Shown here: positions 1 through 64,000 of the stretch, piece after piece
Position numbering within the stretch: the first letter of the stretch is position 1
Layout of the letters: every line of letters begins with the position of its first letter
DNA from: a virus
Length of the DNA: 64,000 nt
Virus genome (UHGV): UHGV-0351052
Strand: one strand, 5' to 3'
Program-made: the position numbers and the translations under genes
The notes under the pieces: model-generated
Seen by the model: the letters and a program-made list of their open reading frames with translations, nothing else
The model's database searches: none
What the model was told of the DNA's origin: nothing

Positions 1-273
1 CACTTCTCCAACTTGTAAATCTTTAATGAGTTCTTTTGCCGATTTTGATATACCACGATATAGCTGATAAGGCGATTTAGTTAAATGCTTTTTAACGATT
101 TTATTCAACTGCCTATGAAGAGCTTCATTCTTTTTGGCTTCCATACATTGCCAAAGAATTGACTGTTCAAAGTCAGTAAATTTTTCACAGACCTTTTTAT
201 ACATATCATATTGAAAATCGACACTTTCAGCTTTTATAGATAACTGTTCAACATCTGCAAGATTAATAATCAT
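1..273 (-). CDS. ADP-ribosyltransferase-like protein (Mod-like), partial; C-terminus lies left of window
   Basis: Minus-strand ORF running off the left edge; N-terminus MIINLADVEQLSIKAESVDF...LYRGIS with GGAGG Shine-Dalgarno upstream of ATG at 271-273; position upstream of soc matches T4 modA/modB region; identification from memory only. Confidence 0.4.
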   Translation of the reverse strand, partial: MIINLADVEQLSIKAESVDFQYDMYKKVCEKFTDFEQSILWQCMEAKKNEALHRQLNKIVKKHLTKSPYQLYRGISKSAKELIKDLQVGEV

Positions 274-340
274 GATAGCCTCCATATACTTCAGAAGCTA
301 TCATATCATCGTTAGAAAGGAAAGTAAACAACTTTTTGAA

Positions 341-523
341 TTATTTTGCCCAGGGAGCCCAGGGCGGAGGGTCAAGATGGTATGAAGCTAGTTCTTCTAG
401 AAGAGCATCTGGGGCTTCAATTCCATAATTCTGTAATACTATACGGTACTCTTTCTTATAATCACTAGAATCATTCTGGATATTCGTAGAATGATTATCT
501 TCTAACATCTCAAATAAATCCAT
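341..523 (-). CDS. hypothetical protein (60 aa)
   Basis: ORF track; intergenic fit in minus-strand operon. Confidence 0.4.
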   Translation of the reverse strand: MDLFEMLEDNHSTNIQNDSSDYKKEYRIVLQNYGIEAPDALLEELASYHLDPPPWAPWAK

Positions 524-531
524 ATTAATTC

Positions 532-1002
532 CTAGCGATAAAAACCAAAATAACGATTAGCTTCAATAATCTTTCTTTCTTCTTCGGACATTCTCCAGCG
601 TAGTCCAACATCAAAATGAGCCCAGACCATCTTAACAAATGCATTTATATCTTTAATATCTTCAATAATGAATGTTTTACTTTTCGAAGGTTGACTCGCT
701 AATTTAACTTTATCATCTTCAAACAGGTCAAAAAGACCATATTCATGAGCTCTTTTATAGCCTTTAATAGTTAAAGCTTCGGAAGAAGAAAACGGTGAAT
801 CAGTATTTTGTAAAATATCTTCAGTATGCTTTATAATTAGAATAATATTTTCTGGATATTTTCTTTCTTTTATATCTTTAATTAAAAAATCCGGATTTTC
901 TGCTAAAGGAATAATCAATGAGCAATTTTTATCAAGCGTATTTACTGATTTACCTTCTTTAGACATAAATTCTATCGAATAATGTTTTGCTACTTCAATC
1001 AT
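532..1002 (-). CDS. hypothetical protein (156 aa)
   Basis: ORF track; tightly packed with neighbours. Confidence 0.5.
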
Positions 1003-1155
1003 GTGATTTCCTTTTGCCTACTAATGGACCGTCGGGAATTTTGTTTTCCTGGATATATTTCTCATTTTCTTCCATCATTTTACTACCAATTTTAAGAAGC
1101 AAATCCATTGCTTCATTTGCTTTAGCCTTAGCCTCTTCTAACGTCATATCTTTGT

Positions 1156-1359
1156 TCATGATTTATCCCCATAGATGTCTCTCATCAATTTAAGCGCTGA
1201 GCGTTCTAATTTCTTTTCTTTCTCAGCACTAATCATTGATTTCATCCACTCTTCCGATTCGTTCTGCATTTCTTTATTTGCCTGTTCAACCCAACCATCA
1301 TCAATATACATTGAGTTTGGTCTATTGAACCATTCAAGCATCTTCTTCAGAACTTTCAT
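1156..1359 (-). CDS. hypothetical protein (67 aa)
   Basis: ORF track. Confidence 0.4.
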
Positions 1360-1831
1360 TTGTTTTACCTAAAACAATAGTAGGAGCATCGTCAAATTCA
1401 TGAATTTTTAGCAATTTTGGATTTAAATTATTCCATACATAATAAATGAAGTATGATAAAGCATCTTCACTCGCAATTATAAATTTATTTCCTTTATCTA
1501 TTTTCCAGTCATATACTGAATCGTACGAATAAAAAGATAAAGGGTTATCATTATATTGTTCTGCGCTAACATTGATGTATTCGGATTTAGTAAATGCTTC
1601 AATTGCTCTAAACGGACTATTTGGCACAGTTTCAATAATTCCGATCTTTTTAAGTTTTATTTCAGCATCTTCTGGAACTGGCATTGAAACGAAATTTTCT
1701 ACGAGATACATAGGGTTACGATAACCCTTATCAATCATTACGGCTACAGTAATTGGAACATCTTTAGCAAACGACATGCTATTACTGCTAATATACATTT
1801 CAAACAAAATCGCTTCCATAATTTTCCTCAA
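1334..1831 (-). CDS. hypothetical protein (165 aa; start may be internal)
   Basis: ORF track. Confidence 0.5.
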
Positions 1832-2172
1832 TCACAAGATGTAGATGAACAACTAGAATCACAAGAACTTCCACATGAATCGCCCGTCCATACATGAACA
1901 GGAACATTAGTATCATATGAATCAGAACTAGACTGTGTATTCTGTGTGTTAGGTGATGTAGTAGGTGTTGACCAGCGCCAAGGATTTTTATAATATTCTT
2001 GGGCTTCTTCATAAGTCATAGTAACTGCTTCTACTGTTCCATCTCCCATATAAACATACTCAACTACAGTTAAAGGAAGATAGTCATTTGAAATAGGAAC
2101 TACACCTTCCCCAGGAGTTGTAGAGAAAAAATCCGTAAAGAAACTTTTAAACCAATTAAAGATAAACATCAC
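1828..2172 (-). CDS. hypothetical protein with Cys/Ser-rich C-terminal tail (114 aa)
   Basis: ORF track; C-terminus [16 protein letters not shown]. Confidence 0.5.
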
Positions 2173-2381
2173 AAAAATCCTCTTTGAAATTCGACTCTTT
2201 GAAATCCACCCCAGTCAGTATATCGCATTTCAGCATTGAACTCGACTGAACCATCTGCATGCATCATGAATGAATGCGTGACGACATCACAATCCCAGCT
2301 TTTCATACCCCATTTATCAGCGATAGCTTTATCAAGAACCTTCTGGAGGTCTTCATTTGGTTTAATCCAACGATTTAACAT
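2169..2381 (-). CDS. hypothetical protein (70 aa)
   Basis: ORF track; immediately downstream of early promoter at 2408-2437. Confidence 0.5.
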   Translation of the reverse strand: MLNRWIKPNEDLQKVLDKAIADKWGMKSWDCDVVTHSFMMHADGSVEFNAEMRYTDWGGFQRVEFQRGFL

Positions 2382-2407
2382 AGCGCTCTCCTCTATAAGA
2401 TAATTTT

Positions 2408-2437
2408 ATTATACCATACTCATTTTGGAAAGTAAAC
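2408..2437 (-). promoter_or_regulatory. T4-type early promoter (-10 TATAAT, -35 GTTTAC on minus strand)
   Basis: plus-strand attata at 2408-2413 and gtaaac at 2432-2437 with A-rich upstream element. Confidence 0.55.
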
Positions 2438-2453
2438 CGTTTAAATGAAAAAA

Positions 2454-2471
2454 GGACTCCCGAAGGAGTCC
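2454..2471 (-). terminator. UUCG-tetraloop hairpin / intrinsic terminator after soc
   Basis: ggactcc-cgaa-ggagtcc inverted repeat; on minus strand followed by U-run. Confidence 0.6.
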
Positions 2472-2479
2472 TTGAATTA

Positions 2480-2716
2480 TTAACCACCTATTTCTGTAGG
2501 CGTAAACATTGCAGCATTCTTAGTTTTCCAGTCAGCTGCATCAGAAACTACAGTAGAATATGCCGCCTTTTCAGAAGGAAAGGTCTGATAATGAGAATCT
2601 GCAATACGATGCTCGTTAGAATAGATTTCAAACGGAACAGAAACTTCCATACCTTTAACTTCTTTGCCTTCACCCGCTGGATGAGTAAAGGTCTTGATGT
2701 TAACGAAACCACCCAT
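2480..2716 (-). CDS. soc: small outer capsid protein Soc
   Basis: 78-aa ORF with YQTFPSEKAAYSTV motif recalled from T4 Soc; late promoter TATAAATA (plus tatttata 2748-2755) upstream. Confidence 0.8.
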   Translation of the reverse strand: MGGFVNIKTFTHPAGEGKEVKGMEVSVPFEIYSNEHRIADSHYQTFPSEKAAYSTVVSDAADWKTKNAAMFTPTEIGG

Positions 2717-2747
2717 AATAAACTCCTTTATTGTTTAATTACAGGTG

Positions 2748-2755
2748 TATTTATA
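2748..2755 (-). promoter_or_regulatory. late promoter TATAAATA for soc
   Basis: exact reverse complement of TATAAATA 32 nt upstream of soc start. Confidence 0.55.
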
Positions 2756-2929
2756 TCAGTCTTCAATGAAAACTTGTGCCAGGAATTCGTGTTCATCTTG
2801 AATTTGTTTATATAAAGCCATTACAGCATTTATATTAGAGCTATCTACTTTAAGTTGATAAGCATACCACTCGTGTAAATTAATTAAAGCTTTTTGACGT
2901 CTAATAAATTCTTCTTTGGATATTTTCAT
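2756..2929 (-). CDS. hypothetical small protein (57 aa, not in ORF track)
   Basis: Hand-translated MKISKEEFIRRQKALINLHEW...; ATGA start/stop overlap with upstream ORF ending at 2926. Confidence 0.4.
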   Translation of the reverse strand: MKISKEEFIRRQKALINLHEWYAYQLKVDSSNINAVMALYKQIQDEHEFLAQVFIED

Positions 2930-3126
2930 TTTGAATGCTCTATAATTAATTTTAAGGCTTTTTCACTGACAAAAATTTCATCAGGACCTTCTTCTATAAC
3001 CCAATCAACTGTACGAAGCTGATTAGATAGGAGCTCGTATGTGAGCTCCTTGTCATAATTTTTAAATAGCTGGTCAATACGTTTCTTGTGGGCTTTCTTA
3101 AGTTGACGTTTATTTAAACGAGCCAT
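2926..3126 (-). CDS. hypothetical protein (66 aa)
   Basis: ORF track; stop overlaps start of next ORF. Confidence 0.5.
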   Translation of the reverse strand: MARLNKRQLKKAHKKRIDQLFKNYDKELTYELLSNQLRTVDWVIEEGPDEIFVSEKALKLIIEHSK

Positions 3127-3644
3127 TAATAACCTCGGTCTTGACGAGCGAAGTTTTCAGCATTTTTCAGATAATAAAGTTTAAAGATTTCTTCTGCTGT
3201 AAGACCAAGACCTTGAAACATGTTCAGAACAAAATGGAGAATATCAATCATTTCGAATTTGATTTCTAACTGGTCCTGTGGAGACAAATCAGTAATCAGA
3301 GTTTCACGACGTTCACCATGCTGAGCTTTCCACGGCTTCCATACAGCAGATGCATCTTTTTCGCCATTGCTCATACCACCAAGAGAAGTCAGAAGTTCGC
3401 GGAATTCATCATCAATATAATCTTTCTGATTACGCAGCCAATCAACAACTTCACCTGCGGTAGCCAAATCATCAGGATGACGATTATATTCAGGTTTATC
3501 TTTAGCTAAACGAATCTGCAGAGATTTCTGCATGTCAAGCATTACCTGTAGCGGGTCTTTTTCATCACCGAGAATATCCCAATATTCATTTTGAGCTTTA
3601 TCAGCGCCTTCGATCAGTTGACTACATTCGTTAAAGTAAGCCAT
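3126..3644 (-). CDS. 56: dCTP pyrophosphatase (dCTPase/dUTPase, MazG-like) gp56
   Basis: ORF 3126-3659; protein matches remembered T4 gp56; start trimmed to internal Met to give about 171 aa. Confidence 0.8.
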   Translation of the reverse strand: MAYFNECSQLIEGADKAQNEYWDILGDEKDPLQVMLDMQKSLQIRLAKDKPEYNRHPDDLATAGEVVDWLRNQKDYIDDEFRELLTSLGGMSNGEKDASAVWKPWKAQHGERRETLITDLSPQDQLEIKFEMIDILHFVLNMFQGLGLTAEEIFKLYYLKNAENFARQDRGY

Positions 3645-3704
3645 TATTTTTCCTTTCAATTCATTAATAAGTTAAATAATTATATCATTTGAATATGTAA
3701 GCAA

Positions 3705-4493
<789 letters not shown>

Positions 4494-4592
4494 TCATTTA
4501 TTGCAGCAAAAAACGAATTATACAATTCTTCATCATATGTATTTGATAATACTAACACGTTTTGCGATAAATATTAATTTAAAGGAGGATAC

Positions 4593-4793
4593 ATGGTACA
4601 AAAATTAATGGCACTTGTTAATGCCATAAAAGGTAATAAGAAACGTATAGCTTTTACTATTTCTGCTATGATAGGAATTTTACTTTGGAATTTTGTTTTA
4701 TCGCCAGTTGCTATTGCTCATGGCGTTAGTATTCCAGTAGTTACTCTTGATACATTCGTAGATTTAGCATTTGCTTTAGTTGGGTTAATTTAA
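4593..4793 (+). CDS. hypothetical small membrane protein (66 aa) on plus strand
   Basis: Intergenic plus-strand ORF with strong AGGAGG Shine-Dalgarno 7 nt upstream of ATG; hydrophobic; late-promoter-like gATAAATA about 20 nt upstream. Confidence 0.5.
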   Translation: MVQKLMALVNAIKGNKKRIAFTISAMIGILLWNFVLSPVAIAHGVSIPVVTLDTFVDLAFALVGLI

Positions 4794-5818
4794 ATCTTAG
4801 CATATTTAGATAGCCGCATTTTAGCCATCAACCCCTGGGCAATATTATTTTTCATATATTCCATAATTTGTTCAGGGGTTGCACCTTCCTTTCTAATCAT
4901 ATCATTAACATCTTTTGATTTCCAGGGAGATTTATCCCAAAACATAACCCTTTCTCCTGCATCAACTAATTTAGTCATTCGTTTAATAGTGTCAGGGTGA
5001 CGAGGTTCATTATCTAAGACCCACACTCGTCTATCTTTAAATGGAACAACTTCTAGGTCTAATTGACCACCCGTAATAGCTATACCATTTTCAATAAAAA
5101 GTGAATCTATAGGTCCTTCTAGAACATATACATCACCATCTTTAACTCGTTCGACTCCATAGATTTTTGTTGCCTCAGGATAAGCTTTGATGGTGATATA
5201 TTTTTGAGGAGCATCTTTCTTTAATGCACGTCCTTGAAAAGACTCAGCTTTTCCATTAGCATTATAAATTGGAATAACAAGACGAGGCTCAGAAATTTCC
5301 TTTTTGTATGTTCCCGGTGCTATGCTATTAACCAATTTAGGCCATTCGGTTGTAAACCAAAGATATTTCCATTTATCCTTTGGAATACAACGAGCTTTTA
5401 CGTATTTTATAATTGGATGGTCTTCCGCCAGTTTATCTAATCTAACACATGACGGAAGAGATTTAATTATTTTCTTCTCAGGTTGTTTAGGAAGTTCTTT
5501 AGGTTTTTCTACTGGACGACTTTTACCTTTTTCTTTTCTTATTTCAAAGATATACTCACGATATAAATCAGGTTCAAACTCCTTTAGATATATTCCGATT
5601 GGTGCATGATAGTTACAGTTATAACAATGAATATTTCCTTCATTATTATCACCATAATACCATCCACGGGCTTTATTTTGGTCGGTTTTTGAATCTCCAC
5701 AAACAGGACATCTAAACCGTAATTTAAAAGTTGAACTATTATTTACTTGTGTGAATTTAGGTAAATGAGCTAATGCACGGTATGCGAACTCATTATCAAT
5801 CCAAGGTATTGATGACAT
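4790..5818 (-). CDS. 61: DNA primase gp61
   Basis: 342 aa; zinc-ribbon CPVCGDS near N-terminus; matches T4 gp61 from memory. Confidence 0.9.
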   Translation of the reverse strand: MSSIPWIDNEFAYRALAHLPKFTQVNNSSTFKLRFRCPVCGDSKTDQNKARGWYYGDNNEGNIHCYNCNYHAPIGIYLKEFEPDLYREYIFEIRKEKGKSRPVEKPKELPKQPEKKIIKSLPSCVRLDKLAEDHPIIKYVKARCIPKDKWKYLWFTTEWPKLVNSIAPGTYKKEISEPRLVIPIYNANGKAESFQGRALKKDAPQKYITIKAYPEATKIYGVERVKDGDVYVLEGPIDSLFIENGIAITGGQLDLEVVPFKDRRVWVLDNEPRHPDTIKRMTKLVDAGERVMFWDKSPWKSKDVNDMIRKEGATPEQIMEYMKNNIAQGLMAKMRLSKYAKI

Positions 5819-5820
5819 TT

Positions 5821-5985
5821 TTACTCTTCTTTTTCTTTAGATTCCTCTTTTTTCTTTTTAGGAATCTGTTCAGGACCTTTATTTACTACAGCACCTGATG
5901 TTGTTCCAGTAGAGATATTTTCAGGATTACCACCTGAATCTCCAGCAACCATATCTTCTTTGATAAATTCTTTATATGTTTTCAT
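5821..5985 (-). CDS. 61.1-like small protein (54 aa) with capsid-targeting-like N-terminus MKTYKEFI
   Basis: Hand-translated MKTYKEFIKEDMVAGDSGGNPENISTGTTSGAVVNKGPEQIPKKKKEESKEKEE; not in ORF track (<60 aa). Confidence 0.45.
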   Translation of the reverse strand: MKTYKEFIKEDMVAGDSGGNPENISTGTTSGAVVNKGPEQIPKKKKEESKEKEE

Positions 5986-5986
5986 A

Positions 5987-6613
5987 TTAACCTCTATTCA
6001 TAAAAGCATTAAAAATTTGGTCATCAATAGAAACATTTACTTTAGACTGTTTTTCAGATGGCAATTCATATCCACATATTACAATTTTATGATCAATATC
6101 AAAATACACAGAAGCAATATGATTAATGATGTTTTCAGTAAAGTCTAAATCAACATCAATATCTTTTTGACCACAGCCCAAAGGATAAATAATGCGAGTA
6201 ATTCGATTATCTTTAACAAATATTCCACCGACATACTCTGTGCTGCGTTTAAAGTCTACACGCCGACGAAATGAAAAATATTCAGGCTCTTTATGAGCTC
6301 GGCTCATAGGGCACAACGAATAACTAGAATAAGAGATGTCAAATCCTACGCCTTCAATATGAACTAAATTGTCATGATTAAACCAATTATAATCATATGC
6401 CAAGTCCATTAGATTGTCATATGTAAAAGGCACCGGATTAACATCATTGGTCACAAGCATATAATTAGCAACTGCTATAATTTCATTATTTTTAACGAAT
6501 ACAAACCGTGATTGATGCGAATGACCTGGACCTGCGTTTTCACGATTAATGATATAACACTGGGCACCTTTATATTTGTACGTGTCTTTACACTTGTGCA
6601 TTTGATAAAGCAT
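5987..6613 (-). CDS. 61.2-like hypothetical protein (208 aa)
   Basis: ORF track; position between 61 and sp. Confidence 0.5.
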   Translation of the reverse strand: MLYQMHKCKDTYKYKGAQCYIINRENAGPGHSHQSRFVFVKNNEIIAVANYMLVTNDVNPVPFTYDNLMDLAYDYNWFNHDNLVHIEGVGFDISYSSYSLCPMSRAHKEPEYFSFRRRVDFKRSTEYVGGIFVKDNRITRIIYPLGCGQKDIDVDLDFTENIINHIASVYFDIDHKIVICGYELPSEKQSKVNVSIDDQIFNAFMNRG

Positions 6614-6906
6614 TATTCACCTACCACTTCAGCGATGATATTTTTATTATTAAAGTTTTTATCACAATACAGAACATAATTATACTGCATTACACCACCA
6701 GACTTAAGCTGTTTTTGCACTTCAGCTTTCATTTCAGGACGATCACGCTCAACTATATTCATAATATCTGCTTCAATTTGAGTTTCAACCTCAGTCTGAT
6801 CCGCAGTCATAGACCATTCGCACAAATCTTTATCATAACCTGCCATAGCAGGCTGAGCAGCACAAGAAGCTAAAGCAAAAATTGTAGCAAAGATAAATTT
6901 TTTCAT
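6613..6906 (-). CDS. sp: Spackle periplasmic protein (superinfection exclusion; inhibitor of gp5 lysozyme)
   Basis: Internal Met start gives 97 aa with signal peptide MKKFIFATIFALASCAAQPAMA; matches T4 Sp from memory. Confidence 0.7.
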   Translation of the reverse strand: MKKFIFATIFALASCAAQPAMAGYDKDLCEWSMTADQTEVETQIEADIMNIVERDRPEMKAEVQKQLKSGGVMQYNYVLYCDKNFNNKNIIAEVVGE

Positions 6907-6967
6907 GATTAATCTCCTCAGTAGTTTATGTTTATATAGTATCTCAATTTCCAATAAAAGTAAACAG

Positions 6968-7267
6968 TTATTTTAAAACTTTTGCATAATCACATGTTAC
7001 AAACTGTTTCTCTAACTTGACGATCTTACGAAAATACCTTTTACACTGACGAATCTGCCTCTTCGTAGGACGTACAGCAAACTTAATAAATTCCACTCGA
7101 CCAAATGGAGGACTTTCTTCTGCTGGAATATCTAACACCAATTCCCACGTATCTGCAATAAGTGCTTTGAATTGCGTATTTTTCCTGATGTTATACGGCG
7201 TAGGTTTAAATAAAACAATATGCATATTATCCTCGGCAATCCACTTCACATACTTTCTTGTCATCAA
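6968..7267 (-). CDS. 61.4-like hypothetical protein (99 aa)
   Basis: ORF track. Confidence 0.5.
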   Translation of the reverse strand: MMTRKYVKWIAEDNMHIVLFKPTPYNIRKNTQFKALIADTWELVLDIPAEESPPFGRVEFIKFAVRPTKRQIRQCKRYFRKIVKLEKQFVTCDYAKVLK

Positions 7268-7409
7268 TGAAAGCTTTAACTAATGCTTTATTAACTTCAG
7301 CATATTGAGTAGTAGCCCATTGAACGTCATCTTTCATCATTGTGGTTTCTTTAGTAAACATGCTTTCATTCTTAAACCACCCCATAAAAACTACCTTTAC
7401 CAATTCCAT
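7227..7409 (-). CDS. dmd: Dmd-like protein (antitoxin against host RnlA/LsoA), 60 aa
   Basis: 60-aa ORF beginning MELVKVVFMGWFK immediately downstream of gene 41, consistent with T4 dmd (61.5); from memory. Confidence 0.6.
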   Translation of the reverse strand: MELVKVVFMGWFKNESMFTKETTMMKDDVQWATTQYAEVNKALVKAFIDDKKVCEVDCRG

Positions 7410-7435
7410 AACAATCTCCTCATTTAACCAACAAG

Positions 7436-7468
7436 ACTACTATACCATAGTCTCGTCAGCTTGTAAAC
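7436..7468 (-). promoter_or_regulatory. T4-type early promoter
   Basis: gtaaac at 7463-7468 plus tatacc -10 region in conserved early-promoter context. Confidence 0.45.
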
Positions 7469-8895
7469 TAAAATTTTAATTCATTTGCCAAAGCATCTAA
7501 CTGAGCTCGAGTGGATTCGTTTCTTTGATAGCGATTCTGCTCAGCCTGAATCTGCTGCGAACCTGCTACTTCACTCACTCCAGTTGGAGTAGAATCTTGT
7601 TCAATTTCTACCCATTTCTGATTTCCCTTTTGAACACCCATCAAAAACTTATTCCATTTGTTCTTATCACCATATCGTGATTTGATTTGCTTAATGAGTT
7701 GTTGCTCAGCAGCTGCTAGCTCCTCAGTTTCAATGACCGCAAGCATAAAATCAGCTGTTGCTGGAAGACCAGCAGATTCTGCAATATCGCTCATGTTAAC
7801 ATCGGAAGAGTCCCAAGCTTGTTTACCAACCTGTGCTGCAGTCCAAAGAACAGTTTCGGTTTCAACAGCCAGAGCACGCAATTCCTCTGCAATAGCTTTA
7901 ACAGTTGTGTAACTATTTTCTGAATAAACTCTAATGCGGCAAGATTTACAAATACCTAGATAGTCAACAATAATGATTGTTGGAACAAAATTCTTCTTGA
8001 GCTTTAATTCATTTAAAAGCGATCGAAATGTATTAGCATCTGCTCCACCGGTAGGATACTGTTTAACGATTAAACGACCGAGAGTAGATTTCTCACGCCA
8101 TTTTTCCATTTTTCCTTTATACTCAGCGTAAGAAATATGCCCATCATCAATGTCATCAAGAGAAACATCAAGCATATTAGCATCAATACGCTTAGCACAG
8201 ACTTCTTCTGCCATTTCCATGGAAATGTAAAGAACATTATGTCCGAGCTGTAAATAATCTGCTGCCAATGAACACAGACCTAATGACTTACCAACGTTAA
8301 CGCCAGCCATTAAAACGTTCAGTGTTCCAGTTTCAGCTCCGCCTTTAGTAATTTTGTTTAGAATTCTGAGTTTAAATGGAACCTTACGAGCTTTATTCAT
8401 ATAAGATAGCCAACGTGCTTCATAGTCATCCATCCAATCATGACCAACGTAACTATCAAATGAAATTGATAATGCTTGGCGCATGATGTCAGGAATAGCA
8501 CCAACATCCGGCATTTTCTTATTTCGTTTTTCCGGAGGAAGCTCAGCATTAGTTTGAATTTCGATTATTTTAGACGTAGCATTAAACATCGCCCTTTGCT
8601 GAACATATTTTTCTGTTTCTTTTACTAACCAGCTATGGTCTTCCGGAGAATCAGCTAGTTTTGAAATAAGTGTTTTTACACCAGAATATTCTGTTTCAGT
8701 AAATGAACTATTTTCTAATGCAACATTTAACGCATTAATAGATGGAACGCTATGATACTCATTGACATGAGATTTAATTAATTTGAATGTATTTTTAGCT
8801 GGACCACTTTCAAAATATTCTGAATCCATATATGGCCAAACTTTTGAAAAATAAGCTTGATCAAATATGAGATGAGAAAGAATAATTTCTACCAC
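7468..8895 (-). CDS. 41: replicative DNA helicase gp41 (DnaB-like)
   Basis: 475 aa; Walker A GVNVGKS; T4 gp41 length and sequence. Confidence 0.9.
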   Translation of the reverse strand: MVEIILSHLIFDQAYFSKVWPYMDSEYFESGPAKNTFKLIKSHVNEYHSVPSINALNVALENSSFTETEYSGVKTLISKLADSPEDHSWLVKETEKYVQQRAMFNATSKIIEIQTNAELPPEKRNKKMPDVGAIPDIMRQALSISFDSYVGHDWMDDYEARWLSYMNKARKVPFKLRILNKITKGGAETGTLNVLMAGVNVGKSLGLCSLAADYLQLGHNVLYISMEMAEEVCAKRIDANMLDVSLDDIDDGHISYAEYKGKMEKWREKSTLGRLIVKQYPTGGADANTFRSLLNELKLKKNFVPTIIIVDYLGICKSCRIRVYSENSYTTVKAIAEELRALAVETETVLWTAAQVGKQAWDSSDVNMSDIAESAGLPATADFMLAVIETEELAAAEQQLIKQIKSRYGDKNKWNKFLMGVQKGNQKWVEIEQDSTPTGVSEVAGSQQIQAEQNRYQRNESTRAQLDALANELKF

Positions 8896-8904
8896 ACTTA
8901 CTCC

Positions 8905-9249
8905 TTAAAAGAATTTAAATTTTTTCTTTGACCTTTTATTAAATGCATCTTGCAGTTGCATTGTAATACATTTTTCTACATGAGGAGCTAACTCAGCTTT
9001 TCTTTCTTGGTCAAGAACAGCAAAGTCCATTACAACCTTTCCATCAACCCAATCCAGTTTAGTTACATACACTATATGTGTAGAACCATCTTCTAGTTTA
9101 ATGACAATCTCCTGGATAACATTTTCCATAGCGGATTTAATTATCTTAAGAGACTCATTAAAAAGACGTTCTTTTCTTTCTTCTTCCCCCTCCGAAGAGG
9201 GGGATTCATCGATAATTTCTAGATCTAAATCTAAATCATCTTTACTCAT
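8905..9249 (-). CDS. 40: gp40 head vertex assembly protein (start uncertain)
   Basis: ORF between 41 and uvsX as in T4; internal Met chosen. Confidence 0.55.
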   Translation of the reverse strand: MSKDDLDLDLEIIDESPSSEGEEERKERLFNESLKIIKSAMENVIQEIVIKLEDGSTHIVYVTKLDWVDGKVVMDFAVLDQERKAELAPHVEKCITMQLQDAFNKRSKKKFKFF

Positions 9250-10423
9250 TAAATTCTTCCATATCACTTAACTGCTCGAGGTCAGTTTCTAAATCAGCAG
9301 CTGATTTACTTTTACTTTCTGGAGATTTAAATTTTTCAACCTTTGAGTTAATCAATTCATCAACTTCAGCTTCAACAATTTCATTACTATCAATAGCACC
9401 TAACTGATAAGCGCGTTTAATAGCATCTCGGAATGGTTGATGCTTAAATAAAGGACCCCAGAATGTAGTGCAGTTGGTATCTTTTGCACGCCAAGATTTT
9501 TCTTCGCGAATCATCTCGCCAGTTTCTTCGTCAAGAAATTCACGAGCATACCAGCCATTTTTAGGTTTTACTACAAATCCTAATTCTAGAGCCATATCTA
9601 ACAATCCAGAATAAGGATCGATACCACCGTCAAATTTAACATCAATAAAGAATTTACTTTTTTCTTTAACGGTACGAGATTTTTCTACATTTAGAACAAA
9701 TTGATACCCCTGAAGATCAGAACCATCTTTAATCTGACGCTTACCGATAATGAATACGGTATCAGCCGAATACATTACGCCTGTACCACCTGTCATCACG
9801 GTTTTACTAAACATTTCAATTGTTTCAATTGTATGGTTAACCGCAACACATGGAATATTTTTAATGCTAAAATAAGGAGTAACAATACGGAATAATGACT
9901 TCAGTGATTTAGCACGAGTCATATCTGCCACAGATTTTTCATTCAAGGCATCTTCCGTTTCTTTCTTAGAAGCCATATTACCGATTGAGTCGATGAATAC
10001 AATAACCTTTTCACCACGCTCAATAGCTTCAAGCTGGTTCACCATATCAATTTTCAGCTGTTCAACTGACTGAATTGGCGTATGAATTACTCGTTCCGGG
10101 TCAACTCCCATGGATCGCAAATAAGCTGGAGTAATACCAAATTCGCTATCATAGAATAGACAAACCGCGTCAGGATATTTGTTCAAATATGCCGCAACCA
10201 TAGTCAAAGACATATTTGATTTAAAGTGTTTAGAAGGCCCTGCGAAAATAGTTAAACCAGACTGCATACCGCCATCAATCGCACCAGAAATAGCGATATT
10301 AAGCATTGGAATTTTTGTACGAATTACATCCTTTTCATTAAAGAATTTAGATGTAGTCAGTTCAGCAGTCATTTTAGAAGTGGAAGCTTTAATCAAACGG
10401 GATTTTAAATCTGCAATAGACAT
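9242..10423 (-). CDS. uvsX: UvsX recombinase (RecA-like)
   Basis: 393 aa; C-terminal two thirds identical to remembered T4 UvsX, N-terminal third diverged. Confidence 0.9.
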   Translation of the reverse strand: MSIADLKSRLIKASTSKMTAELTTSKFFNEKDVIRTKIPMLNIAISGAIDGGMQSGLTIFAGPSKHFKSNMSLTMVAAYLNKYPDAVCLFYDSEFGITPAYLRSMGVDPERVIHTPIQSVEQLKIDMVNQLEAIERGEKVIVFIDSIGNMASKKETEDALNEKSVADMTRAKSLKSLFRIVTPYFSIKNIPCVAVNHTIETIEMFSKTVMTGGTGVMYSADTVFIIGKRQIKDGSDLQGYQFVLNVEKSRTVKEKSKFFIDVKFDGGIDPYSGLLDMALELGFVVKPKNGWYAREFLDEETGEMIREEKSWRAKDTNCTTFWGPLFKHQPFRDAIKRAYQLGAIDSNEIVEAEVDELINSKVEKFKSPESKSKSAADLETDLEQLSDMEEFNE

Positions 10424-10500
10424 TCATTTTTTCCATAGGCATCATTATATTTTCCTCACTGGTTAAAGATAGAGTAATTATAACACAATAAATTTAGGCA

Positions 10501-11349
10501 TTAATCAACTGCTATTGGATGAATAGCATTAAACTTATGAAATGCTTCTGATTTTTCTTTACGCGAAACACACATGCGAAGAACCTTTAATGGCTCGTCT
10601 TCTTCACCCAACGATTTTCGTTTTTCAATATTCGATGTTTTCCAACGAGCTTGCTCTGGAAACTCTCTATTGATTTGCTCAAGCGCTCTATTATGTTTAG
10701 AATTACTACGAATTGAACTACACCCACCGGGAGCGTGTGATTTTCCAGATACAACTAGATATTTGAACAAGGCCAAATGCGGATAACCTTGATTAATTAA
10801 ATTGAGAAATGCATACATATCTTCGCATAAATCAATTTTTCCATACCCAATTTGTTCTGTCGTAAGTTTTCCGAGGTCATACCATGTATTCGTGAATCCA
10901 TATGAGTTTTCACGATAATTACCCCAAGATGAAGTAATTTTAAAAATTGGTAGACGAGCATGACCGTGATAATACCCGCAATCCATGGCATCCTCAACGT
11001 ATTGAATCAATTCATAGAACTGTTCACGAGTTAATTGATTAATTTTATCTACGCGCCGTTTATCGTCTCTCTTTCGTATTGAACTCATACGAATAGTAGT
11101 ATCATCATCAATCATCCAGATTCGTTGACCTGCATACATATCAGTAATTGCTTTACGAGTACCGGCAATTCCGTTTACATCATCAGGAATAGTTACAATT
11201 TTAGCTCTAGACCCATAAGCATCATAATAAGCTTTTTCTTCGTGTTCACGCACTACAATATGGGGCTCATAATCAGTCGGAAACATATTAAGGGCAGAAA
11301 CTGCCCCTACACGCTGATAACTTGGAATTACGAATTGAATCATTTCCAC
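10501..11349 (-). CDS. putative glycosyltransferase (DxD motif) at the beta-gt locus; not T4 beta-glucosyltransferase
   Basis: 282 aa; RIWMIDDDTT motif; occupies T4 beta-gt position between uvsX and 42 but does not resemble T4 beta-gt. Confidence 0.5.
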   Translation of the reverse strand: MEMIQFVIPSYQRVGAVSALNMFPTDYEPHIVVREHEEKAYYDAYGSRAKIVTIPDDVNGIAGTRKAITDMYAGQRIWMIDDDTTIRMSSIRKRDDKRRVDKINQLTREQFYELIQYVEDAMDCGYYHGHARLPIFKITSSWGNYRENSYGFTNTWYDLGKLTTEQIGYGKIDLCEDMYAFLNLINQGYPHLALFKYLVVSGKSHAPGGCSSIRSNSKHNRALEQINREFPEQARWKTSNIEKRKSLGEEDEPLKVLRMCVSRKEKSEAFHKFNAIHPIAVD

Positions 11350-12080
11350 TCACCGTTATAATCTTTTTTCACAATATGAGTTTCGCCAGTATTCCACCAA
11401 TGATCAACCAAGTAAAAATGACGAGAATATACATGAAGACTTCCAACATTCCATATAATAGAACCTGCTTTATACTGACGAGTTGAATCGCCTGCATTCA
11501 AATCAGATACTAATTTATCTAATACGTATTTTTGCCATGCATAATCATTACGGAATCCGAAGACCACGTCATTTGAGCGCATGTTAACAACCGCATTGAC
11601 TTTCTTATCACGAATCAGGTACTGTACTGTATTAGTACACATGAAATCTGACATACCATCTTTATTGTAGTCAAATTGCATGGATGGACGAGTATAAATC
11701 ATGATACCACGTCGAGAATCAGGATTTTGACCAAGTTCAGCTAAACACATATCATACTGAGCATAGTTATCTTCTGACCAGATAGCCCAACCATAATTCG
11801 AGTTAATTTCGCCTTTAGAAGATGCTACTTGTTGCCAAATCTTTGGTGTTTCACCCGGAATATCTTTAACGAACAAGCTTTTAGATTTATACCATTCAAG
11901 TTCACGCTGAATGTATTCATCATTAAGAGCGCCAAAAATAAACGGTTCATCTGCTACAAATGATGCGCCAATAATTTCAATAGTTTTAACACCAGTTTTA
12001 TCAACTACGAAATCTTTTTCTTTTAATGCAAGCCCCAAATGAAGACGGATTTCTTCAACTGTCATAGAGTCACTAATCAT
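11340..12080 (-). CDS. 42: dCMP hydroxymethylase gp42
   Basis: 246 aa; matches T4 gp42. Confidence 0.9.
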   Translation of the reverse strand: MISDSMTVEEIRLHLGLALKEKDFVVDKTGVKTIEIIGASFVADEPFIFGALNDEYIQRELEWYKSKSLFVKDIPGETPKIWQQVASSKGEINSNYGWAIWSEDNYAQYDMCLAELGQNPDSRRGIMIYTRPSMQFDYNKDGMSDFMCTNTVQYLIRDKKVNAVVNMRSNDVVFGFRNDYAWQKYVLDKLVSDLNAGDSTRQYKAGSIIWNVGSLHVYSRHFYLVDHWWNTGETHIVKKDYNGEWK

Positions 12081-12087
12081 TTAAACC

Positions 12088-12237
12088 TCAATTGATACAT
12101 TCATATTTAACTTGTAACAGTAATAAACCCCAACCTAAAATAATAGTTGGAATCATAAGAGGAACCGTTACACTATAGTATATACTTATTATAATCATCA
12201 AGATTAAAAGCAATGCTGCTATAATTTTGCTTTTCAT
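12088..12237 (-). CDS. hypothetical small hydrophobic protein (49 aa, not in ORF track)
   Basis: Hand-translated MKSKIIAALLLILMIIISIYYSV...; ATGA overlap with imm stop. Confidence 0.35.
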   Translation of the reverse strand: MKSKIIAALLLILMIIISIYYSVTVPLMIPTIILGWGLLLLQVKYECIN

Positions 12238-12485
12238 TCCTTTTCTCTGATGATAATTACCTGATTTGGCTGTGCAGACTTTTTAGTTTCACCCGCAATT
12301 GACCAAATAAATGTAATAAACCAACCAATAATTGACCAGTTAAACAGTAAAGATGTGAAAAAGATTCCTACTGTCGATTTTGACCCACGCATCAAGGCAA
12401 TAAACCATGGAAGCATGTATATAATAATAGCCAACACACCTGAAACTAAAACCATAAAAATTGAACCTGCTACTAAAGTTTCCAT
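12234..12485 (-). CDS. imm: superinfection immunity protein Imm (membrane)
   Basis: 83 aa, two hydrophobic helices; matches T4 Imm. Confidence 0.75.
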   Translation of the reverse strand: METLVAGSIFMVLVSGVLAIIIYMLPWFIALMRGSKSTVGIFFTSLLFNWSIIGWFITFIWSIAGETKKSAQPNQVIIIREKE

Positions 12486-12492
12486 GTTTTCC

Positions 12493-12873
12493 TCACTTAG
12501 TCAAATTTTTTACACATGAATTATAAGAATTCACTACATACTCCATCGGAGCATTTTTACCTGTACGCCATTGGTAATTATTAGCCCAATTTGCCCAAAG
12601 TTCAGCGCAGTAGTTTTCAATTTTTTCTTCGCGTGTAATTACATCAGAATTACGATATGCTTGAGCAGATTCATCTGGACGAATAGCCTCGTCAAAATTC
12701 GCCTGCATTTGTTCTACTGTCTGTTTTGGAGCTTCTTTATAACACTTGACATTAGGATTATAAAACTTGCTTGAACAGTTTACAATTTTTCCTACATCAG
12801 ACTGATTTACTACCGGTCCTTGAGCCACACAACCAGTAAGACCTAATGCAATAACCAAAATAGCGATTTTCAT
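12493..12873 (-). CDS. putative lipoprotein (126 aa)
   Basis: Signal peptide with lipobox LTGC. Confidence 0.5.
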   Translation of the reverse strand: MKIAILVIALGLTGCVAQGPVVNQSDVGKIVNCSSKFYNPNVKCYKEAPKQTVEQMQANFDEAIRPDESAQAYRNSDVITREEKIENYCAELWANWANNYQWRTGKNAPMEYVVNSYNSCVKNLTK

Positions 12874-12883
12874 AATAATTTCC

Positions 12884-13132
12884 TCAAATGCAAGTAGTAA
12901 TTACTCCAGTAGTGCTTATGCAGGTATTACCCATTTGCACACCTAAAGATCCATTTGTATTCACATGAAGATTATCATCAATTTTAACTGATATTTTACC
13001 ATTAGTGTGAATAACGGTGCTAGATTTAATCACAGGTTGAGTATCATTTTCAACACTAACAAATGGAACTGCTACTAATGCAACTAAACACACTGCTAAG
13101 CAACCATAAACAATTTTCATTTCATTCTCCAA
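12884..13132 (-). CDS. putative secreted small protein (82 aa)
   Basis: N-terminal signal-like hydrophobic segment. Confidence 0.5.
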   Translation of the reverse strand: MENEMKIVYGCLAVCLVALVAVPFVSVENDTQPVIKSSTVIHTNGKISVKIDDNLHVNTNGSLGVQMGNTCISTTGVITTCI

Positions 13133-13150
13133 ATCCGTATCAGTAGTTGA

Positions 13151-13187
13151 TAGTTGTATAGTACCATAGAAGAACAGGGATGTAAAC
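13151..13187 (-). promoter_or_regulatory. T4-type early promoter
   Basis: conserved motif tagttgtatagtacca ... gtaaac (13182-13187) shared with 15+ other sites. Confidence 0.55.
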
Positions 13188-13274
13188 AGTTTTGTGAAAA
13201 ATTTTTAGGGAATCCAAAGGGTCCAGAATCATCTCTTTTTCATAAGTATAGATTTATATTACTTGTATGAAAAA

Positions 13275-13290
13275 GGGACCTGGAGGTCCC
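13275..13290 (-). terminator. hairpin terminator after gene 43
   Basis: gggacc-tgga-ggtccc inverted repeat 14 nt downstream of gene 43 stop. Confidence 0.55.
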
Positions 13291-13303
13291 TAGATTTATT
13301 CTA

Positions 13304-16000
13304 TCAGCCAAACAGGAAGTCTAACGAAGCTTTTTCTTCATAGTCCATACCAGCCGATTCACACATGCCTGCAAGCGGTTTAACAAACGATTTTTGGAAC
13401 AAAGTTGAGTGGTCAATCCAAGATAGTACGTCAGAACGAATTTCTTTTGGAAGTTCTGTACCAGACGGCCAAGCAATGCATTTGTCACCAAATGGATTTC
13501 CTTCACGTAATGGAAGAACCATTACTTTATTTCCATCCAAAATTGGAGCTACACCCAGACCACTAACAGCTCGACGATAAGTTAGCACACCGCGAATATG
13601 GAACGGGCATTTAAATCCTGGCCAACCTTTATCATCATATTTCGCTATATCGTTCGCAGTTTTTACTTCAGCAATAACTTTATAGTCGAGTTGACGATAT
13701 TCTTTCTCGAAGTTCTTGTAGTATTCTTGGACAGACTCTTCGCCTTCCTGAAGAATACGACGAATACTTTCTTCGAGAGCTTCTTGCACTGCTTTTGGTG
13801 TTGAACTCTGCTGAGTTTCCATACCCATGATTTTTAGATGCGGTTCAGCAAATCGCTTATCTTCCATATCATAAACGTTCAGAGCATAACGCTTTTTCGC
13901 TTTCCAAAATCCACCAACGCCCTTTGAACCAAGTGGAGGACAAGAAATAGCTTCACGGTCCATATGCATCAGATGCTCGCGGTTATTCATATAATCACAT
14001 AACTCACGATATGCAACATCAATCATAGGTTCCATCTTTTTCTTACCGAACTGATTCATAAATTCAACCAAATCGTTCTGCTCTTTGAATCGGTCAAGAC
14101 CAACTTTTTCAATAACTTTATCTACACAAACATATACCGAATCAGTATCACCTGCTGCGATAAAATCTTCACCATTAGTTCCGCATACTTTATTCAGATA
14201 TTCATTGATTTTACGAGCAATCCACTGAATACCGACTTGGCCAAAAATTGTGATAGCAGTAGCATTTCGCAAATCATAGTAACGGAAATGAATATTACCA
14301 AGAGCACCATAAAGACTGTTAATGAGAATTTTACGGTTCAGCTGATTTGTGTTAGCAAGTGTAGCAGCTTTTTCACATTCCTCAATCAGACTATTGAGAA
14401 CAGATTCAGTATAATTCGACAGTTCATTTAAGAAATCATCACTGAACTTAACATATCGTTCAACTTCTGGTTTAGTTGAACAAGACCCTGCGCCTTTCAT
14501 AATAATCTTTTTAATAGCTTCGGCATTCATTTCTTCAGCGAACATTTTCTTTTTCCAGTCTTTACGCTGGAAAAATACTTTAGCGATTTCCTTTGGAATG
14601 ATACCTTCTTGATGCTTATCATACATCCATCCATTCGGAGAACAAGAATATTCTTCACTTGGCTTAGGAGCTGTTCCTGCGATATATTCATGGATTGGAT
14701 GAACTTTAAATTGTCCACGAATAGTCTCAGGACTAATGTTAACCTGACGAATAATGCTCGGATACAGAGACGTCAAGTCAAAACTCATAATATATCGACG
14801 AGCAATTGGTTTAGGTTCAAACACAAATGCACCCGGAAAACTCTGTTTAACGTGCGAACCTTGTTGAGGAATAACCTTATGTTCACCTTTCAATGAGTTA
14901 AAAATAATAGCATCCCAAGTTTTAATAGGACTCATTACACCGGAAAAAGGCATTTTAGCGTAATAAGACATACTTAAAACTAGATCGATAAACCCGCGAA
15001 TTTTATCAATTGCTTGAACTGATTCTACGTCAATGATGTTATAACTAATGTATCGTTGATGATTAGTTTCACGAAGTTTATTAATAGGACCGTCGTATGG
15101 TAATTTACCTTTTTTGGTTTCATGTTGAGCAACTGATTCCAAAGAGAATGACGGCAAATTAGTAAATGCGAACTTCTTGTACAAATCTAAATAATCAAGA
15201 ATAGATACGCCATCAATAGAATAAATTTCTTTGCTACCGTACACATTTTGAATTAGTTTAGATTTTACTCGACCGATTGGAGAGAAGCGTTTCATACTAC
15301 GTTCACCGAGAACCATTTTAACACGATTCATGATATACGGAACGTCAAATCCCTCAATATTCCAACCGGTAAAAATAGCAGGTCGTTTCTGTTCCCAGAG
15401 ATTAATATATTCCATGAGCATATCACGCTCATTATCAAATGGCATATAAATTACTCGGTCAAGAATTTCTTGAGGAACTTCATCACCACCTTCACAGTCA
15501 AGCTTAGCAGCTAACTTTGCATCCCATTTTGATACTGAACCGTACATTGAATTCAACAAATCAAAGACGTAAAAACGATCGTCAATTGAATCATAATGAG
15601 TGATAGCATCAATTTCATATTCTGCTTTCATTGGGTCAGGAAATTTATCACCAGTAACCTCAATGTCGCAGTTAGCTACACGAACAAATTTTCGGTCATA
15701 AACAATTTCTGAACCATATGTATCACTGATGTAAGCGAGTTTAAAATCGTTCATACCGAGAGCTTCGAGACCGATGTCTTCCATTCGCTTCATCCAGTCT
15801 CGTGCATCTTTCATTGATGGAAATTTTTGAGGAGCGCAGTTTTTACCATAGATGTCTTTGTATTTTGACTCTTCCTTACAATGTCTAAACATAGTTGGAA
15901 GATATTCTACTTCACGAGTACGTTCCTTTCCGTTTTCATCAATATAACGTTCAACAATGTTATTTCCGACTGTTTCAATAGAGATATAAAATTCTTTCAT
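13304..16000 (-). CDS. 43: DNA polymerase gp43 (family B)
   Basis: 898 aa; exonuclease and polymerase motifs (DTDS); T4 gp43 length. Confidence 0.95.
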   Translation of the reverse strand: MKEFYISIETVGNNIVERYIDENGKERTREVEYLPTMFRHCKEESKYKDIYGKNCAPQKFPSMKDARDWMKRMEDIGLEALGMNDFKLAYISDTYGSEIVYDRKFVRVANCDIEVTGDKFPDPMKAEYEIDAITHYDSIDDRFYVFDLLNSMYGSVSKWDAKLAAKLDCEGGDEVPQEILDRVIYMPFDNERDMLMEYINLWEQKRPAIFTGWNIEGFDVPYIMNRVKMVLGERSMKRFSPIGRVKSKLIQNVYGSKEIYSIDGVSILDYLDLYKKFAFTNLPSFSLESVAQHETKKGKLPYDGPINKLRETNHQRYISYNIIDVESVQAIDKIRGFIDLVLSMSYYAKMPFSGVMSPIKTWDAIIFNSLKGEHKVIPQQGSHVKQSFPGAFVFEPKPIARRYIMSFDLTSLYPSIIRQVNISPETIRGQFKVHPIHEYIAGTAPKPSEEYSCSPNGWMYDKHQEGIIPKEIAKVFFQRKDWKKKMFAEEMNAEAIKKIIMKGAGSCSTKPEVERYVKFSDDFLNELSNYTESVLNSLIEECEKAATLANTNQLNRKILINSLYGALGNIHFRYYDLRNATAITIFGQVGIQWIARKINEYLNKVCGTNGEDFIAAGDTDSVYVCVDKVIEKVGLDRFKEQNDLVEFMNQFGKKKMEPMIDVAYRELCDYMNNREHLMHMDREAISCPPLGSKGVGGFWKAKKRYALNVYDMEDKRFAEPHLKIMGMETQQSSTPKAVQEALEESIRRILQEGEESVQEYYKNFEKEYRQLDYKVIAEVKTANDIAKYDDKGWPGFKCPFHIRGVLTYRRAVSGLGVAPILDGNKVMVLPLREGNPFGDKCIAWPSGTELPKEIRSDVLSWIDHSTLFQKSFVKPLAGMCESAGMDYEEKASLDFLFG

Positions 16001-16045
16001 AGATATTCCTTAGTTTATAGCCCGAGTTATTAGGCTCTTGATATA
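16001..16045 (-). promoter_or_regulatory. gene 43 translational operator (gp43 autoregulation hairpin plus Shine-Dalgarno)
   Basis: minus-strand RNA reads AAGAGCCUAAUAACUCGGGCUAUAAACUAAGGAAUAUCUAUG, matching the remembered T4 operator. Confidence 0.6.
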
Positions 16046-16060
16046 TTATACTCCAAATAA

Positions 16061-16074
16061 GGGGCCGAAGCCCC
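16061..16074 (-). terminator. UUCG-tetraloop hairpin
   Basis: ggggc-cgaa-gcccc. Confidence 0.5.
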
Positions 16075-16078
16075 TTGC

Positions 16079-16300
16079 TTAAATTAGTACTATTTGCCGG
16101 GTGAAAATTGTCAATCCATCTGCATTAATTGACTTAACGACTGCTGTAAAATGTTTTTGTTCTGGATGAACTAGTTTTTGAAATTCTACCTGAAATTTTA
16201 GTTGGAGGTTTTCTGGTAAATCAAAAAGTGTTTCTGTTGCAGAAAGATTATATTTTTCTTTAAGAGACACCATGTATTCTTGCGGGGTTATAGCAGTCAT
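16079..16300 (-). CDS. hypothetical protein between regA and 43
   Basis: ORF track 16079-16342, start trimmed to avoid regA overlap. Confidence 0.4.
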   Translation of the reverse strand: MTAITPQEYMVSLKEKYNLSATETLFDLPENLQLKFQVEFQKLVHPEQKHFTAVVKSINADGLTIFTRQIVLI

Positions 16301-16301
16301 A

Positions 16302-16670
16302 TTAATTACCAATCGTATATTTAGGAACGAGTTTCCATTCATGTTTTTGTTTAAAAGAAATAACTCGGAAGTTATTAGTTAAATCTTTCATAAAAGTTCT
16401 TTGACCAGGGACGATTTCAATCAGTCCCCAATCTTCTAACAACCATGCAATCGAATCACGACGAACTTCATCTTCTTCTGTCATTTCAACTTGACGACCA
16501 TCCATACGAAGCATTTCTTTAAAATGGACGATATAGTATAGTCCTTTTTTCTGAAGAATATGACAGGACTGATACAGAACTTTATCTTTATTATTAGCAA
16601 TTCCCATACGAGTCAAAGTTTCTTTTACTTTCAGAAAATCTTCAGGTTTTTTAAGAGTAATTTCAATCAT
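16302..16670 (-). CDS. regA: translational repressor RegA
   Basis: 122 aa identical to remembered T4 RegA. Confidence 0.85.
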   Translation of the reverse strand: MIEITLKKPEDFLKVKETLTRMGIANNKDKVLYQSCHILQKKGLYYIVHFKEMLRMDGRQVEMTEEDEVRRDSIAWLLEDWGLIEIVPGQRTFMKDLTNNFRVISFKQKHEWKLVPKYTIGN

Positions 16671-16671
16671 T

Positions 16672-17235
16672 TTACCATTCCAATGCTAGTTTTTTGAGTT
16701 GTTTCTGTTCTTTTACGTTCTTAGTCACTTCTTTCAAAAAATCATCCGTGACTAAACCTTTTAGTTCTTTTAATACTAAAGGAAGTTTTCCATTTTTAGT
16801 AAGAATTGATTTATAGTTAATTGCATCATTTGTATTAACTTGATACCGTTTAGCAAGTAACTTAATAATCAATACTTCGGTGGAATCTTCAACCAGTTTT
16901 GCCCATTTACCGTATCTTTTACCCCGAGGAACAGCAGCCATCAGATAATTAAAATGGGCTTCATCACTTAAACCTGATCCAATTAAATTCATAGCATATA
17001 CAGCTGGCATGCATTCAGGAAATTGTGATAATGCATTCTCAACCATGTATTTTGAATAATCTTTTTGAGCAATAGAGCATTTAGTTTTATTATTAATAGC
17101 TCCAATTATTTCAAAAAATTCATTTTCAGCTTTTTCTTTAAAAGAATCAGCAGCGGATTGGACAGCTGTCCAATCTTTTGAATACCAAGCAACTTGATGC
17201 TCGTTTAATTGAATATCATCTTCAAATAAGCTCAT
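16672..17235 (-). CDS. 62: clamp loader subunit gp62
   Basis: Start at internal Met MSLFEDDIQ gives 187 aa; ATGA overlap with gene 44 stop. Confidence 0.85.
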
Positions 17236-17236
17236 A

Positions 17237-18196
17237 TCACTTCCACTGCATTTCACATGCCAATTGAATGAAAAGATATGCTAAATGTAATTCAGTATTA
17301 GCCGCAATTCCATGATACTGGTTATTTTCACCAACAATTTCATACATACGAATAATACTTTGCGGAGTTACGCGTGTATAGATTTCTTCGGCAAGTTTAC
17401 CAACGAACCACGAATAATCAGCTGCATATTTTGGTGCTAAAGCTCTGAGTTGTTTAACATCTTTATTTTTGAGAGACTCAAGAACATCATCAATAGCACC
17501 ACGATCGTTAGTAACCAGTGATAAAATACCAGCATCCAAAACACCTTTAGATGAATAACTATCGAGCTCGCCAATAGTTTTACGAAAATCAGGAAAATTC
17601 TTTTTAACCAAAGCTGCTACAACTTTCATATCAGCTATAGCAATTCCTTCACGCTTGCAGATTTCAGTCAATCGACGAATCATCTGCTTCATCATTTCAA
17701 TTTTATCTTCATCGGTCGGTTGACCGAATGTAATAACTCGGCAGCGTGACTGAAGCGGTTTAATAATACCATCAATATTGTTAGCAGTAATAATAATACT
17801 ACAGTTTGAACTATAAGCTTCCATAAAGGAACGAAGATGTCGCTGAGACTCTGCTAACCCTGAGCGGTCAAATTCATCAATAACGATTACTTTTTGACGA
17901 CCATCAAATGAAGCTGCACTCGCAAAATTAGTTAAAGGACCACGAACGAAATCAATTTTACAATCTGATCCATTCACAAACATCATATCAGCATTTACAT
18001 CATGACACAATGCTTTTGCTACAGTTGTTTTACCTGTTCCTGGAGAAGGAGAATGAAGAATAATATGTGGAATCTTACCTTTACTTGTAATAGATTTAAA
18101 GGTTTCTTTATCAAAGGCGGGAAGAATACATTCATCGATAGTAGATGGACGATATTTCTGTTCAAGAATGTGTTCTTTTTCATTTACGGTAATCAT
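17237..18196 (-). CDS. 44: clamp loader ATPase gp44
   Basis: Start at MITVNEK gives 319 aa; Walker A GTGKTT. Confidence 0.9.
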
Positions 18197-18230
18197 AATT
18201 TCCTCATTCAAGTTTTAGTGTAAATTATAA

Positions 18231-18244
18231 AGGGCCGAAGCCCT
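18231..18244 (-). terminator. UUCG-tetraloop hairpin in 45-44 intergenic region
   Basis: agggc-cgaa-gccct. Confidence 0.5.
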
Positions 18245-18247
18245 TTA

Positions 18248-18934
18248 TTAAAAATCGTGGGTAGAATCAGCTTCAAGAGCTACCACATAATTCGCGTGTT
18301 CACCTTCAAATTTAGCAGCACCTTGTTTACCTTTTGCCCAGAGCAGAAGTTTATAATTTCCTGGTTGCATTTTCATATTTGCCATATTGATAATGAAATT
18401 AAATGTATTTTCACCATCATAATCACCAAGAGTCAAAGAATATTTAACACGGGTCAGAGCAGAATCTTCTACTTTATTAAAACCGTTAATTACGATTTTA
18501 CCTTCTTTTACCGTGATAGCAATTGTATCAATTTGCAGACCACGAGATACACGCAACAGTTGTTGAAGGTCTTCAGCTTTAATTTCAGTAACAACAGATG
18601 CTACCGGGAATGGAATTGGTTTATTAGGAGCAACTACTGTACTCGGATCGGCTGCTGGCCAAAAAATTGTTGAACGAGCATCAGCAATTTTAATATTTCC
18701 ATCTTCTGACTGGGAAATTTCTGCATCATCATTAACTAGCGACAGAATACCGAGAAAACCGTTCAAATCGTAAATTGCTACATCAAAATCAATAGTGTCA
18801 GAAATATTTGCTTCCGCATAAGTTGTACCATTAACTGCGCGAGTCATAATAAATTGACCGGATTTAAGCATAATACCGGAGTTAATAGTAGCGAAATTTT
18901 TAAGCAGAGCGGTAGTATCTTTAGACAGTTTCAT
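18248..18934 (-). CDS. 45: sliding clamp gp45
   Basis: 228 aa; T4 gp45. Confidence 0.9.
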   Translation of the reverse strand: MKLSKDTTALLKNFATINSGIMLKSGQFIMTRAVNGTTYAEANISDTIDFDVAIYDLNGFLGILSLVNDDAEISQSEDGNIKIADARSTIFWPAADPSTVVAPNKPIPFPVASVVTEIKAEDLQQLLRVSRGLQIDTIAITVKEGKIVINGFNKVEDSALTRVKYSLTLGDYDGENTFNFIINMANMKMQPGNYKLLLWAKGKQGAAKFEGEHANYVVALEADSTHDF

Positions 18935-18961
18935 GTAATTTCCTTCAATTCAAATGAGATT

Positions 18962-18992
18962 TAATTTTATAACTAATTTAATAAAAGCAATT
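18962..18992 (-). promoter_or_regulatory. middle promoter (MotA box TGCTT plus -10) for gene 45
   Basis: minus strand reads aattGCTTttattaaattagtTATAAAAT upstream of gene 45. Confidence 0.45.
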
Positions 18993-19380
18993 AACGATTA
19001 AAATCAGCCGCAATTGTTTCGGCAACAATTTGAGCAGCAACAATCAGACGTTCATCTGCATTGCCGCAATATTCATCTTCAAGGCGTTCACCACATGAAG
19101 TCATAATAAATTTAGCACCAGCGTTTAGGGATTCTGTAGTATGTTTGCGCATTAGTTCAATCCATTTATTACTTACTTCACGATCGATAGCTTCATAATA
19201 CGCATGACGAGCAGGTGCAGATTTAATTTTGTTCTGAATAACTTCCATTGCGTTATCAGAAAGAGACAAAACCCATGCTCGACGAATTTTATTTTGGTTT
19301 TGTGGATTTGATTCAGAACGCACGTGTTTTGGCTGAATATCTTTTACGTCAACAGTATAATTCACAGTAATTTTAGTCAT
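18991..19380 (-). CDS. rpbA: RNA polymerase binding protein RpbA
   Basis: 129 aa; position and sequence as T4 rpbA. Confidence 0.75.
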
Positions 19381-19389
19381 AATACACCT

Positions 19390-19578
19390 TTAGTCATAAT
19401 AATCAGTAACAGTCCAAGCTTCATTTCTATTGGACATTATTTTTGTATATTCTGCTTTAAATGCATTCCTAAGCATAGATTCAGTAACTATATGCTCTTC
19501 ATTAGAAAAATTATTTCTCAGAATATATCGTTTTATTTCAGGAATAGTTAATAGATGCTGTCCAGTTGAATATTCCAT
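19390..19578 (-). CDS. hypothetical protein (62 aa)
   Basis: ORF track. Confidence 0.45.
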   Translation of the reverse strand: MEYSTGQHLLTIPEIKRYILRNNFSNEEHIVTESMLRNAFKAEYTKIMSNRNEAWTVTDYYD

Positions 19579-19633
19579 GTTTTTCCTCCATAGAGATTAT
19601 ACTCTAATAAATTAAAGCATAATCTCTTATAAA

Positions 19634-21316
19634 TTAAACCATTACAGTAAATCGACCGACTTTCTTCATTTGAAGATGCTGACCATATTCTTGTGGGTCA
19701 TGGTCTTTATGCGAAATTATAAAAACATTAGTGTTTTTCATTGAATTTATAATATTAGCTACACCTTTAATACCTTCGGCATCAAATGACCCATCAAACA
19801 CTTCATCAAGAATTAATGTACTAATACTAACACCAGATACGATAGAAGCAATATCACGCCAAGTAAATAAAAGAGCAATATCAATTCGTGCCTTTTCACC
19901 TTCACTAAATGAAGCATAACTAAAATCTTCACGACCACGGGATTTAATTGTCTCATTAAATTCTTCATCTAATGTAAACACATAATCCGCTTCCATTATT
20001 TTAAGATAATGGTTAATCTGCTTATTAAATAATGGAATGTACTTTTTAATAATAGCACCTTTAATACCAGAATCTTTGAGCATATCAGTCAAAATTCCTC
20101 GGTGGTATTTTTCCATTACTAAATTAGTTTTTGTCTTAACAATTTTATCAAGTTCTTCTTGAAGCAGTGCTATTTCATCAGCATGGTCAATAAACTCAGA
20201 AGATGCTTTTTCTATAGCCGCTTTAACCTTTTTGGCTTTATCTACCGTCGTGATTAGAGATTGCTTTTTATTGCGAATATCATTTGCCAACGACTGTTGG
20301 GTTTTAATATTATCTCGGTATTCATCAACAAGAACTTTTAAATTATCACGATGTGTTGAAAGCTGTTCAAATGAATGTGTGCATTCAGAAACTTTATCTT
20401 TAATTTTAGAAACAACTTTATCACCGGAACTTAATTGTGACAAACAGGTTGGGCATAATCCACCTTCGTGATACATATTAATGACTTTATTATACGAGTC
20501 AATTTTTGATTTAATTAAAAATGCTTCTTGACCGATTTTATTAAATGCATCAGTCGGGTCTTCATCTAAAACAATATTAACTAATCTTTCATTAGCTTCT
20601 TCTATTTCCGATTTTAGCGTTCTAGCTTCTTTTGCCAAATCATCATACATATTTTGTAGACGAGTAAGGTTGTCACCAGTTAATTTTTTCTGGCGTTCAA
20701 CGTTATCATTATATATTTTAATTTGTTGGATAATACTATCTTTTTTAACATCAAGCACTTGGTTCTGCGAATTTAATTCACGTATTAGTGCTTTATTAAG
20801 CTTATCCATTTCAGCTAATGTTCCTACCTCAAGCAGGTCTTCCACAAGCTTTCTTCGCGCAGGGGTCGACAAACCCATGAAAGGGGTATACCCTGCTGTA
20901 CCAAGGACAACAATCTGCTTGAAACTGGCATATGACATTCCGATAAGCTGTTCAAATTCTGCTTGGAAATCTTTACTGCTGGCAGATTCATTAAGACGTG
21001 TACCGTTAACGGTGATTTCGAAAACGTTCGGTTTTTGTCCTCTTTTGATATAGTACTTTTTCTCATCATATTCCATCCACAGTTCAACTAAAAGTTCTTT
21101 CTTATTTGTGCTGTTTATTAATTGGCCTTTCTTTACATCACGGAATGGTTTGCCAAAAAGCCCAAATGTGATGGCTTCTAGCATAGTAGACTTACCACCG
21201 CCATTTCGGCCAGTAATAAGAGTTTTTTGAACCTTATCTAATTGAATGTCAATCCCATTTTGACCAACTGACATTATATTTTTATATTTTACTCTATTAA
21301 GTTTAAAATTCTTCAC
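19634..21316 (-). CDS. 46: recombination endonuclease subunit gp46 (Rad50/SbcC-like ATPase)
   Basis: 560 aa; Walker A GRNGGGKST, coiled coil, CPTC zinc hook. Confidence 0.9.
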   Translation of the reverse strand: MKNFKLNRVKYKNIMSVGQNGIDIQLDKVQKTLITGRNGGGKSTMLEAITFGLFGKPFRDVKKGQLINSTNKKELLVELWMEYDEKKYYIKRGQKPNVFEITVNGTRLNESASSKDFQAEFEQLIGMSYASFKQIVVLGTAGYTPFMGLSTPARRKLVEDLLEVGTLAEMDKLNKALIRELNSQNQVLDVKKDSIIQQIKIYNDNVERQKKLTGDNLTRLQNMYDDLAKEARTLKSEIEEANERLVNIVLDEDPTDAFNKIGQEAFLIKSKIDSYNKVINMYHEGGLCPTCLSQLSSGDKVVSKIKDKVSECTHSFEQLSTHRDNLKVLVDEYRDNIKTQQSLANDIRNKKQSLITTVDKAKKVKAAIEKASSEFIDHADEIALLQEELDKIVKTKTNLVMEKYHRGILTDMLKDSGIKGAIIKKYIPLFNKQINHYLKIMEADYVFTLDEEFNETIKSRGREDFSYASFSEGEKARIDIALLFTWRDIASIVSGVSISTLILDEVFDGSFDAEGIKGVANIINSMKNTNVFIISHKDHDPQEYGQHLQMKKVGRFTVMV

Positions 21317-21576
21317 AAAAGATTCCTTTTAATGTATCTTTTAGACCATTCTATCATATCATCATAATCTAAAAAGTATTCATCAAATTCAGCCATGCAA
21401 ACAACACCTTGTGCTGCTTTTGATGTGATATAAATTATTCCAACATATCTAGAATCTTCTTCGGTATAATCAATATTTGCTATAAATTCATCATTAATGT
21501 CAAATGTCGAAAACTTCACAGTATGCATCCTTAATACAAGATACAGCCATATCTCGCAATGATTTAGGTGTGTCAT
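21313..21576 (-). CDS. hypothetical protein (46.1-like)
   Basis: ORF track. Confidence 0.4.
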   Translation of the reverse strand: MTHLNHCEIWLYLVLRMHTVKFSTFDINDEFIANIDYTEEDSRYVGIIYITSKAAQGVVCMAEFDEYFLDYDDMIEWSKRYIKRNLL

Positions 21577-21763
21577 TATCTAAAATGTTAAAGTTAAAAG
21601 ATACAGCCCAGTCAGTGCAGACCGTAACCTTTTTAATACAATTATCTTCAACTTCTAGCGGTTCAAACCAGTATTCAATAATTTCTTTATGCCCAATATC
21701 ATCTTTTACTTCGCATTCAAAATGCTGACTCATCATAACATTTTTAAATTCATCAAAAGTCAT
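21500..21763 (-). CDS. hypothetical protein (46.2-like)
   Basis: ORF track. Confidence 0.4.
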   Translation of the reverse strand: MTFDEFKNVMMSQHFECEVKDDIGHKEIIEYWFEPLEVEDNCIKKVTVCTDWAVSFNFNILDNDTPKSLRDMAVSCIKDAYCEVFDI

Positions 21764-22779
21764 TGTGTTGCCTCTACATATAGCTGGTTTGCATATTGAA
21801 TAAGTGCTTCACGGTCAGAATCAGTGATGTCTGGAATTGCATTAATGTATTCTTCCATCAACGTCTGAAGAGATTGAACTTCAACCTCTTCGCTGTCATC
21901 TGACTCGACAGAGTTATCAATCTTTGACACAACTCGTAACGAATGCACAACTTTCTCTAGTTCAGATTCGAACTTCGTCAGATTTTTGTCTACTTCAGTT
22001 ACTATAACACGTACTGATAGATTTGTAAAATCTTTATAGTCAATTTTTCCTTTAAATGGATAATGAATTCTACGATGCCAGGTAGTATTGTTTGGAATAA
22101 ATTCCATTCGTTCTGTTTCTGTATCAAACATCCAGAACCCACGAGGGTCATTCTCGTCACCTGCAGTTAGTGTCCATGGTGTCCCAATATATCTGACGTT
22201 TGCAGCCTCAGAAATAGTATGGAAGTGACCAGACCACACTTCTTTATAAGTCTTAAGGAAATCAGGTTCAAGACCGTGAGATTTCATTCCTTTATAAAAA
22301 TAAAATCCATTCAGTTCCCAGTGACCGACACAAAAAGAAGCAGATGAAGTTTTGATATGCTCAAGAATTTCACCAGTATTTTCTTCGCACATCCAAGGAA
22401 TCAAATCAATCAAACATCCGTCAAAATCTACTGTAGTAGGCTTATCATATACTTTAACATTAGGATATTTAGCCAAAAGCTCAGTAGAGGCATTTGGATG
22501 CATTACATTTTTATAGTGGAGATCGTGATTTCCTACAATAGTATGTAATGTAATTCCAGCATCATCAAGCGTTTGAACTATTTCACGGGCAAACTCCATA
22601 GTTTTATGTGTGATCGCTTTTCGCACATCAAAAATATCACCGTATTGAATCCAGGTAGTAATTCCATTTTTCTTAGAATATTCTATTGCTTGTTTAATTC
22701 CATCAATTTGAATACCGCGAATCCACTCATCATCAGCTTTAACGCCTAAATGCCAATCACCTAAATTTAAAATTTTCAT
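21760..22779 (-). CDS. 47: recombination nuclease gp47 (Mre11/SbcD-like phosphoesterase)
   Basis: 339 aa; calcineurin-like motifs GDWHLG, GNHD. Confidence 0.9.
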   Translation of the reverse strand: MKILNLGDWHLGVKADDEWIRGIQIDGIKQAIEYSKKNGITTWIQYGDIFDVRKAITHKTMEFAREIVQTLDDAGITLHTIVGNHDLHYKNVMHPNASTELLAKYPNVKVYDKPTTVDFDGCLIDLIPWMCEENTGEILEHIKTSSASFCVGHWELNGFYFYKGMKSHGLEPDFLKTYKEVWSGHFHTISEAANVRYIGTPWTLTAGDENDPRGFWMFDTETERMEFIPNNTTWHRRIHYPFKGKIDYKDFTNLSVRVIVTEVDKNLTKFESELEKVVHSLRVVSKIDNSVESDDSEEVEVQSLQTLMEEYINAIPDITDSDREALIQYANQLYVEATQ

Positions 22780-22916
22780 ATATCAAGAACCGTCATTGAA
22801 ATGCAAAATAAAATTATTGAAATAAATCCATCTGGAGTGCTAAAGAACCCAATCCAACATGCTCTAGTGAATAGATAAAATGCAAGAAAAAGTATCACAT
22901 ATCCAAGAAATATCAT
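22776..22916 (-). CDS. hypothetical small membrane protein (about 45 aa, not in ORF track)
   Basis: Hand-translated MIFLGYVILFLAFYLF...; ATGA overlap with gene 47 start; coordinates approximate. Confidence 0.3.
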   Translation of the reverse strand: MIFLGYVILFLAFYLFTRACWIGFFSTPDGFISIILFCISMTVLDI

Positions 22917-22940
22917 TATATCAAACTCCGCATAAAGCTA

Positions 22941-22954
22941 AAGGGCCGAAGCCC
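22941..22954 (-). terminator. UUCG-tetraloop hairpin after a-gt
   Basis: agggc-cgaa-gccct immediately downstream of a-gt stop. Confidence 0.55.
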
Positions 22955-22955
22955 T

Positions 22956-24158
22956 TTATTTTGTAATAATGTCAAACTGTTCTTTAAAGCAGAAGCTTGA
23001 ATCTTGATGCTGATACAAAAATTCATATGCTTTTTCTCGCTCACGGTCATAAAGAGCTCGGTCAGATGACAATTCTTTAATACGTTCAAATGTTGATTCC
23101 ATGTCATTTTCATCAAACCAAATGATACCACTATCATGTGAGGTCAAAGGAGTATTATCAACACGGAATTTTAAATTATCACCCGTTGATTTCCAGAAAA
23201 CAGGAATTGTTCCACATGCACCAAGCTCGAGATGAGTATATTCGAGTGAGCGTTGTAAGTATTTTTGGTTAAGTTTACTCAACTGATATCCAAAGCCAGA
23301 TTTACTCATTCGTTCAAGCATTTCACTATTAATATAACAATCTAGGATTTGTGCCGGTTGATTCGGCGTGAGATTCATTTTATCAATCTCACGATTACCA
23401 TAATATTCATACGGAATACCTTTTTCCTTAATTGCAATAAAAGCAGGGGAACGTTCAAGACCTTCCATTACAGTGGATTTACCAGCAGGTTTTAAGAATT
23501 TTTCGTGAAAATCAAACATCTGATAAAAACCTTTCCATGTAGTCGTACGACCAATCCAACGGTTGATGTTCATGTTAATTTCAGAAACATCTTTCCAATA
23601 AGTTGACCGAACCTTCACAATATCCATAGGAGGCTGAAAATTATATACTGTTGGTGCTTCTTCAATATCATCAAACAGAGAAACAGTTTCTGGATACCAT
23701 TCTTTCATCAGAACTTTATTAAAATCACCATTATCAGAATGGCTAAAAATAACGTCAGCTCGACGAACAGTTTCTTCTAATCCCAAATTTCGACGCAAAG
23801 AAAGAACAGAATGATCATGCTGATAAACTACAACACGAATAGAAGGTTTAATATTATCTAAAAGTTTTTTATAGTTATTAATCGTGGCTTCTTGAACGGA
23901 AGTAGCAGGAACAGAATTAATAATTAGAATATCACAATCATTTACCAGCTTAAGTGCTTTATCGTATTCTTTAGCTAAAATAACTGGAATTGAAAATGAT
24001 TTGTGGTCATGAGAACTTGTACGAGTAAATGATTTATCTTTAGCATAAACCAAAGTTACTTCATGACCATTTTTAATAAACCAATCACGCTGCTCAAGAG
24101 AAAATTTAGTTACACCGCAACCTTCAAGACCCCGAGCCAGAAAAATGCATACTTTCAT
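22956..24158 (-). CDS. a-gt: DNA alpha-glucosyltransferase
   Basis: 400 aa, nearly identical to remembered T4 alpha-gt. Confidence 0.9.
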   Translation of the reverse strand: MKVCIFLARGLEGCGVTKFSLEQRDWFIKNGHEVTLVYAKDKSFTRTSSHDHKSFSIPVILAKEYDKALKLVNDCDILIINSVPATSVQEATINNYKKLLDNIKPSIRVVVYQHDHSVLSLRRNLGLEETVRRADVIFSHSDNGDFNKVLMKEWYPETVSLFDDIEEAPTVYNFQPPMDIVKVRSTYWKDVSEINMNINRWIGRTTTWKGFYQMFDFHEKFLKPAGKSTVMEGLERSPAFIAIKEKGIPYEYYGNREIDKMNLTPNQPAQILDCYINSEMLERMSKSGFGYQLSKLNQKYLQRSLEYTHLELGACGTIPVFWKSTGDNLKFRVDNTPLTSHDSGIIWFDENDMESTFERIKELSSDRALYDREREKAYEFLYQHQDSSFCFKEQFDIITK

Positions 24159-24208
24159 TTAATATCCTCTTTGTTTTGGTTTATTTTATCAAAAAATTTA
24201 TAAAGCAA

Positions 24209-24228
24209 TATAGGAGCCGAAGCTCCTA
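24209..24228 (-). terminator. UUCG-tetraloop hairpin
   Basis: ataggagc-cgaa-gctcctat. Confidence 0.5.
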
Positions 24229-24403
24229 TCCGCATAATACGCCATACAGAGGCTCATTAGAACTTTTAAATTTTTATGCGCTTATATGTTATAGTTCCTT
24301 CTGCTTTAGCTTTATCGTAAGACTCTTTAAAGCGTCTCATCATTTCCTCTTTAGAGAAACGAATTTTATTATAATCTATTTCAGAAGTCTGGGTGTTCAT
24401 CTT

Positions 24404-24610
24404 TCATAACTGCCACCATTTTTTGACTTGATAAGAATCAACCCACACTTTCATATTAGGGTCTGCTCTTACAATAGGAGGATTAACTTCTTTAATTGAA
24501 CTATCATGGTATTCTTTTTCAGAAATTTTCACACAAAGATGACCATTTAAAGATTCAGTAAATCCTGCATTAATTTTAAGACGCTTGAATTTTACGTGTG
24601 TAAGCATCAA
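24404..24610 (-). CDS. hypothetical protein (68 aa)
   Basis: ORF track. Confidence 0.4.
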   Translation of the reverse strand: MMLTHVKFKRLKINAGFTESLNGHLCVKISEKEYHDSSIKEVNPPIVRADPNMKVWVDSYQVKKWWQL

Positions 24611-24893
24611 TCATATCCTCAATCTGCGATCTAGTAGTCTTCCAAAGAATACTGATGAGTTCATCGTTATATGGCTGTTTCAGAATATCCCGACTTTTCT
24701 TGATAGCATATTCGTATTGAGCAAAATTATTATTTTCAGCTGCGATCTGAGCGTGCTTATAAAGACGATTCAGTTCGCGTTTGTTTTTAGACAATAACTT
24801 ATTTGCTTTTCTTTCTGCTTCAAGACGGTTCTTTTCTTCAATAGAAGAAATAAGCTTTTCCACTTCATCATTAATTTCGGGTTTATCAGTCAT
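24576..24893 (-). CDS. hypothetical protein (105 aa)
   Basis: ORF track. Confidence 0.5.
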   Translation of the reverse strand: MTDKPEINDEVEKLISSIEEKNRLEAERKANKLLSKNKRELNRLYKHAQIAAENNNFAQYEYAIKKSRDILKQPYNDELISILWKTTRSQIEDMIDAYTRKIQAS

Positions 24894-24894
24894 A

Positions 24895-25113
24895 TTATTT
24901 CTCTAATATAAAATAAAAATCATCATCTGTTAAATGATACCGATAGTTTAATTCTACACCATTAGATTTAAAAGCGGTATCATACGGATTTTCTGGATCA
25001 ATATCAATGTCAAGAGCTAAAACTTCCCTGAGATACATTTTAAGTAAATAGGGAATAGCTTCAACTTCAGGTATTTCTTCCAAGAATCCGGAGAGGTTAA
25101 TCGTTAGCCTCAT
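24895..25113 (-). CDS. hypothetical protein (72 aa)
   Basis: ORF track. Confidence 0.5.
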
Positions 25114-25654
25114 ATAAAAAATCCAAACTAGGAGAATCGTCTACAACACTTTTCTTTTCAGCCCCCGGTGTTCTATAGGTTGATTCTTCGTAATGCGTCA
25201 TTTTATCGTAGATGTCTTGAATAAAAGTTTCATCTACTAACGCAACCATATCGTCGTCACGGCTGTCATAGACATTGTGAACGAAGTAACTATATTTCTT
25301 TGCAACTTCCTTACGTTCTTTTTTAATACGTTGGACGAATGCATTAAAACAAGCTTGAGTTATATACGCATGTGGGTTTTTATATTTCGTTTCATCAAAA
25401 TTGTGAAGCCCCTTAATAGAAGCTTCTATACCATCTGCAATCATTTCTTGTTTCCAAGACTGGGTGTATCCTGAAAAGTTGAAACGTTTAGATAAGCCTT
25501 CTGCAATAAGCATAATGGCTAATCCGATAGTATCATTCTGACGAACTACTTTATTTGGGTCTTTATTATTTGCTAATTCTGTTTTCCAATCAATAATAGC
25601 TTGTAAAAGCTCTTTATTGTTTACGTAATTATATTTAGGCTTAGTTTCTGACAT
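25097..25654 (-). CDS. 55: late transcription sigma factor gp55
   Basis: Start at [10 protein letters not shown] gives 185 aa matching T4 gp55. Confidence 0.85.
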
Positions 25655-25732
25655 TTTCACCTCTTAGCTCAATTCATAGATCTATTATATCATAATATTT
25701 GAAGACCTATCTTAAAGCATAGAGGATATCAG

Positions 25733-26002
25733 TTATCTAAGTAAACAGTATGCTTGGAATACTTTCTCCATCATCTTTTTAAATTCATGAATATCTATAT
25801 AATGACTAGTTAGATCAGCATGATATAAAAAGTCTAAAAACTTTTCATGTGTGCTAACATATTCGCTTTCATTTAATTCAGAAACATGGCTTTCCCAATA
25901 TCCAACACCAGTCTTATTTGGGAAAAATGAAATTTTCATGTATTGGTCAACATAGAAAATGCCATAATTTTCAATAGTAATAGAAATATTAATAAATTTC
26001 AT
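25733..26002 (-). CDS. hypothetical protein (89 aa)
   Basis: ORF track. Confidence 0.5.
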   Translation of the reverse strand: MKFINISITIENYGIFYVDQYMKISFFPNKTGVGYWESHVSELNESEYVSTHEKFLDFLYHADLTSHYIDIHEFKKMMEKVFQAYCLLR

Positions 26003-26214
26003 ACATTCATCAACTTAGCCGCTTCAAGAGCTGCATCTAGTGAATCAAATTGGTCAACATATTCAATCAATTCGCCGTAATTAGCATATAACCACCATTG
26101 GCTAAATTCATACTCAAGGATGAATCCGTTTCCTTCAATTTGAGTTAAACCAATGCCATTTGTATTTACTTCATACCCAGCAAGACGTAAATCGTTAATA
26201 AGAGCTTCGTTCAT
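25999..26214 (-). CDS. hypothetical protein (71 aa)
   Basis: ORF track. Confidence 0.5.
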   Translation of the reverse strand: MNEALINDLRLAGYEVNTNGIGLTQIEGNGFILEYEFSQWWLYANYGELIEYVDQFDSLDAALEAAKLMNV

Positions 26215-26216
26215 AA

Positions 26217-26543
26217 TTATACCTTAGTAATTTTCAGGTCTGCAAATTTTTTCTTGCGTTGATTTTTCATGCGACGAATAGTTTTATCGGAAATTTCATG
26301 CTTTTGATAAGCTTTAGATTCTACACCAAAAGCTTTAACATCAAATTCTGACAAGATATATTGAACCAACAATTCACGGACAGTATTGCGTCCAATCTTC
26401 TGATCATTCTGTTTCATCATCTGATGAAGCTCTTTTTCCCATTTATCCAAAATTTGAGGAGTTACAATATCGCCTTTTTCTAGCAAAGAAACTACTTTAT
26501 CATATGCGTAAGAATTAATGACGTTTTTAATTTGAATAGTCAT
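26217..26543 (-). CDS. hypothetical protein (108 aa)
   Basis: ORF track. Confidence 0.5.
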   Translation of the reverse strand: MTIQIKNVINSYAYDKVVSLLEKGDIVTPQILDKWEKELHQMMKQNDQKIGRNTVRELLVQYILSEFDVKAFGVESKAYQKHEISDKTIRRMKNQRKKKFADLKITKV

Positions 26544-26581
26544 ACATTATCCTCAATTACGTTAAAATTTTATTATCCAAA

Positions 26582-26597
26582 AAGGGCCGAAGCCCTT
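26582..26597 (-). terminator. UUCG-tetraloop hairpin
   Basis: aagggc-cgaa-gccctt. Confidence 0.5.
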
Positions 26598-26796
26598 AGC
26601 TAAACTTTTTGGCACCCTTCCAGCCTTCATACATCATTGCGGCTGATATTAATATTGCTCCTGAGCAACTTGAATATTTGTGGTTCCAAAACCAGTTTAG
26701 AAAAACTTCGTCATCAATACCTTGGGCTATCATATTTTCAAAGAACTGACGACGAGCTTCGGCAATTCGCTGCGATAATTTAGATTCAGGATTCAT
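26596..26796 (-). CDS. hypothetical protein (66 aa)
   Basis: ORF track. Confidence 0.45.
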   Translation of the reverse strand: MNPESKLSQRIAEARRQFFENMIAQGIDDEVFLNWFWNHKYSSCSGAILISAAMMYEGWKGAKKFS

Positions 26797-27015
26797 TTAA
26801 ATTTCCCACCAATTGCCATTTTCATCAATAAATTTAATCCAGTCATTTACTGACCACTTGGTCGTATCGCCTTTTGGAGTAACATTTAAAGTATATAGCC
26901 CTTGCTTAAAAAGCATTCGTTTGATATTCATATTTTCCTCAGCTATAACGATAGCACTCGTTTGATTTACGTTTAGCAACTCGTTGAGAAGTATTATAAT
27001 CAAAATCATCGTCAA
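26797..27015 (-). CDS. hypothetical protein (72 aa)
   Basis: ORF track; overlaps next ORF. Confidence 0.4.
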   Translation of the reverse strand: MTMILIIILLNELLNVNQTSAIVIAEENMNIKRMLFKQGLYTLNVTPKGDTTKWSVNDWIKFIDENGNWWEI

Positions 27016-27277
27016 TGTAAACTGATTTTTTCAACTTTCTTACTTCACCACGTAATTGACGATTTAGCTCATCTTTAACTTCTGAATCAATGCCTTTCAT
27101 TCTACGCCATTTATCTGAGCGAAAAATGTTTTCAACCATATCTTTATGACTTACACCATCAGGAGCTTTGCGCTTTCCGAAATAGTCATAATCACGAACT
27201 TTCAAGTCTCTACGACGATACGTTTTACCCATGGAGTTTAATTTCCTTAGCAACTGAACTAAATACAGCACGGTCAC
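26939..27277 (-). CDS. hypothetical basic protein (112 aa)
   Basis: ORF track. Confidence 0.45.
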   Translation of the reverse strand: MTVLYLVQLLRKLNSMGKTYRRRDLKVRDYDYFGKRKAPDGVSHKDMVENIFRSDKWRRMKGIDSEVKDELNRQLRGEVRKLKKSVYIDDDFDYNTSQRVAKRKSNECYRYS

Positions 27278-27407
27278 AAATCATCTGTTTATGTAACTTG
27301 AGTATAAGATAATAAACTTCAAAACCGTTTACGTAAGTAACACGAACAACATTACCATTAATAAAATAATATTGTCCCTTTTTAATTTCTTTATCAACCA
27401 CAACCAT
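27225..27407 (-). CDS. hypothetical protein (60 aa)
   Basis: ORF track. Confidence 0.4.
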   Translation of the reverse strand: MVVVDKEIKKGQYYFINGNVVRVTYVNGFEVYYLILKLHKQMICDRAVFSSVAKEIKLHG

Positions 27408-27435
27408 ATTAATTCCTCAAAGGCAATTCATGTGT

Positions 27436-27467
27436 TAATAATACCACAGTTTGAACTTGTTGTAAAC
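27436..27467 (-). promoter_or_regulatory. T4-type early promoter
   Basis: gtaaac at 27462-27467, -10 region taataatacc, shared upstream motif tttgtgaaa. Confidence 0.55.
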
Positions 27468-27542
27468 AACTTTGTGAAATTATTTTAGGGAATGATAAGA
27501 AGGGAACGATAGCTTAGAATGGTAATATACAGAATGTGAGAA

Positions 27543-27560
27543 AGAAAGGCCCAGAGGGCC
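27543..27560 (-). terminator. hairpin terminator after nrdH
   Basis: ggccc-aga-gggcc with U-rich tract on minus strand. Confidence 0.5.
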
Positions 27561-27564
27561 CGTC

Positions 27565-27855
27565 TTAGTCTTCTATGATATCTCTATCATATCCAAGTGA
27601 AATGAGAGTTTCTTTGAAGTGTTTAATGTTCTTTTGTCTAGAATCATTGATGAAAATGACTGGATAACGAATGTTAAGAGATGTGAATCCAGCTCGTTTA
27701 GCAAGAGATACAATCAGTGGACGATCATACTCAATCTTACCATTATTTGTAAGAACTTTATAGAAAGTAAAAGGAGCATTGAGCTCCTTTAGAAGTTTTG
27801 TAACTGATTGACATCCAGGACAACGACCTACTTCTTCGGGGATGCCATAGATTTC
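27565..27855 (-). CDS. nrdH: glutaredoxin-like protein NrdH (start uncertain, possibly non-ATG)
   Basis: CPGC redox motif in KIEIYGIPEEVGRCPGCQSV; ORF track extends further upstream without an obvious Met. Confidence 0.55.
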   Translation of the reverse strand, partial: EIYGIPEEVGRCPGCQSVTKLLKELNAPFTFYKVLTNNGKIEYDRPLIVSLAKRAGFTSLNIRYPVIFINDSRQKNIKHFKETLISLGYDRDIIED

Positions 27856-27859
27856 AATC

Positions 27860-28171
27860 TTATTCTTTAAGTTCGAGTTTTGTTCCACGAGAAATAATTC
27901 CTTGATAAGCCCAGTATGGCGGGTTAACAGAATCCTCACCAGAGTTTTCTTCAGGAAAATAAACCTGGATAACGAAGCCGGATTCATCAAAGGTGAAATA
28001 AGTAGTAGGCAGTTCACCTAACAAATCGGCACGAGCGTTGATTTCTTCGAGGTCTTGTTCACGTCCAGCCCAGAAGCTTGGGTTCAGACTACATTCATAG
28101 AAATAATAGTCATTACCGAACATATCAAAACCATTCCAACTCTCTACTACATACCGCTCAAAACTAATCAT
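27860..28171 (-). CDS. hypothetical protein (103 aa)
   Basis: ORF track. Confidence 0.5.
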   Translation of the reverse strand: MISFERYVVESWNGFDMFGNDYYFYECSLNPSFWAGREQDLEEINARADLLGELPTTYFTFDESGFVIQVYFPEENSGEDSVNPPYWAYQGIISRGTKLELKE

Positions 28172-28173
28172 AA

Positions 28174-28389
28174 TTAAGCCTTTTTATCAAGAACAGCATT
28201 CAACTTATTAGTAATTTTATCCAGACGTTCATTGAACTCACTAGAAGATAAGCCCTTTTCTGGAGAAATCAAACTAATCACAAAAAATATAGCAATAAAA
28301 GGAATAAGGAAAATAGCTCCAACTGCCATAAACAGAAAGAATGTTACAGTTGTAAGAAAATCAGCTAAACCTTTACGAAATTTATACAT
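28174..28389 (-). CDS. hypothetical membrane protein (71 aa)
   Basis: ORF track; hydrophobic. Confidence 0.5.
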   Translation of the reverse strand: MYKFRKGLADFLTTVTFFLFMAVGAIFLIPFIAIFFVISLISPEKGLSSSEFNERLDKITNKLNAVLDKKA

Positions 28390-28504
28390 ATTTTACCCTT
28401 AATTGATTAACCAAGCATTGATAAGCACTAAACTATACTGCGAATAAAATTCTGGACCAAAATGAAAAATCATATCATTTATAGTATCCATAATATAATT
28501 CAAT

Positions 28505-28975
28505 TTAATCATGTTTCCACACCCCATCGGTATTTGACCAAAGTCGCTGATTATCTGATCCTCGCCACAGCTTTTTAGTCGGAAGATTTTTCTCATACTT
28601 CCCATCAATAATAACATCAACATATTTAAGCATTTCTAGTTGTTTAATATCTTCAAACTTATATCCTGTCCACAACCAAATGCTTTTATTGGGATAAAGA
28701 TTTTTTACTGTTTGAACAATGCAATGAACAACATCTCGGTTATCAGGATAGAGAGGGTCTCCTCCAGTTATAGTTAATCCTTCTATATAATCATTATTCA
28801 AACATTCAATTAATTGTTCCAGTGTTTCACCAGTGAATGGAACGCCATTTCTAGCATTCCAAGTACTACGATTATAACAACCTTCGCATTTATGCAAACA
28901 ACCTGTAACGAAAAGAACGACCCTGCATCCAGGGCCATTCACAAAATCGCAAGGATAAAATCTATCATAATTCAT
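28505..28975 (-). CDS. nrdG: anaerobic ribonucleotide reductase activating protein NrdG (radical SAM)
   Basis: 156 aa; CxxxCxxC-type cluster CLHKCEGCYN. Confidence 0.85.
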   Translation of the reverse strand: MNYDRFYPCDFVNGPGCRVVLFVTGCLHKCEGCYNRSTWNARNGVPFTGETLEQLIECLNNDYIEGLTITGGDPLYPDNRDVVHCIVQTVKNLYPNKSIWLWTGYKFEDIKQLEMLKYVDVIIDGKYEKNLPTKKLWRGSDNQRLWSNTDGVWKHD

Positions 28976-28987
28976 TGGTGTTTAACC

Positions 28988-30805
28988 CTATGCATGTTTT
29001 ACTCGTTTTACCATTTCTTTCATTTTACCTAAATTCCATGGAACAACGCTAGGAGTTCCAAGATATCCGCATGTTCTTCTTATGGTATTCATCTTTTTAG
29101 GATCAGTTTCTCCACAAATAGAACAAACAAATCCGTTTTCAGTAGGAGTCATTTCATGGGTGCTTCCGCATGTAAAACACTTATCTACTGGCATATTAAC
29201 ACCAAAATAATCTAAATGCTGTGCAGCATAATCCCATACGGCCTCAAGTCCTTTTAAGTTATTTTTCATATCAGGAAGTTCAACATAAGAAATGTGACCA
29301 CCTGTCGCAATGAAATGATATGGCGCTTCACGAGAAATCTTTTCAAACGGAGTAATATTTTCTTCTACTGAAACATGGAAACTGTTAGTGTACCAACCTT
29401 TATCGGTAACATCTTTTACGCTTCCATATTTTTCTGTATCGAGTTTACAGAAGCGATAACAAAGGTTTTCAGCAGGAGTCGAATATAAACTAAAAGCAAA
29501 TCCAGTTCTTTCAGTCCACTGTTTAAGATGAGCATTCATTTTAGTTAAAATTTCTCGTCCAATATCACGACCGACAAGAATATTCAATTCGTGAATACCA
29601 ATGTATCCTAGGGACACTGAACTTCTACCGTTTTTAAATAACTCAATTATGTCGTCATCAGGTTTAAGACGAACCCCGAATGCACCTTCTTGGTAAAGAA
29701 TAGGAGCAACAGTAGCTTTAACTCCTTTTAAGGAACTAATTCTACACATCAAAGCTTCAAAACACAAATCCATTCGTTCATTGAATAATTCAACAAATTT
29801 CTGTTCATTGAACTGTGTTCCAATATAAGAATCTAACGCGATGCGAGGAAGATTCAGTGTTACAACACCAAGATTATTACGTCCATCAAGAATTTCATTG
29901 CCAGTCGAATCTTTCCATACGCTCAAGAAACTACGGCAACCCATTGGAGAAACAGGAACAGATGAACCGGTGATAGCTTTATTGTTCTTAGCCGAAATGA
30001 TGTCAGGATACATTCTTTTACTTGCACACTCTAGAGCAAGCTGCTTAATATCATAGTTCGGATCGTCTTTATAAAGATTAACACCTTCTTCAACGAACAT
30101 AACAAGCTTAGGGAAAATAGGAGTTATCCCATCGCGGCCAAGACCTTTAATGCGATTTTTCAGAATTGCTTTCTGAATCATTCGTTCAGTCCAGTCAGTT
30201 CCCGTACCAAATGTAATTGTTACAAAAGGCGTTTGTCCGTTTGAACTAAAGAGAGTATTTACTTCATATTCATAAGCTTGGAATGCATCGTATACGTCTT
30301 TTTCTGTTTTAGATTGGGCATAATTCAACGCGTCAGCGATTTGCCATTTTTCTGCGTCCTCAATATGTTTTGCATAGGTGTGTTTAACATAAGGAGAAAG
30401 TACTTTATCTACATTCGCAAAAGTTGTTCCGCCATATTGATGGGAAGCAACCTGCGCAGTAATTTGTGCCATAATTGCAGTAGCAACGCCGATTGATTTA
30501 GGAGTTTCAATCTGTGCATTGCCGAGCTTAAATCCGTTTTCAAGCATTCCTTTTAAATCTACTAAACAGCAATTAGTAAATGGAAGAGCAGGGGAATAAT
30601 CAATATCATGGAAATGGATAATTCCGCTTTCATGCGCTTTCATAATAAAAGACGGGACCATATTTTTGGCAATGTGTTTAGACACAATACCAGCCATAAG
30701 GTCCCGTTGAGTTGGAAAAACACGAGAATCTTTATTAGCATTCTCGTTCAAAAGGTCTTTATTAGTTTTATGAATCAATCCTTCAATTTCTTTTTCAATT
30801 GTCAT
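28988..30805 (-). CDS. nrdD: anaerobic ribonucleoside-triphosphate reductase NrdD, uninterrupted (no intron)
   Basis: 605 aa continuous ORF; C-terminal zinc site CFTCGS...CSICG. Confidence 0.9.
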   Translation of the reverse strand: MTIEKEIEGLIHKTNKDLLNENANKDSRVFPTQRDLMAGIVSKHIAKNMVPSFIMKAHESGIIHFHDIDYSPALPFTNCCLVDLKGMLENGFKLGNAQIETPKSIGVATAIMAQITAQVASHQYGGTTFANVDKVLSPYVKHTYAKHIEDAEKWQIADALNYAQSKTEKDVYDAFQAYEYEVNTLFSSNGQTPFVTITFGTGTDWTERMIQKAILKNRIKGLGRDGITPIFPKLVMFVEEGVNLYKDDPNYDIKQLALECASKRMYPDIISAKNNKAITGSSVPVSPMGCRSFLSVWKDSTGNEILDGRNNLGVVTLNLPRIALDSYIGTQFNEQKFVELFNERMDLCFEALMCRISSLKGVKATVAPILYQEGAFGVRLKPDDDIIELFKNGRSSVSLGYIGIHELNILVGRDIGREILTKMNAHLKQWTERTGFAFSLYSTPAENLCYRFCKLDTEKYGSVKDVTDKGWYTNSFHVSVEENITPFEKISREAPYHFIATGGHISYVELPDMKNNLKGLEAVWDYAAQHLDYFGVNMPVDKCFTCGSTHEMTPTENGFVCSICGETDPKKMNTIRRTCGYLGTPSVVPWNLGKMKEMVKRVKHA

Positions 30806-31275
30806 TTTAAACTCTTTCTAAGCTGCTTCTTAAATGAAGCTATTAATTGTGTTTTGGTGTCAGATTCATTATATTCAAATCCTCTTTGAAGCATCTCAGC
30901 CATCATTTCCTCTTTTCCTAAACGAGAAAATTCCTTTGATTTATCTCCAACAAAGTTAGGGTGAATATTATTTTGGGTGTAATCGGATTTTAAATAAGTA
31001 AGTAAATTTTCTAACCATTCAAGATAATCAACACCTTGTCCCTTTAAGCCAGAACGATTAAATTTGTGCTTCATTTGACCTTCTGCGGCATTGCAGAGAT
31101 TACAAAGCAATCCACGCACCTTTCCTGCTTTTGGTCCATTTAATTCATGGTCATGGTCGAGGTGATTAGCTTGAACATCAGGATTTAATTCTCGTTGGCA
31201 AATTAAGCATTTACCGTTTTGTGCATTATAAAATTTCTGTTTTTCTTCTTTGTATAATTTGCCAGTCAATAACAT
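30802..31275 (-). CDS. 49: endonuclease VII (Holliday junction resolvase) gp49
   Basis: 157 aa essentially identical to remembered T4 endo VII. Confidence 0.85.
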   Translation of the reverse strand: MLLTGKLYKEEKQKFYNAQNGKCLICQRELNPDVQANHLDHDHELNGPKAGKVRGLLCNLCNAAEGQMKHKFNRSGLKGQGVDYLEWLENLLTYLKSDYTQNNIHPNFVGDKSKEFSRLGKEEMMAEMLQRGFEYNESDTKTQLIASFKKQLRKSLK

Positions 31276-31320
31276 AATAAAACCCTTACCTTAAATAGAT
31301 AAGGGTATTTATTATTTTTA

Positions 31321-31494
31321 AGTATTGTAAAACATTCGATGCAATCGTTTATACTGTCGAATCATCTTTTTAGTAGGACGAGAATAGGTTCCTACGCAAG
31401 TGGTCATATGAGGGTCCGTAGAATGTCCTTTAATAAAAAGTTTCCAAACCTTACCGCCATTTAACTTTTCAGTATAAACCAATTCGGTTTTCAT
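31321..31494 (-). CDS. hypothetical small protein (58 aa, not in ORF track) whose 3-prime end duplicates the 3-prime end of pin
   Basis: Hand-translated MKTELVYTEKLNGGKVWKLFIKGHSTDPHMTTCVGTYSRPTKKMIRQYKRLHRMFYNT. Confidence 0.35.
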
Positions 31495-31530
31495 TAAAAT
31501 GTCCTGTCAGAAAAAGAATTTTGAGTTTTT

Positions 31531-32016
31531 TCAAGTATTGTAAAACATTTGATTCAATCGCTTATATTGCCGAATCTTTTGGTCAGAAAAAGAAATTTGA
31601 TTTTCAAGCCATTCAATGTATTCTGCAGCAGCTTGCATCAGGTTACCTTCATAGCCATCGTTATTTTCTTGCGCAGCTAATTTAGCTAATGCGTATGAAA
31701 TACGTTCACCTTGAAAAGAGGCTTTAGGCTTCTGAACAACTTGATTAGTTCTCTCTACAACTTCTTCAATTTCGCCATTTTCAACGGATTCAGTATTCCA
31801 TAAGCACCAATACGTAATTGGCTTATCATAGATATTAATAATCTTTCCGTCGGAAAGTTCAATTTCAATAATTCCAGTATCAGGTTCTATATCATCTTCA
31901 CATTCTTTTGCAAGTTCACGAACTTTAAAGACAGTACCTGCGCTAAGTTCCGGCCAGTAATTACACAGCCCTGTATCAGCACGATTAATTCTAAACCACT
32001 TATCTACTGTAATCAT
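31531..32016 (-). CDS. pin: Pin-like protein (inhibitor of host Lon protease)
   Basis: Start at internal Met gives 161 aa, the T4 Pin length; position downstream of 49. Confidence 0.55.
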   Translation of the reverse strand: MITVDKWFRINRADTGLCNYWPELSAGTVFKVRELAKECEDDIEPDTGIIEIELSDGKIINIYDKPITYWCLWNTESVENGEIEEVVERTNQVVQKPKASFQGERISYALAKLAAQENNDGYEGNLMQAAAEYIEWLENQISFSDQKIRQYKRLNQMFYNT

Positions 32017-32138
32017 GTTCCATCTCCATATCAATTAAGTCATTTATCGTTGGTTCATTATATACTGTTTCTTCATCAGTGTAAACCGGTTCTTCCGGCT
32101 CTGGCTCTACAGTTTCCCATCTAGCCGCCCACCAAGGT

Positions 32139-32348
32139 TTAACCCCGAAGCTTATTAAGTTCTTCATAATCAATCCAGGATTCTAATCCTGATGGCAAAT
32201 CAGATTCAATTTCCCAAAGAAGTTCTTCAATTTTATGAAGACGATCTAATTCTTCAACTGGAATAGTAACCATTGACGGAGCTCTTGCTGCATTAATATC
32301 GTAAATCATATTTACCCCAGTTTGACCATGCAATCGCCGTATTTCCAC
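32139..32348 (-). CDS. hypothetical protein (69 aa)
   Basis: ORF track. Confidence 0.45.
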   Translation of the reverse strand: MEIRRLHGQTGVNMIYDINAARAPSMVTIPVEELDRLHKIEELLWEIESDLPSGLESWIDYEELNKLRG

Positions 32349-32527
32349 TTAGAAATAGACTTTTCACCATTAGAATAATAAACTTCGAGTTTAGCGCGGC
32401 CATTTTTAATTTGAATAACCTTGGCTGTCATCAAAGTTCCATATCCATAGTAAACTGCAACTTCATCACCTACATATACCGCGCTTCCGCGGTAATCATG
32501 GATATAATCAGTTCCTTCAAGCATCAT
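32312..32527 (-). CDS. hypothetical protein (71 aa)
   Basis: ORF track. Confidence 0.45.
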   Translation of the reverse strand: MMLEGTDYIHDYRGSAVYVGDEVAVYYGYGTLMTAKVIQIKNGRAKLEVYYSNGEKSISKWKYGDCMVKLG

Positions 32528-32787
32528 TTAAAGTATTCCCGCAATTGGTCAAATCCACCAATATGACTTCCATCAGGAGCAAATACCTGAGGCATTGTCA
32601 AGCCGATTTGAGTATCACGACCTAGTTTAGCTAGAAGCTCAGCAATTTTCTCATCATCAAAAACACCTTTTTCCGGCATAATGTTGATAAATTCAAACGG
32701 CTGTTTTTTCACGGTCAAGAGACGTTTTGCATTATCACAATACACACATTTATGGATGTTGCTATCATAACCATATACTTTAAACAT
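32524..32787 (-). CDS. nrdC: thioredoxin/glutaredoxin NrdC
   Basis: 87 aa; CVYC redox motif; T4 NrdC length. Confidence 0.8.
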   Translation of the reverse strand: MFKVYGYDSNIHKCVYCDNAKRLLTVKKQPFEFINIMPEKGVFDDEKIAELLAKLGRDTQIGLTMPQVFAPDGSHIGGFDQLREYFK

Positions 32788-32788
32788 A

Positions 32789-33031
32789 TTATTCCTTAAT
32801 TCCTAGTACTTGTTTAAAAGTCTCGTCGTAATCAAGACTTTGGCCCGTTTGTTCTTTATGTTTGTATATAATATCACTTACTTCTGATAGCATATTTTTA
32901 TATGAACGAGTTAAAGCAGATTTAAGCACGCTGTATCTATCAGGAAATTTACCATGTTCATTATAATACGCTATTGCTAATTCACGGACTGCCTTTTCAG
33001 CAGCCTCCATATATTCTTTACGCTTTGTCAT
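32789..33031 (-). CDS. hypothetical protein (about 80 aa)
   Basis: ORF 32789-33190 trimmed to internal Met after upstream stop. Confidence 0.4.
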
Positions 33032-33335
33032 TTTCTTCTCGGTCAAATCGGTGTTTACAATGGCGACATTTATAACGAAGATTACTAGTCTGCCAATGGA
33101 CCAATTGCACCTGTTCAGTTCCACATTCAGGGCAATTAGGAACGTTTTTAGAAGCACGTTCGCGGCGTTCAACCATAACCATAATGGCATCCCAGGCTGG
33201 AGGTTTAAAATCTAAATCATCACAACCGTGAATCTTTCTACGCATTTCCAGATTGTCTTCTTCACCAGCCATAATAATTTTAATTAGACTAGAATTACTT
33301 GAAGCTGCAATGTCTTCTAATAGACGCTTTTTCAT
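33018..33335 (-). CDS. zinc-ribbon protein (105 aa)
   Basis: CPECG...CRHCKH four-Cys motif. Confidence 0.5.
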
Positions 33336-34258
33336 TTCAATACCTCAATAGCATTACGTAAACCATTTGCTTTTGCATTAAGAGCTTTTAACAATTTGGT
33401 GTGTTCTGCAATTTGGGCTTCAACTTCAATCAAACGAGCATTGAGATATTCGCGTTCTTCACTCAGATTATCAGCCTTTTCTGCTTTAGGTTCTTTTACA
33501 ACTTGCTTATATGTATTAGGGTTCTTCAGTTTAATTAGAATGCGTGAACTGTACAGCATTGAACCATTATCTTCGGTTTCGTCATACATTTCCACTACGT
33601 CCATCATCTCCACCATCGTGCAGAGTTTATAAGACAACGAACGAATAATTTTGTTGTGCTTATTAATTTCTCTAGCTGTCATGGTGCCGAGATTACGTGA
33701 GTAATAATAAGGAACCTGGATATTAATTAATACTGATGAACCACCTGGCTTATGTGTTACTTCATCAGCAATAACCCAGTCCTTAACATGAACTGTATTT
33801 GTACGGTCATCACCAGCGGTAAATAGTTTGCGAGCATGCTTAAAAAGCATATTCACTTGGGTATTGAATTGACAAGCAAATTTATCAGCAAATTTAGTTT
33901 CAGGAATGGTAGATAACCAATCAGCCAAATGGGTCTTTTTAACATCGTTAACAATAGTAAATTCAACCAAATCGGTTATAGATGTTGTAGATTTAATGAA
34001 GCTTGGCTTCATAAAGTTTTTAATGTTATCGCGAGCTATAGTAGAAGATAACATACGAGAACGTTTAAACCATTCAAGCAAATTGCCTAACGAATGAGAA
34101 TAAGCGTTTTGAGTATCTTTACAGATATGATTTTCCTGGCCAACATATTGAAGGAAATCACGAAGAATATTATTAATTACTGCTCTGTGTCCGATCTGAT
34201 AATTGCGGGGTTTAGTAATAAGACTGTCAAAATAATCAATATAATGTTTACGAGTCAT
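33332..34258 (-). CDS. hypothetical protein with C-terminal coiled coil (about 308 aa)
   Basis: ORF 33332-34309 trimmed to Met with GAGGAG Shine-Dalgarno. Confidence 0.55.
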   Translation of the reverse strand: MTRKHYIDYFDSLITKPRNYQIGHRAVINNILRDFLQYVGQENHICKDTQNAYSHSLGNLLEWFKRSRMLSSTIARDNIKNFMKPSFIKSTTSITDLVEFTIVNDVKKTHLADWLSTIPETKFADKFACQFNTQVNMLFKHARKLFTAGDDRTNTVHVKDWVIADEVTHKPGGSSVLINIQVPYYYSRNLGTMTAREINKHNKIIRSLSYKLCTMVEMMDVVEMYDETEDNGSMLYSSRILIKLKNPNTYKQVVKEPKAEKADNLSEEREYLNARLIEVEAQIAEHTKLLKALNAKANGLRNAIEVLK

Positions 34259-34287
34259 AATAATCTCCTCAGTAGAAAGTAAGAACA

Positions 34288-34316
34288 TTATACCACATCC
34301 TTGTGGCAAAGTAAAC
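34288..34316 (-). promoter_or_regulatory. T4-type early promoter
   Basis: attata (TATAAT) 34288-34293 and gtaaac 34311-34316. Confidence 0.5.
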
Positions 34317-35338
34317 TAGTTCAGTGCATTTAGTGCATTGTTCAGTTTAGAACGTTGCTTTGTCAGATTTTGAACCCTTGACTGTGCTTGTTCTAACGCC
34401 TTTTCAGCTTCTAACACTTCATTAGTTGCTTTAACGAGTTCATCATCTACTGCTTTAAGAGACTTCTCAATCGCGTCAGCGTGCCATTTTTCTACAGGTT
34501 TAAAATTTGAATTTTCAGTAGGAAGAAAACTCACTTTATTAAGTTTACATGCATCTATATTGCTTGAGCTATACATCCAAAATTTAGGATCGTTTGATAA
34601 GTAATTGGATAAATTTAAGTTATCTTGCACTTCCTGCTTTTTCTCTTGCGGGACTTCATCCTTTCTCAAAAAATCATATTTAAATGAAACGATCATATCA
34701 AGTTCATACGTTGTTGTATGTTCCCAATTTCGCTCAAAATGAGGTAAAATCTTAGACTGAACAGCGGCAACAACATCCATATACTTAAATGCTTCTGTCA
34801 ACTGCGATTTAAGGCATTCACAAATTGAAAGAGAATTTTTTGTATTAGGTTTAAAGCTAATTCGTGCAGTTCTGTTATTTTCTTTTAATGGTCTTACTTC
34901 CATCTGAAGAGTATAACCATCAAATTTCAGGTTCTTTAAGTTAATGTCAGAACCTTTTAATCGACTAGCCGTCGACAAAATTTGCTTTAATTGTTTACGG
35001 AATAGAGCAATAAATCTCCATTCAATACGATAATGATTTGGATTAAAAAATCCAGATGATAAATCAACCTTACTTTGACCAACGCCTTGAACAAATAGAG
35101 GATTTTTATAATCAATAGTTTTACAGAAATCGGTGAGCTGCTCACGAGCAGTCATTTGTGTAATATACCCTGCTTTACTAAAATTACGCACCCATTCACT
35201 GCTATTCGTATACTTAAAGTGATGAATAACACGATTAACTTTATCAGGGTCTAAATTATTTTCACACAAAAATGTCATAACATCACGAGTATAACTGGCA
35301 TTACGAACCATATCTTCAATTTGAGAACGAGTTTTCAT
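34316..35338 (-). CDS. hypothetical protein with C-terminal coiled coil (340 aa)
   Basis: ORF track. Confidence 0.55.
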   Translation of the reverse strand: MKTRSQIEDMVRNASYTRDVMTFLCENNLDPDKVNRVIHHFKYTNSSEWVRNFSKAGYITQMTAREQLTDFCKTIDYKNPLFVQGVGQSKVDLSSGFFNPNHYRIEWRFIALFRKQLKQILSTASRLKGSDINLKNLKFDGYTLQMEVRPLKENNRTARISFKPNTKNSLSICECLKSQLTEAFKYMDVVAAVQSKILPHFERNWEHTTTYELDMIVSFKYDFLRKDEVPQEKKQEVQDNLNLSNYLSNDPKFWMYSSSNIDACKLNKVSFLPTENSNFKPVEKWHADAIEKSLKAVDDELVKATNEVLEAEKALEQAQSRVQNLTKQRSKLNNALNALN

Positions 35339-35346
35339 AGTGTTCC

Positions 35347-36255
35347 TTAAGATTTAAGTAAATCAACAATTTTAATTAATTTTTCACGCTCAGATTTAGC
35401 TTTACTACTCAGTCCAGATAGTCTGAAAATTTCATCATCATATTGTTGAATAGAAATATTCAGCTCTTCAATCTGCTTATTAAAATAATCAATTTGTTCA
35501 GAATGTTTTTCGTTACTACGAACTGGTACAGGGTTTGTAGGCAATTTAGTTGAACTGGATTCATCCGGGCGATAAATTAAAATACAACTTGAACCAATCG
35601 GGCATTTAGCACCAGATGAATATTCTAATGTTCCAGCTTCTTTTAAAACTTCAAAAGCTAAACAGAGGTGATGCCCCATATTAACATAATCTGTAGAGCG
35701 AGCTCTGATATAATAATCATCGCCCCTAGTACTAAATTTAAAGCATTTAAGGTCTTCTGTATTATTAGTTTTAAAAATCATTTGTTTATCTAGACCTTTA
35801 GCTAATCGAGCGCCTAATGCTAATAATCGTCGTTGATTTTCCCACAAATCTGCGATCATTTGGTCAAATGATAATTTCGGCATTAGTCGGCCATAAAGGT
35901 CATATCCTTTATTATAATTGCGAAGGATTTCACTCGCATTAATACGAGACAATGCTCCAATTTTATTAAGGGCTTTCATAATGCGATTAGATAAATCCAT
36001 TCCAGACTCGTGTGTTCGCTGCAAATGTTTTTCTAATCCAAATCCAATATCAACTTTAAATTTATCTAAAATTTCAGCATGAACATCTTTGTCAATAACA
36101 TTCAAATTCAGAGTTAGATTAAATCTATGAAAAAATTTATCTGGCTCTCCACGACGAAGTACAGTCCATTCATTCAATTTTTTATTAACTAAAGATTTAA
36201 TTACTGTATTGACATTATTAATTGCTACTGACATATTTTCCTCACTCAATTTCAA
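35347..36255 (-). CDS. hypothetical protein with C-terminal coiled coil (302 aa)
   Basis: ORF track. Confidence 0.55.
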   Translation of the reverse strand: MKLSEENMSVAINNVNTVIKSLVNKKLNEWTVLRRGEPDKFFHRFNLTLNLNVIDKDVHAEILDKFKVDIGFGLEKHLQRTHESGMDLSNRIMKALNKIGALSRINASEILRNYNKGYDLYGRLMPKLSFDQMIADLWENQRRLLALGARLAKGLDKQMIFKTNNTEDLKCFKFSTRGDDYYIRARSTDYVNMGHHLCLAFEVLKEAGTLEYSSGAKCPIGSSCILIYRPDESSSTKLPTNPVPVRSNEKHSEQIDYFNKQIEELNISIQQYDDEIFRLSGLSSKAKSEREKLIKIVDLLKS

Positions 36256-36649
36256 TTTTACTAAATATACAGAATAAGATGGAACAGACTATATAAGCAC
36301 CACACACAGATTGAACTAATACCATTCCAAAGAACCAAACAATATTATCAAACAATGTCTGTTTTACGTCGAAAGGACGTAAACTTACAGTAATATTATC
36401 ACCTTTTTCTATTGAAGAATACATCTCTGGTGAAATATATTCACTAAATCTATAACCGTCTTTGAGTTCATATACGGCAATAAACGATAAACTAGACCCC
36501 TTTCCTTGAGTTCCTGTAAGGGTATTAACTACAGTAACATCATAATCTTTATAATGCATATAATCATTAATTGCGTAATAACCATATGCAACTACTACAC
36601 ATAAACAACATATCAATAAATTCAATCTTTTAATTATCAGCTGTTTCAT
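36242..36649 (-). CDS. hypothetical membrane protein (135 aa)
   Basis: Two hydrophobic segments. Confidence 0.5.
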   Translation of the reverse strand: MKQLIIKRLNLLICCLCVVVAYGYYAINDYMHYKDYDVTVVNTLTGTQGKGSSLSFIAVYELKDGYRFSEYISPEMYSSIEKGDNITVSLRPFDVKQTLFDNIVWFFGMVLVQSVCGAYIVCSILFCIFSKIEIE

Positions 36650-36678
36650 AATAATCTCAATTAAAAGGGCTTAGAACC

Positions 36679-36706
36679 ATTATACCATCCTTGGTATAAA
36701 GCAGTT
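36679..36706 (-). promoter_or_regulatory. putative middle promoter (MotA box TGCTTTA plus extended -10 TATAAT)
   Basis: minus strand reads aacTGCTTTAtaccaaggatggTATAATgg. Confidence 0.4.
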
Positions 36707-37232
36707 ATGCGAGTACCGTCTTTAACCGTTCTTCAAACTTCCGAAGAGTATTTTGGCGTTCAGCTCTTTGCTTTTTGTAAGTTTCAATACGCTCTGAAAT
36801 GAGAGTGTATCGTTCATTTACTGATTCTTTCATAAAATCAGGAATTTCACGAGAAGCTTTAATCTCGTCAAATTTATCAATAACAGCTTGCTCTTCAGCA
36901 ATTAAGTTATCATACATCAAAATATCTTTCTTGATGAACTCAATATCTTCTTGAGTTACACGAGATAATTTAGATGCTTTATCCTTTTTGTACTGTTCGT
37001 TAGTATCACGAGACCAGTGTAATGTACGATTTTTATTCGTATTCTTGTAAATTTCTACAATACCAATCTCATCAATAATAACGATCCAATTCCAACGGGA
37101 TTTGTAAATTTGTCCTCCATCAACCGTGATTTCACCTCCGATTGAGATGTCATTAAAGAACTTGCTTTGTGCTTCTGATTTAAATTTACCATCGTTGTAA
37201 TTTACCAGGTTGAAAATATCTTTAGCGTTCAT
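36705..37232 (-). CDS. hypothetical protein (175 aa)
   Basis: ORF track. Confidence 0.5.
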   Translation of the reverse strand: MNAKDIFNLVNYNDGKFKSEAQSKFFNDISIGGEITVDGGQIYKSRWNWIVIIDEIGIVEIYKNTNKNRTLHWSRDTNEQYKKDKASKLSRVTQEDIEFIKKDILMYDNLIAEEQAVIDKFDEIKASREIPDFMKESVNERYTLISERIETYKKQRAERQNTLRKFEERLKTVLA

Positions 37233-37254
37233 TTTGTGTTCCTCCGTAGTTGAT

Positions 37255-37290
37255 AGTTGTATAGTACCACAGAGGAACGATCTTGTAAAC
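37255..37290 (-). promoter_or_regulatory. T4-type early promoter
   Basis: gttgtatagtaccac -10 region and gtaaac 37285-37290. Confidence 0.55.
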
Positions 37291-37292
37291 CA

Positions 37293-37607
37293 CTAAAAGA
37301 AACTTCTTTCACAATTTTTTCCACTGAACCAAGCGCTCACTGCTTTCTTAGTCTCAGGAGCAGTGTTATCCATAAACCATTCAAAGGCAGCCTTTTTATG
37401 ATTCTGGAGGGCTTCTCGGGCTTTAATCTGCTCACGGTCTATTAACACTAACATATGAGCCTTTCTTGTCACCAGGGGCTTCTTATGATTTTTTGAATAC
37501 TCCCAATCATTTGTCCATCGCATCGTTGTTGCGAATTGAAATACTGCTTCTTTAATTTTAGTTTCGTAAATTTCACGAGCCTTTGAGTATAACATCATTA
37601 CCTCCAT
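37293..37607 (-). CDS. hypothetical protein (104 aa)
   Basis: ORF track. Confidence 0.5.
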   Translation of the reverse strand: MEVMMLYSKAREIYETKIKEAVFQFATTMRWTNDWEYSKNHKKPLVTRKAHMLVLIDREQIKAREALQNHKKAAFEWFMDNTAPETKKAVSAWFSGKNCERSFF

Positions 37608-37697
37608 TTACCAGTTTAATTCTAGTCATCTTTTTAATGGCAGTCCATATAATCTATTTCTGAACTGCCTTTTTGTCTTAGAAGTCCTCTTATGAAT

Positions 37698-38678
37698 TTA
37701 TTTCAGAAGAGTAACCTCAGCGATTTCTTCCCAACCGTTTTTGTCGGTCATAATGAAGTCAGCAAGATAAAGAGCAGTACGCAGTGAAACATTACGTAAA
37801 CGGTTAACATTGACTTTCATCCATGATAATGCTTTATAAGTTTCTTCATCAGAAAGACCACGCTTTTGCATCATGTCGGTTGAAAGAATAACATCTTCAA
37901 CCCTGACCATAATTTCTTCATTAGTGTGAACACCCAAATCCAAATAAACTGAGCGGGACACTAATGCTTGTAAATGTGGAGCAAGTTTAGTACCACGGTC
38001 TAATTCGCGGTCAATATCAACGTTTGTGATAAAAACAATCGTTCCTTTAAATTCAAACTCACGCTCAATGCCTTTTTCTTCTAAGTAAGAAGATGCGGTG
38101 CTCCAGCAGACTTTACGGGTCTCTCCGGTGTCCAGAGCAGCTTTCAGAAGATTAAGAATGTCCATATCAGAGAAAACATCCACATCATCAATCAAAAGGA
38201 CAGAATTCTCTTCACGATTATTCCAGAGCTGTTCATAAAGACCGATACCAGAGATTTTACCGTTAATGCTTTTATATTCAATGTATCCATTATCATTTGC
38301 TTTATTTAAAGCTTTATCTAAAGAATACGTTTTACCAATACCCGCCGCACCAGAGATAATTAATGAACGAATGTTTCCGTTAATAATACCATTCGTCATC
38401 ATTCCCATAACATTAAATCTTTTATTAATGCGGGTTTTCATATCTTCATATGATTCTTTAACTTCTTCAACTTTTACACCATCATATGAAATGTCTGATT
38501 TGTAAACCCAAACACCGCGACGCTTACCGTCAATTTCAACAAAAACTTTACCATCTCCTTGCGCATCTACCGGAGCATTATCTGGGAACCATTCGCCTAA
38601 GAGCTCAAAAGTTCCAGAGATTTCTTTACCGAAGTAGATACCCTTATTGATAGTTACAGTTTTCATTTTATTCTCCAA
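37698..38678 (-). CDS. P-loop NTPase (Walker A GAAGIGKT, Walker B LLIDDVD), unknown function
   Basis: Motifs read directly from translation. Confidence 0.6.
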   Translation of the reverse strand: MENKMKTVTINKGIYFGKEISGTFELLGEWFPDNAPVDAQGDGKVFVEIDGKRRGVWVYKSDISYDGVKVEEVKESYEDMKTRINKRFNVMGMMTNGIINGNIRSLIISGAAGIGKTYSLDKALNKANDNGYIEYKSINGKISGIGLYEQLWNNREENSVLLIDDVDVFSDMDILNLLKAALDTGETRKVCWSTASSYLEEKGIEREFEFKGTIVFITNVDIDRELDRGTKLAPHLQALVSRSVYLDLGVHTNEEIMVRVEDVILSTDMMQKRGLSDEETYKALSWMKVNVNRLRNVSLRTALYLADFIMTDKNGWEEIAEVTLLK

Positions 38679-38700
38679 TTTTACATTTGTTTTGATAGGG

Positions 38701-38732
38701 TAATAGTATCACACTACTACCCTACTGTAAAC
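38701..38732 (-). promoter_or_regulatory. T4-type early promoter
   Basis: taatagtatcac -10 region and gtaaac 38727-38732. Confidence 0.5.
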
Positions 38733-38735
38733 AAT

Positions 38736-38999
38736 TTATTTTAACGTTCGCCAAATTTTTACTGCTTCACGGCGAGATACTTCTACAGCTCCAAGTTCTA
38801 CAGCTTTTTGGCGTCGGCGAGCGTGTAAGTCATAATGTTTAATGCGTTTATCTTGAAACCAAGAACGTTTCATTCCTATTGCTTCTGCCATTTCATGAAG
38901 CTCTTCAATATCTCCATCAGTGAACATATGACAATTTTTAGTTGGATGACCGCGAAGTTTCCATCCATGATTCATTAAAACATCTACGTAAACTGTCAT
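38736..38999 (-). CDS. DUF4031-like small protein (87 aa)
   Basis: MTVYVD...HMFTD...ELHEMAEAIG...W pattern resembling the DUF4031 family as remembered. Confidence 0.45.
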   Translation of the reverse strand: MTVYVDVLMNHGWKLRGHPTKNCHMFTDGDIEELHEMAEAIGMKRSWFQDKRIKHYDLHARRRQKAVELGAVEVSRREAVKIWRTLK

Positions 39000-39145
39000 T
39001 GATTCTTCTCCAAATAAGTTTCGATAATTTTCTGAGCGAGATAAACTGCATTATCTTCAGTTGCATCTTCTAAGAAACTTTCAAAACACTCTGAAATTTC
39101 TTCTGTGTCAATCAACTTTTTTACTTCAATTGGTGTAATTTTCAT
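38996..39145 (-). CDS. hypothetical small acidic protein (about 49 aa)
   Basis: ORF 38996-39214 trimmed to Met downstream of promoter. Confidence 0.4.
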   Translation of the reverse strand: MKITPIEVKKLIDTEEISECFESFLEDATEDNAVYLAQKIIETYLEKNQ

Positions 39146-39180
39146 TTTGTTTTTCCGTTTAAGTGTTTGTTTTGATAGTT

Positions 39181-39212
39181 GTATAGTACCATAAAGCTTT
39201 ATGCTTGTAAAC
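39181..39212 (-). promoter_or_regulatory. T4-type early promoter
   Basis: gtatagtacc -10 region and gtaaac 39207-39212. Confidence 0.55.
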
Positions 39213-39242
39213 AACTTTGTGAAAAATTTTTGAAATAAAAAA

Positions 39243-39260
39243 GGGAGCCCGAAGGCTCCC
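39243..39260 (-). terminator. UUCG-tetraloop hairpin terminator
   Basis: gggagcc-cgaa-ggctccc directly downstream of the nucleotidyltransferase ORF. Confidence 0.6.
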
Positions 39261-39262
39261 TA

Positions 39263-40276
39263 TCATTTATAATAACTTCGGTGGTTTTCAAGATAGACCT
39301 TCTCAAGGAAGTCATCCCAGAAACTCATGTCTACTGTTTTAGGCATACCGTTCTTAGAAGCTTCAGTAGATGCTGCTTCTACTTGATCGACCACATCTTC
39401 CAAAAACTCTTGAACTGTTTTAAATGGATGTTTACCCAACTTCACGTCGAGAATAAATGGAGCGTCTTGAAGTGGATAAACCAAGTCACCAGTTTTGTAA
39501 ATTTCCAATAGTTGGAGTCCACCGCGACAAGCATGGCTCAGAGCTTTCCAGTCAATGCCTTCGTTGGCTTCGGCCTTACGAGCACGTTCACCATATTCAG
39601 CATCTAATTTGTTCAGTGACTGCTTAAGCTCAATAAGAGAAAGCGTTGTCTGATATTTACGACCCAACACAGTGTAGAACATTTGTGGGCCTGTTTTCTC
39701 ATGATTATGGAACACCCATTCACAGAATTCGTTTTCTGGAAGACGATGCTTAATATCTTCAACTTTAGTACGACGCTGCTTAATGGAACCGTCTTCTTGG
39801 TAATCAACCCATTGCTCAGGGATTTGATTAACTACTTTCAATACATCGCGTAATGCAGCCAAACGAGAACCCTTGACACCGTATTTAGAAGCTTGCTTGC
39901 GGACATATCCTAAATAGGATTTCATGTTAGTCGTATAAAAACGAGAACGGTTGTCTTGAATAAACTTCCACACATCAGGCAAATCGGATTTAACCACTAG
40001 TTCAGGTGGAGTGTGAAGCATATCCAACGCTACAGTTTCACCATCTGCTGCTAATTTAAAGAAATATTTAAGACTGTATAGTTCATGGTCAATATCATCT
40101 TTAGTGTTTTTAGATGATGTGTTGTTGGTATTTTTACTCATATGCTCTTTAACATTTCCGATAAGAATATCACGAGCAGGAGGAACAAAGATTTCTTTAA
40201 AATCTACATCAGATTCTGGGGTAGAAGTTCCATAAAGATGACTACCAAAATAGCTTTTCATTACTGTTTTCATCAT
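39263..40276 (-). CDS. Pol-beta-superfamily nucleotidyltransferase-like protein (337 aa)
   Basis: N-terminal GSHLYGTSTPESDVDF (GS ... DxD) signature. Confidence 0.55.
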   Translation of the reverse strand: MMKTVMKSYFGSHLYGTSTPESDVDFKEIFVPPARDILIGNVKEHMSKNTNNTSSKNTKDDIDHELYSLKYFFKLAADGETVALDMLHTPPELVVKSDLPDVWKFIQDNRSRFYTTNMKSYLGYVRKQASKYGVKGSRLAALRDVLKVVNQIPEQWVDYQEDGSIKQRRTKVEDIKHRLPENEFCEWVFHNHEKTGPQMFYTVLGRKYQTTLSLIELKQSLNKLDAEYGERARKAEANEGIDWKALSHACRGGLQLLEIYKTGDLVYPLQDAPFILDVKLGKHPFKTVQEFLEDVVDQVEAASTEASKNGMPKTVDMSFWDDFLEKVYLENHRSYYK

Positions 40277-40758
40277 TTAGCCTTATATTCAATAACAGGA
40301 CATACTTTAGCTTTACGAGCTTTTAAAAATTCGACGATAATAGATTTCTTGGGTTGAATAGGCTCAAGTCCATTTTTGATTCGTTCTTCGTTTTGTACAA
40401 TGAACTCAATTTCTTTATTGAGCTTTCGGTCGTTATATTTGTCTAACAACCAGGAAGGACCAATTACCGCCCCGACAGCAATAAGAACCATAACCGATAA
40501 TGCTAAAATGCCTATACCAATTGAAGCCGGAACTAATGTCCATAGACTACTAAAGACAAAGAATTTAATTAAAATTTCTTGGCCAATTATTGCGGCACCT
40601 GCTAAAGTTGCAAATCCAACAATTGAAACAGCTAATACCGGGAGAAACGTTTTCCAAAAATAAGCACATAACGTTTTTGGACGATTCCATGTGCTATTAA
40701 ATGCCGAGTAAATTTTATAGTGCCAAGAGTTTTCATTAATAATCATAATTATAATCAT
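40273..40758 (-). CDS. hypothetical membrane protein (161 aa)
   Basis: Multiple hydrophobic helices. Confidence 0.5.
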   Translation of the reverse strand: MIIIMIINENSWHYKIYSAFNSTWNRPKTLCAYFWKTFLPVLAVSIVGFATLAGAAIIGQEILIKFFVFSSLWTLVPASIGIGILALSVMVLIAVGAVIGPSWLLDKYNDRKLNKEIEFIVQNEERIKNGLEPIQPKKSIIVEFLKARKAKVCPVIEYKAK

Positions 40759-41276
40759 CCTTTCATTGAAGGTGTAACAGTTGTTAAATACTTAATCATA
40801 GCTTCAGCTTCTGATTTTGATAATGAAATTTCTTCATTGTTTTGACGAATAGAAATAAAATCCGGATGACGGTCACCACCGGCTTTTAAAACACACATAT
40901 AAGTATCAGTTTCATCTTCAATATTTGAAATGATTGAAGCAGTTCCACACGAATGTGGTTTTTGATAAATCAATACAGCTTTTCTTCCACCGTTTGACTG
41001 TTCATAAACTTTTAATACATCAAACAAATCACTTCTTTTATCAATAGCTAAAATGTTATTTTCATCTTCAATGTTAAATCCTTCGGATACTTCATAAAGT
41101 GTCACCCATAAATCACCTATATCGATAGTAGCATTTTCCTTTCCATGACTTTCAAGAGCATGACAAATTTTCTTAATTTCGTCATAACTCATTTTAATAA
41201 TATCATCTCCTTGAATAAGGAAGATGTCATTTTTAAATTCAACACGAATTAAACCGCTTCCACTTGAAATAAACAT
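40755..41276 (-). CDS. hypothetical protein (173 aa), paralog of next gene
   Basis: C-terminal similarity SKSEAEAMIKYLTTVTPSM vs TKDEAIALKTYLDSVIPTM. Confidence 0.5.
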   Translation of the reverse strand: MFISSGSGLIRVEFKNDIFLIQGDDIIKMSYDEIKKICHALESHGKENATIDIGDLWVTLYEVSEGFNIEDENNILAIDKRSDLFDVLKVYEQSNGGRKAVLIYQKPHSCGTASIISNIEDETDTYMCVLKAGGDRHPDFISIRQNNEEISLSKSEAEAMIKYLTTVTPSMKG

Positions 41277-41282
41277 ATTTCC

Positions 41283-41837
41283 TCACTTTGAAATCATAGT
41301 TGGAATGACAGAATCAAGATAAGTCTTTAACGCAATAGCTTCGTCTTTGGTAAATGTGACAATATGCGCTCGAAAATCATCAATTTGACGAATAGTTAAG
41401 ACATCTCCATCTTCATAGCATTTTGACACATTTAAAATAGTTTCATCATTCTGATTACAGGAGTTAGTAATAATAGCATTGCAATTTTTAAGCCATTTTA
41501 AACTATGTTTTCTTTCATTAGAATAATAAAAATATTTAATCTTAGCTATAAAACTATCCCAATGGATAACTGATAAACACATTGACTCACTTTTAATATT
41601 AAATCCTGGGCATGAAGAATAAAAATGAATTTTGTGCTCATCATTGATGCTTACTATTTTATCAGTATAAGGATATTCAATTTGGGTTAAATGAATGATT
41701 TCACTAGGCGTAAAATACAGCATATCGTCTTCTTGCGTCAAACGATACATATTATTTACTTTTTCTATAGCCAATTCACCAAAAAGTGGACTAACTTCTA
41801 ATACTAATCGTTTCATATTAATCCTTTTTATTGGCAC
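41283..41837 (-). CDS. hypothetical protein (184 aa), paralog of previous gene
   Basis: See previous. Confidence 0.5.
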   Translation of the reverse strand: MPIKRINMKRLVLEVSPLFGELAIEKVNNMYRLTQEDDMLYFTPSEIIHLTQIEYPYTDKIVSINDEHKIHFYSSCPGFNIKSESMCLSVIHWDSFIAKIKYFYYSNERKHSLKWLKNCNAIITNSCNQNDETILNVSKCYEDGDVLTIRQIDDFRAHIVTFTKDEAIALKTYLDSVIPTMISK

Positions 41838-42096
41838 GAATTTGTTCTAAAATTTTAGAGTATTCCTTTGTATCAGATTTACGTACAATCGATACACTAT
41901 AAGGCATACTATCGGTGTCTTTTATAAAGCGTTCCAAATGACACTCTAACAAAATTTCTGGATTATAAATCGTGTACATCAAATTACCTGTTGCTCCACG
42001 ATATTGACAGATTTCTACTGATTGAGCATCATTCCACAATTTTGTTAAAACTAAATCACCTACTTCTAATTTAGGAAAGCCCATGTTATTCACCAA
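41818..42096 (-). CDS. hypothetical protein (92 aa)
   Basis: ORF track. Confidence 0.5.
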   Translation of the reverse strand: MVNNMGFPKLEVGDLVLTKLWNDAQSVEICQYRGATGNLMYTIYNPEILLECHLERFIKDTDSMPYSVSIVRKSDTKEYSKILEQIRANKKD

Positions 42097-42271
42097 TTAA
42101 AGTTTCAATATAAGAATCAAGATTTACTTTAGCTTCTTCCATAAGAGTTTTGTATTTAATCTTGTTAGCATGTCCGGAGAAAGCTGATTCATCAATAACT
42201 GTTGCTGTATGAACAGCTTTACTATACGTCTCAATTAATTCTCTTAATTTAAAAGCCTGCTCACTTGTCAT
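42086..42271 (-). CDS. small helical protein, paralog family member (61 aa)
   Basis: N-terminus MTSEQAFKLRELIE; family pattern M-x-[ST]-x-EQ-x-K. Confidence 0.5.
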   Translation of the reverse strand: MTSEQAFKLRELIETYSKAVHTATVIDESAFSGHANKIKYKTLMEEAKVNLDSYIETLIGE

Positions 42272-42402
42272 TACATACTCCTCTGAATCATATCAATAAT
42301 GTTGTTCACCAGATTATAAGTAAACATTGGGTAATTATATTGAATCATCACATACACAACAAACAAAACTTTCATTCTCTTCTCCTTGGCAGTTGACAAG
42401 AT

Positions 42403-42433
42403 TACTATACCATAACCTTGCCAACTTGTAAAC
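42403..42433 (-). promoter_or_regulatory. T4-type early promoter
   Basis: attactatacca -10 region and gtaaac 42428-42433. Confidence 0.5.
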
Positions 42434-42435
42434 CG

Positions 42436-42609
42436 TTAAATGTTGTTTTCAATAAAATTCTGAAGCTTTGTGTGAGCATCAACCATGATTTTCATTTCTT
42501 CTTTGGCGAAAGCTGTACCTCTTTCCCGAGCAGAATACTCATAGTCAGAAACTGCATTAGCATATTCTTCAATTAGCTTCATTAAAAACATCTGCTTTTC
42601 AGTTTTCAT
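42436..42609 (-). CDS. small helical protein, paralog family member (57 aa, not in ORF track)
   Basis: Hand-translated MKTEKQMFLMKLIEEYANAVSDYEYSARERGTAFAKEEMKIMVDAHTKLQNFIENNI. Confidence 0.4.
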   Translation of the reverse strand: MKTEKQMFLMKLIEEYANAVSDYEYSARERGTAFAKEEMKIMVDAHTKLQNFIENNI

Positions 42610-42793
42610 TGTTCCACCTAATCATTTCAAGATATTGAACTAACTTAGCTTTAGATTTATCCAAATCCTTTTTAGCTGCTTCTATACCGTCGTATGAATA
42701 TCCTTCACAATGCTCAACTGCTAATTGGTATGAATCTATTTCAATATCACGTGCTAATTTAATGATTTTTTCAAACTGTTCACGTGTTAGCAT
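42599..42793 (-). CDS. small helical protein, paralog family member (64 aa)
   Basis: MLTREQFEKIIKLARD. Confidence 0.5.
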   Translation of the reverse strand: MLTREQFEKIIKLARDIEIDSYQLAVEHCEGYSYDGIEAAKKDLDKSKAKLVQYLEMIRWNNEN

Positions 42794-42795
42794 AA

Positions 42796-42999
42796 TTAAA
42801 CTCTCGTATTATGATCGATAATTTCATCAAGAAACATATCTAACGCTTCTATAGCATTATCCACTTTAGTTTCAAAGTCTTTAATGCCTTTATTCGAAAT
42901 ACCCGATGAATACCAAGCAAAGTCAATCAGCTCTTCATCTGCTTTGCGAATTGAAGCCACTAATTCCTTAATTTTATCCGCTTGTTCGATACTAATCAT
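42796..42999 (-). CDS. small helical protein, paralog family member (about 67 aa)
   Basis: Internal start [16 protein letters not shown]. Confidence 0.45.
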   Translation of the reverse strand: MISIEQADKIKELVASIRKADEELIDFAWYSSGISNKGIKDFETKVDNAIEALDMFLDEIIDHNTRV

Positions 43000-43187
43000 T
43001 ATTCCACCACATATGAAAGAGAGAATATTGCACACGCCATGTGAGTTGCAACTTCATCACACATATTATAACGTTTCTTAAGAAGTTCTACAAGTTCTTC
43101 ACTAGTGACTTCATCCATGTCGACGAAAAAATCACCATTAATGATGACGTAGATATTTCCTTCTTGATTAAGTGCTTCAATTTTCAT
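42999..43187 (-). CDS. hypothetical small protein (about 62 aa)
   Basis: Start [10 protein letters not shown] with AGGAG Shine-Dalgarno; ORF track gives longer 42999-43232. Confidence 0.45.
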
Positions 43188-43212
43188 GATGTTCTCCTCT
43201 TTATCCGATGGT

Positions 43213-43245
43213 TGTATAGTACCACGGCTCAAACGGAAAGTAAAC
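43213..43245 (-). promoter_or_regulatory. T4-type early promoter
   Basis: gttgtatagtaccac and gtaaac 43240-43245. Confidence 0.55.
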
Positions 43246-43260
43246 CGGTAAAATGAAAAA

Positions 43261-43278
43261 AGTCTCCCGAAGGAGACT
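43261..43278 (-). terminator. UUCG-tetraloop hairpin terminator
   Basis: agtctcc-cgaa-ggagact. Confidence 0.6.
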
Positions 43279-43282
43279 AATG

Positions 43283-43669
43283 TTATTCGAGGGAAAGAAG
43301 ATACTTACTCTGGTAAAACATTCCAGTAATATCATCTATCGTGCTTTGGATGGCTGGAGGCATTTCTTTATAAATGCTGTTAGATTGGTCTAGTATGCGA
43401 TCAATCATTTTAATTGTGTCGGTAGGAAGTTTACTGGCATCTGGAATTGAAGGTGTGTATTTTCTACCAGAATACCCCAAATATTGCTCACCAAATTTAT
43501 CAATCAAATCTGGCAACTCGGAGAAAATAAAATCGTATGCTTTGTGTCTAGCATAACTTTTAGTTTCAAAATGTGCAGAATGAAAATAAGCTTGTGCAGC
43601 CATTAATAAACCTAAGTATTCATCTGCCTTTGAAGGTTTTCCACTTTGTGAAAAGTCGCTGAATTTCAT
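43283..43669 (-). CDS. hypothetical protein (rI.-1-like, 128 aa)
   Basis: ORF track; position. Confidence 0.5.
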
Positions 43670-43959
43670 TCAGTCTCCAATTTAATATTCATAATTCTAG
43701 CGTATGATTGTGCCATCTCCGCGCCTCGTTCTATACATTCAAAATCAGAAGAGCACGGGTCATTTTTATAGGTCGTTCTCATAAAACTATAGAATTGTTC
43801 AGACGATTCTACGCTTTTATTTTCAAAAAGCATATAAACGTGTCTAATACCAGATTCCATAAATTTATCAAAATGAGGATCGACATTCGCTTCAATCGAT
43901 GGAGATAAAGCAAACGCTAATCCTAGCATGGCAAATAGTGCCGTTGCTTTTAAGGCCAT
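43666..43959 (-). CDS. rI: lysis inhibition antiholin RI
   Basis: 97 aa with N-terminal signal-anchor; matches T4 RI from memory. Confidence 0.7.
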   Translation of the reverse strand: MALKATALFAMLGLAFALSPSIEANVDPHFDKFMESGIRHVYMLFENKSVESSEQFYSFMRTTYKNDPCSSDFECIERGAEMAQSYARIMNIKLETE

Positions 43960-43971
43960 AAAGGCCTCCTA

Positions 43972-44184
43972 TCATTTTTGCCCTGTATTTACTTTATGCC
44001 GATGCACGGCCTTAACTTTATCAAGGTATTTTTCAAAATTTCGCAATCTAGTATAGTCTGCCGGAGATTGGTTGAGTGATACTTCTCGACGCAAAGCTGA
44101 AATGATATTTCCAACTTCCCTACGAATTTCATCTAATTGAAGCACAGTAAGATTGCGAAGTTGCTTTTCAGTTAATTGTAGCAT
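43972..44184 (-). CDS. hypothetical protein (rI.1-like, 70 aa)
   Basis: ORF track. Confidence 0.5.
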
Positions 44185-44226
44185 ATATACCCCTTTAGTT
44201 AGATAAACCTATTTATAACTTTTGCA

Positions 44227-44808
44227 CTAACCGAGCTTTTTAGTTAATTCATTCCAATGTTTTCTACACAAAGAAACATAAATTTCATCACCAATACAGA
44301 TTTGATTACCTTCTTTAACGGGTGTTCCATCTTCCATTAATCGAGCTGTCATAATCGCTTTTTTACCACAATGACAAACTGCCTTTAGTTCAATAAGTTT
44401 ATCTGCGATCGCCAAAAGTTCTTTAGAACCTTCAAACAATTTTCCAGCGAAATCAGTCCTTAATCCATAAGCCATAACAGGAACATTATATGTATCAACA
44501 ATTCGGCTCAATTGATGCACCTGTTCAGTTTTTAAAAACTGGGCTTCATCTACAAATACACAATGAATATCTTTTTGTGCTTCAGCCCATTTATAGAACT
44601 CAAAAATATCCATATCATCTGTAATAATATTTGCTTCCTGCCTAATTCCAATGCGAGAAACGACTTCACAGACAGAATCGCGAGTATCAATAGCAGGCTT
44701 AAGAACTAATACACTCATTCCACGTTCTTTATAATTATGTGCAGCAGTCAAAAGAGAAGCAGATTTTCCAGCATTCATTGCTGCATAAGTAAAAATTAAA
44801 CTCGCCAT
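44227..44808 (-). CDS. tk: thymidine kinase
   Basis: 193 aa; Walker A NAGKSA; matches T4 Tk. Confidence 0.9.
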   Translation of the reverse strand: MASLIFTYAAMNAGKSASLLTAAHNYKERGMSVLVLKPAIDTRDSVCEVVSRIGIRQEANIITDDMDIFEFYKWAEAQKDIHCVFVDEAQFLKTEQVHQLSRIVDTYNVPVMAYGLRTDFAGKLFEGSKELLAIADKLIELKAVCHCGKKAIMTARLMEDGTPVKEGNQICIGDEIYVSLCRKHWNELTKKLG

Positions 44809-44809
44809 C

Positions 44810-44998
44810 TTAGTCCTTAGTTAAATTTTCTAAATATGTTTTTAAATCATTTTCAGCTTTATCGATAGATTTTACTAATTCGTAATATGTTTCGGCATCT
44901 CCATATTCAGAAGATATTTCAAAAGACAAATCCTTTTCTAAACTAATAATTTCACCAACTAAAAATAATATTTCGTTCTTTTGTTCGCGAGTAATCAT
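44810..44998 (-). CDS. small helical protein, paralog family member (62 aa)
   Basis: MITREQKNEILFLVGE. Confidence 0.5.
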   Translation of the reverse strand: MITREQKNEILFLVGEIISLEKDLSFEISSEYGDAETYYELVKSIDKAENDLKTYLENLTKD

Positions 44999-45180
44999 AA
45001 GGAATTTATATAATCAATAAGTTCTTGTTCTTTATTATCGAATTCTTTAGAAAGTTCTTCGTACTCGTTTGCACTAAAAGGACCGCATTCATTACAAACT
45101 TTTTCCAATTCACTATTTTTATCCATAACTTCGTGGATAAGAGAAAAGAGTCTGTCTTTTTGTTCTTTGCTTAGGCTCAT
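44995..45180 (-). CDS. small helical protein, paralog family member (61 aa)
   Basis: MSLSKEQKDRLFSLIHE. Confidence 0.5.
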   Translation of the reverse strand: MSLSKEQKDRLFSLIHEVMDKNSELEKVCNECGPFSANEYEELSKEFDNKEQELIDYINSL

Positions 45181-45346
45181 ATATTAATTTCCAGAAGTTT
45201 TAAAATAATTCGCTTTTGCTTAAATATTTCCATAGTTAAATGATCAGTATCTTTTTGGCCAATTCCAATGGCAAAACCTTTATTAGCAGCGAGTTCAATT
45301 AAATTATCAAGTTCACGTGACACTTCATATTGTAACTCAGAACTAT

Positions 45347-45559
45347 TCATTTCGGTTTACCTTCTTTAACGAAATCTGGATAAGGATAAAATCCCGAATA
45401 AAATCCTTCACCTTTATGATTGATGCATCCTTTATTAGAACAATAGCACCAATAATCGAAATCACAAGCCATTTCATCGTTGCATAAAGCAAAAACAACT
45501 GGCCATTTACACTTTTCACAATGGGCATTTTTAAGAATACTAGTTTGGCTCATAACCAT
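45347..45559 (-). CDS. Cys-rich small protein (70 aa), possible zinc binding
   Basis: Nine Cys including CEKC and CxC pairs. Confidence 0.45.
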   Translation of the reverse strand: MVMSQTSILKNAHCEKCKWPVVFALCNDEMACDFDYWCYCSNKGCINHKGEGFYSGFYPYPDFVKEGKPK

Positions 45560-45777
45560 GTCACCTTTAAGCAGTATTCTTCTACATGTTGTTTACGACC
45601 TTTCTTATCAATAAAGGTATATTCAACGAATGTTCCAATGTAGTCTTTATCTACATCATGTGGACTATTAATTGGACATTTAGTACGGCAAATGCGTTCC
45701 CATTGACGAATAATTACTGCCTTATTCTTTGGGTCATATGGATGTGGATAATGTATATTCATAATAATGGTTCCCAA
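45550..45777 (-). CDS. hypothetical protein (75 aa)
   Basis: ORF track. Confidence 0.5.
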   Translation of the reverse strand: MGTIIMNIHYPHPYDPKNKAVIIRQWERICRTKCPINSPHDVDKDYIGTFVEYTFIDKKGRKQHVEEYCLKVTWL

Positions 45778-46226
45778 TCAACAATCACAATTTCTAATTT
45801 AGAGGAATATGTATCTAAAATCCCCTCAATAATATCCCAGTTCCCTTTACCTATGCCTGCACCAATCCTAGGCATATAGATTGTAGGTTTAATCAGTTTA
45901 TTTTCACCAAACTCATTTAATTCTAACATACAATTCATTAAAGCGGAATACTCAAAATTTGGCCCTGGTTGAAATTGAGTATAAAGATTGAAGCAGTAAG
46001 CTTTATGAGTCCTAAAGTATTTTTCATAGACTGAATAAGAACCAAGTTTAGTTACATCACCCCATTCAGTCTGTAATTTATCAGCTTCCAAAATTTTAGG
46101 GAAAGCTTTGGTTAATTGACCTGCGACTCCAGCTTTCATCGTATGAAAACAATTGCATCCATGCGCAATATTTTTACCTTCAGCGAAAAGGGCGACAATA
46201 TCGCCCTTGATATATTTTACAATCAT
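45759..46226 (-). CDS. macro-domain-like protein (putative ADP-ribose binding/hydrolase)
   Basis: GDIVALF...NIAHGCNCFHTMKAGVAGQLTKAFP and IGAGIGKG motifs resembling macro-domain signatures. Confidence 0.5.
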   Translation of the reverse strand: MIVKYIKGDIVALFAEGKNIAHGCNCFHTMKAGVAGQLTKAFPKILEADKLQTEWGDVTKLGSYSVYEKYFRTHKAYCFNLYTQFQPGPNFEYSALMNCMLELNEFGENKLIKPTIYMPRIGAGIGKGNWDIIEGILDTYSSKLEIVIVDWEPLL

Positions 46227-46570
46227 TTAGTACTCAATCCTCGATTATAAGAATCTACCAAACGGTCAACCATTGAATGACAAGCGGCTTTATCTTTCTC
46301 CTCCGCAACTGAACATTCTAAGGTATTCCACTTTTTAGCATATCGTTTTAATAATGTATCGTTTTTGTATCTGCTTGATTTATCTCTTTCTCCATCTTTA
46401 TATGCATATATTAATTTCTGCGCAAATTCAGCTTGGCATGCTTTATTTTTCCCACAATAATCTGCCGCAGTGCGATTTACATATTCTCTAATTTCAGTAT
46501 ATGATGTATCTGCTGACGCAGAAGCAGAAAATGAAATTAATCCTATACATAAAACCAAAATTTTAGTCAT
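46223..46570 (-). CDS. vs: Vs-like protein (valyl-tRNA synthetase modifier), signal peptide
   Basis: 115 aa, the T4 Vs length, in the tk-regB interval. Confidence 0.5.
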   Translation of the reverse strand: MTKILVLCIGLISFSASASADTSYTEIREYVNRTAADYCGKNKACQAEFAQKLIYAYKDGERDKSSRYKNDTLLKRYAKKWNTLECSVAEEKDKAACHSMVDRLVDSYNRGLSTK

Positions 46571-47108
46571 TTACTATTTCCAAAAGTTTATTATTTTTAA
46601 GGTAATTAGCCTTTTCTAGGACTTCAGAAGCATATTTAGAACCAGCTTTAACATTCCATCCCGAATTATAAGAGGATATTGCTTTTCTTATATCGCCCTT
46701 ATGTATATTTAACCAATAAGAAAGTTCAATGTACGCCCAGGAAGCTGAATTGGATCGTTTATTCAACATTCTTTTTATTTCAGCATCGGTCATATTATAA
46801 CCAAGTTCCTTAACTCTCGCTCGCATAGTAGGCAAATAATTTTGGAACATTCCGTAGGCGTGATGCTTTGGTTTAGATTTTAAATTAACTCCGCCAGAGC
46901 TTTCTTGCCATAAAATGGCTGCCATTATATGACCTAATCCACTCTTGTGGATGTTTTTGTGTGTTTTATATTTTCCATCCTTAGAAAATTGTTCCCCGAA
47001 TTGATACGCGTAACGCATGTTATCGAGTTGGACATTACTGAAAGTATGCTCGGAGCTATGTGCCATCATTGAAATGGCCAATAGACCAGCGAGTAGTGCT
47101 TTTCTCAT
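46563..47108 (-). CDS. lytic-transglycosylase-like secreted protein (vs.1-like)
   Basis: Signal peptide plus QESSGG motif (catalytic Glu-Ser of SLT-like folds). Confidence 0.5.
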   Translation of the reverse strand: MRKALLAGLLAISMMAHSSEHTFSNVQLDNMRYAYQFGEQFSKDGKYKTHKNIHKSGLGHIMAAILWQESSGGVNLKSKPKHHAYGMFQNYLPTMRARVKELGYNMTDAEIKRMLNKRSNSASWAYIELSYWLNIHKGDIRKAISSYNSGWNVKAGSKYASEVLEKANYLKNNKLLEIVND

Positions 47109-47115
47109 GCTTACC

Positions 47116-47577
47116 TCATTGAGTTTTAATTACTGCTTTAGAAGCCTTTCCTGGTAAACGACGACTGTTGATAATTGCCATCCTACATTGAAGTGACGGG
47201 TCTTTGAACTTCGCGTTAGGTTTACAAACTGTAAATCCAAGCCAAAGATTTCCATCTGTGATTTCTAAACGTCCAGGACGATATTCAACCCCATCAATAA
47301 AATCCTCGTCAATGTCAGGACGCGGAGGCATACTCAGGAATTCATTAACTTCTAAAACATGGTCTTTTATTTTATGGAATAATTCAAAAACATATGTCTC
47401 ATCAATCTCCCGTTGAATTGCGCGATCAAGAAGATGTTGAGAATATTTTAGATGAAACGATGAGACCCCTGCTGCTTTTGATGCCTCACGAATCTCATTG
47501 TTGATTTGACGAAACTCCGACTCAAAGTGACGACGAAGCTTATTTCGACGGATAAAAACTTCTGTATTGATAGTCAT
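47116..47577 (-). CDS. regB: endoribonuclease RegB
   Basis: 153 aa essentially identical to remembered T4 RegB. Confidence 0.85.
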   Translation of the reverse strand: MTINTEVFIRRNKLRRHFESEFRQINNEIREASKAAGVSSFHLKYSQHLLDRAIQREIDETYVFELFHKIKDHVLEVNEFLSMPPRPDIDEDFIDGVEYRPGRLEITDGNLWLGFTVCKPNAKFKDPSLQCRMAIINSRRLPGKASKAVIKTQ

Positions 47578-47604
47578 GTTATTCTCCTCTTAACTGATAG
47601 AAAA

Positions 47605-47634
47605 ATTATACCACAGTCAAGAGGAAAAGTAAAC
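47605..47634 (-). promoter_or_regulatory. T4-type early promoter upstream of regB
   Basis: attata (TATAAT) 47605-47610, gtaaac 47629-47634. Confidence 0.55.
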
Positions 47635-47636
47635 AG

Positions 47637-47957
47637 TTATTCTTTAAATCTAATCAATTTATTCATAGACTTTGAAACTTCTGCACGAACCTCATGTAGA
47701 TTTTTGAGCTGTTCAAGACGCTGCTCATAGTAAGCAATTTCATCTTCTTCGAGACAGTCCTGTGAATCTTCTTTAAGATAACGTGCATAGTCCTGGAAAG
47801 CATTACGAACTACTTCCTGGAAGTCATCAAGACTTTGAATTTTCTTAGGAGCAACAGATACACGACGAGGGGCAGTATAATACTCATAACCAAACCCTGC
47901 GCTTAATTGAGCCATTAGTATTTTTCCTCTGGTTGGAACACTGCGCGACAAGCCCAC
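47637..47957 (-). CDS. hypothetical protein (vs.3-like, 106 aa)
   Basis: ORF track. Confidence 0.45.
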
Positions 47958-48181
47958 ATACTGGCTTCTTTGAGTTTCGTTTTAGCAATAGCTAACTGAT
48001 CGAGGCTTTCAGCATAATTCTTCGCGAGTTCAAAGTCTTCGCAATCATCCCACGCTTCCCAGAATTCATCGTATAAAGCATCAAAGATAAGTCCTAAACG
48101 AACTTCAGCGTCTTTGATAGCATTCACTTTACCGATTTTCTCTTCAGTATGTGGTTTATAACCCTTAATATCTTCAATCAT
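47915..48181 (-). CDS. Vs.4-like protein, candidate Acb2-type cyclic-oligonucleotide sponge
   Basis: Position (second ORF upstream of regB) and size match T4 vs.4, which I recall as the T4 homolog of anti-CBASS Acb2; sequence itself not verified. Confidence 0.4.
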
Positions 48182-48395
48182 ATTTGACTTCCTCACCAGT
48201 ACATAAATCGTATTCAACTAAACGAATAGGTTCATGAATGCCATATCCCTGAACAGAAATTTCTGTCGTGGGATAAATTCCATCAATATCGCCCATATTC
48301 CACGCTTCATTAAATTGCTGTTCGCCTGAATTACTAAACCATTCGGCGAAAGCATTTAGCACATCTTCAGAACCTTCAATAATTATCTTTGCCAT
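48174..48395 (-). CDS. hypothetical protein (73 aa)
   Basis: ORF track. Confidence 0.5.
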   Translation of the reverse strand: MAKIIIEGSEDVLNAFAEWFSNSGEQQFNEAWNMGDIDGIYPTTEISVQGYGIHEPIRLVEYDLCTGEEVKYD

Positions 48396-48757
48396 TACAA
48401 ACTCTCGGTAAAGGTACGAGCGATAACGTCGCGCTGCTGTTCCGGAGTCAGAGAGTTAAAGCGAACTGCATAACCGGATACACGGATGGTCAGCTGCGGA
48501 TATTTTTCCGGATGCTTAACTGCATCTTCCAGAGTTTCACGACGCAGAACGTTAACGTTCAGGTGTTGACCACCTTCAATTTTAACTGTAGGCTGTTGCT
48601 CAATTTCAATTTCACGGGCATGCAAACCGTAGAAAATTTCTGGGTCTACAAAAGAGTCCTCTTTAAAGGTTTTAGAGACAATAATTCGTGCTTGAATACC
48701 ATCTTCAAAATAAATAGTACCTTTATGTGTGCCTTCAAGAATTTGATATGCTTTCAT
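48395..48757 (-). CDS. autonomous glycyl radical cofactor GrcA/YfiD-like protein
   Basis: C-terminus [60 protein letters not shown] with glycyl radical motif RVSGY; coding DNA for this half is GC-rich and host-like. Confidence 0.8.
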
Positions 48758-48764
48758 ATAAACC

Positions 48765-49145
48765 TCAATTAGAAAATAAATTTATCCAAGATTGTTCTTT
48801 AATTAAAAATGGCTCAGAATCATATGCCATTAAACTCTGTGTGATTAGTCCTTTAAAAGGCCCATCAATAAATTCCATGGTAAAATATGGAATTTTATTC
48901 ATTAGCCGTGCATTAGGAGCAGTGCACAAAACTCTGCATCCTTTGAATACACCTTTTTGTAATTTGTATTGCTTGGGATAAAATTCGCTCAAAATGTTAT
49001 TTTTTGCCAAAATTTCAAAATGATTCACCAATTTATTTTTAATAGTTTTTGGCGAAAAATAAAGATATTCGAAAAGCTGAGTGTCTGTCATCATTGCATT
49101 CCGATTACGAAAAACTGTGGACGAGTAATACCACCAATGCAACAT
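48765..49145 (-). CDS. hypothetical protein (126 aa), possibly 3-prime part of a split gene
   Basis: ORF track; overlaps next ORF by 55 nt in another frame. Confidence 0.4.
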
Positions 49146-49678
49146 TTAATATTACAGCAGCAGTGTACAGTGTCAATATGGACACTATAAATCTTATCCA
49201 TATCAGGAGATTTGACAGGCTCATCAATTATATACAAAATTCGCGAAAGCGATAAACCTCTGAACTTGCTTCCTTTATTACCAATAAAACTGCGCACAGA
49301 ATCAGTAAATAAACGAAAACGTATATCATCATTAGAATAACGCGAAAATTCCTTTTTAATATTATCTGCGGAAATTTTAGCGTAAGCTGAAGTATTAGAA
49401 AGAACAATAACTGTTCCACCGTCATACAACCAATTAGCGGCAAAATTAGTTACTGCAGTTGATTTACCGGATTGACGTCCACCATCTATACGAAGTGTGC
49501 AATACTGTTTAAGTAAGTCTTCAAATGGTGGGATATAATCGTTTTTACAAATTTCTTCTACTCTAGCATCAGAATGGTGTGTAAAAGCATTCATCAGGGA
49601 TAGATAAGGACCAGTTAAAAATGTTCTCATTTTGTTCTCTCTAGGTTTGGGCCATTCCATGGCGCATGAATTGTCCAT
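49091..49678 (-). CDS. P-loop NTPase-like protein with terminase-like Walker A (GGRQSGKS) and Walker B (YIIDE); possibly truncated
   Basis: Motifs read from translation; odd Cys-rich C-terminal tail suggests frame disruption. Confidence 0.45.
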   Translation of the reverse strand: MDNSCAMEWPKPRENKMRTFLTGPYLSLMNAFTHHSDARVEEICKNDYIPPFEDLLKQYCTLRIDGGRQSGKSTAVTNFAANWLYDGGTVIVLSNTSAYAKISADNIKKEFSRYSNDDIRFRLFTDSVRSFIGNKGSKFRGLSLSRILYIIDEPVKSPDMDKIYSVHIDTVHCCCNIKCCIGGITRPQFFVIGMQ

Positions 49679-49787
49679 TTCTGTATTTACCCATTACCGC
49701 ACTTGGGCTCGACCTTATTACAGGTTGGCGGGAATCCCTCACAGAATCATGAGGTCCAGGTTGTTCCCATGTTATTTGAATGTAAAT

Positions 49788-49805
49788 AGGCCTATACTTA
49801 GGCCT
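49788..49805 (-). terminator. hairpin downstream of ipIII
   Basis: aggcc-tatactta-ggcct. Confidence 0.45.
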
Positions 49806-49807
49806 TA

Positions 49808-50383
49808 TTAATTACCACGGGCCGCATTAGCAACGGCGTAAGCATACTGAACATTAGCGTCCTTAAACGTACCTTTAGAGGTATCTATTTCTGCCTTAAA
49901 GCCGCCTTTAGCCATAACATCGGCAAATTCTTTACGGAAAGCCATTGCATCAAGACCTTTCCATGATGATTTATGCTTGGCAAATTCAAGACCAGCGTAG
50001 TTGACAGCCTTAGCTAATTTATTATCAATAACCCATTTACCAGCTTTAGGCACAAACACCGGGCCTTTCTGTTTGGAGAATAGTTTTAAATTCCAGCGAC
50101 GAAGGTCACCGTCAGCTTTAACAAAAGCTGCGTCCAAGTTACTAGCAACAACATCTTGAATATGGCCAAATTTAAGCCCATCAACTTCAATATTTAGATC
50201 GGTACGCCAGCGAAGTCCTTCCCAAGCGAAGCCTTTAAAGTCGGAAGCCTTTGTAGCTAAGTACCGTTCAATAGGAGCTGTTTTAGGGTCAAAGCCGTTT
50301 CCTCGGTAAGTCCACTCATCTTTATTAATGCCTTTGGCCTTTTCCACAGAAGCTTCGGCGATAAATTCTTTATACGTTTTCAT
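49808..50383 (-). CDS. ipIII: internal protein III (capsid-packaged, CTS leader MKTYKEFIAEA)
   Basis: 191 aa with canonical capsid targeting sequence; matches T4 IPIII. Confidence 0.8.
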   Translation of the reverse strand: MKTYKEFIAEASVEKAKGINKDEWTYRGNGFDPKTAPIERYLATKASDFKGFAWEGLRWRTDLNIEVDGLKFGHIQDVVASNLDAAFVKADGDLRRWNLKLFSKQKGPVFVPKAGKWVIDNKLAKAVNYAGLEFAKHKSSWKGLDAMAFRKEFADVMAKGGFKAEIDTSKGTFKDANVQYAYAVANAARGN

Positions 50384-50444
50384 ATGTTTCCTTTAAATAT
50401 TTTAATTAGTAATTTGTCTCTTCAAGTAACTGTGAATATACTAT

Positions 50445-50467
50445 CACAATTCCAAGAGAAAGTAAAC
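50445..50467 (-). promoter_or_regulatory. T4-type early promoter
   Basis: atatactatcac -10 region, gtaaac 50462-50467. Confidence 0.5.
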
Positions 50468-50471
50468 AACT

Positions 50472-51002
<531 letters not shown>

Positions 51003-51458
51003 TTAAAAGAGGTTGTTCATTATTCGGTAAAGTGAAGGACCCATCACATATTGCCACTGAGTACGAGGAATAAGAGCAAAAGCGTCCATCTCTGGAATCA
51101 TAACACCATCTTTATTTTCAAAATAAGACTCACAATGGCAATTTCTAAACATCTCATGCTCTACTGGAATCGTATAATAAAATAACTGTAAGTCTTTATT
51201 ACTAGAATATTTAAATACACCTAGGTCTTCTAGAAGGTCTGGATTATAATTGCTAAAACCGGTCTCTTCTAAGCATTCTCTTTTTGCAGCTTCCAGTGCA
51301 TTCAAATCAGAACTTTCTACACGACCTTTTGGAATATCCCAGCGATGTGCCATCATTCCAGGCTTACGAGAACCAGTAACCCGACCCATAAATAAATCTT
51401 TATCTTCTGTCATGAAGATAATACCAGCTGATAATGTTTTCATTTTAATTTCCTGCAT
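51003..51458 (-). CDS. nudE: Nudix hydrolase NudE
   Basis: 151 aa; Nudix box GRVESSDLNALEAAKRECLEETG. Confidence 0.8.
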   Translation of the reverse strand: MQEIKMKTLSAGIIFMTEDKDLFMGRVTGSRKPGMMAHRWDIPKGRVESSDLNALEAAKRECLEETGFSNYNPDLLEDLGVFKYSSNKDLQLFYYTIPVEHEMFRNCHCESYFENKDGVMIPEMDAFALIPRTQWQYVMGPSLYRIMNNLF

Positions 51459-51943
51459 TCAGTGATAAAGTTATTTAAATTTTGAGCATATTTCTTTTCA
51501 TCATAAATCTTTTGCTGTCTGCGTAAACGCCATGGCATTTCAATGAACACACGCCATATTCCTGATAATACTGCTGCTGTAAAAATATTAACAAGTATAG
51601 TTAAAAGAACCCAATCTCCTATTCTGTCCATTGGATTTTTTATAAAAAAGTAAAATACGAATGATGATATAGGAAGACTAATGATATACCATAGAAGAAC
51701 CTTCTTATTTGTGAACCAATCAGCATTCGTTAACTTAGCGCGACCATTTTGAATACACACGAATTTATCATCTGTTACAGTAAATGGCTTAGCTGCTTGA
51801 TATCCCATTCTAAACTCCCTAATTAATCGTTTCTTTGTATCTTCGGAACAACCATTCCAATCAACTCTATCAACTGAAATGCCATCATCCCCATCGTCTA
51901 AGTCATACCAGCGAGTTTTTAAAATCATCTGATTTTCCTGCAA
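51440..51943 (-). CDS. hypothetical membrane protein (167 aa)
   Basis: ORF track; hydrophobic segments. Confidence 0.5.
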   Translation of the reverse strand: MQENQMILKTRWYDLDDGDDGISVDRVDWNGCSEDTKKRLIREFRMGYQAAKPFTVTDDKFVCIQNGRAKLTNADWFTNKKVLLWYIISLPISSFVFYFFIKNPMDRIGDWVLLTILVNIFTAAVLSGIWRVFIEMPWRLRRQQKIYDEKKYAQNLNNFITECRKLK

Positions 51944-52287
51944 TCACTCACAAACTCTTTCATTGATTCATTTTCAATATAAGACATGTAGTTGTTATAT
52001 TCTTTTAATTGTATTTTGTAATCTTTTTTTCTTTGCCAATTTATTTTAAAATTATCATAATGAAAATATAACATGGTACCAAAGAATGAAAATAATGAAA
52101 TCGCTATAGTATAATGAAGTTCACTCCAAACTTCTATTATATTTACTGTGCCGTCAATGTTTAAAATAAGACAGTCAATTAACAATCCAAAAAGACTACC
52201 CGCAAGAGCTGCAGCCAACGCCACAGCAAAAATTAAAAATGACTCAGGAAGCGAATATTTGGCTTTATTTAGTTTTGGCTTTTGCAT
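51925..52287 (-). CDS. hypothetical membrane protein (120 aa)
   Basis: ORF track. Confidence 0.5.
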   Translation of the reverse strand: MQKPKLNKAKYSLPESFLIFAVALAAALAGSLFGLLIDCLILNIDGTVNIIEVWSELHYTIAISLFSFFGTMLYFHYDNFKINWQRKKDYKIQLKEYNNYMSYIENESMKEFVSDCRKIR

Positions 52288-52682
52288 CGTGATTCCTTAA
52301 CAAATTTCATAATTTCATCAAATTCATACGCAGCAAGTTTAAGCTGATGTTCCTTTTTAATCTTTTTACACTGTGCTTTCCAATCACGTACGCGTTTACG
52401 ATAATGCCTTCCTTGATACCAGTATCCTACCCAATTTACAGGTACTAATAAAAGCGGAACTACTAATGGAAGAATTAATACTAACAGAAATATTACGCCA
52501 GATTCAATATCAGTCATAAAATCTATAATCATTCCAACAATCAATAGAATTACAAATGATATAGCTGTCACAGGACCTATTAACACATCAGTAGAAATTA
52601 TCTGACGCTTTAATTCATACTTCAACGGTTTACTTGGAAGATACATTGATGGCTTTGACATATTCTCTACATTCCTTAACAA
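52269..52682 (-). CDS. hypothetical membrane protein (137 aa)
   Basis: ORF track. Confidence 0.5.
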   Translation of the reverse strand: MLRNVENMSKPSMYLPSKPLKYELKRQIISTDVLIGPVTAISFVILLIVGMIIDFMTDIESGVIFLLVLILPLVVPLLLVPVNWVGYWYQGRHYRKRVRDWKAQCKKIKKEHQLKLAAYEFDEIMKFVKESRCKSQN

Positions 52683-53238
52683 ATTTTTCTAATAATAAAT
52701 CGCTTTCAAAATTGGGATTTTCTACGAATTTATCAAAAAGATCATCAACAATATTCAAGATATTCCTTTTACTAAGAATACGTTTATTTTCATGCTTCGT
52801 TTCAGAATCAACTATAAGAGTAAAGAAATATTTCTTGCCCTGAAATTTTACAGTAGTATCAATATAAAATAAATTTGACTTTTGTAAATTACGTTTAAAC
52901 CATGCGTCACTTAAACTATAAACGCCAAGATAATCATAATCGTTGTTTAAATAACAGACCGTCCATTCAGGAGAAACAAAATCAGTAAATTCAACATCAA
53001 AATCACACGTCAATAAATGAATTGATTCAATACTGTTAATAAGTATTCCAGGACGTATTAAAGACTTTTTACCTCTGGAAAATCTTCCAGAAAGACTTTC
53101 ATTAGTTTCATATGAAGAACCCCAATAATAATTACGCCCTTCTGCCATACGTTTAAGAGCATTTAGTAATTGGTCTGGAACATCAACCTGTCTTTGGAAC
53201 TCTTCAAACATTGAATTAAAATCACTTTGCATTTTCAT
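52630..53238 (-). CDS. hypothetical protein (202 aa)
   Basis: ORF track. Confidence 0.5.
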   Translation of the reverse strand: MKMQSDFNSMFEEFQRQVDVPDQLLNALKRMAEGRNYYWGSSYETNESLSGRFSRGKKSLIRPGILINSIESIHLLTCDFDVEFTDFVSPEWTVCYLNNDYDYLGVYSLSDAWFKRNLQKSNLFYIDTTVKFQGKKYFFTLIVDSETKHENKRILSKRNILNIVDDLFDKFVENPNFESDLLLEKFVKECREYVKAINVSSK

Positions 53239-53258
53239 TCCTACTTACTCCAAGTAAT

Positions 53259-53274
53259 AGGGGCCGAAGCCCCT
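53259..53274 (-). terminator. UUCG-tetraloop hairpin terminator
   Basis: aggggc-cgaa-gcccct. Confidence 0.55.
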
Positions 53275-53279
53275 TATCA

Positions 53280-53873
53280 TTATTTCAGAGAATTAATATA
53301 TTCCTGAACATCGGCAGAGGTAGTTTCAACCCCAGAAATATTGCCATTAAAGGTTTCAACTCGGGCGAGAGTATCTTCAATATCAACCTTAGTCAGCGCT
53401 GCAATTTCAACTACATCATCAGCAGTACTAATTCCAAGGGCATTTGCTGCACGAGTTTCACGGATATATTCCAATTTAACTGCAAGTTCTTGACGAGCAT
53501 CATCTAACTCAACTACTTTCTTAGCGATTTCAATTCGCATTTCAGCATAACCATCAGCTTTAGTAGTCAGCTGTTCAGCTGTTCGACGATATAGCAAGCC
53601 GAGTTTAGCATGCATTGTTACATCTTGACCTTCGGAAAGAAGCTTGCGAATTTCACGCTCTTTTGATTCGGCCTGCTTATTCTTTTCAATAACAAGTTCA
53701 CGAATACGTTTTTCTTCATTAATAGATTTAACAGAAGCAGTTTTTAGATCTTTAATTTTATCAAGCAGTTTTGCTGCTGCGGCAGTATACTGTTCTTCAA
53801 CAGATAGATTTTTAGCCATAGCAGAACTAAGTTTAGTGCGAATAAACTCAATAATTTTCTTCAGTGTGTTCAT
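53280..53873 (-). CDS. coiled-coil protein (197 aa)
   Basis: ORF track; heptad-rich. Confidence 0.5.
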
Positions 53874-53916
53874 AGTATTTCCTTAGGTTGATTAAAAATT
53901 AAAATCTGTGGAAGAA

Positions 53917-54450
53917 TTATATCCCATTACTCGAGGGATGTAAACTATTTTTAATTTTACAAATTCGTTCAGCTTCTTCAACAGCGGCAGTGATAATGCT
54001 TTTAGCTATAGGAGTACTAATATTAGTAGCTTTTACACTTAACACGATTTCTTTATCTTTACCAGGCCAACCCCACGATTTTTCACCATGAGTGCCTTTA
54101 ATTACAGCAGACACCTCAAGTGAGCATCCATTATCGCATGTTTTTACATTAACAACCCAAGTGTCACTTTTCTCAACCGGTTTATCCCAGTAAATATTAA
54201 GAATACGTGGGACATCAAATTTAGCAGGGCAAATCTTAACAGTAAGACCTTCGCTTTCTAGCCAATTAATAAGAGGGCGTTCATACATGCGGAGATGTGG
54301 GCTTTGAACTCGACAAGCCTTGTACCCATTGCTTGCGGCTTCACTAAGCTCTTCTAATACCTGCTTTTGCATTATTGATAAGATACCATCAAAAGATTTT
54401 TCGGAAGTTTCATTCAGTTCGGTATAAAGAGACATAACAGTTTTCCTCAA
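53917..54450 (-). CDS. hypothetical protein (177 aa)
   Basis: ORF track. Confidence 0.5.
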   Translation of the reverse strand: MRKTVMSLYTELNETSEKSFDGILSIMQKQVLEELSEAASNGYKACRVQSPHLRMYERPLINWLESEGLTVKICPAKFDVPRILNIYWDKPVEKSDTWVVNVKTCDNGCSLEVSAVIKGTHGEKSWGWPGKDKEIVLSVKATNISTPIAKSIITAAVEEAERICKIKNSLHPSSNGI

Positions 54451-54491
54451 ATTATAGGCTCATAATATCTCAATCATGAGCCTATGTAAAC

Positions 54492-54755
54492 TTATTTCAT
54501 ATTATTGAAATATTCTTCTGCGATTTCGTCGTTATCATGGTAAACTTTAGAAGACAGTTTAACATAACCTTCTGCCGTGAACATATTAATCACAACCTTT
54601 ACAGTATACCACTGACCGTCTTCATTACCCATTACTGCGTAAGTTTCAAACATCGGATGATCAGGACCGATAACTTTAATATCATTCACTGTACGACCGA
54701 AATCTTCTGAAACGCATTTCATAAAGAAGTTGAACAGTTCGCCGTAATTATCCAT
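54492..54755 (-). CDS. hypothetical protein (about 87 aa)
   Basis: ORF 54492-54818 trimmed to Met downstream of promoter. Confidence 0.45.
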   Translation of the reverse strand: MDNYGELFNFFMKCVSEDFGRTVNDIKVIGPDHPMFETYAVMGNEDGQWYTVKVVINMFTAEGYVKLSSKVYHDNDEIAEEYFNNMK

Positions 54756-54794
54756 TTCATTCTCCAAGTTGTTTTCTGTATCAGTAGTTGATAG

Positions 54795-54827
54795 TTGTAT
54801 AGTACCATGGAAGGACAAGGATGTAAA
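54795..54827 (-). promoter_or_regulatory. T4-type early promoter
   Basis: gtatagtacc -10 region, gtaaac 54822-54827. Confidence 0.55.
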
Positions 54828-54962
54828 CCGTTTTGTGAAAAAAATTTTTAAAAAGTTTTAGGGAATTCTAGGGCAGGGAGGGGTAATTAAAAGATAGGAT
54901 AATATATTATAAAGGGTAGAAACTAAATGATACCTAGAGAGGTCCAGAAAGGCCTAGATACC

Positions 54963-54989
54963 AAAAAGCCCCAACCTTTCGGTCGGGGC
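54963..54989 (-). terminator. strong intrinsic terminator ending the tRNA/stable-RNA unit
   Basis: minus strand reads GCCCCGACC-GAAA-GGUUGGGGC followed by UUUUU. Confidence 0.7.
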
Positions 54990-55300
54990 TAAGCCTTGCG
55001 GCAACCTTGTCGGGGTTCCACCTGCTAAGGCAAGTGTTTGTACGAAACGCCGGGATTCGAACCCGGTTATTAAGTAGTTGACGCTACTCAATATTTTTAA
55101 AAGGCCATATCTCGACTATATCCGAACGTTCCGTCAAAAACGCTACTCGGCTTACGGCAAAGATATTTCCTCGAATCGATAATTCGGTGCGCCGTTTCTG
55201 CTGTGATATAAGTGGACATTAGCAAAACATAAAGATTTATTAATGCCAGTCCTTAAACAGGGAACATCAGTCCGACGACTTACCGGTAGCGACCCGGTTT
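54990..55300 (-). ncRNA. putative stable RNA region (T4 rnaC/rnaD species 1 and 2 equivalents)
   Basis: GC-rich, ORF-poor stretch with tRNA-like T-arm element cccgggttcgaatcccgg, downstream of tRNA-Arg and upstream of strong terminator. Confidence 0.35.
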
Positions 55301-55301
55301 C

Positions 55302-55652
55302 TTAATATTCTTTTAAAGAATCAATATATTCACGGCGTTTACGCCACAAATCAATTGCTTCATACGCGGATTCAGCATTTCGAATTGGTCGGCATTTATG
55401 TAAAGACTTATGATTTTGATATTGTGTAGATAACGGAATTGTATCTAAAAGGTCTTTACGATCAAAATATTCGTAACCATCTAAACCAAATGAACGATTT
55501 TTAAGAAATTGCCAATGACCATATTCGTTTTCGACATAAACATAATCTGCATGCTGATAAAGCAAATTAATTACACGTTCAGAAATAACAGTATCATTAT
55601 GATTAAAATAGAATGTTAAATCATGAACTACTAAATAAACATTACCTTTCAT
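55302..55652 (-). CDS. hypothetical protein (about 117 aa)
   Basis: ORF 55302-55700 trimmed to Met with GAGGAAA Shine-Dalgarno so as not to overlap tRNA-Arg. Confidence 0.45.
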   Translation of the reverse strand: MKGNVYLVVHDLTFYFNHNDTVISERVINLLYQHADYVYVENEYGHWQFLKNRSFGLDGYEYFDRKDLLDTIPLSTQYQNHKSLHKCRPIRNAESAYEAIDLWRKRREYIDSLKEY

Positions 55653-55670
55653 ATTTTCCTCACTTATAAT

Positions 55671-55747
<77 letters not shown>

Positions 55748-55750
55748 TAA

Positions 55751-56416
55751 TTAAAATTTCATTTTTCGACCTTTAAACCATCCTTCTGGAATTGGGTCAG
55801 TTTTCTTAATACGTTTAGAAACTTTTTCATCTAATGAATGAATCCACATCATACCAAATTGGGAATTCTTTTCGCCCTGTTGATGTTTATTTCTGGCGTG
55901 AGATTCTTTCATTTTATTAATAGTTTCAGGAGTATGGGTCTTACCCAAGAAAGATTTAGTATTTAAAAATTTCTCTCTATACTTAGGATTATCCCAAAGC
56001 TGTTTAAACCTTTCTGAACCCATTTTACGATATTTTTCTTTAAGGTCTGGGTCGTTCTCAAATCTGGTTTTAAAAGCGGCAGCTCCTTTTAAAGAAGCTT
56101 CTTTCTTTTTATCCAAATATTCTTTAGTGTTTAAATGGTCCCAACCACCTTCACCACCTAATTTCAAATTATAAACATCAGAGCGCTTTAAAAACTCTTC
56201 AGTCACAATATTCTTTTCTGACTCAAACATAGAGGTTTTATCGTCAAAGAACTCTAATATTTCTTTAGAAAAATTTTCTATACCATACTTATCTTGGGCT
56301 CTTTTTAATAATTTACCAGAACCCATATATCCATCATCTAAATTTTCGGTAGAATGAGCGCCTATATAGATTTTATTATTAATTTTATTTGTTATTTTAT
56401 AAATGTAATGGAACAT
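55751..56416 (-). CDS. segB: GIY-YIG homing endonuclease SegB
   Basis: 221 aa; N-terminal YIYKITNKINNKIYIGAH GIY-YIG motif; located between tRNA subclusters as in T4. Confidence 0.8.
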   Translation of the reverse strand: MFHYIYKITNKINNKIYIGAHSTENLDDGYMGSGKLLKRAQDKYGIENFSKEILEFFDDKTSMFESEKNIVTEEFLKRSDVYNLKLGGEGGWDHLNTKEYLDKKKEASLKGAAAFKTRFENDPDLKEKYRKMGSERFKQLWDNPKYREKFLNTKSFLGKTHTPETINKMKESHARNKHQQGEKNSQFGMMWIHSLDEKVSKRIKKTDPIPEGWFKGRKMKF

Positions 56417-56457
56417 AAATATCTCCTATTTCTAAGAGTATTTATGTTCTCAAAATA

Positions 56458-56529
56458 TGGCCCTGGGTGGAATTGAACCACCATCTGGCGATTATGAGTC
56501 GCTTGCTTGAACCTTCCAGCTACAGGGCC
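56458..56529 (-). tRNA. tRNA-Ile (anticodon CAU, Ile2-type)
   Basis: Hand-folded; anticodon loop CUCAUAA; last tRNA of the T4 order Gln-Leu-Gly-Pro-Ser-Thr-Ile. Confidence 0.7.
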
Positions 56530-56535
56530 TTGATA

Positions 56536-56608
56536 TGCTGATTGACGGAATCGAACCGCCGACGTCCTCATTACAAGTGAGGTGCTCTACCTACTGAGCT
56601 AAATCAGC
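56536..56608 (-). tRNA. tRNA-Thr (anticodon UGU)
   Basis: Hand-folded: acceptor GCUGAUU, anticodon loop CUUGUAA, T-arm GGCGG-UUCGAUU-CCGUC. Confidence 0.8.
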
Positions 56609-56615
56609 GAAATTA

Positions 56616-56702
56616 CGGAGGCGATAGGATTTGAACCTATGAGTCGCCGGAGCGACTGCCGGTTTTCAAGACCGGTGCATTAAACCACTCTGCCACGCCT
56701 CC
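56616..56702 (-). tRNA. tRNA-Ser (anticodon UGA), long variable arm
   Basis: Hand-folded: acceptor GGAGGCG, anticodon loop CUUGAAA, long extra arm. Confidence 0.8.
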
Positions 56703-56704
56703 AG

Positions 56705-56778
56705 TCTCCGTGGCAGGATTTGAACCTACGACATTCTGCTCCCAAAGCAGACGCTCTACCAAACTGAGCTACACGGAG
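56705..56778 (-). tRNA. tRNA-Pro (anticodon UGG)
   Basis: Hand-folded: acceptor CUCCGUG, anticodon loop UUUGGGA. Confidence 0.8.
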
Positions 56779-56790
56779 TAAATTAAATTT

Positions 56791-56863
<73 letters not shown>

Positions 56864-56868
56864 AAATT

Positions 56869-56955
56869 TGGTACGAGAAGTGGGACTCGAACCCACAAGG
56901 AAATCATTCCGCAGCATTTTAAGTGCTGTGCCTTTACCAATTTGACCATTCTCGC
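56869..56955 (-). tRNA. tRNA-Leu (anticodon UAA), long variable arm, CCA encoded
   Basis: Hand-folded: acceptor GCGAGAA, anticodon loop CUUAAAA. Confidence 0.8.
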
Positions 56956-56956
56956 G

Positions 56957-57029
56957 CTGGGAATAAAGGACTCGAACCTTTGCATCTAGCAGTCAAAGTG
57001 CTATGCCTTACCAACTTGGCTAATTCCCA
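56957..57029 (-). tRNA. tRNA-Gln (anticodon UUG)
   Basis: Hand-folded: acceptor UGGGAAU, anticodon loop CUUUGAC; separated by 1 nt from tRNA-Leu. Confidence 0.8.
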
Positions 57030-57126
57030 ATTATTAACAAAGGCTCTCTAACAAGAACCCTTGATGATAGAGGGTATTAATCAGTGCGATATGAGTTAAT
57101 AATAACAAATAATTCTTAAAGCATAT

Positions 57127-57414
57127 TTACCATTTATGATAATACATATTTACGATGCATTCAAGACCCAAAGGATTCTTGAAAATATCATATTCAAGAG
57201 GACCTTTTTCTGTTTCGATAAAGAAATCAAAATTTACTGTATTAAATTTACGTTCTTCCTTCACTAATTTAACTTGAGAAGATGAACGGTCAATGTAAAC
57301 CTTTTCAACTTCAAAACATGTTAAAATGCCATAATCATCAATCAAGGCTTTAGCTGCTTCTTGATCATATTTATATCCATTTTCAATGGATGATACTTTA
57401 GCATAAAGAATCAT
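57127..57414 (-). CDS. hypothetical protein (95 aa)
   Basis: ORF track. Confidence 0.5.
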   Translation of the reverse strand: MILYAKVSSIENGYKYDQEAAKALIDDYGILTCFEVEKVYIDRSSSQVKLVKEERKFNTVNFDFFIETEKGPLEYDIFKNPLGLECIVNMYYHKW

Positions 57415-57416
57415 TA

Positions 57417-57824
57417 TCAGCCTCTATCAACGATAGTATGAGTATGAGCATTTACGATTTGCCACCAATCAAAGCGATTAGAACCATAATCTGGTTTGTT
57501 TTCATTTTCTTTGATAATATCACGCAGTTTATCTTCTGTTTCAGCATACGCAATTAAATCATCATATCCACCACAAGGATAATAATTATCACCTGCGAAT
57601 AAAAGAAAATTTACCTTAGATGGATTTACGTAATAATGGTCTTTAGGATATTTAGTTCCCCTCCAATCAGTTACTTCAACATAACGATAAGAAAATCCAT
57701 TTTTACTTTCAATCCAACTCCACGCTTCAAAAGGAGTATTAAAAACTCTATCAGGTATTAAATTACCTTCAAAATGAGAAGGATTTGCATAATCCCCGGC
57801 ATAAACATAATATTCGTTACTCAT
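57417..57824 (-). CDS. hypothetical protein (135 aa)
   Basis: ORF track. Confidence 0.5.
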   Translation of the reverse strand: MSNEYYVYAGDYANPSHFEGNLIPDRVFNTPFEAWSWIESKNGFSYRYVEVTDWRGTKYPKDHYYVNPSKVNFLLFAGDNYYPCGGYDDLIAYAETEDKLRDIIKENENKPDYGSNRFDWWQIVNAHTHTIVDRG

Positions 57825-58010
57825 TTATTCACCTTTAGAAATTTTATCCATAACGATAGCGATTAAACCAATTAAAAATGCTACTACAAGTGAAAACACA
57901 TTTTCTGCTGTAGTCAATAATCCGCATATAAATCCAACAAACATTGAAAAACTAAAAGCGGAAGCAGAAATTGCAATAGCAGCATTTCGAATTAATTCAC
58001 AACGTTTCAT
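57825..58010 (-). CDS. hypothetical small membrane protein (61 aa)
   Basis: ORF track; hydrophobic. Confidence 0.5.
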   Translation of the reverse strand: MKRCELIRNAAIAISASAFSFSMFVGFICGLLTTAENVFSLVVAFLIGLIAIVMDKISKGE

Positions 58011-58036
58011 TTTATTCTCCTCAGTAGTTGATAGGG

Positions 58037-58068
58037 TAATAGTATCACAACTAAAACCCTATGTAAAC
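58037..58068 (-). promoter_or_regulatory. T4-type early promoter
   Basis: taatagtatcac -10 region, gtaaac 58063-58068, upstream motif ctttgtgaaattattttaaa identical to site at 58381-58410. Confidence 0.55.
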
Positions 58069-58080
58069 AACTTTGTGAAA

Positions 58081-58338
58081 TTATTTTAAATCTTCTAATC
58101 GTTTCTTCATCTTAGAACCATTTTTAGCAATTTCTCCTGCATCGGAGCATAATGCTAAAAGCGCTTTAACTTTAGTTTGGTCTCCTTTAAAAGATGAAGG
58201 ATCGACTGCAGCAGCAAGTTCTTTAATACGAGAGAAAAGACGTTCAGCTTCAGCTAAAGCCATTCCAAGCTTTACTTCCATACCGTGGGAAGATTCAGTA
58301 ATAGTAGTTTTTGTAGCAAACTCTTTGAAAGTTTTCAT
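58081..58338 (-). CDS. IP-locus internal protein with capsid targeting sequence (MKTFKEFATK), distinct from T4 IPI
   Basis: 85-aa ORF immediately upstream of 57B (the ipI position in T4); N-terminal leader resembles CTS of ipIII; body differs from T4 IPI as remembered. Confidence 0.55.
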   Translation of the reverse strand: MKTFKEFATKTTITESSHGMEVKLGMALAEAERLFSRIKELAAAVDPSSFKGDQTKVKALLALCSDAGEIAKNGSKMKKRLEDLK

Positions 58339-58366
58339 TTTATTTTCCTAATTAATTTTGATGAGG

Positions 58367-58398
58367 TAATAGTATCACTACCTCGTCAGTATGTAAAC
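58367..58398 (-). promoter_or_regulatory. T4-type early promoter for IP-locus gene
   Basis: taatagtatcac and gtaaac 58393-58398. Confidence 0.55.
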
Positions 58399-58410
58399 AA
58401 CTTTGTGAAA

Positions 58411-59095
<685 letters not shown>

Positions 59096-59096
<1 letters not shown>

Positions 59097-59821
59097 TATA
59101 GTACCTTTAGTGTATTTTTAATTTTAGAAAAAAGTTCTTCAAGAGAACCATCGTTTGTAATTACTAAATCGCCATCACGAATTGGCAATCCAGCTTCTGT
59201 AATATGTGTATCATTGGATTTTTGACCAGGACGAACTACATGAATTACTGTAGCACCCATCGCCCTAGCCGCATCCATTTCATGGTCTTGACGAGTATCA
59301 GGAACGATATAATAATCATAACCTGAGTTAAATTTATCAAGATAATCTAAAGCAAATAATTTTACCCAGTACATGCGATCGAAGTTATTAACGATCAAAT
59401 CCGTACCTAGGGCTTGCATCAGACGACGGACTGACCATTGATCTTCAATATTATTTATAACGTCAATAATCTTGTTAAATGCTACGGAATTAACTGATTC
59501 TTGTCCTTCGTCATCAAAAACAAACACACCTTTAATTGGGCTTTTACCATTAAGATAGCAAAATGCTTGTTCCATAATCGTGATTACTTCTGATTTAGTC
59601 AGATTTAAATTAGTCTCACGATCATAGTCAATTCCTTCAAACTCTTTACGAGTTAAGCAAGGATAGTCAGTGTTTTCTGCAAATACGCCCCATGCATAAG
59701 CCAATGCATCCTTAATAGGACCAGCAAGTTGGTATTTAACTGCAGAATAATTGCTCATAATAAAATCAGCAGTAGTATCTTTTCCACTACGCTTTACACC
59801 GCTTAAAAAGATTAGTTTCAT
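59096..59821 (-). CDS. 1: deoxynucleoside monophosphate kinase gp1
   Basis: Start at MKLIFLSGVKRSGKDT gives 241 aa (T4 gp1 length); P-loop. Confidence 0.9.
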
Positions 59822-59870
59822 GTGTTTCTCCTCAAATTTAATTAAGATTATAACACACAAAACTGAAGCA

Positions 59871-60401
59871 TTAAACTTCTGCTATAATTTTTCCATCTTT
59901 TTCTACTTGAAAATAGGTGTAAGGAATCGTTGCAGTACATACTAAAGCCGGGTCTGAATCTTCCGTGTAGCTAAATTCTACTTCAGACAGGTCAGAAACC
60001 CAAGGCTTATAAAAATTTATTGACATCACGATTTCAGTTTTGCTATTATCTAAGATGTAAAGCGTAATGTACTCAGGACCTGTTTTTTGGGCAGTATTTT
60101 CACCTGTAAGATAGTTGCTAGTTCCTAGCATCCATTCATACATTCCTATCCATGATTTAAGTTCTTCATCAACTATAAATCTCACAATGAGTGGATCATA
60201 CTCAAATGTAACACCTGGACGTTGTGCTCGGCCTAGTCCAAACGGCCCAGTCACGGTATCAGTAACAGGTATTCTAATTCCTGGAATAGGAACTGACTGA
60301 GCATTTAAAGTAAAAGCAGATGTAGTATTACTATGTGGTATTGATACTACAAAGTTAGTTGTATTTGCTTGGTTAAAAATTTGTTGCAGAGCTTGCGACA
60401 T
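59871..60401 (-). CDS. 3: tail completion / sheath stabilizer gp3
   Basis: Start at internal Met MSQALQQIF gives 176 aa with GAGGA Shine-Dalgarno; ORF track gives 59871-60482. Confidence 0.65.
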   Translation of the reverse strand: MSQALQQIFNQANTTNFVVSIPHSNTTSAFTLNAQSVPIPGIRIPVTDTVTGPFGLGRAQRPGVTFEYDPLIVRFIVDEELKSWIGMYEWMLGTSNYLTGENTAQKTGPEYITLYILDNSKTEIVMSINFYKPWVSDLSEVEFSYTEDSDPALVCTATIPYTYFQVEKDGKIIAEV

Positions 60402-60507
60402 ATATTCCTCATAATGCTTTATAACTGTTGGTGGTATAATGGGTCTAAGTCCCTTCCATTCAATTCCATTTAGAACAAACAACAGAAAAGAATGGAAGAT
60501 AATAGAA

Positions 60508-61332
60508 TTAGATATTTGACCAGACTTTGTTTGCAGAGAAACGTTTTCCTTTTGAAACGAACTGCTGAAGTGGCATCAACACGACGTTCGCCCAGTCTTT
60601 CGGGGCGATTTCAACAAGGCTACCCATAATATTACCAGGTATATATGCCTTAATCATTTGGTCTGCACCCCTAAATCCTTTCACTTGACTCCAATCAATT
60701 TTTAATTTCGTTTTATTAGTAATAGTAGGTGTATTTGCATATTGCTTTAAAAGCTCTTCTAGAAATTGCTGACGAGCTTTAGGTGGAATATAGTGCAAGT
60801 TCAATCCGTACATTAAGTTATGCTTACCTAAACCAAGGTAAATTATCAAAGGAAATTTATCCCAGTAAGGAAGAGTTTCCTTGTGTTTAGCGTCATAAGC
60901 AAAAGCATATATTCGTCCCGGTTGCGGGCGAACAACTTTATGTCCTTTTACTTGCTTAATAGTTTCAGCAAACCATTTTCTGGTTTTATTATTAATTGCT
61001 GCACCTTCATTACGAATTTTATCGCGCAATGTTTGTCTGAATGAATTTATCATAAGCAGTTGTCTTTCTTGCTTATTGAGTTTATTCATTGGTTTTGATT
61101 CAAGCTTTTGAATCTTTTCAGCCGTTTTAATTCCTGAAGCATATTTTGACATTGCTGAAGTAAACGTAGAGTATTTAATTCCTCTTTCTTCAGCAAATTG
61201 CTTTCCTGTCATTCCTTTTGCTTTGGCCTTTTTATATTCAAGACCTATCTGAATCCATTTCTTTTCGTTTAATGATTGCTTAACCTTTGGAACTTGGGGA
61301 TTGCTTTCATTAATTATTTGAAAAATAGCCAT
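60508..61332 (-). CDS. 2: DNA end protector gp2
   Basis: 274 aa; T4 gp2 length and position. Confidence 0.85.
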
Positions 61333-61784
61333 TATGCCCCCTTAAAGCCAAGAGCTCGTAATCCATCTTCTGTTAAAATTCTAAATTTTATTCCACGCTT
61401 TTCAGCTAAAGCTTGAGCTGCTTTCCATTTGTCAGTGTTCACAGACCAGGTATAAATTTCATTCATAAATCTTTTCTTCGCTGCGGTTGTTAGATGTGCG
61501 GGTTTAACCGGTGGTTGTGTTTCTTTTTTAGGTTTTATTTCAATAAAAAATTCTTGTCCAGAAGAATCTTTCATCCAAATATCCATGAAGTATCTACGTT
61601 TTTTCCCTTCTGCATTACAAAAATAAGGAATTACTGCTGTTTCACTACCCCATGCAATAATTTCTGGATTTTTATCTAACCATTCAAAAAAGAATTTTTC
61701 CCAATTTGATCTATACGTAATTTTTTTAGGGTCACCTCTATATTTTGATATATTTTTAGGAACCCATTTTCCAGAATATGCCAT
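61332..61784 (-). CDS. 4: head completion protein gp4
   Basis: 150 aa; T4 gp4 length and position. Confidence 0.85.
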
Positions 61785-61795
61785 TGGATTCTCCT

Positions 61796-61818
61796 TATAA
61801 ATAGATAATATATTTATA
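61796..61818. promoter_or_regulatory. divergent late promoters (TATAAATA on each strand) for gene 4 (minus) and gene 53 (plus)
   Basis: plus-strand tataaata 61796-61803; minus-strand TATAAATA as plus tatttata 61811-61818. Confidence 0.6.
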
Positions 61819-61831
61819 AACAGGAGGGCCC

Positions 61832-62422
61832 ATGCTCTTTACATTTTTTGATCCGATTGAATATGCGGCCAAAACGGTGAATAAAAACGCGCCGACTATT
61901 CCTATGACAGATATTTTTAGAAACTATAAAGACTATTTTAAACGCGCTCTTGCGGGATACCGCTTACGTACTTATTATATCAAAGGTTCACCACGCCCGG
62001 AAGAATTAGCAAATACTATATATGGAAATCCACAGCTGTATTGGGTTTTATTGATGTGTAATGATAATTATGACCCGTATTATGGATGGATTACTTCACA
62101 AGAAGCAGCTTATCAAGCATCTATACAAAAATACAAAAACGTAGGTGGAGACCAGATAGTATATCATGTAAATGAGAACGGTGAAAAATTTTATAATTTA
62201 GTATCATACGATGATAATCCATATGTTTGGTATGACAAAGGCGATAAAGCTAGAAAATATCCTCAATATGAAGGAGCGCTTGCTGCGGTCGATACGTATG
62301 AAGCGGCTGTTCTTGAAAATGAAAAACTTCGTCAAATAAAAATAATAGCAAAATCAGACATCAATTCATTTATGAACGACCTTATACGTATAATGGAGAA
62401 ATCTTATGGAAATGATAAGTAA
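61832..62422 (+). CDS. 53: baseplate wedge protein gp53
   Basis: 196 aa; T4 gp53 length; strand switch to late plus-strand cluster. Confidence 0.85.
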   Translation: MLFTFFDPIEYAAKTVNKNAPTIPMTDIFRNYKDYFKRALAGYRLRTYYIKGSPRPEELANTIYGNPQLYWVLLMCNDNYDPYYGWITSQEAAYQASIQKYKNVGGDQIVYHVNENGEKFYNLVSYDDNPYVWYDKGDKARKYPQYEGALAAVDTYEAAVLENEKLRQIKIIAKSDINSFMNDLIRIMEKSYGNDK

Positions 62423-64000
62423 TAACCTTAATTGGTTTGTTGGTGTTGTTGAAGATAGAATGGACCCATTAAAATTAGGTCGTGTTCGTGTTCGTGTGGT
62501 TGGTCTGCATCCACCTCAAAGAGCACAAGGTGATGTAATGGGTATTCCAACTGAAAAATTACCATGGATGTCAGTTATTCAACCTATAACTTCTGCAGCA
62601 ATGTCAGGAATTGGAGGTTCTGTTACTGGACCGGTAGAAGGAACTAGAGTTTATGGTCATTTTTTAGACAAATGGAAAACTAACGGAATTGTCCTTGGCA
62701 CGTATGGTGGAATAGTTCGCGAAAAACCGAATAGACTTGAAGGATTTTCTGACCCAACTGGGCAATATCCTAGACGTTTAGGAAATGATACGAACGTACT
62801 AAACCAAGGCGGAGAAGTAGGATATGATTCGTCTTCTAACATTATCCAAGATAGTAACTTAGACACCGCAATAAATCCCGATGATAGACCACTATCAGAG
62901 ATTCCAACCGATGATAATCCAAATATGTCAATGGCTGACATGCTTCGCCGTGATGAAGGATTAAGATTAAAAGTTTATTGGGATACCGAAGGATATCCGA
63001 CAATTGGTATTGGTCATCTTATCATGAAACAGCCAGTTCGTGATATGGCTCAAATTAATAAAGTTTTATCAAAACAAGTTGGTCGTGAAATTACTGGAAA
63101 CCCAGGTTCTATTACAATGGAAGAGGCGACAGCTTTATTTGAGCGTGATTTGGCTGATATGCAACGTGACATTAAATCACATTCTAAAGTAGGACCAGTC
63201 TGGCAAGCTGTCAACCGTTCTCGTCAAATGGCATTAGAAAATATGGCATTTCAGATGGGTGTTAGTGGTGTAGCTAAATTTAACACAATGTTAACTGCTA
63301 TGTTAGCCGGAGATTGGGAAAAAGCATATAAAGCCGGTCGTGATTCATTGTGGTATCAACAAACAAAAGGCCGTGCATCCCGTGTTACTATGATTATTCT
63401 TACGGGAAATTTGGAATCATATGGTGTTGAAGTGAAAACCCCAGCTAGGTCTCTATCAGCAATGGCTGCTACTGTAGCTAAATCTTCTGACCCTGCTGAT
63501 CCTCCTATTCCAAATGACTCGAGAATTTTATTCAAAGAACCAGTTTCTTCATATAAAGGCGAATATCCTTATGTGCATACAATGGAAACTGAAAGCGGAC
63601 ATATCCAAGAATTTGATGATACCCCTGGGCAAGAACGATATAGATTAGTTCATCCAACTGGAACTTATGAAGAAGTATCACCATCAGGAAGAAGAACAAG
63701 AAAAACTGTCGATAATTTATATGATATAACCAACTCTGATGGTAATTTTTTGGTAGCCGGTGATAAAAAGACTAACGTCGGTGGATCAGAAATTTATTAC
63801 AACATGGATAATCGTTTACATCAAATCGATGGAAGCAATACAATATTTGTACGTGGCGATGAAACTAAGACAGTTGAAGGTAATGGAACTATCCTAGTCA
63901 AAGGTAATGTTACTATTATAGTTGAAGGTAATGCTGACATTACAGTTAAAGGAGATGCTACCACTTTAGTTGAAGGTAATCAAACTAATACAGTAAATGG
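62406..64000 (+). CDS. 5: baseplate hub / tail lysozyme gp5, partial (3-prime end beyond window)
   Basis: Hand-translated MEMISNNLNWFVGVVEDRMDPLKLGRVRVRVVGLHPP...; contains lysozyme domain paralogous to gene e and start of VEGN beta-helix repeats; runs to window end. Confidence 0.9.
   Translation, partial: MEMISNNLNWFVGVVEDRMDPLKLGRVRVRVVGLHPPQRAQGDVMGIPTEKLPWMSVIQPITSAAMSGIGGSVTGPVEGTRVYGHFLDKWKTNGIVLGTYGGIVREKPNRLEGFSDPTGQYPRRLGNDTNVLNQGGEVGYDSSSNIIQDSNLDTAINPDDRPLSEIPTDDNPNMSMADMLRRDEGLRLKVYWDTEGYPTIGIGHLIMKQPVRDMAQINKVLSKQVGREITGNPGSITMEEATALFERDLADMQRDIKSHSKVGPVWQAVNRSRQMALENMAFQMGVSGVAKFNTMLTAMLAGDWEKAYKAGRDSLWYQQTKGRASRVTMIILTGNLESYGVEVKTPARSLSAMAATVAKSSDPADPPIPNDSRILFKEPVSSYKGEYPYVHTMETESGHIQEFDDTPGQERYRLVHPTGTYEEVSPSGRRTRKTVDNLYDITNSDGNFLVAGDKKTNVGGSEIYYNMDNRLHQIDGSNTIFVRGDETKTVEGNGTILVKGNVTIIVEGNADITVKGDATTLVEGNQTNTVN

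Follow-up and report, generated by a model that had tools for sequence, protein, structure and literature searches.

A conserved small gene of T-even phages that runs against the early genes, probably expressed late and encoding a membrane protein

1. Introduction

In the virus genome UHGV-0351052, of which a stretch of 64,000 nucleotides was analysed as a whole (hereafter the window), a short open reading frame (ORF) lies on the plus strand between dam and gene 61 and is directed against the minus-strand early genes around it. Does such an ORF encode a protein, when would it be expressed, and what kind of protein would be made? A sequence-only reading had proposed a real, oppositely oriented gene for a small membrane protein of 66 residues with two hydrophobic helices, provided with an AGGAGG Shine-Dalgarno (SD) sequence and a late-promoter-like gATAAATA about 20 nt upstream. 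The ORF and both signals are present as described (Table 1), and the gene was examined here for its conservation, its expression signals, its product and the RNA structure around its 3′ end.

2. Position of the Gene in the Window

The small ORF and gene 61 are convergent and share 4 nt (TTAA) at their 3′ ends, so that their stop codons interlock. In the T4 reference NC_000866.4, the counterparts of the start and stop are found at 17738 (ATG) and 17938, those of the promoter-like motif at 17709-17716 and those of the hairpin at 17974-18026.

Table 1. Features at and around the small ORF (window coordinates)
Feature	Position	Strand	Remarks
dam, DNA adenine methyltransferase, 259 aa	3705-4484	-	left-hand neighbour in this phage
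T4 late-promoter-like octamer, GATAAATA	4566-4573	+	7/8 match to TATAAATA; 19 nt before ATG
Shine-Dalgarno AGGAGG	4583-4588	+	4 nt 5′ of ATG
Small-protein CDS, 66 aa	4593-4793	+	ATG at 4593, stop TAA 4791-4793; MVQKLMALVNAIKGNKKRIAFTISAMIGILLWNFVLSPVAIAHGVSIPVVTLDTFVDLAFALVGLI
Weak intrinsic-terminator-like site	4598-4627	-	ATGGCATTAACAAGTGCCAT then TAATTTTTGT, -8.4 kcal/mol
Gene 61, DNA primase, 342 aa	4790-5818	-	convergent partner of the small ORF
Hairpin, 14-bp outer arms CAACCCCTGGGCAA / TTGTTCAGGGGTTG	4829-4881	+	within the 3′ end of the gene 61 CDS

The ORF had also been described as the sole gene on the plus strand within the first 61 kb, which holds for this window under greedy ORF tiling: no further plus-strand ORF that combines an ATG start with an SD was found in that region. 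A plus-strand ORF of 127 aa at 48389-48772 was rejected as the shadow of a minus-strand GrcA-like gene. The T4T annotation has one other tiny plus-strand ORF, 55.7, and its version in the window has GTG in place of ATG, is frameshifted and overlaps a minus-strand early-promoter consensus.

3. Family Identity and Conservation

First of all, the gene is already known. The window protein is the ortholog of T4T dam.1 (ADJ39749.1), of RB32ORF030w and of S16 gp16.1. It is listed as hypothetical in the annotations of hundreds of T4-like phages and has a PHROG family of its own, phrog_2024 (E=8.1e-31, residues 2-66 against profile positions 1-65 of 65). At the DNA level the locus is 96-98% identical to T4-type phages, in which the plus-strand CDS is annotated, and the protein is about 95% identical to the T4 copies and 91-100% to annotated orthologs. 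Strand, position and the stop-codon overlap with gene 61 are the same as in T4T dam.1, and the product differs from the T4 copy by a few conservative substitutions, nothing substantive.

Comparison with relatives shows 4593-4793 (+) to be a genuine protein-coding gene. Of 698 phage records, 686 contain an ORF of at least 80% of the length, and the type-A copies are held at 65-66 aa. Between genera, the synonymous sites are saturated (pS 0.6-0.87), while the proteins remain 49-68% identical with one one-codon indel, and dN/dS is 0.05-0.50 for the pairs with computable dS, which indicates purifying selection. A GGAGG/AGGAG-type SD precedes all 13 orthologous copies examined.

The same comparison shows that the gene is conserved across the Tevenvirinae infecting enterobacteria. 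The sequence-only reading had suggested a search for an ortholog at the dam-61 junction in relatives and had named non-conservation as the result that would speak against the gene; the outcome was the opposite, since orthologs at the same junction and on the same strand occur in six genera (Tequatrovirus, Mosigvirus, Gaprivervirus, Kanagawavirus, Gelderlandvirus and Jiaodavirus) with dN/dS well below 1, and the proposal of a real small membrane-protein gene in opposite orientation is supported. In 11 of 11 Tevenvirinae loci examined (T4T, F1, HY03, WFL6982, VR26, EAWsc9, Q7622, SA21RB, S16, PKO111 and KLB31), it is opposed to the early genes and meets gene 61 with 3′ end against 3′ end; the stop codons overlap in most copies, not in all. 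The primase gene is the right-hand neighbour throughout the Tevenvirinae loci examined, and the left-hand neighbour varies between dam and gene 56, dam being absent from this position in L004, L007, L010-L013 and L015-L017. What is conserved is the linkage to gene 61 and not that to dam, since most other genera lack dam.

Among 1.84 billion representatives, an exhaustive profile search returned only 15 at E<=0.001, all of them small (33-70 aa), and none of the 15 links to a named family. In Pfam and NCBIfam, the window protein has no match even at E<=10; scans that took in its distant relatives, at E<=10 or E<=1, yielded no family, and the sub-threshold matches to Mlo and GTA_holin_3TM that appeared were judged to be noise and rejected. 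A search of the 656 window ORFs of at least 25 aa with the family HMM found the ORF itself and no paralog. Two of the most divergent members were followed to their surroundings: for P0118 the context search gave no locus, and P0120 lies on one incomplete contig that is not T4-like. In the literature, no paper naming "dam.1" together with phage terms came to light, nor did a study of T4 by Ribo-seq or of its small proteins.

4. Expression Signals Upstream of the Gene

The octamer GATAAATA departs from the T4 late consensus TATAAATA solely at the first base (-13), which is G and not T; in relatives, this base is A, C or T, and one Kanagawavirus copy carries a perfect TATAAATA. Ten of the 12 promoter-bearing copies, spread over six genera, have NATAAATA at -23 to -30 from the ATG in flanks that are unrelated to one another, and in HY03 the homology stops, owing to an upstream insertion, precisely where the octamer begins. 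That the motif keeps its position across genera while its flanks diverge supports the late-type signal that had been read from the window. In addition, the core is avoided elsewhere: VATAAATA occurs 7 times on both strands of the window against 29.6 +/- 4.9 in shuffles, and the count of TATAAATA is 8 against 10.4.

Among the listed T4 late promoters, A stands at -13 in 9 of 50, and the first base is the deviating position in 9 of the 18 non-consensus sites; late transcripts can have either polarity (PMC2988020). With the gp55-dependent late genes of T4, the small ORF shares the AT-rich 8-bp -10 motif without a conserved upstream element and a strong SD in a short leader; transcription of those genes, too, may run against the early direction. 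It differs from the T4 late operons in standing alone inside an early/middle cluster, and its promoter is a putative one.

It is unlikely that the ORF is real and the octamer is not its promoter, so that the gene would depend on a different signal, be expressed at a different time or be almost silent. Such a reading can point to the first base being off consensus, to S16 and L007, in which the exact ATAAATA core is missing and one-mismatch variants stand instead, and to the T4 list itself, which includes sites without demonstrated activity in vivo and whose variants have yet to be ranked by strength (PMC2988020). However, it leaves the fixed position of the motif amid diverged flanks and the avoidance of its core to be explained, and no suitable sigma-70-like promoter is found upstream on the plus strand: between 3600 and 6000 there are 13 such promoters against 12.2 expected, none placed to drive the ORF.

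Late expression of the small ORF is thus considered likely from these signals. As judged by their conservation, RNA polymerase with gp55 would transcribe the gene late from GATAAATA, with a predicted start about 6 nt past the octamer, near 4579-4580, and the transcript would have a leader of about 13 nt carrying the strong SD.

5. The Predicted Product

The topology considered here is based on a crude hydrophobicity sum and on a monomer AlphaFold model. On an approximate Hessa scale, the first segment (TM1) ranges over the family from about -2.4 to +3.8 kcal/mol and the C-terminal segment from +2 to +10 kcal/mol; in the type-B paralogs, TM1 is marginally hydrophobic (about +3.5 kcal/mol) and has an Asp within the helix. 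The AlphaFold model (mean pLDDT 83) has helices at residues 2-11, 15-42 and 52-65, the last of 14 residues. Of the two hydrophobic helices proposed earlier, the first segment (about 19-42) scores as membrane-spanning and the C-terminal one fails. That is to say, there is probably one transmembrane helix (about 15-42), not two. A Foldseek search of the model gave nothing in the PDB at E<=0.001, and its sole match at that threshold in BFVD was the protein's own ortholog; the short helical hairpin is too simple for such a fold search to be informative.

Three residues (W32, N33, G44) do not vary over 29 sequences, and three more (P38, P48, V50) hardly do. The family signature consists of a basic cluster, a hydrophobic helix with W-N-[FYL], and then P-x-A-x(3)-G-x(2)-L-P-x-V with an acidic residue; the window protein carries it, and the most distant representatives keep the motif. 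From composition, conservation and the AlphaFold model, the product would be a bitopic inner-membrane microprotein, with a short basic helix at a cytoplasmic N-terminus and a C-terminal acidic tail of 24 residues forming a short helix at the periplasmic face. W32, N33, P38, G44, P48, V50 and the acidic residue near 53 cluster at the presumed outer-leaflet/periplasmic end, which suggests a specific membrane or periplasmic partner and not bulk damage to the membrane. It is speculated that such a partner would belong to the late envelope programme, that is, to lysis timing, lysis inhibition or the handling of superinfecting phage. Leaving this speculative role aside, we consider it fairly probable that a genuine gene, late expression and a membrane protein hold together at this locus.

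A small, membrane-associated and probably late protein also calls to mind a holin, pinholin or antiholin-type lysis protein, and orthologs are in fact labelled "Holin" or "holin family protein" in UniRef and in one GenBank record. There are weak profile matches in the same direction (phrog_11161, E=0.012 and 0.065; PF11351, E=0.1), and one divergent member is located about 1.5 kb (within 2 kb) from a lysozyme-domain gene on a contig that is not T4-like. However, the matches are below threshold and come from distant members only (for PF11351, 13.6 bits against a cut-off of 24.8), and in none of the Tevenvirinae loci examined does an endolysin, holin or spanin gene adjoin. The protein resembles holins and pinholins, for example the class II holins and the S21 pinholin, in size, membrane location, probable lateness and, in some members, an Ala/Gly-rich, weakly hydrophobic first helix; it differs from them in lacking a second full transmembrane helix, linkage to a lysis cassette in Tevenvirinae, a significant profile match and the charged hydrophilic C-terminal tail, its charge being N-terminal (the basic cluster KGNKKR) and its C-terminus ending hydrophobic, without basic residues (...DLAFALVGLI). 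As for an antiholin, alignment of the family with T4T RI by hhalign gave a probability of 0.07%, and an FVLSP pentapeptide shared with RI was rejected by hhalign as a chance match. None of the genetically mapped T4 loci for lysis and lysis inhibition (t, e, rI, rIII, pseT.2/pseT.3) is known to lie here. A lysis protein of this kind is accordingly regarded as rather unlikely, and membership in the holins, RI or any other named family is not supported by these comparisons.

Imm, Sp and RI of T4 are likewise small T-even proteins at the inner membrane or periplasm. No sequence relationship to them was found, and their genes are on the early-transcribed strand, whereas the small ORF is not. The gene sp lies about 2 kb from the small ORF, in the same cluster.

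It could also be supposed that the hydrophobic segment serves as a signal peptide that is cleaved, or as a signal-anchor that is released, and that an active acidic C-terminal peptide of 24 residues would thereby be set free in the periplasm. The stretch P38-V-A40-I-A42 before H43-G would offer a helix breaker and then small residues at -3 and -1, in agreement with the rule for signal-peptidase sites, P-x-A-x-(A/T/S) recurs through the family, and TM1 is Ala/Gly-rich and marginally hydrophobic in many members. But an n-region of 18 residues and an h-region of about 20 would be atypically long, those of typical Gram-negative signal peptides being much shorter; moreover, W32 and N33, the only invariant side chains besides G44, lie inside the segment, which would be unusual if it were disposable. 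This form of the product is held to be quite improbable, and the anchored bitopic protein is preferred.

6. RNA Structure at the Convergent 3′ Ends

The hairpin inside gene 61 begins 36 nt and ends 88 nt past the stop of the small ORF. Its stability exceeds that of shuffled sequences (z=-4.64), and two of its G.U pairs on the plus strand correspond to A.C mismatches on the minus strand. It recurs in other genera, where the plus strand is again the more stable. A count of compensatory changes was unconvincing because the Mosigvirus hairpin sits in a shifted register, so a synonymous-recoding test was used in its place: the native hairpin was matched by none of 300 synonymous recodings of gp61 (z=-4.0), and control phages without the small ORF gave mixed values in the same test (z +0.24, -1.49 and, for Krischvirus W115, -2.08). 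A rank test gave p=0.0025 over loci that are not phylogenetically independent. The hairpin has no good U-tract, and its arms fall on ATPEQ and QGL, two conserved motifs of gp61.

Read in this way, the hairpin may be a candidate 3′ end or terminator of the plus-strand transcript. The transcript would enter gene 61 in antisense, and the hairpin probably forms or stabilises its 3′ end. It would then be a small example of an RNA structure selected at synonymous sites where convergent genes have no intergenic space between them.

On the minus strand, the terminator-like site falls some 165 nt beyond the stop of gene 61, within codons 2-12 of the small ORF, and the SA21RB record annotates the same site as a rho-independent terminator. 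As a family-wide feature it was rejected, being weak and found in Tequatrovirus copies only.

Might the main function then be at the RNA level, late convergent transcription silencing or processing the primase mRNA or blocking early read-through, with the peptide being secondary? The unit is invariably tied to gene 61 at its 3′ end, most genera have no room for an intergenic terminator, and there is conserved structure in the overlap zone. Against this stands the strong purifying selection on the amino acids together with the invariant residues, which means that the peptide itself is selected. Moreover, L007, L012 and L016 keep the ORF despite a spacer with its own hairpin between the two genes, which would limit antisense overlap, and one divergent member is away from any primase gene. 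A function mainly in the RNA is considered very improbable, and a selected protein remains the preferred reading. Finally, that the ORF is no gene at all but a chance antisense frame in an untranslated gene 61-dam spacer, as its shortness and the unannotated stretch in NC_000866.4 might suggest, is refuted by the comparative data (dN/dS with saturated synonymous sites, conserved length, a strong SD in every copy examined, an own PHROG family and 15 representative clusters in the exhaustive profile search) and is left with a negligible probability.

7. Significance

The T4 reference NC_000866.4 lacks the gene, and the gap has been passed on to work built on it. The time-resolved transcriptome and proteome study of T4 tallied reads over NC_000866.4 features (PMC9697503), and the guides of a genome-wide CRISPRi-ART screen were built from NC_000866 CDSs (PMC11879866); since the reference omits the gene, neither study could have reported dam.1. 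The locus goes unmentioned in the main text of a transposon study of T4 (HIDEN-SEQ; bioRxiv 10.1101/2025.11.20.689424). What is new here is the purifying selection, the Tevenvirinae-wide conservation, the positionally conserved late-promoter motif and the gap in NC_000866.4. If the gene were added to the reference annotation, existing datasets could be re-read at no cost.

The fullest account that can be put together from these parts is an overlooked, Tevenvirinae-wide late inner-membrane factor that acts on a specific partner in the envelope through its conserved periplasm-proximal motif and whose mRNA has its 3′ end set by the hairpin in the primase CDS; it is unlikely that all of this holds at once. 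If it did, the holin/antiholin or spanin machinery might, for example, be the partner, or else the route of superinfecting DNA, and late convergent transcription would also curtail the expression of the primase. As a conserved, probably late microprotein that would face the periplasm, the product of this gene is a reasonable candidate for a role in the envelope programme of the T-even phages.

The gene and its surroundings in the window

The small gene lies between the minus-strand genes dam and 61 (primase), and the elements first described there, namely a 66-aa plus-strand ORF, a Shine-Dalgarno sequence and a late-promoter-like octamer, are all present, as collected in the table below. The ORF and gene 61 overlap by 4 nt, so that their stop codons interlock in TTAA.

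Features of the small-gene locus in the window and of related loci in other phages
Feature	Location	Strand	Remark
dam	window 3705-4484	-	one flank of the small ORF
octamer GATAAATA	window 4566-4573	+	19 nt upstream of the ATG
Shine-Dalgarno AGGAGG	window 4583-4588	+	4 nt upstream of the ATG
small ORF	window, ATG 4593, TAA 4791-4793	+	66 residues, read from sequence
weak hairpin with T-run	window 4627-4598	-	inside small-ORF codons 2-12, ~165 nt past the stop codon of gene 61
primase gene 61	window 4790-5818	-	other flank of the small ORF
hairpin, 14-bp outer arms	window 4829-4881	+	inside the gene 61 minus-strand CDS, downstream of the small-ORF stop; z=-4.64 against shuffles
insertion, ~540 bp	HY03 1685-2245		dam/small-ORF junction; brings in an additional hypothetical gene (186 aa, minus strand)
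tandem paralogs, type A and type B	VR26 1495-1692 and 1701-1901	+	upstream of the primase gene 3' end
divergent phrog_2024 member	IMG/VR contig IMGVR_UViG_2703718848_000021, 2501-2710		contig not T4-like

The sequence-only reading also took this to be the sole plus-strand gene of the first 61 kb, and this was borne out by greedy ORF tiling: among all ORFs of at least 40 aa, no further plus-strand ORF of that region had both an ATG start and a Shine-Dalgarno sequence. A 127-aa TTG-start ORF (48389-48772, plus strand) survived the tiling and was rejected as the shadow of a 120-aa minus-strand gene, which is annotated elsewhere as the autonomous glycyl radical cofactor GrcA. T4T annotates a single further plus-strand ORF in the corresponding region, the very short 55.7. 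Its counterpart in the window (27373-27547) begins with GTG in place of ATG, is frameshifted and soon reaches a stop codon, and it overlaps an early-promoter consensus of the minus strand (GTTTAC-N14-GTGGTATTAT). About 30 nt of this counterpart are repeated at 13181, 39205, 54822, 58062 and 58392, and 55.7 may be a promoter shadow, not a gene. The window holds no paralog of the small gene.

Coding constraint, family range and gene order

Nine orthologs from four genera and two metagenomic lineages were compared. dN/dS was 0.05-0.50 wherever dS was computable; synonymous differences between genera were saturated (proportion 0.6-0.87), while the proteins were still 49-68% identical, with just one single-codon indel. 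Judged by this codon-level constraint, the small ORF is a genuine coding gene. A conserved ortholog at the same junction was looked for in relatives and found, and this conservation supports the original interpretation of what was a correct observation.

As for range, tblastn found the protein in 698 phage records (at least 80% covered in 686 of them), and a profile built from both paralog types recovered 109 clusters, all on contigs of T4-like size or on short fragments. Since an exhaustive HMM search of 1.84 billion representatives gave only 15 matches at E<=0.001, the family is narrow and phage-specific. Its most distant members, from Gelderlandvirus, Jiaodavirus, Kanagawavirus and relatives, all fall in phrog_2024. 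In the genomes examined from Krischvirus, Aeromonas Tulanevirus and Acinetobacter Lazarusvirus, gene 61 has no family member annotated beside it.

At all Tevenvirinae loci examined the gene is encoded against the direction of the early genes and converges with the primase gene at the latter's 3' end, overlapping gene 61 by 4 nt in seven copies and by 14 and 24 nt in two, with short spacers in three. The left-hand neighbour differs. The window has dam there and HY03 the extra 186-aa gene; most other genera have the dCTPase gene 56, Kanagawavirus has a MazG-like gene and PKO111 a large ORF. On gene order, then, it is gene 61 and not dam to which the small gene is stably linked. The HY03-like insertion also occurs in about ten other records (H8-H16, H22, H25-H31).

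The two VR26 paralogs are about 23% identical, and the second has its own Shine-Dalgarno sequence and no promoter motif. EAWsc9, related to VR26, has type A only, and the 118-nt spacer behind it contains a strong hairpin. Type B is the type of the Kanagawavirus copy (Q7622), of P0076 from Klebsiella phage Potts1 and of similar Klebsiella-phage clusters.

Probable late transcription and a possible end of the transcript

A T4 late promoter is an 8-bp TATAAATA at -10 without a -35 element; 32 of 50 listed sites match it perfectly and A stands at -13 in nine, and late transcripts run in either direction, whereas early and middle transcripts all run in one (PMC2988020). In 10 of the 12 promoter-bearing copies of the small gene, NATAAATA lies 23-30 nt before the ATG, its first base being A four times, C three times, G twice and T once, while S16 and the L007 locus carry one-mismatch variants of the octamer. 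The sequence around the octamer cannot be aligned between genera. In HY03, homology to the window restarts exactly at the 5' edge of GATAAATA, where the upstream insertion ends, as expected if the octamer is the upstream boundary of a functional unit. Over the whole window and both strands, VATAAATA is strongly under-represented (7 observed, 29.6 +/- 4.9 expected from shuffles), whereas canonical TATAAATA is not depleted (8 observed, 10.4 expected), which is consistent with genome-wide selection against stray near-consensus late-promoter cores. No convincing sigma-70-type promoter was found upstream of the ORF. From the conserved octamer position, the HY03 edge, the core depletion and the absent sigma-70 promoter, late transcription of the small gene is the best-supported reading.

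A T4 dRNA-seq study lists 150 T4 TSSs, 22 of them antisense (bioRxiv 10.1101/2024.04.04.588121). Elsewhere in the window, two TATAAATA octamers stand 13 nt apart on the minus strand (50980-51000), and a divergent pair, one per strand and 15 nt apart (61796-61818), shortly precedes the first late gene of the plus strand, at 61832.

The arms of the 4829-4881 hairpin fall within the gp61 codons for ATPEQ and QGL, and on the strand of the gene 61 mRNA its two G.U pairs would turn into A.C mismatches. T4, ime09-type phages, Mosigvirus, Gaprivervirus, Kanagawavirus and a metagenomic lineage (L004) have a comparable hairpin, in each case more stable on the plus strand. The last 40 codons of gene 61 were recoded synonymously 300 times with local codon usage; at the seven loci with the small gene directly against gene 61, the native hairpin on the plus strand was more stable than the recodings (z -1.9 to -4.1), of which 0-8 of 300 were as stable. 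L007 and PKO111 have a GC-rich hairpin in the intergenic spacer instead, and their gene 61 ends show no excess structure in this test (z +0.08 and +1.28). Abutting loci differ from the others by a one-sided rank test (p=0.0025, the loci not being independent); three control phages lacking the small gene gave mixed values (z +0.24, -1.49 and -2.08), so that the contrast is real but not clean. On its own mRNA, gene 61 stops downstream of this hairpin, which excludes it as a gene 61 terminator. Although it has no good U-tract, its plus-strand position suits a role in ending or stabilising the small-gene transcript. The weak 4627-4598 hairpin is annotated as a terminator in SA21RB and is present in Tequatrovirus copies only.

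The protein and its possible role

In an alignment of 29 diverse members, M1, W32, N33 and G44 are invariant, P38, P48 and V50 nearly so, and position 53 is usually acidic; the N-terminus is variable, yet a basic cluster always directly precedes the hydrophobic helix. Two hydrophobic helices had been proposed, of which one stands as a convincing transmembrane helix: by an approximate Hessa-scale sum the first segment gives about -2.4 to +3.8 kcal/mol, and the C-terminal segment, at +2 to +10 kcal/mol, would not insert on its own. AlphaFold2 with the alignment (mean pLDDT 83) places helices at 2-11, 15-42 and 52-65, the last just 14 residues long. The modelling thus favours a bitopic microprotein over a two-pass one, with the N-terminus predicted by the positive-inside rule to be cytoplasmic and the acidic C-terminal 24 residues periplasmic. 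The invariant residues are concentrated towards the helix's outer end and in the loop behind it, which suggests a specific interaction on the periplasmic side.

In the working model the product is an inner-membrane microprotein, made late, with a binding partner on the periplasmic side; an envelope-related role is the favoured guess, with low confidence. Late transcripts that run convergently into gene 61 could add a layer at the RNA level; because the peptide is under selection, this could not be the main role. Cleavage or release of a C-terminal peptide is also possible, the end of the hydrophobic segment (P-V-A-I-A|H-G) resembling a signal-peptidase site. A few orthologs are labelled "holin" in the records, but no basis for these labels could be reproduced: the best matches to holin profiles are sub-threshold and involve distant members only, the protein has a single convincing transmembrane helix and no charged C-terminal tail, and the gene is not linked to a lysis cassette in Tevenvirinae. 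The divergent member on the IMG/VR contig, which stops at this gene and so offers upstream context only, has no adjoining primase gene; a stand-alone gene for a lysozyme domain and an ORF combining a TM segment with a coiled coil are ~1.5 kb away, which is at best a weak hint. Kinship with the antiholin RI was rejected, as the two have the pentapeptide FVLSP in common yet no profile similarity.

Annotation history and significance

The genome in the window is that of a Tequatrovirus. For the 701 bases that surround the ORF, 504 phage records show 90-99% identity, and in most of these the interval from dam to the primase gene has a hypothetical protein annotated. The gene is called dam.1 in T4T (17724-17924, plus strand), RB32ORF030w in RB51 and gp16.1 in Salmonella phage S16; phrog_2024 ("unknown function") matches the protein over its full length (E=8e-31), Pfam and NCBIfam give no match even at E<=10, and no paper was found that combines the name dam.1 with phage terms. 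T4T, the RB-series and most newer T4-like records annotate the ORF, whereas the T4 reference NC_000866.4 has a 309-nt unannotated gap (17626-17934) between dam, ending at 17625, and gene 61, starting at 17935, with an intact 66-aa ORF at 17738-17938. Since the time-resolved T4 transcriptome/proteome study took NC_000866.4 features for its read counts (PMC9697503) and the CRISPRi-ART screen derived its guides from NC_000866 CDSs (PMC11879866), the gene was outside the reach of both and could not appear in either.

Being already annotated in many genomes, the gene is no discovery. What is useful is that a Tevenvirinae-wide and probably late gene is missing from the T4 reference annotation, that its product has one transmembrane helix, not two, and that the 3' end of its transcript may be marked by a hairpin selected through synonymous positions in the primase gene.

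Follow-up and report, generated by a model that had tools for sequence, protein, structure and literature searches.

Gene 61.1 of a T4-like phage (Tequatrovirus) encodes a small protein with a capsid-targeting-like leader and a homolog of the N-arm of the capsid protein gp23

Introduction

Head assembly of phage T4 is among the best-studied morphogenetic pathways, and the list of prohead components and of substrates of the prohead protease gp21 is treated as complete. This protease cuts after Glu in the motif L/I-X-E, with few other determinants (PMC9026906). Among its substrates are the internal proteins IPI, IPII, and IPIII, which carry the capsid-targeting sequence (CTS) at their N-terminus. 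Packaging requires no more than the first 10 residues of IPIII, of which 4 and 7 are important for targeting and 8 and 10 for processing (Mullaney and Black 1996, summarised in PMC9026906). The 10-residue CTS alone packages foreign proteins, plasmid-expressed ones included (PMC9026906). Cleavage by gp21 at L/I-X-E inside the prohead also generates small products from gp67, gp68, and gp22 (PMC9026906).

The major capsid protein gp23 loses its 65 N-terminal residues to gp21, i.e. it is cut after Glu65 (PMC9546572). According to cryo-EM, residues 66-105 are disordered in the unexpanded head, point inward, and probably touch the scaffolding core (PMC9546572). In the expanded head, the same residues become an extended N-arm and N-fist, through which contacts within and between capsomers are made and which contribute to the Soc site. 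The mutations A66D, A94V, and G97S, which affect capsid length, also map to this segment (PMC9546572). Fragments of the scaffold can leave the prohead through capsomer openings of 14-17 Å (PMC9546572). Head and ejection proteins of the giant phages phiKZ, 201phi2-1, and SPN3US carry long pro-regions (roughly 100 residues or more), which a gp21-like protease removes at x-x-Glu (PMC5694885).

Here, we analyzed a small gene of the replication cluster, 61.1, in a 64,000-nucleotide stretch of the UHGV virus genome UHGV-0351052 (the window). It is a segment of a T4-like (Tequatrovirus) genome, with approximately 98.3-98.8% identity to T4 and close relatives around 61.1.

Results

Gene 61.1 and its neighbors

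The ORF of 61.1 comprises 54 codons plus stop (5821..5985, minus strand) and is present as an ATG ORF in the ORF list. Its program-made translation, MKTYKEFIKEDMVAGDSGGNPENISTGTTSGAVVNKGPEQIPKKKKEESKEKEE, is identical to a hand translation given in an earlier note on this sequence. The same note described the ORF as unannotated, which is incorrect: the T4 reference contains its ortholog as 61.1 (T4p034, 'gp61.1 hypothetical protein'), and the gene is annotated in most relatives as well. The ORF is a real, annotated, and uncharacterised T4 gene. At this locus the window and T4 are 98% identical at the nucleotide level, and the T4 allele of the protein differs by two residues (MKTFKEF at the start; I26). 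The short-form family phrog_1823 matches residues 1-54 of gp61.1 (E = 7e-34), which makes the protein a member of this family, while the long-form family phrog_2086 matches it through its C-terminal positions 109-154 (E = 2.6e-16). All PHROGs related to 61.1 belong to the function-unknown category.

The gene is tightly packed between its neighbors. Downstream, only 2 nt separate its stop codon from the ATG of gene 61, encoding the DNA primase (4790..5818, minus strand), a neighbor that is kept in all genera examined. Upstream lies gene 61.2 (5987..6613, minus strand), whose product is the anti-DarT factor AdfA (Pfam PF23813, E = 1.5e-136) and whose stop codon is 1 nt away from the 61.1 ATG. 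Direct reading of the sequence gave a GAGG Shine-Dalgarno element within the 3′ end of 61.2 (5991..5994, minus strand), 5 nt from the 61.1 start codon. Compared with its orthologs, 61.1 showed dN/dS values of 0.15-0.4 wherever dS was unsaturated (about 0.25-0.34 versus T4 and RB69), indicating selection on the gp61.1 peptide. In T-even phages, an accessory block of 61.2/adfA, sp, 61.4, and dmd is located between genes 41 and 61.1; this block is absent from distant genera.

The leader resembles the capsid-targeting sequence of internal proteins

Codons 1-10 (5956..5985, minus strand) encode a CTS-like leader, MKTYKEFIKE. The earlier note had pointed out that its first eight residues equal those of the ipIII product, and we confirmed this against the ipIII gene of the window (49808..50383, minus strand; leader MKTYKEFIAE): residues 1-8 are identical, as are nine of the first ten. 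At the nucleotide level, 23 of the first 24 positions of the two genes agree, while their upstream regions are unrelated. The start of the T4 allele, MKTFKEF, corresponds to the first seven residues of T4 IPI. All residues reported to be decisive for targeting (Y4, F7) and for processing (I8, E10) are present in gp61.1.

In all six frames of the 64-kb window, only three ORFs start with MKT[YF].EF, namely 61.1, ipIII, and the internal protein gene at the ipI locus. A looser pattern (aromatic-4/aromatic-7/hydrophobic-8/Glu-10) was scored among the 659 Met starts followed by at least 40 aa before a stop; both MKTYKEFI ORFs and one other fitted it, where about 0.1 matches were expected by our estimate. 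The resemblance between the leaders of 61.1 and ipIII is far beyond chance. The additional match is a 103-aa ORF (27860-28171, minus strand) that begins MISFERYVVE and is otherwise unlike a CTS.

The earlier note had named a lack of conservation of the MKTYKEFI leader in orthologs as evidence against its proposal. Such conservation was found for the short forms of the protein (51-62 aa), which occur in Tequatrovirus, Jiaodavirus and, with a variant leader, Krischvirus; it does not extend to most T4-like genera, which have an N-terminal domain of about 105 aa in its place. The short forms of all three genera have CTS-like N-termini (MKTYKEFIKE, MKTYKEFVTE, and MIGFKQFVEE...LKE), and the starts recorded among them were MKTYKEFIKE, MKTYKEFVTE, MKSFKEVMNE, or MIGFKQFVEE-NKLKE. 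The short form of the Krischvirus GEC-3S starts with MIGFKQFVEE.

The core is a homolog of the N-terminus of mature gp23

Codons 11-38 (DMVAGDSGGNPENISTGTTSGAVVNKGP; 5872..5955, minus strand) encode a homolog of gp23 residues 66-93, with which mature gp23* begins. In BLASTP, residues 2-38 of gp61.1 aligned without gaps to gp23 57-93, with 43% identity over 37 residues (E = 1e-8). When all PDB sequences were searched, gp23 was the top match both for the single gp61.1 sequence (E = 0.0085) and for the 61.1 family profile, which matched gp23 57-101 (E = 3.9e-7). A comparison of the long-form family with gp23 by hhalign resulted in a probability of 95.5% over gp23 53-97. The motif common to both proteins is GD.G....NIA.G.T.GAV...GP. 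Residues 10-41 are the part of gp61.1 whose conservation, in tblastn and protein searches, extends as far as the phages of Acinetobacter, Aeromonas, and Vibrio. The portion behind the leader, which had been set aside in the earlier note as low-complexity, thus contains in its Gly/Ser-rich part a gp23 N-arm homolog, which is also the most conserved part across genera.

A copy of gene 23 at the nucleotide level was considered and rejected, as only 56 of 114 nucleotides are identical; this value suggests that the relationship is either old or one at the protein level. We also asked whether the 61.1 motif co-varies with the gp23 of the same phage (six pairs). The permutation result was not significant for the BLOSUM score (406/720) and marginal for identity (35/720), and we claim no concerted evolution.

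Similarity to gp23 is confined to gp23 53-97. Neither gp61.1 nor its long forms had a Pfam match even at E = 10; the Gp23 model (PF07068) starts at gp23 residue 88. AlphaFold2 (AF2) models the gp23-like motif as disordered. As it has no HK97-fold body, gp61.1 cannot be a capsid subunit. Several database records, e.g. those of BW-1, vB_Eco_F25, and SF2-1, as well as UniRef names, label 61.1 orthologs of 51-165 aa as 'major capsid protein' or 'major capsid domain-containing protein'. Given the limited common segment and the missing HK97-fold body, these names are misleading.

A predicted gp21 site in register with the gp23 cleavage site

Codons 8-10 (5956..5964, minus strand) encode I-K-E, which fits L/I-X-E and represents a predicted gp21 site with the cut after E10. 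In the alignment with gp23, Glu10 falls on Glu65, which puts I-K-E10|D11 in register with L-T-E65|A66. When the cleavage sites are aligned in this way, the CTS positions 4, 7, 8, and 10 coincide with gp23 F59, F62, L63, and E65, so that the CTS may resemble the end of the gp23 propeptide. Over the whole leader, three of ten residues are identical between gp61.1 and gp23 56-65, compared with nine of ten for the leaders of the internal proteins.

We scored this site register across the family. P3 was L, I, M, or V in 134 of 134 members, and P1 was Glu in 128 of 134. A further 17 representatives of 50%-identity clusters displayed the same site pattern, with mostly Ala or Ser at P1′. For comparison, P1′ is Ala at the gp23, IPII, and IPIII sites and Ser at the gp24 site, whereas it is Asp in the window allele of gp61.1. 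The suggestion in the earlier note that I-K-E is a plausible gp21 site gains support from the register with gp23 and from the hydrophobic-x-Glu pattern kept in the family. One further candidate, 'LLREST' as a gp24-like site in P0236, was rejected because LLRE/LLKE belongs to a conserved helix of the family. Sites of the type [LIVM]xE[AS] following the N-domain were only about 2-fold enriched.

The charged tail varies through an indel in an A-run

Codons 39-54 (EQIPKKKKEESKEKEE; 5824..5871, minus strand) encode a charged tail, which is Lys-rich and then acidic in the window allele. It includes an A-run, AAAAAGAAAAAAGAGG (5844..5859, minus strand), in which a 1-nt indel distinguishes T4-type from T6-type tails. 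Deleting one base from the A-run gives exactly the 62-aa T6 allele (P0002). The basic tail of the T6 allele, KKKKRNLKKKKSKNVINTLD, extends into the first codons of gene 61 and is similar to SKKRKRIKVNINKL, the tail of the RB69 type, for which reason the acidic EESKEKEE tail looks derived. Slippage on the A-run could in principle yield both forms of the tail. In the window allele, the predicted mature peptide (residues 11-54) has a pI of 5.0, with 7 K+R versus 9 D+E, and is therefore not a basic protein; the T6 allele and the orthologs of other genera, which have basic tails, are basic (pI 8.3-10.3).

A widespread family with a conserved position next to the primase gene

The 61.1 motif was found in about 1,490 phage records, and the gp23 segment in about 1,500. 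In 512 phage records the 61.1 region was present at high identity, and the recovered protein clusters (90% identity) were full-length ORFs. Orthologs occur across the non-cyanophage T4-like phages. Synteny was checked in the window, RB69, RB16, Aeromonas 65, Vibrio PVA23, GEC-3S, Morganella MP1, LilPanda, and one metagenomic contig. In all genera examined, 61.1 directly precedes the primase gene 61 and shares its strand, with one or two small ORFs in between in RB16 and GEC-3S. Distant genera have the gene order 41-61.1-61, with 61.1 directly between the other two, and one distant member of the family is situated among RNR and RNase H genes.

In most genera the protein is a long form of about 120-165 aa (155 aa in RB69/JM10, 163 in RB16, 148 in Morganella MP1, 121-146 in Aeromonas 65, and 159 in the KVP40-like PVA23), in which a helical N-domain of about 105 aa is followed by the C-terminal gp23-like motif and a basic tail. 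A profile of the long form detected 1,855 clusters among 1.84 billion representatives; most of them match the N-domain only and have varied C-terminal parts. The AF2 model of the long form reached a mean pLDDT of 64, and a search of this fold against the PDB yielded no matches. Among its matches in BFVD, RB69ORF032c was the only named one, and two others were much longer proteins (672 and 913 aa). No relatives of the N-domain were detected in Pfam or PDB. Two candidate relationships of the N-domain were rejected: (i) AdfA/61.2, with an hhalign probability of 0.1%; and (ii) gp22, where a 16-residue match to the C-terminus (E = 0.14) is not kept in the gp22 of RB16, MP1, and LilPanda and was treated as chance.

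In two metagenomic cluster representatives, P0144 and P0153, a long 61.1 is fused in frame to a module of about 100 aa beginning MVDFKQFVESLE|ADK. The arrangement looks like a polyprotein built for processing by the prohead protease. P0144 (251 aa; 6001-6756 of a metagenomic T4-like contig) occupies the canonical locus between gp41-like and primase-like genes. Its C-terminal module had no tblastn match in the phage collection. The order on this contig is 43-, uvsX-, and 41-like genes, P0144, a 345-aa ORF of primase size, and a Dam-type methyltransferase gene; P0144 and the adjoining 345-aa ORF had no Pfam match.

In RB69, the reference sequence (NC_004928, 17317-17783) splits the 155-aa long form into RB69ORF032c and '61.1', while its close relative JM10 encodes it as one 155-aa ORF (P0018). 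The split reflects either a probable frameshift in the reference sequence or a real disruption.

Expression and phenotype in published T4 data sets

T4 time-course omics data classify the 61.1 transcript as 'early'. The same holds for the transcripts of ipII and ipIII, whose proteins are 'late', so that early transcription of 61.1 does not exclude packaging. The promoter motif of late genes, TATAAATA, was absent from the coding strand within 3.5 kb upstream of 61.1; a dedicated late promoter may not be strictly needed, given that the CTS alone packages plasmid-expressed proteins. The T4 time-course infection proteome did not contain gp61.1 (Class_P = NA), and a T4 virion mass-spectrometry study, supplements included, makes no mention of 61.1. 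At 4.6 kDa and with a single usable tryptic peptide, such a product easily escapes detection. In a CRISPRi-ART screen, knockdown of 61.1 was scored 'Not Fit', i.e. without fitness defect in the laboratory host, and its function was listed as unknown. With this neutral knockdown, no phenotype backs any role for 61.1. We found no paper discussing gp61.1, and the gene is absent from the accessible reviews on the T4 head and on comparative genomics. Hence the gene is known, while its function and its CTS- and gp23-like features appear to be undescribed in the accessible literature.

Discussion

A candidate substrate of the prohead protease

We consider it possible, with a probability of roughly 40%, that gp61.1 is taken into the prohead and cleaved by gp21, with the release of 44 residues that mimic the N-arm of gp23. 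MKTYKEFIKE would act as a CTS, as in IPI, IPII, and IPIII, and would bring the protein into the scaffolding core during prohead assembly. There, gp21 would cut after Glu10 (I-K-E|D). In the released 44-residue peptide, the first 28 residues would copy the start of mature gp23*, and the peptide would probably occupy, or compete for, the site of the gp23 N-terminus on the core or the shell. In the long forms, the helical N-domain of about 105 aa may serve as the pro-region, and short CTS-like leaders would have replaced it in T4-type phages. Cleavage after E10 would give rise to a semi-tryptic peptide (DMVAGDSGGNPENISTGTTSGAVVNK; DMVAGDSGGNPENIS(T/I)GTTSGAVVNK) whose N-terminus, at D11, is non-tryptic.

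The analysis shows sequence relationships, site register, conservation, synteny, and purifying selection, whereas packaging, cleavage, and a role for the mature peptide are inferred. Five observations speak for prohead cargo: (i) the identity of the leader with a CTS; (ii) the register with a proven cleavage site; (iii) the family-wide invariance of the site; (iv) CTS-like leaders that repeatedly took the place of the N-domain; and (v) the polyprotein-like fusions. The location of gp23 66-105 inside the unexpanded head, beside the scaffold (PMC9546572), counts for it as well. Against it stand the non-detection of the protein, an expression that is early only, the lack of a late-promoter motif, Asp at P1′, the acidic mature peptide, which could escape from the prohead, the weakness of [LI]-x-E as a motif on its own, and the neutral knockdown, as well as the position of the gene in a conserved 41-61.1-61 replication cluster, away from the head genes.

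The likeness to the internal proteins comprises the MKT[YF][KQ]EF start, aromatic-4, Phe-7, Ile-8, and Glu-10, and an L/I-X-E that ends at residue 10. Internal proteins are also dispensable in laboratory hosts, and the transcripts of ipII and ipIII are early like that of 61.1. On the other hand, the mature part of gp61.1 would have only 44 aa, is acidic in the window allele whereas the internal proteins are basic, and is homologous to gp23 and not to any internal protein. Moreover, 61.1 lies in the replication cluster without a late-promoter motif nearby, its product is a predicted cargo, and its orthologs in most genera have the 105-aa N-domain and not a CTS. With gp23, the protein has in common 43% identity over 37 ungapped residues and an aligned cleavage-site Glu; it differs in having no HK97-fold body. 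Like gp67, gp68, and gp22, it is predicted to give a small product of gp21 cleavage, but those precursors are abundant, needed for assembly, and encoded in the head cluster 20-67-68-21-22-23. No similarity of gp61.1 to gp67, gp68, or gp22 was found (hhalign probability versus gp22 below 1%). The processing that we infer for the long forms has an analogy in the pro-regions of the giant phages mentioned above, to whose propeptides we found no sequence or fold relationship.

The earlier note envisaged that the peptide, if packaged, would be injected with the DNA. By analogy with scaffold fragments, an acidic 44-residue peptide could escape through the capsomer openings of 14-17 Å. Injection is therefore doubtful for the window allele, as its mature peptide is both acidic (pI 5.0) and small enough to leave the prohead.

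A more general version of the prohead reading seems unlikely at present. It holds that gp61.1 represents an unrecognised class of prohead-protease substrates, namely free-standing copies of the maturation junction and N-arm of the major capsid protein, equipped with an exchangeable pro-region (a 10-residue CTS in T4-type phages or, elsewhere, a helical domain of about 105 aa) and acting on head assembly or expansion through the sites of the gp23 N-arm. If so, the N-domain with its approximately 1,855 clusters could be a general module for cargo loading or core docking.

Alternative explanations

Alternatively, though we regard this as improbable, gp61.1 could remain in the cytoplasm as an early, unprocessed decoy or competitor for a factor that recognises the gp23 junction or N-arm, e.g. 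a host defence that senses the capsid protein, or else a chaperone, gp22, or gp21. The leader would then simply be part of the copied junction. The coincidence of the CTS residues with gp23 F59, F62, L63, and E65 fits this explanation, since it allows gp23 56-93 to be seen as the template of the entire ORF; the leader is, however, much nearer to those of the internal proteins (9/10) than to gp23 56-65 (3/10). The early transcript is consistent with a cytoplasmic mimic, as is the fact that 61.1, like most counter-defence genes, is dispensable in the laboratory host. In T-even phages, the gene adjoins the counter-defence genes adfA, 61.4, and dmd, plus spackle, but the argument from this neighborhood holds for the T-evens only, because distant genera possess the 41-61.1-61 core without counter-defence genes. 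With a presence in about 1,500 phage records, the family is also unlike typical counter-defence genes, which are variable. The Gol peptide, which we take to be approximately gp23 residues 93-122, would lie just downstream of the copied region, and this counts against a mimic of that kind. Host systems that sense gp23 are known (Lit/Gol; PMC3014915).

Slightly less probable still is a role within the replication module, be it as a DNA- or primosome-associated protein working with gp41 and gp61 or through translational coupling onto the primase gene. Such a role would account for the position between 41 and 61 that is kept in every genus examined, for the 2-nt distance to the gene 61 ATG or, in the T6 allele, the overlap with gene 61, and for the distant member among RNR and RNase H genes; basic Lys/Arg tails, present in most genera, could bind DNA. 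It would leave unexplained, however, the homology to gp23, the invariant hydrophobic-x-Glu site, and the CTS-like leaders. Purifying selection on the amino acids argues against pure coupling, and no similarity to known replication proteins was found in Pfam or PDB.

That the 54-aa form is a functionless leftover of an ancestral gene of about 155 aa, truncated and altered by a frameshift, would agree with the missing N-domain, the 1-nt indel that distinguishes its tail from that of the T6 allele, the undetected protein, and the neutral knockdown, but is very improbable in view of the 512 phage records at high identity with full-length 90%-identity clusters, a dN/dS of about 0.25-0.34 versus T4 and RB69, a good Shine-Dalgarno element, and a CTS-like N-terminus kept by the short forms of three genera.

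Implications

Should gp61.1 indeed be prohead cargo, a mimic of the N-terminus of the capsid protein encoded in the replication cluster would be a new player in the core-shell interaction or in expansion, and a capsid-targeting leader would be in use outside the ip loci. A function would also be assigned to a family carried by about 1,500 sequenced T4-like phages, and likewise to a widespread, uncharacterised domain. In practical terms, the analysis corrects the misleading 'major capsid protein' annotations, and gp61.1 would provide CTS-based protein packaging with a second natural example.

The ip loci of the window also differ from those of T4. Downstream of ipIII, ipII is absent; where T4 has ipII and denV, there is a 195-aa ORF (49091-49678, minus strand) with a P-loop-like GGRQSGKST. 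The ipI locus (58081-58338, minus strand) encodes a different internal head protein of 85 aa (phrog_3499, E = 1.2e-49), whose leader is MKTFKEFATKTTITE, compared with MKTFKEFTSTTTPVSTITE in T4 IPI.

Follow-up and report, generated by a model that had tools for sequence, protein, structure and literature searches.

The window, that is, the whole 64,000-nucleotide stretch of the virus genome UHGV-0351052 that we analyzed, is that of an ordinary Tequatrovirus and matches genomes such as HP3 and JEP6 at about 97% identity. On its minus strand an unbroken ORF at 10501..11349 lies between uvsX and gene 42, and in the ORF list and the sequence it carries GQRIWMIDDDTTIR. As the original prediction had described, this ORF contains the DxD motif RIWMIDDDTT. 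The length of 282 aa given there is correct for translation from GTG 11349, but this codon is the mechanical ORF start, two codons longer than ATG 11343, which is the likelier start and would yield 280 aa. We prefer the 280 aa product because ATG 11343 shares the sequence ATGA with the stop codon of gene 42 and is preceded, at a distance of 5 nt, by GGTGAG, and because T2, EL, Solly and other relatives are annotated from the equivalent codon. Along the minus strand, the DNA polymerase gp43, imm.1 and imm are located upstream of gene 42, followed by ba-gt and then uvsX. The features relevant to what follows are these:

10501..11343, minus strand: ba-gt (TAGT) coding sequence, probable glucosyl-DNA beta-glucosyltransferase (ORF list, T2/EL identity, PHROG 842, Pfam PF20691)
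11101..11109, minus strand: DDD motif D79-D81, putative DxD metal and UDP-sugar binding site of a GT-A enzyme (family alignment; aligned to the DDDD of 9jma)
11311..11325, minus strand: PSYQR motif P7-R11, putative GT2-like nucleotide-binding beta1 loop (family alignment; aligned to the PTYNR of 9jma)
10412..11357, no strand assigned: segment without T4 nucleotide match, replacing the segA and beta-gt cassette (megablast against T4)
11340..12080, minus strand: gene 42, dCMP hydroxymethylase, synthesis of the hmC precursor (97.6% amino acid identity to T4 gp42; Pfam Thymidylat_synt)
22956..24158, minus strand: alpha-gt, DNA alpha-glucosyltransferase, which makes the alpha-glucosyl-hmC acceptor (Pfam AGT, 3.4e-259; 395/400 to T4)
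9242..10423, minus strand: uvsX recombinase, flanking landmark (Pfam T4_UVSX_C and RecA)

The GC content and skew of ba-gt are like those of its flanks, so that there is no compositional hint of recent foreign acquisition. The plus-strand ORFs that overlap it, of only 43-78 aa, were regarded as mechanical calls. A promoter and terminator scan of 10300-12400 gave counts not above those of shuffled sequences, and the single terminator-like hairpin, at 11289-11309, is inside the ba-gt coding sequence and was taken as a chance occurrence. A 77-bp spacer separates the ba-gt stop codon from the start of uvsX. Positions 10477-10500 of the minus strand read TGCCTAA-N11-TATAAT, which we take to resemble a T4 MotA-dependent middle promoter for uvsX, with a MotA box near -30 and a -10 element; the sigma-70 scan gave no hit there. 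Two small reading frames were noticed further upstream. One, at 12088..12237 (minus strand), codes for a very hydrophobic 49-aa product, lies between gene 42 and imm and overlaps the imm stop; EL and Solly carry it under the annotation 'Phage protein', and the interval is unannotated in the T4 and T2 records. The other, at 12884..13132 (minus strand; 82 aa, hydrophobic N-terminus, no Pfam match), is found where about 230 bp between imm.1 and gene 43 (12874-13101) have no T4 or T6 match in spite of flanks that align. The T2 alignment breaks there too, and a small ORF is annotated at this place in T2 (T2_046) and EL (EL_052).

In the comparison with T4 by megablast, the match stops at 10411 and restarts at 11358, at the 3' end of gene 42. 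The interval from uvsX to gene 42 is 1941 bp in T4 and 946 bp in the window (10412-11357). The original prediction had placed beta-gt at this locus in T4. The gene is indeed there, but T4 carries two genes, segA and beta-gt, where the window has ba-gt. The prediction was right in seeing no resemblance between the window protein and the 351-aa T4 beta-gt: the best BLASTP comparison of the two gave only E=4.1, and a tblastn search with T4 beta-gt across the whole 64-kb window produced no match at E<=10. The alpha-gt downstream is T4-like, as had also been proposed, with 395 of 400 residues identical, and gp42 is 97.6% identical at the amino acid level to the T4 dCMP hydroxymethylase. As to segA, it is absent from the uvsX-42 interval of the window. 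A separate tblastn match to T4 SegA was located at 56162-56413 on the minus strand (50% identity over 84 aa, E=4e-22), which presumably represents a further GIY-YIG homing endonuclease gene of the seg type, whole or in part.

The relatives of the window protein are clear. It is identical to T2 ba-gt at 270 of 280 positions (96%) in a gapless BLASTP alignment, and at the equivalent locus T2 is annotated as coding for a beta-glucosyl-HMC-alpha-glucosyltransferase, the T2/T6 activity that we take to be EC 2.4.1.28. Identities were 279/280 to EL, 272/280 to Solly and 268/280 to T6, so that the protein search against the T2/T6 enzymes, suggested originally, gave a positive answer. The single difference from EL is D19N, at a position that varies in the family. 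PHROG 842, 'beta-glucosyl-HMC-alpha-glucosyltransferase', was matched at 2e-88, and Pfam PF20691 TAGT ('TET-associated glycosyltransferase') at 40 bits against a gathering cutoff of 27.5, over residues 5-209, equivalent to profile positions 2-205 of 205. Searches of NCBIfam and PADLOC gave no matches. By tblastn, homologues were found in 689 phage records. At 95% protein identity or more there were 475, widely annotated as beta-glucosyl-HMC-alpha-glucosyltransferase, and about 200 at 60-80% identity belonged to T4-like phages of Klebsiella, Enterobacter, Salmonella and Citrobacter. The original prediction implied that the arrangement was rare, and in this it was mistaken. A 2026 survey (PMC13216743) found that most glucosylating phages have alpha-GT or beta-GT together with TAGT, while the T4-like pair of alpha-GT and beta-GT appeared in only 6 of 753 genomes. 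The window thus shows the usual arrangement: within Tequatrovirus, alpha-GT is normally accompanied by TAGT, and T4 is the exception.

No solved structure was detectably related to any member of the family in a sequence search of the PDB. An AlphaFold2 model built from a 10-sequence alignment reached moderate confidence (pLDDT 68.7, pTM 0.70), with pLDDT of 83-94 for residues 1-80 and below 50 in the loops 125-151 and 194-210. The original prediction had staked itself on a glycosyltransferase fold, and the window protein does have one, the GT-A (nucleotide-diphospho-sugar transferase) fold with the DDD motif. For the T6 TAGT, too, a published AF3 model shows a GT-A fold, sister to GT2 (PMC13216743). 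In the family profile alignment to the GT2 enzyme AvpGT (PDB 9jma), PSYQR corresponds to PTYNR and DDD to DDDD. An exhaustive profile search retrieved 2159 clusters of relatives at 50% identity, from which 153 representatives were aligned. D79 was found in 151, D80 in all 153 and D81 in 146 of them, and R11 in all 151 sequences ungapped at that column. Ten residues (R11, R63, D79, D80, D81, D175, G186, G206, G207 and R212) were kept in 93-100% of the representatives, at least 98% except for R63 (93%) and D81 (95%), and all ten are present in the window protein. By analogy with GT2 enzymology, the DDD motif would bind a divalent metal and UDP-glucose, and D175, within a C-E-D motif, is a candidate for the catalytic base of an inverting transfer. 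These data establish the identity and fold of the enzyme, the integrity of its invariant residues and its genomic context.

We conclude, with a probability of about 0.93, that the window gene is a T2/T6-type beta-glucosyl-HMC-alpha-glucosyltransferase (ba-gt, also g-gt or 'TAGT') that makes gentiobiosyl-hmC. The original idea of a second sugar added onto alpha-glucosyl-hmC, as in T2 and T6, is supported by the 96% identity to T2, the PHROG 842 match and the GT-A fold with DDD. The donor, acceptor, linkage and modification ratio would be those described in the literature for near-identical enzymes, and on that basis the pathway would have three steps. Gene 42 would provide hm-dCMP, and hmC would be built into the phage DNA; the T4-type alpha-gt, a GT-B enzyme, would then put alpha-glucose on about three quarters of the hmC; and the metal-dependent, inverting GT-A enzyme with its DxD motif would use UDP-glucose to attach a second glucose to the alpha-glucose through a beta-1,6 linkage, which would give gentiobiosyl-hmC. 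Since ba-gt would be inactive on naked hmC, some hmC would be left bare and no beta-glucosyl-hmC would be formed.

Published data for the relatives agree with such a pathway. T2 and T6 are without beta-gt, and their ba-gt adds a beta-linked second glucose to alpha-glucosyl-hmC; of the hmC, about 5% is gentiobiosylated in T2 and 72% in T6, and about 25% stays bare (bioRxiv 10.64898/2026.02.25.707755; PMC13216743). In ten new Tequatrovirus isolates LC-MS detected hmC, alpha-glucosyl-hmC and alpha-gentiobiosyl-hmC and no beta-glucosyl-hmC, and the authors considered the TAGT gene at the T4 beta-gt position to be responsible for the second glucose; the DNA of EL gave gentiobiosyl-hmC and no beta-glucosyl-hmC by the same method (PMC13390438). 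It could be argued that the window enzyme is instead a functional analogue of T4 beta-gt, glucosylating in beta configuration the naked hmC at sites that alpha-gt leaves free. It sits at the exact beta-gt locus, it would likewise be inverting and UDP-glucose-using, and the existence of solitary TAGT homologues in phages devoid of alpha- and beta-GT means that some members must use acceptors other than glucosyl-hmC (PMC13216743). However, phages with a 97-99.6% identical enzyme lack detectable beta-glucosyl-hmC, and 20-33% of their hmC remains unmodified (PMC13390438), and T6 delta-ba-gt (g-gt) DNA contains alpha-glucosyl-hmC only (PMC11078745; bioRxiv 10.64898/2026.02.25.707755). We consider direct beta-glucosylation highly improbable.

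Transfer of a sugar other than glucose, such as the arabinose of RB69/Bas46-type phages, would lead to a non-glucose hypermodification. Arabinosyltransferases were named for comparison in the original prediction, and TAGT-family enzymes of other viruses reportedly attach a variety of glycans (bioRxiv 10.1101/2023.12.21.572611). Yet the window protein is 96-99.6% identical to enzymes of phages with only glucose and gentiobiose on their DNA (PMC13390438). The gp42 of the window is, at 97.6% identity, a T4-type hydroxymethylase and not of the 5-hydroxy-dCMP synthase type that marks arabinosylation in Mosigvirus, the RB69-type phages (PMC13390438). Taken as a whole, the window shares about 97% identity with ordinary Tequatrovirus genomes. 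This alternative is extremely improbable.

The extent of di-glucosylation among phages with ba-gt goes from 5% to about 70%, and we compared the window enzyme with those of eight phages characterized by LC-MS. V50, I89, K95, R97, I101, S202 and H203 are common to the window, EL, BGP and Geo, and these three phages contain hmC, alpha-glucosyl-hmC and gentiobiosyl-hmC at about 1:2:2 (PMC13390438). Solly, CP, EH2, TB37 and Some have I, M, R, C, V, A and Q at the seven positions, as do T6 and T2; in the five, hmC accounts for about one third and gentiobiosyl-hmC for about two thirds, with little of the mono-glucosyl form (PMC13390438). Because the window enzyme is 279/280 identical to that of EL and has the same haplotype, the virion DNA of the window phage is predicted to show a ratio of about 1:2:2. 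A tentative extension, which we hold to be possible but doubtful, is that the ba-gt alleles set the extent of second glucosylation, with the window/EL haplotype giving 1:2:2, the I/M/R/C/V/A/Q haplotype near-complete di-glucosylation and the T2 R11H allele 5%. The correlation comprises three phages against five, plus T6, and is confounded by phylogeny. The seven positions are variable among the 153 family representatives, so conservation lends no independent support to the haplotype lowering activity. That the alpha-gt allele fixes the mono/di ratio was also considered and is judged less likely: the alpha-gt of T6 and EL are 397/400 identical yet the ratios differ, and that of Solly is divergent (368/400 to EL) yet its ratio is T6-like.

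Some reference records have alterations in ba-gt. Both T2 records (NC_054931, 3007-3849; AP018813, 2283-3125) have R11H and P251S. In the T6 record MH550421 (4138-4980), codon 10 is changed from CAG to TAG and the gene is annotated from a downstream Met, giving 261 aa, and in AP018814 (2135-2980) one Asp of the invariant DDD is lost (WMIDDTT). The T6 lesions are either drift of laboratory stocks or sequencing errors. As read from the T2 records, a hypomorphic ba-gt allele may be a simple explanation for the ~5% of gentiobiosyl-hmC in T2 against 72% in T6. Damage of this kind, that is, the amber codon 10 and the missing Asp of T6 and the His at Arg11 in T2 with its ~5% gentiobiosyl-hmC, appears to be tolerated, and the window gene could be present but inactive or weak, as apparently in some laboratory stocks, leaving the DNA essentially mono-alpha-glucosylated. 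But the window ORF is full length, Q10, R11, DDD and the other invariant residues are intact, and the EL enzyme, identical at 279 of 280 positions, yields about 40% gentiobiosyl-hmC (PMC13390438). An inactive allele is very improbable, and we retain an active ba-gt as the preferred reading.

Publications already cover the enzyme and its product, fold class and distribution, and the window gene adds no new biology. The experiments proposed originally have in effect been published for near-identical relatives (PMC13390438; PMC11078745). The small new points are the correlation of the window haplotype with a mixed mono/di pattern and the His that the T2 allele has at a family-invariant Arg. The locus matters because a phage is open to different host defences depending on whether its hmC is mono- or di-glucosylated. 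Alpha-glucosyl-hmC is excised by Brig1, gentiobiosyl-hmC is not, and T6 delta-ba-gt has a raised sensitivity to this glycosylase (PMC11078745). The BapA glucosidase is unable to strip glucose from gentiobiosyl-hmC (bioRxiv 10.64898/2026.02.25.707755), and GmrSD-type enzymes cut all these hmC forms (bioRxiv 10.64898/2026.02.25.707755; PMC13216743; PMC11078745). As the glucosyl state governs the access of these defences, recognizing ba-gt allows the defence-sensitivity profile of a phage to be predicted. Such a predicted profile is useful for the choice of therapy phages.

Among the known systems, T4 beta-gt occupies the same chromosomal position as the window enzyme, and both would have in common UDP-glucose as donor and inverting stereochemistry. 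They differ in fold, GT-B in T4 beta-gt and GT-A in the window enzyme, and, as predicted, in acceptor, which is hmC for the former and would be alpha-glucosyl-hmC for the latter. The cellular GT2-family GT-A enzymes (the BcsA catalytic domain, AvpGT 9jma, TarP and SpsA) are only 6-17% identical to the window enzyme, whose acceptor, unlike theirs, would be a sugar carried by duplex DNA. They offer no clear counterpart to the C-terminal third of the window enzyme (approximately residues 214-280), which was modelled with low confidence. Much closer is Escherichia phage vB_Eco_EL (EL, OZ034682), with 279/280 identity in ba-gt and 397/400 in alpha-gt. EL, BGP and Geo, a group of the Durham Collection, have the same ba-gt haplotype as the window and, like it, a dam gene. 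In the window the Dam methyltransferase is encoded at 3705..4484 (TIGR00571, 6e-70), and T4 also has dam. A mark of EL, BGP and Geo is an extra 'restriction enzyme-like' gene beside dam (EL_034 in EL), which is missing from the window at about 4561-4568. From the T2 and T6 enzymes the window ba-gt differs in the haplotype V50 I89 K95 R97 I101 S202 H203, found in neither, and in D19N, and it is free of the R11H and P251S of T2 and of the lesions of the two T6 records. In T2 and T6, ba-gt (g-gt, TAGT) is located between uvsX and gene 42 and codes for 280 aa, as in the window, and its partners alpha-gt and gp42 are also present here.

Follow-up and report, generated by a model that had tools for sequence, protein, structure and literature searches.

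How did one short coding sequence come to form the 3′ end of two neighboring genes in a T4-like phage, and which of the two genes supplied it? We addressed this question in virus genome UHGV-0351052, represented here by a stretch of 64,000 nt (hereafter the window). The window belongs to a Tequatrovirus whose nearest relative is RB32. When the 901 nt from 31200 to 32100 were used as a query, 701 phage records matched at the megablast level, and the top matches, at 98%, were vB_EcoM-PM105, RB33, and RB32. All the genes of this neighborhood lie on the minus strand, and the features to which we refer below are the following:

28988-30805, minus strand: nrdD
30802-31275, minus strand: gene 49 (endonuclease VII)
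31282-31306, minus strand: hairpin with a 10-bp stem and a T-run, immediately before the start codon of gene 49
31318-31494, minus strand: small gene of 58 aa, DUF7279 / PHROG 3272 (= RB32ORF078c)
31320-31363, minus strand: D1a, the native copy, at the 3′ end of the DUF7279 gene (codons 45-58 and the first base of its TAA stop)
31495-31528, minus strand: non-coding relic of the original 3′ end of pin, made up of D3a (31506-31528) and a remnant of ...SFSDR(A/T)F-TAA
31502-31505, minus strand: AGGA Shine-Dalgarno sequence, 7 nt before the ATG of the small gene and within the relic
31531-32016, minus strand: pin, 161 aa when counted from the ATG that all annotated orthologs use
31533-31576, minus strand: D1b, the captured copy (pin codons 148-161 and the first base of its TGA stop)
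31582-31604, minus strand: D3b, native pin coding sequence (...ENQISFSD) right before the fusion point, as aligned with JEP6, T4, and T6
beyond pin, minus strand: 49.1 and further small genes, up to nrdC

Direct repeats between pin and gene 49

The original prediction, made from the letters of the sequence, described a pair of near-identical direct repeats of about 45 bp, and these are real, with coordinates that differ from those first given by 1-2 nt. D1a and D1b are identical at 39 of 44 positions (88.6%), share a longest perfect block of 17 nt and are spaced 213 nt from start to start. This is the top 44-mer direct repeat within 1 kb across the whole window, and no such repeat in five mononucleotide-shuffled versions of it exceeded 30/44. 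The AT-rich sequences that follow the stop codons (31301-31319 and 31514-31532) were left out of the repeat; if they are included, its length grows to 63 nt and its identity falls to 81%. Each copy forms the 3′ end of a minus-strand ORF, as had been proposed, and the C-termini quoted for the two were recovered, the 58-aa ORF ending in ...MIRQYKRLHRMFYNT and the window pin in ...KIRQYKRLNQMFYNT. At the protein level, BLASTP aligned the tails of the small protein and Pin with 12/18 identical residues (E 2e-7). Residue 147 of Pin is of DUF7279 origin too, but falls just outside D1b. Convergence of the two tails was considered and excluded by a codon-by-codon alignment, which revealed nucleotide identity at synonymous sites.

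The anatomy of the locus is richer than the single repeat that had been described, since a repeat search found a second direct repeat, D3 (31506-31528 vs 31582-31604), with 21/23 identical positions and a spacing of 76 nt, and since the relic of the pin end had also been missed. Each D3 copy lies just upstream, in gene sense, of a D1 copy. The order in this sense is pin, D3b, 6 nt, D1b with its stop, a run of A's and D3a; after D3a come AGGACATTTTA, the ATG of the small gene and its coding sequence, D1a with its stop, the hairpin and gene 49. In the relic the sequence is GAC AGG ACA TTT TAA(TG), where the live pin end of phage JEP6 has GAC CGA GCA TTT TAA(TG).

The hairpin before gene 49 lies outside the repeat and forms the right-hand boundary of every haplotype described below. 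We take it to be the counterpart of the T4 gene 49 hairpin that masks the ribosome-binding site in early transcripts (Barth et al. 1988). It was kept in every Tevenvirinae locus that we read. On the minus strand of the window, TAATAAATA is found just upstream of it, at about 31307-31316, and TTTTATTATG follows it and ends at the gene 49 start codon; in the Mosigvirus-like phage HY126 an exact TATAAATA late-promoter motif immediately precedes it. At the other side of the locus, a strong sigma-70-like promoter match (TTTACA, 17 nt, TATAAT; 11/12) sits at 32057-32085 on the minus strand, within 49.1 and about 40 nt upstream of the pin start. Further downstream, nrdD is a single unbroken ORF of 605 aa in the window; the T4 reference record joins this gene from two pieces, which flank an intron encoding a homing endonuclease.

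Source of the Pin tail

To Pfam, the window Pin is a member of PF10465 (Inhibitor_I24/PinA; 164.1 bits, cutoff 27), with a match that covers residues 4-141 of 161, and to PHROG it is a member of family 2167 ("inhibitor of host Lon protease"), with a match over residues 1-146 of 161. Neither family model extends past residue 141-146, which makes the tail foreign to Pin. The 58-aa ORF, in turn, matches Pfam PF23945 (DUF7279) over residues 7-56 with 62.7 bits (cutoff 24.5) and PHROG 3272 with an E-value of 3e-34, and the boundaries of these matches place the tail within DUF7279 and beyond both Pin matches. Judged by sequence, the window pin is thus a Lon-protease inhibitor family protein (residues 1-146) that carries a DUF7279 tail (residues 147-161).

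In Tequatro-, Dhaka-, Gapriver-, and Mosigvirus-like phages alike, homologs of the small gene (RB32ORF078c / RB69ORF087c-like) occupy the same site, directly upstream of gene 49. The gene is intact in these four Tevenvirinae genera, so that its conservation, which had been in question, holds; it is absent from the T4-type and ECP2301-type loci. The family is nevertheless very narrow, with 10 clusters and 9 representatives, and a word-indexed search together with an exhaustive profile search added up to a handful of relatives. A comparison of the small protein with IMG/VR gave 6 loci only, a number insufficient for an analysis of populations, and these served as outgroup contexts. Weak matches to proteins of 500-1000 aa (E 1e-6 to 1e-3) were set aside; they are short and spread over multiple stretches. 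Every DUF7279 member has the tail, including those of Dhakavirus, Gaprivervirus, and Mosigvirus-like phages and an upstream Mosigvirus paralog. The invariant core of the family is RPTK..IR..KR.HR.F, and the tail is its most conserved segment. An AlphaFold (AF2) model of moderate confidence (pLDDT 81.6 for the best model, about 53 for the other four) has a beta-beta-beta-alpha fold, in which the tail is the predicted C-terminal helix (residues 42-56). Foldseek retrieved nothing from the PDB for this model at E < 0.2; among its weak matches were several dsRNA-binding domains, which we regard as a lead only. A literature search on DUF7279 gave no paper.

The ends of natural Pins complete the picture. 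The native end of the family is ...FSDxAF followed by the stop, and the 148-aa alleles of Tequatrovirus end in SFSDRAF. Pins that are about 45% identical end in FSSKSF, FNAKSF, or FSDRGF, the separate Pin-C ORFs of Dhakavirus and Gaprivervirus end in FSDEAF or FSDEVF, and the Pins of Mosigvirus terminate even earlier than the native end. Tailless Pins occur in about 28% of Tequatrovirus genomes (143), and in the other genera all the Pins seen lack the tail, except for a single independent fusion (P0038, described below).

Taken on its position inside the Pfam match, its invariance in the family and its place as the predicted C-terminal helix, the tail is native to DUF7279, and the transfer, as read from these sequences, ran from the neighbor to pin. 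The original prediction was right that a C-terminal module had been shuffled between pin and its neighbor, but it had the 3′ end of pin duplicated into the small ORF, which is the reverse of what we found. That the tail could be native to pin, with a copy of the pin end added to the small ORF, would agree with the homology of the two tails at the DNA level and with the RB32 annotation, which calls the small ORF "similar to ... pin". It is, however, very improbable, given that the Pin models end before the tail, that the Pins of other genera and of the 143 Tequatrovirus genomes do without it, and that DUF7279 members carry it even in genera with a tailless Pin and in the Mosigvirus upstream paralog. 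The resemblance itself was thus already noticed by the RB32 annotators; we found no published account of its origin.

T4 PinA binds Lon, escapes degradation by Lon and blocks the degradation of substrates (PMC8835725). The window Pin is 91-96% identical to the Pins of T4 and T6, equal to them in length and provided with the same fused tail; nothing in the protein itself sets it apart, and from this identity to T4-type Pin we infer that it binds and inhibits Lon. We found no solved PinA structure, and a full-text literature search on PinA and Lon, with limited reading, returned no study of the C-terminal tail. An AF2 model of Pin was poor (pLDDT 65.6); in it the tail prolongs the C-terminal helix. 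What is new here is that residues 147-161 of the reference T4 PinA lie outside the Pin family and derive, as far as the comparison of sequences can tell, from the neighboring gene.

The two copies of the tail have evolved differently. Among the Tequatrovirus copies read here, the tail of the small gene has 0 non-synonymous and 2 synonymous differences, and the captured tail of pin has 4 non-synonymous (R/Q, M/K, R/Q, H/N) and 1 synonymous differences, together with a fixed R-to-Q change (HRMFYNT to HQMFYNT). Small as these numbers are, the pattern fits constraint on the donor and relaxed or altered constraint on the captured copy. Additionally, in the window type three clustered substitutions in the relic create the AGGA, where the JEP6 type has CGAGCA, and this Shine-Dalgarno sequence arises in exactly the haplotype that lacks the TAATG coupling between pin and the small gene. 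The gain of AGGA and the substitution pattern of the tail suggest that the small gene is still under selection.

Haplotypes, junctions, and the history of the locus

Four arrangements were found among close relatives:

Window/RB32 type: fused pin, relic of the old pin 3′ end, intact DUF7279 gene
T4/T6 type: 161-aa pin, then directly the hairpin and gene 49; locus 213-214 nt shorter than in the window
JEP6 type: 148-aa Pin ending in ...EWLETQISFSDRAF, whose TAA stop overlaps the ATG of the small gene (TAATG); locus 76-77 nt shorter than in the window
ECP2301 type: 148-aa Pin, then directly the hairpin

In the JEP6 type the small gene has 58 codons and its product ends in ...MIRQYKRLHRMFYNT, as in the window. 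To estimate how common each arrangement is, we ran blastn with 40-53-nt queries centered on the diagnostic junctions, with an E-value limit meant to exclude half-matches; the query for the pin stop and TAATG still returned 9 partial matches, which were removed with an 80% coverage filter. The records retrieved were:

D1b/D3a junction (window type): 114 records
Pin fusion junction: 366 records
Junction of the pin stop and TAATG of the small gene: 188 records with a coverage of at least 80%
Short pin followed directly by the hairpin: 69 records

By subtraction, there are about 114 window-type, 252 T4-type, 74 JEP6-type, and 69 ECP2301-type genomes, numbers that rest on BLAST junction queries rather than genome-by-genome inspection. 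As a cross-check, D1 adjoins the hairpin in 438 records, where 440 (114+252+74) were expected, and an evenly spaced sample of the ranked matches gave the same haplotype proportions. The fused pin allele is therefore the one found in about 72% of Tequatrovirus genomes, even beside an intact small gene.

The region that spans 901 nt in the window spans 687 nt in T4 and T6, and the shortfall is exactly the repeat-to-repeat interval. The idea that the repeat could mediate a deletion of some 200 bp is borne out to the extent that T4, T6, and about 250 records, roughly half of the related phages, lack exactly 213 nt; such genomes may have arisen by deletion between the repeats or, just as well, have given rise to the arrangement of the window. 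The fusion itself can be read from a comparison of T4 with JEP6. In JEP6, TCTGACCGA is followed by GCATTTTAATG and, at the far end, by ACTAAAAAG (...AAAAAG) and then ATGATTCGA (ATGATTC...); in T4, TCTGACCGA is joined straight to ATGATTCAG (ATGATTC...), so that the 137 nt from GCATTTTAATG to ACTAAAAAG are missing (274 vs 136-137 nt). Since T4 corresponds to the JEP6 arrangement minus these 137 nt, its Pin is Pin(1-146) fused in frame to residues 44-58 of DUF7279. All the fused pins examined have the junction at the identical position, where T4 retains the ancestral CGA-ATG and RB32, T6, and the window have the derived CAA and/or AAG. Over 402 nt of the pin body in 10 genomes, fused and 148-aa alleles differ at 25-36 positions and fused alleles differ from each other at 7-24, although T4-like phages recombine heavily and local trees or pin-body distances may not mirror history. 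These data point to a single origin of the fusion.

The second junction, between D1b and D3a, falls in a run of A's: the window reads ACTTGAAAAAACTCAAAA, and the parental sequences are ACTTGAAAATAATAA and GGCTTGAAACTCAAA. Comparison with the parents therefore indicates an illegitimate join, with at most the A-run as microhomology. The 114 junctions are all alike (114/114), and 113 reach an identity of at least 95%. Phage L14 was examined as a candidate for a distinct junction and rejected, as it differs only in an expanded run (A11, at L022 519-531, vs A6 in the window) and is otherwise the same; the run is a slippage-prone tract at the site of the join.

The best explanation for these observations, and one that we consider highly probable, is that two events left the repeat as a recombination scar in the variable slot that separates pin from gene 49 in T4-like phages. 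The ancestral state would have been a 148-aa Pin ending in ...SFSDRAF, with its stop overlapping the start of the 58-aa DUF7279 gene (TAATG). A state of this kind persists in about 74 Tequatrovirus genomes and in the IMG/VR contig L015, nearest to Gaprivervirus/Dhakavirus, in which a Pin-C ending in ...FSDKAF overlaps the DUF7279 start through TAATG as in JEP6. In the first event, a single 137-nt deletion would have taken the last two codons and the stop of pin together with DUF7279 codons 1-43, and thereby placed Pin 1-146 in frame with DUF7279 44-58, which gives the 161-aa Pin of T4 and T6. In the second, an illegitimate join in the A-run would have brought the end of a fused pin up against the final ~35 nt of an unfused one, with an intact DUF7279 gene following, possibly by unequal crossover during a mixed infection in which a T4-type genome met one of the ancestral type or, equally, by way of a 213-nt tandem duplication that preceded the 137-nt deletion. 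Either route would yield the window/RB32 arrangement of fused pin, relic and intact DUF7279 gene, with the tail sequence present twice (D1, 44 nt) and the pre-fusion pin sequence present twice as well (D3, 23 nt). Consistent with the scar of a segmental duplication or gene fusion, the copies are more alike than chance allows, unfused relatives exist and the single-copy haplotypes differ by the repeat-to-repeat interval. Homologous recombination would restore the T4 type (minus 213 nt) if it took place between the D1 copies, and the ancestral type (minus 76 nt) if it joined the two copies of D3. The repeats may still be recombining, and both the T4 type (through D1xD1) and the present 148-aa type (through D3xD3) might descend from the window type.

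As to the order of the two events, we lean slightly towards the deletion having come first. The same scar could have formed if a 213-nt tandem duplication was followed by a 137-nt deletion in the first copy, with the T4 type as the product of deletion between the D1 copies, a course that we find somewhat doubtful yet well worth considering. It accounts for the T4 type being the window type minus 213 nt, repeat to repeat. The T4-type phage EC121, whose pin body is the closest to the window (9/402 differences), indicates that the two types are intermixed, and in three T4-type genomes (VEc74, GADU22, and KK4) a pin-type tail is followed by the TAA stop of the small gene; this is the pattern expected from D1xD1 recombination, but the single G-to-A difference could equally be one point change, which makes it a weak pointer. 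Nevertheless, the duplication would require one step more, a non-exhaustive search found no genome with two full copies of the small gene, and just 17 nt of perfect identity are available for the recombination. Moreover, D1b differs from the JEP6 tail at 2 positions and from the D1a of the window at 5, which mildly favors a deletion first and import from another genome. The similarity of the flanks (pin body and gene 49) is compatible with either order.

Two explanations of another nature were weighed against the recombination scar. The 213-nt segment could be a mobile cassette, with the repeats as its target-site duplication; its presence or absence among close relatives would suit a cassette, and so would the contents of the pin-gene 49 slot, which vary by lineage between DUF7279, an unrelated 94-aa ORF and nothing. 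We hold this to be most unlikely, as the sole gene of the segment is the 58-aa DUF7279, with no endonuclease, transposase, or integrase domain, and there are no flanking terminal inverted repeats. The supposed duplication consists of 44 nt of diverged coding sequence, one copy of which is an integral and conserved part of the cassette's own gene, and the other losses of the gene use different junctions (TTTTA-AAT in ECP2301, that of phi25-307 and ACGTTT in L016). Hardly credible is that the repeat is kept for a function at the nucleotide level, for instance as a structured RNA, as a site of regulation or as a signal for translation that serves twice: nothing specific speaks for it beyond the location of both copies at gene ends, a single copy is present in about 320 related genomes and none in 69, and RNA folding between the repeats is no better than in shuffles (z = 0.78). 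Rfam gave no match at the gathering score; the best one, which falls on the gene 49 hairpin, has 26.5 bits where the cutoff is 50.

Significance and further rearrangements of the slot

Deletions and duplications between short direct repeats are known from the classical rII work on T4, as are the hyperplastic regions of T4-like genomes. As with the rII repeats, short direct repeats here bracket a presence/absence polymorphism among small non-essential early genes; unlike them, the D1 copies would stem from an earlier gene fusion and not from pre-existing chance homology. The fusion also resembles composite or "Rosetta-stone" proteins, in which an in-frame deletion likewise joins adjacent, translationally coupled genes, but differs from the usual cases in that only a 15-residue helix of the donor survives and in that the window keeps an intact donor gene as well. 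There is thus no new kind of element at this locus, which is rather a textbook case of how clusters of small genes in T4-like phages are remodeled by deletion, illegitimate joining and repeat-mediated interconversion. The one noteworthy consequence of an otherwise ordinary recombination scar is that the reference PinA is a chimera. All the biochemistry of this phage Lon inhibitor has used the T4 protein, whose last 15 residues are a helix from a different gene. As tailless Pins are common in nature, a comparison of tailed and untailed proteins would be an easy test of the role of the tail in Lon binding, a question that bears on any future structure of a Lon-PinA complex.

The slot has been rearranged in other ways. 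The small gene was lost repeatedly, by differing routes. In ECP2301 it was lost between TTTTAAT and TTTTACAAT, and Mosigvirus phi25-307 does not have it, while the Mosigvirus-like HY126 does. In the Mosigvirus-like Logan contig L016 (1501-1926, P0038), a Mosigvirus-type Pin ends in ...EYLERR-FHRDFYNVY; its final nine residues were captured independently, in frame and at the C-terminus, from the DUF7279 gene that lies downstream of it, through a 6-nt microhomology (ACGTTT). Two Mosigvirus-like ENA contigs, L017 and L018 (1501-2076, P0037), encode a 191-aa protein in which the whole upstream DUF7279 paralog is fused to the N-terminus of Pin through the loss of one T in the stop region, a fusion that should be approached with caution as one of the two contigs has a coverage of about 0.7x. 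In more distant T4-like contigs the slot is either empty or taken by the unrelated 94-aa ORF.

Pin and the DUF7279 protein might be functional partners, with the basic helix (IRQYKRLHRMFYNT) as a transferable module whose capture was selected in the T4 lineage. The two genes are adjacent and coupled, the capture in P0038 and the fusion in P0037 join the same families, and the fused allele predominates at about 72%; even so, we regard this reading as rather unlikely. If it were true, helix IRQYKRLHRMFYNT could be an element that contacts Lon or nucleic acid.

Several other Pin genes have an unusual structure. In Dhakavirus IME281 (L005 892-1367), Pin is divided between two ORFs whose order is swapped: the first, of 57 aa, matches the C-terminal third of Pin (PHROG 9092; PHROG 2167 positions 94-145), the second, of 100 aa, weakly matches the N-terminal half (PHROG 2167 positions 5-75, E 4e-6), and DUF7279 comes after both. 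In Gaprivervirus VR7 (L007 888-1333) the 57-aa Pin-C ORF recurs and is separated from the DUF7279 gene after it by a 90-aa ORF from another family. A 142-aa protein from an ENA contig of 1494 nt (P0030) consists of ~83 Pin residues and a C-terminal part that matches Peptidase_S24 (PF00717), and may be a chimeric contig or another fusion. Finally, the Mosigvirus Pins P0033 and P0035 (180-184 aa), the latter of which represents 142 member sequences, for example, that of Shigella phage ESh15, carry an N-terminal extension of 43 residues (MIGICLLKPIRIF...) that is unlike DUF7279 and may come from another reading frame of the upstream paralog region or from an over-long gene call.
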